Positions 1-64,000 of a stretch of 64,000 nt of DNA are shown here, in pieces. Each line of letters begins with the position of its first letter. Position 1 is the stretch's first letter. Origin of the DNA: an uncultured bacterium (GTDB lineage: Bacteria > Electryoneota > Electryoneia > Electryoneales > Electryoneaceae); assembly GCA_964552465.1 (NCBI GenBank), contig CAZKGR010000003.1:42726-106725 (forward strand), written 5' to 3'. Made by a program: the position numbers and the translations under genes. Below the pieces are notes generated by a model that searched no databases, was not told the DNA's origin, and was given only the letters and a program-made list of their open reading frames with translations.

Positions 1-28536: not shown

Positions 28537-29716
28537 GAGCTATTCCCTCACGGCTACGAATTCTGAACAGCTCAGCCACTTCGAGTCCTCCGTGCCCGGC
28601 GTTTCCGCAGCCAAATACAAATCCTTCATCTTCGATCTCTTCAAACAGGATATCGAAGACTTCATCTGCTCTGCGCAAGCCTATTTTTCGCACTTTTTCC
28701 ACAGGGATACCGTATCGTCGCAAATGTGGGCTCAGCATGTCAGTGCTCTCACCCATGGACACGAGTTTATCAAACTTAATGTCGTTGCCGATCATTTCCG
28801 CTAGTTGCACACTGCGGTTGAACCGGTCGGCTCGTGTGTTCAGCATCAACACTCGGCGGCCAGTATTTGGGTACAATTCAGTAATCCTGCGCCATGTCAT
28901 CAGTGTGGACTCGGCATCATTGGCAGCCATACCGTTCAGGAAATGAACTGTTTTACCGTTGAGGCTGACAGTGAAGACCCGCAGAGCCCCTGGATCTGGA
29001 AATGCCTGTGCCATACCGGTCAGTGCAGTCTCTCGATCAACACCCAGGTGTTCGCAAACAGCAAGCGACAGCGCGACATTTGATGGGTGCTCAATGTAAC
29101 TGAATCGTCTCATGTCTTCGATGCTGACATTTAGTTCGTCGCTGACATGAACTTCTGAGTTCAATGGCTTTGCACGATCACGCAATATATCATTTAAAGA
29201 TGGATTTGTCTCGGCTGTGAAGAGGGGTGCGTCAACCGGGATGGTGTTTGCCAGTGAATTTGCGATGCTCTCGAGCGTGGCTCCCATCTCAATGGTGTGA
29301 TCGAGTCGCACATTGGTGAGCACTCCAACGGTTGATTGTACGAAGCGATGTTCGCACACCCATTGGTATGACGGTTGGACCGCCATACACTCTATGACGA
29401 CAGCTTTTGGTCTGAATCTGCTGAAAAATCGGAACACCTTTGTTTGTTCTATGATATTTACCGGGTGCAAACGGATGATAGGAACTTCGAGACCATGCTG
29501 ATTGATGATGCGTGGTTTAGTCCCGGTAACCTTGGCCATGGTACGGATTCCGCCAGCGCGGAGACCGGCGGCGATCAGACGAGTGACTGAACTTTTCCCA
29601 CGCGTACCATTGACATGGATGCGGATGGGTATATTGTGGACCCGGTTGTGGTGGGTGAAGTATTCGATCGCTCCATAGGCGATCATGAAAATCACCAGCA
29701 ATACAATGACCAGCAT
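28529..29716 (-). CDS. pgsB: poly-gamma-glutamate synthase PgsB/CapB (Mur-ligase-like)
   Basis: IRIHVNGTRGKSSVTRLIAAGL matches PgsB VNINGIRGKSTVTRLTTGIL (P-loop). ECMAVQP matches ECMAVNP, NGMAANDAEST matches NGFAANDASST, and the order is colinear throughout. Start chosen at the Met preceding the N-terminal TM helix. The ORF track extends to 29827. Confidence 0.85.
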   Translation of the reverse strand: MLVIVLLVIFMIAYGAIEYFTHHNRVHNIPIRIHVNGTRGKSSVTRLIAAGLRAGGIRTMAKVTGTKPRIINQHGLEVPIIRLHPVNIIEQTKVFRFFSRFRPKAVVIECMAVQPSYQWVCEHRFVQSTVGVLTNVRLDHTIEMGATLESIANSLANTIPVDAPLFTAETNPSLNDILRDRAKPLNSEVHVSDELNVSIEDMRRFSYIEHPSNVALSLAVCEHLGVDRETALTGMAQAFPDPGALRVFTVSLNGKTVHFLNGMAANDAESTLMTWRRITELYPNTGRRVLMLNTRADRFNRSVQLAEMIGNDIKFDKLVSMGESTDMLSPHLRRYGIPVEKVRKIGLRRADEVFDILFEEIEDEGFVFGCGNAGHGGLEVAELFRIRSREGIAHG

Positions 29717-29861
29717 GGCCCTTGTGGCCTCGTCAGAGTTCGCCCGTCTCCATGAAGGGGTGCAAATGCGCCATAAGATCGTGTATCGAACCTTTGAACG
29801 CAAGATAGAATCCAACATCCCTCGCATTTATCGGTTTCAACAAAGAAGGTAGGTTACTTAC

Positions 29862-30503
29862 GTGCAGGAAGCGAATACGCATGATGTTCTCATGAATTTC
29901 CGTTGGACCCTTGCCTCTGGTTCTCCCCGGCGCCTGGCCATTTTACGCCAAGTCGGTATTGATCCGTTCGTTCAAGTAGCGGATGTTGATGAGGAGCATA
30001 ACGGTGCTCCTGCTGAGCAACTGGGGCTACGCAACGCTGAGAGGAAATTAAGCGCTGTCTTACCAGATGTCAGCTCGGGATTTGTACTCGCAGCAGACAC
30101 GATGGTATTGCTGGACAAGGAGATTCTCGGCAAGCCGAGCACGGAGGAAGCCGCGCTGGTGTCTCTGCGTTCCTTGCGGAATCGTACCCATAGAGTGATC
30201 ACAGCGTGGGCGTTGCATTATGTAGAGTCGAATGTGCGTCGGACGGGTGTGGAGTCGACGGATGTTCGGATGCGGGCAGTGTCTGACGATGAACTGTTGT
30301 CTTATGTGCGAACAGGAGAGCCAATGGACAAGGCTGGCGCTTATGGGATTCAAGGAGCTGCTGCAGCCTTTGTTGAAGCGATCAATGGATGTTACTTTAA
30401 TGTTGTCGGATTACCGATCTCGCGAATCTTGCGGGAAGCGGCAGCCATTCTGGATTTACCTACTCCAGTTTCAATCGGTGGAGAGGACGCTGTTCATGAC
30501 TGA
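29862..30503 (+). CDS. maf: Maf family nucleotide pyrophosphatase (septum formation protein Maf)
   Basis: LASGSPRRLAILRQVGI N-terminus. 213 aa. GTG start with a GAAGGTAGG RBS. Confidence 0.8.
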   Translation: MQEANTHDVLMNFRWTLASGSPRRLAILRQVGIDPFVQVADVDEEHNGAPAEQLGLRNAERKLSAVLPDVSSGFVLAADTMVLLDKEILGKPSTEEAALVSLRSLRNRTHRVITAWALHYVESNVRRTGVESTDVRMRAVSDDELLSYVRTGEPMDKAGAYGIQGAAAAFVEAINGCYFNVVGLPISRILREAAAILDLPTPVSIGGEDAVHD

Positions 30504-31470
30504 ACCGAAGTTTCAGGAATCCAAGCGTGAGCTTTGTGACGATCTGGTTGCTGCTCGAGAGGCCAGGGGATTGGATCTGGCGAAGATCTCTGAGCGCACC
30601 AAAATCAGCATGGACTACCTGATAAATCTCGAGTCGGGAGAGTGGGCGTTCCTGCCTGCTAGTTATGTCCGAGCGTTCCTGCGAACGTACGCGCAGACAG
30701 TCGGCCTGGATATTGGGAATGTTTTGGACCGGTATGACAATATCATCGGTACAGCTCCATCAACAACACCCAAACCAGCAATCCCTGACTCAGATTATGG
30801 AAAACGTTCGCGCAGTGACTCCCGCTCATCAGCTCCCAAGTTCACCCTGGCTGACGATTCACGAAGCAGTGGTAGTGAATTCGAGCTATCTCCGGCAATG
30901 ATCTATACCGGAGTCGGTGTCGTCATTGTTGCTATTCTATTTGCCATATGGTTCTTCCTGATCTCGCCAAACTTGGATAGCCGGGACCAGGATGTCAGCG
31001 AAATCCCATTTGAAGAAGTCGTACGAGAAACACAGGGCTCGGATACACAAGCTGACCTGAATGATGAGACTATTGAAATGGATGAAGGAAGTGATCAGGT
31101 TAGCGGATCACCAGCGAACACCTCAGAAAGCGCACGACCGGGTGAGCTCACCGCAATAGAATCCGATTCCGCTCCTGGCTCGACCTCTCCATCCCTGACT
31201 CTGGTAGCGAATGTGAACCAGCCGTGTTACGTACGTGTGACAGCAGACCACGATACATCGAATGTCATCGACACCATTTTGAGTACCGGATCCAGCCGCA
31301 GTTTTGCAGCTGATTCAGTGTTTCGCGTTGTAATCGGGAACACGAATGGCGTTGAATTACTGCTTAACAACCGGCGTTTGCAGAATATTGGTGCGCGTGG
31401 ACGAGTGGTTACGTTGACAATTGACCGTGCAGGTATCCGCAGGGCAGAAGCAGGAAACCGTGATCTTTGA
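30496..31470 (+). CDS. RodZ-like protein (XRE HTH, single TM, C-terminal DUF4115-like domain)
   Basis: HTH (LDLAKISERTKISMDYLINLESGEW). TM (VGVVIVAILFAIWFFLI). C-terminal NVNQPCYVRVTADHD...VVIGNTNGVELLLNN. The start overlaps the maf stop by 8 nt, with a GGTGGAGAGGA RBS. Confidence 0.65.
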   Translation: MTEPKFQESKRELCDDLVAAREARGLDLAKISERTKISMDYLINLESGEWAFLPASYVRAFLRTYAQTVGLDIGNVLDRYDNIIGTAPSTTPKPAIPDSDYGKRSRSDSRSSAPKFTLADDSRSSGSEFELSPAMIYTGVGVVIVAILFAIWFFLISPNLDSRDQDVSEIPFEEVVRETQGSDTQADLNDETIEMDEGSDQVSGSPANTSESARPGELTAIESDSAPGSTSPSLTLVANVNQPCYVRVTADHDTSNVIDTILSTGSSRSFAADSVFRVVIGNTNGVELLLNNRRLQNIGARGRVVTLTIDRAGIRRAEAGNRDL

Positions 31471-31531
31471 TCATAAAATTAGAAAAGGCCACCGGACAGC
31501 TCCGATGGCCTGAAATGACTCAGCTATTCCA

Positions 31532-32146
31532 CTATTTGTAGAATTTGATCGAACAGCCGACCGATTTTGACTTCGTTGTAGTAATCGCCTGTCCGTTGGT
31601 ATTCGCTGTCAGCGCATCCTGTAGATACGTTTTTGACACACCGTCTGCATCTTGTGCGTTATCATCCAATGCGCCGTGGTAGATGAGAATTCCTTCTGCA
31701 TCGAATAGGAAAAATTCCGGAGTTCGTTTCGCACCAAACGCCAGCGCCAACTTCGATCCTTCATCAACGACATACGGGTACATCATGCCCGCGTTTTTCG
31801 CACGGTTCTGATTGGCCTCGAAGCCATCGTCCTTGTACTCGCTAGGATCATTGGGATTAATCGCGATGACACCATAGCCTGCTTTCATGGCTTCATTCGC
31901 AGTGGCAACGGTGCGTTCTTCCCATGCTTTCACATATGGACAATGATTGCAAGTGAAGATAACGAGGGTTCCCTTAGCGCCTGACACACTTGCAAGCGAT
32001 ACCGTGGACCCGTCGATATTTTTCATCTCGGTATCAACCATCGGCATTGCTGCACCGATTTCCAAACTACCGGCCAATCCACTTGGAGGGAGGATGCCTG
32101 TGATACCTATGATGACTGCAAGTAAAACCAAATTACGAACTTGCAT
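31532..32146 (-). CDS. secreted thioredoxin-fold protein (CxxC redoxin-like)
   Basis: Signal peptide. CNHCPYV CxxC motif in a thioredoxin-like context. 204 aa. Confidence 0.6.
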   Translation of the reverse strand: MQVRNLVLLAVIIGITGILPPSGLAGSLEIGAAMPMVDTEMKNIDGSTVSLASVSGAKGTLVIFTCNHCPYVKAWEERTVATANEAMKAGYGVIAINPNDPSEYKDDGFEANQNRAKNAGMMYPYVVDEGSKLALAFGAKRTPEFFLFDAEGILIYHGALDDNAQDADGVSKTYLQDALTANTNGQAITTTKSKSVGCSIKFYK

Positions 32147-32204
32147 GTGTTGTTCTCCGTTGCACTGTTACGATTATCTATTGGATTGTGTTTCTGCGCG
32201 ATAC

Positions 32205-32732
32205 TCACTCAAGATCGGTCAGGAGCTTACTGACTTCTTCGTAGGTCAGTTTTCCATCCCAGGTTTGAATTACGTTCGCTTCAGCTCCGAAAAGGATACT
32301 GAAGGGTAATGCACCTGACCAGTTTGGATCAATCTGATTAATGAACTCCTCATCCTGCTGGTTCTTGATATAGGACTCAAAGTTTACACCTAAAGATCCC
32401 AGAAAGTTCTCAGCCGTCTGGCTCTCGCGAGCAAAATCCGCTGAGACGAGGACCAGTTTGAATCCTCGATCCATGAATTCACTACGTAAACGCAATAGAT
32501 CCGGCATCTCCTCGCAGCAGGGCTGGCACCACGTCGCCCAAATATTTACCAGCACTGGACCGGAGTCGTGTCCCTTGACGATCTCCAGTATGTCAGCGGC
32601 AGACACTGGTTGGAGTTGTGGAGCTTGCTTCGTGTTCAACTCTTCAGCGCGCGCTGACAGTTGCATGATGGCGGACAGGATCAGTGACAGCATTGCGATC
32701 CTGAACGCCAATCTATAACTGGTATATGCCAA
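32205..32732 (-). CDS. TlpA family thiol-disulfide oxidoreductase
   Basis: Signal peptide. WATWCQPCCEEMP (WCxxC). 175 aa. Confidence 0.75.
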   Translation of the reverse strand: MAYTSYRLAFRIAMLSLILSAIMQLSARAEELNTKQAPQLQPVSAADILEIVKGHDSGPVLVNIWATWCQPCCEEMPDLLRLRSEFMDRGFKLVLVSADFARESQTAENFLGSLGVNFESYIKNQQDEEFINQIDPNWSGALPFSILFGAEANVIQTWDGKLTYEEVSKLLTDLE

Positions 32733-32890
32733 GAGAAAAGTCCGTTGGATGACCCGATATTTCCACGACTATATCTTACTTACTAGCTTTCAGCTATCAG
32801 AGTTTCCTGTTACTGTCTCTGAAGAGGCAGGGAGCCTGAATTCCTTTGATCATTTGGTACCATAGATGAATTTGGATACTCTCCTAACCT

Positions 32891-33817
32891 ATGCACCGAT
32901 TTCTCAGACTAATCCCGATTTTCGCAGCATTCGCTTACGCCTGGGCAGCAATATTCATTCGCTGGTCGGAGCCTGCTGGTCCGCTCGCAATTGCGTTCTA
33001 CCGGATGCTGGTCGCGACCGCTTTCTGGCTTCCATTTTTCATTTATCAGAAATCACAAGCCAAGCGCACTTCACCGACCAGGCGACAGTGGTGGTACATG
33101 TTGCTTGCGGGTGTTTTTCTCTGCCTGCATTTTGCCACCTGGACCACTTCACTGGTTTACACCTCAGTATCATCGGCAGTATTCCTGATCCTCACTCAAC
33201 CCATCATGGTCGCGGTTGCTGCACATTTCATCCTCGGTGAACGATTGACACTACTGCACTGGATTGCTCTTGTGTTTGCTGTTTTGGGTGCGGGGATAAT
33301 CTTCAATGGTGATATCTCGATATCCCGGGAGCATTTGTTCGGGGATGTTCTGGCTTTGATAGGCGCTTTCTTCTCAGGAGCATATTTTTTCATGGCGCGT
33401 TTGGCTCGTCCTGATACCCAGAATGGAACACCGGGAGTCTATCTCGCAACTTATCTGGCTCCTGTTTATGGATTATCAGCAGTCGGATTGTTGATCATCA
33501 CTCTGGCGTTTGGTGAATCGCTGGGGCCATTTCCGAGGGAGTCATGGCTCGCGATGCTGGGTTTGGGATTGATTCCGACAGTGATCGGACACAGCCTGTT
33601 CAATTACTCGCTCAAGCACTTAAGCGCCCTGTCAGTAAACATCGCGTTGGTGATTGAACCGGTAGGGGCGAGCATTCTGGCTATCTTTCTGTTCAGCGAA
33701 AGCCCGACTACAGGATTACTTGTTGGTTCACCATTTCTCATTGTCGCGGTGGTGATGATCTTTTTCCGTCCGCCGCTGATAAAATCTATCAGCTCTGTCA
33801 CCCCTCCAGCGAGTTGA
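32891..33817 (+). CDS. DMT superfamily (EamA-like) transporter
   Basis: 10 TM helices in two EamA-like halves. 308 aa. Confidence 0.7.
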   Translation: MHRFLRLIPIFAAFAYAWAAIFIRWSEPAGPLAIAFYRMLVATAFWLPFFIYQKSQAKRTSPTRRQWWYMLLAGVFLCLHFATWTTSLVYTSVSSAVFLILTQPIMVAVAAHFILGERLTLLHWIALVFAVLGAGIIFNGDISISREHLFGDVLALIGAFFSGAYFFMARLARPDTQNGTPGVYLATYLAPVYGLSAVGLLIITLAFGESLGPFPRESWLAMLGLGLIPTVIGHSLFNYSLKHLSALSVNIALVIEPVGASILAIFLFSESPTTGLLVGSPFLIVAVVMIFFRPPLIKSISSVTPPAS

Positions 33818-34004
33818 CATGCATGTCATACTTCTTTGGGTACATTCTAGAATAACTCACTGTTGACAGGGTATGGAACCGATTATTAGGATGTATTAAC
33901 TTTTCTCTTGCAGCAGTTCCACGCTCACGCTACCTTTGCGTCAACACTGATAATACCTCTTGCTGAACAGCATCTTCAGGTCAGGGATACACACGGATAC
34001 TCGG

Positions 34005-34985
34005 ATGTATACGAAAAAATGGCTGGTAGTCTTCTGCACATTCATAGTGGTGATTTTGGTCGGCTGTACCGGGCCGAAGAGCAGTGACGGAACTGTCTCG
34101 AGTGGAAAACTCTCAATCGTTGCTACCACGGCGATGATTGCTGATGTGGCGGTGAATGTTGGTGGAGATCATGTAGCGGTCACCGCCTTGATGGGACCGG
34201 GATCTGACCCCCACCTGTTCAACGCCAGCGCTGGGGATGTGAGCCGGATGAGGGATGCAGATTTGATCCTGCACAACGGTTTACATCTGGAAGGAAAACT
34301 TGACCAGGTTTTTGAGGCGGTGTCCAGGAGCAAAACGGTTATCGCTGTTGCGGAGCATGTCCCTGAGGATCGTCGACTAAGCAGCAATGACGATAGTCAA
34401 ATACCAGATCCTCACGTGTGGTTTGATGTCGCACGGTGGATATATGTCCTGGAAGCTGTGGAAGCAGCCCTGATCGAGCTTGATCCTGATCATCATGACT
34501 CATACTCCAGCAACTCTGCTGCGTATCGTGATTCGCTGGTGGCGCTGGATAAGTGGGTTCACGAAACTCTGGCAGTTATTCCAGATAACAGGCGTGCTCT
34601 GATCACAGCACATGACGCGTTTGCGTATTTTGCAGACGCGTACGACTTCGAAGTATATGGACTTCAGGGAATCAGTACCGTCAGTGAAGCGGGCACCGGG
34701 GATATGCGTCGTATCGCCAATCTGATTGTTGAGCGGGACATCCCGGCGATTTTCGTTGAGAGTTCTGTTCCGACAAAGGCCATCGAAGCGGTACAAGCGT
34801 CTGTGCAGGCCAAAGGACACACTGTCACAGTTGGCGGCGAGTTGTTCAGTGACGCTATGGGATTACCAGGCACACCGGAAGGAACTTATATCGGGATGGT
34901 ACGTCACAATGTCCAAACGATAATGAACAGTCTGACCACTGAAACGGAACGATCAAAGCAGGATGAAATACATGTCATTGACTGA
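34005..34985 (+). CDS. metal ABC transporter substrate-binding lipoprotein (Zn/Mn TroA/ZnuA family)
   Basis: Lipobox LVGCTG. ZnuA/TroA-like fold (His-containing metal site region, GPGSDPHLF). 326 aa. Confidence 0.8.
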   Translation: MYTKKWLVVFCTFIVVILVGCTGPKSSDGTVSSGKLSIVATTAMIADVAVNVGGDHVAVTALMGPGSDPHLFNASAGDVSRMRDADLILHNGLHLEGKLDQVFEAVSRSKTVIAVAEHVPEDRRLSSNDDSQIPDPHVWFDVARWIYVLEAVEAALIELDPDHHDSYSSNSAAYRDSLVALDKWVHETLAVIPDNRRALITAHDAFAYFADAYDFEVYGLQGISTVSEAGTGDMRRIANLIVERDIPAIFVESSVPTKAIEAVQASVQAKGHTVTVGGELFSDAMGLPGTPEGTYIGMVRHNVQTIMNSLTTETERSKQDEIHVID

Positions 34986-35844
34986 CAACAGGGAGTCAGA
35001 AACGTCTCAACATGATCAGGGCGCTCAATCGCTCGCGGTCACTGTGAACGATCTCACGGTTGCTTATCGCAGCAAGCCTGTGCTCTGGGACATTGATCTG
35101 AATGTCCCATCTGGCGTGTTGATGGCGATTCTCGGACCTAATGGTGCAGGGAAGACCACGCTGCTCAAAGCCATGCTGGGATTGATCCCACCCGCCGCTG
35201 GCCATGTGAAGATTCTCGATCGGTCCTACCATGAAGTCCACAAGCGCGTCGGTTACGTTCCACAACGTGGCAGCGTGGACTGGGACTTTCCGACGACAGT
35301 GCTCGATGTAGTCACCATGGGCGCATACGGTCGTATTGGATGGTTCAAGCGCCCCAGTAAGACGGATAGGGGGGACGCTCTCGCTGCACTCGGACGAGTT
35401 GGAATGGATGCCTTCGCCAACCGTCAGATCAGCCAGCTTTCTGGAGGGCAGCAGCAACGGGTGTTTCTCGCCCGCGCGTTGCTCCAGAACGCTGATATCT
35501 ATTTCATGGACGAACCGTTTCAGGGCGTAGATGCAACCACCGAGCGTGCGATTATTGCAATCTTGCATGAAATCAAGGACGCCGGTAAAACAGTGATAGT
35601 AGTTCATCACGACTTGCAGACCGTGGAAGAATACTTCGATTGGGCATTGCTGCTGAATGTGCGCGCGATTGCCAGCGGACCGGTGAACGACGTGTTTACC
35701 GCTGATTTATTACGCCAGACTTACGGTGGCAAGATCAGTTTCATCGAAGACATGCAGCGGTACCGTCTAGGTGAGGATGAAGCGGCAGTTCGCTCAAGTG
35801 CGCACGATTTACCACCTTGGGAAGAGTGGGGGAACGAAGGGTGA
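34972..35844 (+). CDS. metal ABC transporter ATP-binding protein
   Basis: Walker A GPNGAGKTT. Signature LSGGQQQRVFLARAL. Walker B IYFMDEPF. Confidence 0.9.
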   Translation: MSLTDNRESETSQHDQGAQSLAVTVNDLTVAYRSKPVLWDIDLNVPSGVLMAILGPNGAGKTTLLKAMLGLIPPAAGHVKILDRSYHEVHKRVGYVPQRGSVDWDFPTTVLDVVTMGAYGRIGWFKRPSKTDRGDALAALGRVGMDAFANRQISQLSGGQQQRVFLARALLQNADIYFMDEPFQGVDATTERAIIAILHEIKDAGKTVIVVHHDLQTVEEYFDWALLLNVRAIASGPVNDVFTADLLRQTYGGKISFIEDMQRYRLGEDEAAVRSSAHDLPPWEEWGNEG

Positions 35845-36953
35845 ACCCGCTCGAGTGGCTGACAGACTACACTCTGCGCACCGTAATTCTCGGTTCGGCG
35901 ATCCTTGGCGCTACCAGTGGTGCGCTGGGTGCGTTTGCCGTGCTCAGGCGTCAAGCGTTACTCGGGGACGCAGTCGCTCACGCCACACTACCTGGCATTG
36001 TACTTGCATTTGTGCTGACTGGCTCGAAAGCACCGCTGATCCTGCTGATTGGCGCGGCATTGACCGGTTGGTTTGCCACCCTGCTGATTCTGCTGATACT
36101 TCGACAGACACGTATTCGTGAGGATGCCGCGCTGGGCATTTCGCTCTCAGTTTTCTTCGGACTGGGGATCATGTTGCTCTCGTGGGTGCAGAAATTACCA
36201 GTTGCCAACAAGGCGGGTTTGGATCGTTTTCTGTTTGGACAGGCGGCTGCGTTAATGGAGGCGGATGTGATCATGATGAGCGTATTTGCGGTGCTCATCC
36301 TGGTTTCAGTAGTGCTGTTCTGGAAAGAGTTCAAGCTGTTGTCATTCAATCCTGAGTACGGATCAACGCTCGGCCTGCCGATGCGTCGGCTGGATATCGT
36401 GCTCACGGGTTTGATAGTGGTTTCGATTGTGCTCGGCTTGCAGATGGTTGGCGTGGTGCTGATGAGCGCAATGTTGCTCGCACCAGCGGCTGCCGCACGT
36501 CAATGGACTGATCGCCTGGCTGTTATGGTACTGCTTTCCGCTGGATTTGGTGCGGTGGCCGGTACGACTGGCACCATGCTCAGCGCAACGATTGAACGTC
36601 TGCCCACCGGTCCGTCGATCATCGTCGTCGTCAGTGTGATTGTTGTGGTATCTCTGCTGTTTGCGCCAGCCCGCGGTCTGTTCTGGGAATGGAGACGTCG
36701 GTTTGCACAGCGTCGTCGCTTTGCTAGCGAAACGGCGTTGGTCAATCTGTATCAGTTGGCAGTTCAGCATGAGACTGTGCAACATCCTCACGACATTAAA
36801 GCAATTGAAGTGATGATGGGGGAACGCGCGACCGCAGCGTTGAAAAAGTTGCGGCAGCAGGGTTGGGTGGATTCAAGCGATGATCAGTTGTGGACGCTTA
36901 CGGAAAGTGGTGAGCAACGGGCCCGGAAACTGATATTGCGGAAGATGCACTGA
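35841..36953 (+). CDS. metal ABC transporter permease (ABC-3 family) with C-terminal DtxR-like winged-helix extension
   Basis: ABC-3 permease core. The roughly 85-aa C-terminal tail LTESGEQRARKLILRKMH resembles the DtxR N-terminal HTH (MTPTGRTLATAVMRKHRL). GTG start overlaps the upstream stop. Confidence 0.75.
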   Translation: MNPLEWLTDYTLRTVILGSAILGATSGALGAFAVLRRQALLGDAVAHATLPGIVLAFVLTGSKAPLILLIGAALTGWFATLLILLILRQTRIREDAALGISLSVFFGLGIMLLSWVQKLPVANKAGLDRFLFGQAAALMEADVIMMSVFAVLILVSVVLFWKEFKLLSFNPEYGSTLGLPMRRLDIVLTGLIVVSIVLGLQMVGVVLMSAMLLAPAAAARQWTDRLAVMVLLSAGFGAVAGTTGTMLSATIERLPTGPSIIVVVSVIVVVSLLFAPARGLFWEWRRRFAQRRRFASETALVNLYQLAVQHETVQHPHDIKAIEVMMGERATAALKKLRQQGWVDSSDDQLWTLTESGEQRARKLILRKMH

Positions 36954-38062
36954 TGAATACCGCTTACGTTGAAATCCTGATCACAGCCATTCTGGCGACC
37001 ACGGCTTGCGTAATACCGGGTGTATTTCTCGTGTTACGTCGAACGGCGATGCTCACCGATGCGATTTCACACTCGGTTCTATTCGGAATCGTGATCGTAT
37101 TTCTGCTAGTGCAGGATTTGACTCACCCAGCACTCATCATCGGTGCAGCGTTGACTGGATTATTGACCGTTGGGCTGGTCGAATTGCTGAATCGAACCGG
37201 GCGGGTGCATACGGATACGGCTATAGGATTGGTATTTCCGTTGCTCTTCAGCCTCGCAGTTATCATGATCACGCGATATGCGGGCAATGTTCACCTCGAT
37301 ACTGATTCCGTTCTCTCAGGGGAGATCGCGTTTGTTCCCTTTCACCGATTAGTGGTGGGTGGGGTGGACATAGGGCCGAAACCAGCGTGGGTACTGGGTG
37401 GTGTGCTGCTGATGAACGCGCTGTTCGTCACGTTGTTCTACAAGGAGCTCAAGGTTTCGACGTTTGATCCGGAACTGGCCGCCGCGCAGGGATTTCATCC
37501 AAAGACCATTCACTACGCGCTAATGACCCTCGTGTCGTTGACTGTGGTGGCAGCGTTTGAGACGGTCGGGAGCCTGCTGGTGATCGCATTACTAATCGTC
37601 CCGGCCGCGACTGCGTTTCTGTTGACCAACCGACTCGCTGTGATGTTACTACTGGGTGTTGCAGCCGGTGCTGTTTCAGCGATAGGAGGATTCGCTACGG
37701 CTGTCCAACTGGATGTGTCGATATCGGGGAGCATTGTCGTTGCAGGCGGAGTACTATTCCTGCTGGTGCTGATGCTGGCACCGAAACGTGGATTGCTCTC
37801 GATTCTGCGGATGCGCAGACGGCAACGGGTTGATTTTGCTGGCAACATGCTTGCGGTTCATTTGCTCAACCACCAGCATTCCGGTGATCGCAGTGAATCC
37901 TGCACTCCCGAGAATTTGTCGCAGTCGTTGAATTGGTCAGTCGCATATGCTGACGGTGCATGCCGGAATCTGCAGGCCCGACGTCTGGTATCTGATGTTA
38001 GTGGTAAGATGCAACTGACTGACAAGGGAACTGAAGTCGCTCGGGCGACAATGATGCTGTAG
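36953..38062 (+). CDS. metal ABC transporter permease (ABC-3 family) with C-terminal DtxR-like extension
   Basis: Second permease. C-terminal tail carries LTDKGTEVARATMML, similar to the DtxR HTH. Confidence 0.75.
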   Translation: MNTAYVEILITAILATTACVIPGVFLVLRRTAMLTDAISHSVLFGIVIVFLLVQDLTHPALIIGAALTGLLTVGLVELLNRTGRVHTDTAIGLVFPLLFSLAVIMITRYAGNVHLDTDSVLSGEIAFVPFHRLVVGGVDIGPKPAWVLGGVLLMNALFVTLFYKELKVSTFDPELAAAQGFHPKTIHYALMTLVSLTVVAAFETVGSLLVIALLIVPAATAFLLTNRLAVMLLLGVAAGAVSAIGGFATAVQLDVSISGSIVVAGGVLFLLVLMLAPKRGLLSILRMRRRQRVDFAGNMLAVHLLNHQHSGDRSESCTPENLSQSLNWSVAYADGACRNLQARRLVSDVSGKMQLTDKGTEVARATMML

Positions 38063-38166
38063 TCCAGTGTCACATCTAGCCCGTTGCGTCGTACCTTTCC
38101 ACGCATGATTTAACAAACAATCCATCCAGCCTGACCCGGCTGGATGTTGCATTCATGGAATAACAA

Positions 38167-64000: not shown

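Follow-up and report, generated by a model that had tools for sequence, protein, structure and literature searches.

Bacterial metal homeostasis and virulence depend heavily on cluster A-I metal importers (Psa, Mnt, Znu, Tro). In Chlamydia, the permease YtgC is approximately 450 aa long and, to our knowledge, is the only one to carry the fused domain YtgR. YtgR is described as a DtxR-like repressor that is complete and retains the conserved residues for metal coordination; it is cleaved off and binds the ytg promoter (PMC5599777). The zinc-sensing domain of E. coli ZnuC (CxxxHxxCC) represents a cytoplasmic metal sensor built into the same transporter family. ZnuC, like MetN/ModC, gives an ABC importer of this type a cytoplasmic appendage that binds the transported substrate and locks the transporter, which constitutes post-translational feedback (PMC12236471). 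In the Treponema troABCDR operon, TroC is short (298/304 aa) and TroD long (367/366 aa), and the DtxR-family protein TroR stands alone (PMC2628430 Table 1).

The locus described here lies in a 64-kb stretch of DNA that was analysed as a whole (the window) and consists of four adjoining, overlapping genes, all on the + strand. The first, starting with ATG (34005..34985), encodes a solute-binding lipoprotein (SBP) of the ZnuA/TroA family (PF01297, E 3e-79), whose N-terminus MYTKKWLVVFCTFIVVILVGC was recognized as a lipoprotein signal by direct reading of the sequence. It is followed by an ABC ATPase of 290 aa (34972..35844; PF00005, E 1e-30), permease 1 of 370 aa (35841-36953), and permease 2 of 369 aa (36953-38062); public gene calls on the same sequence have identical lengths (326/290/370/369 aa). 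Both permeases belong to the ABC-3 family (PsaC/ZnuB/TroCD type), as indicated by PF00950 scores above the gathering cut-off of 20.1, by solved homologues, and by an operon that includes a cluster A-I ZnuA-family SBP and an ATPase. The transmembrane domain of permease 1 (residues 1-277, 35841..36671, + strand) scores 234.6 bits, the match covering residues 18-282 of a 378-aa TTG-start ORF, that is, about 10-274 of the 370-aa protein; that of permease 2 (residues 1-274, 36953..37774, + strand) scores 157.6 bits over residues 7-275. Permease 1 also matches PsaC (E 1.3e-31) and ZnuB (E 2.4e-18) over residues 12-278. Judged by sequence, the importer is a Mn/Zn/Fe-type, TroCD-like heterodimeric ABC-3 system. 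Its ATPase contains no cysteines and consequently lacks a ZnuC-type CxxxHxxCC zinc-sensing domain, so it cannot carry that sensor.

Beyond the ABC-3 domain, each permease continues for about 90 residues, since PF00950 ends at approximately 274/275 and the alignments with PsaC (282 aa) and ZnuB (260 aa) are confined to residues 12-278. The extension of about 85 aa per permease reported in a first-pass annotation is thus real. Tail 1 comprises residues 278-370 of permease 1 (36672..36953, + strand) and tail 2 residues 275-369 of permease 2 (37775..38062, + strand), the last residues of the two proteins being LTESGEQRARKLILRKMH and LTDKGTEVARATMML, respectively. Structure prediction yields folded winged-helix domains rather than disordered linkers. 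Both tails display the winged helix-turn-helix topology H1-H2-H3-wing followed by H4, and both proteins end about 10-15 residues past the wing. The AF2 model of tail 2 has a pLDDT of 77.0, and no disordered linker is predicted in either tail, the lowest 10-residue blocks (pLDDT 73 and 60) being located at the juxtamembrane ends. H1 of each tail is predicted as a single helix that starts just past the membrane, with no flexible linker; in tail 1, a basic juxtamembrane helix is continuous with it. The two tails match each other in hhalign (96.4%, E 1e-9) and are paralogous winged-helix domains of about 70 residues, with boundaries, fold, and paralogy all computed directly. They presumably face the cytoplasm.

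The first-pass annotation also described the tails as DtxR-like. The winged helix stands, and the N-terminal domain of DtxR/MntR appears to be its best specific match; the similarity, also computed directly, is remote. When the tails were compared with 41 real DtxR-family sequences, hhalign gave 90.0%, 85.8%, and 92.2%, and the overall range was 85.8-94.7% for the DtxR family, 44-74% for MarR, and 0.4-9% for Fur. Among the PDB sequence matches of tail 2, 24 of 27 are DtxR-family proteins (DtxR, IdeR, or MntR), all of them sub-threshold (E ≥ 0.05); the top matches of tail 1 are the MarR-family proteins ZitR/AdcR. Single-sequence PDB searches returned only a non-significant 5zr4 for tail 1 (E 0.67) and no match for tail 2. 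In Foldseek, superposition on tail 2 gives 1.7 A over 72 columns for DtxR and 1.9 A over 68 columns, with 25% identity, for DR2539. Neither tail has a PDB match at E ≤ 0.001 in Foldseek, so their family cannot be assigned from structure alone. The Fe_dep_repress model PF01325, which had been proposed as a check, is unmatched by either window tail even at E ≤ 10; it is matched by 4 of 35 tail-1 homologues (best E 0.033) and is outside the 25 most-matched families for tail 2. HVO_A0261_N is the commonest Pfam match (21/35, best 9.5e-6, below its cut-off).

The tails share with DtxR, IdeR, MntR, and TroR the H1-H2-H3-wing-H4 topology, with closest superpositions of 1.7-2.7 A, as well as several motifs. 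E..L..LY.L in H1 aligns with DYLK.IY.L, the "..G.V" end of H3 also aligns, and the "LT..G...A" motif already noted in the first pass corresponds in DtxR to the third wing strand and the beginning of H4. However, the tails remain below Pfam thresholds, they are anchored in the membrane, and the polar start of the recognition helix (S/T-x-S/T-V-T/S) is replaced. They also lack the SH3/FeoA domain and the helical dimerisation/metal-binding domain PF02742, which houses the regulatory metal sites and which YtgC-YtgR does have; Pfam searches of the window tails and their homologues gave no PF02742 match. On this sequence evidence, the most probable ancestor of the tail domain is a DtxR/MntR-type N-terminal domain, the relationship being remote. 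Like YtgC-YtgR, the locus has an ABC-3 permease with a C-terminal, presumably cytoplasmic, DtxR-related winged helix and an operon of the order SBP-ATPase-permease-permease (PMC5599777). It differs in that each tail consists only of a winged helix of about 70 residues plus one helix rather than a complete DtxR-like repressor, the ligand positions differ, no linker is predicted, and both permeases carry the domain.

The most distinctive feature of the tails is a set of conserved histidines and glutamates, computed directly from homologue alignments, which the predicted structures place where H1 ends, in the H1-H2 loop, and in H2, spaced i, i+4. Tail 1 has H310 (100% conserved), H315 (88%), and H317 (100%) in the H1-H2 loop, and W351 and G357 in and just after the wing. 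In tail 2, H303 and H307 (i, i+4; both 100%) at the end of H1 are accompanied in the family by E308 (84%), E316 (94%), H321 (90%), and H325 (90%), and W328 is invariant. In 80 further species loci, H303, H307, E308, and E316 of tail 2 are present in 80/80 and both H2 histidines in 72/80, while H310 and H317 are kept wherever tail 1 is detected. These positions do not look like core packing and appear ligand-like. In the window's own clade, tail 2 has conserved E315 and C317, with S, N, and S in place of the family residues E316, H321, and H325; with three family ligands replaced, the putative tail-2 site of this clade is remodelled or weakened.

The reading that we prefer, with a probability of roughly 0.45, is that the tails are built-in cytoplasmic metal-sensing or regulatory modules and not the transcriptional repressor of the operon. 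Imported Mn, Zn, or Fe would bind the conserved His/Glu(/Cys) clusters: in tail 1 a putative site H310-x4-H315-x-H317, and in tail 2 H303-x3-H307 together with E316 and H321-x3-H325 in most of the family, the second half being replaced by E315 and C317 in the window's clade. A single uninterrupted basic helix is predicted to connect each tail with the last transmembrane helix. Binding would induce a conformational change that slows or locks the transporter (trans-inhibition), functionally like the zinc-sensing domain of E. coli ZnuC or the regulatory C-terminal domains of MetN/ModC. Both metal binding and any effect on transport are inferred. ZnuC and MetN/ModC are proposed here purely as functional analogues of tails whose own function is inferred; their domains reside on the ATPase and have unrelated folds and other motifs, whereas those of the window are winged helices on the permeases.

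The His clusters could also serve another purpose than metal sensing. Many winged-helix domains are protein-protein modules, and the tails may be purely structural or interaction modules that dock on the ATPase dimer, stabilise the heterodimer, or recruit a stand-alone DtxR or a metallochaperone. Such a role is possible but doubtful. It would agree with the predicted rigid attachment to the membrane domain, with the invariant W351 and W328, which suggest an interface, and with fold and Pfam matches that include methyltransferase dimerisation domains, HemN_C, EAP30/Vps36, eS10, and eS19. However, it leaves unexplained why three to four histidines plus glutamates that do not resemble core packing are 84-100% conserved across phyla, and the ATPase extensions, as possible partners of the tails, differ in length among relatives (ATPases of 256-290 aa). 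The clusters, predicted to sit on a rigid helix close to the membrane, have also been considered as a cytoplasmic site that accepts metal leaving the translocation pathway and hands it on to cytoplasmic ligands, which would be a role in transport rather than regulation, in line with the acidic residues at the cytoplasmic exit of PsaC that are thought to drive release (PMC8346216). We regard this as improbable, since the well-studied PsaC and ZnuB function without any tail, tail 1 is absent in some lineages, and the window's clade has a remodelled ligand set.

Among the matches listed, tails are conserved in 120/120 homologues of permease 1 and 119/120 of permease 2, the exception being a 225-aa fragment, and the full-length homologues measure 366-402 aa with 92-100% query cover; the extensions are thus no accident of the window's copy. 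These searches used full-length permease queries; a tail-only word-index search gave no matches. Short matches from an exhaustive profile search were ruled out as stand-alone domains, as they are C-terminal permease fragments. Tailed homologues of each permease number in the thousands across many phyla, and a double fusion that had been called unusual is instead a widespread, conserved architecture found in hundreds of species, of which the window's copy is an ordinary member. Cultivable carriers include Caldithrix abyssi and Rhodocaloribacter litoris. A sample of 80 species loci was collected by a GTDB scan with a tight 9-sequence tail-2 alignment, which biases it towards consensus-like tails; both tails occur in 61 of these loci and only the second in 12, counts that are not phylogenetically independent because Poribacteria are over-represented. 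Tail 1 has been lost from these 12 loci. By length, Treponema troABCDR, itself a heterodimeric ABC-3 system, shows the same layout as these 12 (a tail-less permease 1, a tailed permease 2, and a DtxR gene), and the extra residues of TroD (about 65) may, by length alone, be this winged-helix domain.

Distribution and co-occurrence with DtxR genes and operators were likewise computed directly. In 43 of the 80 loci, again not independent samples, a gene for a full-length DtxR-family regulator lies nearby, in most cases at the head of the operon, whereas troR is the last gene of its operon; YtgC-YtgR differs from the family in this respect too, as operons related to the window's often encode a separate full-length DtxR repressor. 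Where a tailed-pair locus is preceded by 6 kb or more of sequence, such a regulator is encoded in 30 of 50 cases. The tails are therefore likelier to be sensors than the operon's repressor, since hundreds of species have the tailed pair, and in many of them a full-length DtxR gene is its neighbour. The earlier remark that a stand-alone repressor is missing holds for the operon itself, which encodes none, but it does not describe a trait of the family. In the whole 64-kb window, DtxR- and Fur-family HMM searches found no such gene, the sole DtxR-HMM match being permease 1 itself (E 0.0013).

Transcription in the family would be controlled by this separate repressor acting on a conserved palindromic operator. 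The palindrome AATTTAGGCATGCCTAAATT is located just upstream of the dtxR gene in 32 of 45 loci, also heads operons without dtxR, and is 25-fold enriched upstream of SBP genes. Upstream of the window's SBP gene, where a palindrome search had been suggested, lies a weak, half-conserved dyad, and the window contains no good copy of the family operator. This dyad, TTAGGATGTATTAA (33886..33899, no strand assigned), is a degenerate remnant of AATTTAGGCATGCCTAAATT that scores 3.2 bits, whereas real sites have a median of 24.3, and that ranks 6th among the 63,970 positions of the window. Two relatives (L003 and L006) have exact TTAG-N6-CTAA dyads that align with it, and it adjoins or overlaps promoter elements, a sigma-70-like match TTGACA-18-TAGGAT (33863-33892) overlapping it. 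A perfect 14-bp palindrome TGACATGCATGTCA (33815-33828) was considered as an operator and dropped, as neither of the two closest relatives conserves it. Elsewhere in the window it has a single near match, a site with 2 mismatches that lies within the ATPase gene, as could arise by chance (8 of 100 shuffles). In the window's organism, the repressor, if any, would lie outside the 64 kb, and the operator would have eroded.

Alternatively, the tails may be DNA-binding domains that repress their own operon promoter when metal is plentiful, either as a membrane-tethered pseudo-dimer brought together by the permease heterodimer or after proteolytic release as in YtgC-YtgR. The fold, with DtxR/MntR as its nearest family, is compatible with this, as is the H3/wing region of tail 2, which is as basic (+2.6) as that of real DtxR and has conserved R335, R338, and R360, making DNA binding by tail 2 possible. 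The absence of a nearby repressor gene leaves room for self-repression in this lineage, the dyad at 33886-33899 lies at the promoter, and YtgC-YtgR provides a precedent, with permease-repressor fusions reported in 11 phyla (PMC5599777). Nevertheless, PF01325 is unmatched, a dimerisation/metal-binding domain is missing, and more than half of the related operons have their own full-length DtxR repressor with a matching operator, while the window has no good copy of that operator. Furthermore, no linker or disorder is predicted at which cleavage could occur, H1 being continuous with the juxtamembrane helix, and tail 1 is dispensable in 12 loci. The exposed recognition-helix positions of tail 1 are variable and often acidic, its wing loop is acidic or neutral, and its net charge from H3 through the start of H4 is low (+0.6, versus +2.7 in real DtxR regulators), features that argue against its reading DNA. 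The comparative evidence thus leans against transport-coupled autoregulation by DNA binding, which we consider unlikely. It is more improbable still that the two winged helices, side by side in the permease heterodimer and metal-loaded via their own His clusters, form a membrane-anchored pseudo-dimeric repressor on promoter DNA. If true, a single complex would tie transport to operon transcription with no soluble regulator involved, at least in lineages without a nearby DtxR gene, such as that of the window.

The tail domain is a conserved, His-rich winged helix carried by one permease or by both; hundreds of species from many phyla have it, and no Pfam model covers it. No description of it was found in the searchable literature, and nothing relevant on HVO_A0261 or on tailed Tro/Mnt permeases. 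Post-translational control of cluster A-I importers has so far barely been described, the ZnuC zinc-sensing domain dating from 2025. If the tails bind DNA, they would represent a new kind of membrane-tethered autoregulator. If they are cytoplasmic metal sensors, as we prefer, they would constitute a second, independent solution to the feedback control of these importers and a case of a DNA-binding fold recruited into a transporter.

The metal importer is encoded by a four-gene operon on the + strand, with start and stop codons overlapping between genes: a solute-binding lipoprotein (SBP) of the ZnuA/TroA family (34005-34985), a 290-aa ABC ATPase (34972-35844) and the ABC-3 permeases 1 (370 aa, 35841-36953) and 2 (369 aa, 36953-38062). 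Gene lengths are identical in public gene calls for the same sequence. In both permeases the ABC-3 Pfam match stops near residue 275, and the homologues of solved structure, PsaC (282 aa) and ZnuB (260 aa), can be aligned only over residues 12-278; each permease therefore possesses about 90 additional C-terminal residues (tail 1 and tail 2). This agrees with the extension of about 85 aa described on both proteins by the first-pass annotation, whose cited motifs are the final residues of the two permeases. The ATPase, too, is extended, both at its N-terminus and, by an acidic stretch containing Trp (...HDLPPWEEWGNEG), at its C-terminus; its length is 256-290 aa across relatives, and the window's copy is some 40-50 aa longer than PsaB or ZnuC. 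Upstream lie a divergent pair of genes for thioredoxin-like/AhpC-TSA redoxins (31532-32146 and 32205-32732, - strand) and then a gene for an EamA-family transporter (32891-33817, + strand), an arrangement (31532-33817) kept in the two closest related loci, L003 and L006. The product of the gene directly downstream on the same strand (38167-38808), a 213-aa protein that appears to have a signal peptide, matched no Pfam family; synteny of this gene is limited to the closest relatives (L003, L006 and L007).

Full-length searches at E <= 1e-10 recovered 7,941 homologues of permease 1 and 7,277 of permease 2. Of the 120 matches listed for each permease, all 120 for permease 1 and 119 for permease 2 (the exception is a 225-aa fragment) are 366-402 aa long with 92-100% query coverage, and they belong to Rhodothermales, Calditrichota, Zixibacteria, Gemmatimonadota, Chloroflexota and Deltaproteobacteria. 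Tailed permeases are thus abundant across these groups, the duplicated fusion cannot be called unusual as initially claimed, and the window's copy is an ordinary member of a widespread family rather than a singular event. Tail 1 and tail 2 are also homologues of one another (hhalign 96.4%, E 1e-9, 91 columns). When 1.84 billion cluster representatives were searched exhaustively by profile, the tail-1 domain was confined to the C-terminus of permease-sized proteins or their C-terminal fragments, and no free-standing copy was seen. The domain has no Pfam family, its carriers are named only "metal ABC transporter permease" in the sources, and no description of it was found in the searchable literature.

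AlphaFold2 produced confident models from the tail alignments (pLDDT 86.9 for tail 1 and 77.0 for tail 2) with a common topology: a long helix H1 beginning immediately past the membrane, a loop, H2, H3, a beta-hairpin wing and H4. Foldseek returned no match at E <= 0.001 for either tail; the tightest superpositions of tail 2 are with the DtxR family, namely DtxR (1.7 A over 72 columns), DR2539 (1.9 A, 68 columns, 25% identity) and E. coli MntR (TMq 0.66), whereas MarR matches rank slightly higher yet superpose at 6-8 A. These models and superpositions identify both tails as folded winged helix-turn-helix domains, not disordered linkers. Each is attached to the membrane part by a single uninterrupted, very basic helix, with no linker predicted.

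The DtxR-like character ascribed to the tails is seen in the winged-helix fold and is probable at profile level, but the tails failed the Pfam check that the first-pass annotation proposed: PF01325 matched neither window tail even at E <= 10, was matched by just 4 of the 35 homologues of tail 1 (best E 0.033), and does not figure among the 25 most-matched Pfam families for tail 2. The commonest Pfam matches are other winged-helix families, including HemN_C and MarR_2, every one below cut-off; HVO_A0261_N was matched in 21 of 35 (best E 9.5e-6, below cut-off). Searched against all PDB sequences, the tail-2 profile gave 27 matches at E < 10, of which 24 are MntR, IdeR, DtxR or relatives (all E >= 0.05), those in the DtxR family sharing one register (DtxR residues ~28-77); tail-1 matches are mixed (ZitR/AdcR, several DtxR-family proteins, eS10 and eS19). 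Local hhalign comparisons used 41 real and four typed DtxR-family sequences with MarR and Fur controls, the typed DtxR, MarR and Fur sets having been entered by hand, which weakens the comparison; in that order they scored 90.0, 88.7, 67.6 and 9.2% for tail 1, 85.8, 94.7, 43.8 and 0.4% for tail 2, and 92.2, 95.5, 73.6 and 2.3% for both tails. The tail 1 alignment with real DtxR sequences spans 70 columns and includes H1 ("DYLKaIY.L" against "aVL.DLY.LA"). By sequence profile, the DtxR family appears to be the best specific relative, and a DtxR/MntR-type origin is probable but not secure. Both tails stop 10-15 residues past the wing, and the DtxR dimerisation/metal-binding domain, with its regulatory metal sites, is absent from both.

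That the tails bind DNA and autoregulate the operon, as the first-pass annotation proposed, would suit a winged helix, and the net charge from H3 to the start of H4 in tail 2 (+2.6) is close to that in real DtxR regulators (+2.7). In tail 1 it is +0.6, and residues at the exposed sites of the recognition helix and in the wing loop vary and are often acidic. We consider the proposal improbable. When one genome per GTDB species was scanned with just two narrow peptide patterns, tail-2 relatives turned up in 345 species, and 80 loci, from Poribacteria, Chloroflexota, Actinomycetota, Desulfobulbaceae, Planctomycetota, Gemmatimonadota and Zixibacteria, were kept and annotated with HMMs built for this analysis. 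The permease directly upstream bears tail 1 in 61 of them and could not be judged in 7; in the other 12 (L023, L039, L047, L053, L054, L058, L068, L077-L080 and L083, mostly Poribacteria), it ends 20-35 residues past the basic juxtamembrane helix without a winged helix while tail 2 is kept, so the two tails are not an obligate pair. The window's operon indeed lacks a stand-alone repressor, and no DtxR- or Fur-family gene occurs within the whole 64 kb. In 43 of the 80 loci, however, and in 30 of 50 tailed-pair loci having at least 6 kb of upstream sequence, a full-length DtxR-family regulator (~217-260 aa) is encoded within 9 kb, its gene usually standing first in the operon, immediately before the SBP gene; a Fur-family gene was found in two surveyed loci.

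A TTAG-N6-CTAA palindrome occurs upstream of SBP genes at 0.88 per kb and elsewhere at 0.035, a 25-fold enrichment; it lies just upstream of dtxR in 32 of 45 dtxR-containing loci and upstream of the SBP gene in three more. Its consensus over 55 unique sites is AATTTAGGcATgCCTAAATT, and the co-encoded DtxR-family regulator presumably uses it as operator; the half-site resembles the DtxR/IdeR box, with different spacing. The 20-22 bp palindrome is conserved in many phyla, in loci within L009-L087 (e.g., L034:5080, L011:2001 and 2016, L063:3310), immediately ahead of whichever gene, dtxR or SBP, opens the tailed operon. Since one operator heads tailed operons with and without dtxR, the simplest reading of these sequences is that transcription in the family is under the control of a canonical soluble DtxR-family repressor and that the tails do something else. 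In the window itself this operator is eroded: no position matches it at more than 7.2 bits, whereas real sites have a median score of 24.3. The palindrome sought upstream of the SBP gene survives only as TTAGGATGTATTAA (33886-33899; 3.2 bits, rank 6 of 63,970 positions), the best promoter-region match; the two closest relatives each have an exact dyad at the aligned position. Another palindrome, TGACATGCATGTCA (33815-33828), is perfect over 14 bp and shares bases with the stop codon of the EamA gene; relatives with 84% and 78% protein identity do not conserve it, and it has no second good copy elsewhere in the window. A block shared with relatives (33907-33938, CTTGCA-N17-CTAccTTTG) fits a Bacteroidota-type promoter (-33 TTG / -7 TAnnTTTG); a sigma-70-like TTGACA-18-TAGGAT (33863-33892) is an alternative.

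Conserved His and Glu residues (84-100%) lie at the H1 end, in the H1-H2 loop and in H2 with i, i+4 spacing, and are retained with or without an adjacent dtxR. In the tail alignments, H310, H317, W351 and G357 of tail 1 are 100% conserved and H315 88%; in tail 2, H303, H307 and W328 reach 100%, E316 94%, H321, H325 and R360 90%, and E308 84%. We favour, tentatively (probability about 0.45), a metal-sensing or regulatory role, in which imported metal would bind these clusters and thereby feed back on the transporter. The tails are probably cytoplasmic, given the strongly basic juxtamembrane stretch and the expression and purification of PsaC as a C-terminal GFP fusion (PMC8346216), taken to imply a cytoplasmic C-terminus. 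The zinc-sensing domain of E. coli ZnuC, a cytoplasmic appendage of the ATPase with a CxxxHxxCC motif that binds the transported metal and locks the transporter, is a direct precedent for metal sensing in the same transporter family (PMC12236471); the window's ATPase has no cysteines and therefore cannot carry a ZnuC-type sensor. Purely structural or interaction modules, for which a folded domain joined rigidly to the membrane part might serve, are rather unlikely in light of the conserved clusters, and a metal hand-off site, which could use the same residues, is very unlikely. In the five-member clade that the window's permease 2 forms with homologues P0121-P0124, E316, H321 and H325 of the ligand region (residues 303-328, 37859-37936) are replaced by S, N and S, while H303, H307, E315 and C317 are conserved in all five. 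This pattern suggests that the site has been remodelled rather than simply lost, possibly towards a softer, more Zn/Fe-like ligand set.

Permease-repressor fusions such as Chlamydia YtgC-YtgR have been reported in 11 phyla; their fused part is a complete DtxR-like repressor, released by cleavage (PMC5599777). In contrast, the tails described here are shorter, have their own ligand set, lack the dimerisation/metal-binding domain of YtgR, and occur on both permeases or on the second alone, often alongside a separate DtxR repressor. The Treponema tro operon encodes TroC (298/304 aa), TroD (367/366 aa) and the soluble repressor TroR (PMC2628430, Table 1), a layout that matches the tailed family by length. 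Judged by length, TroD may carry the same tail, in which case the domain would be present in a classic, experimentally studied operon that also has TroR.
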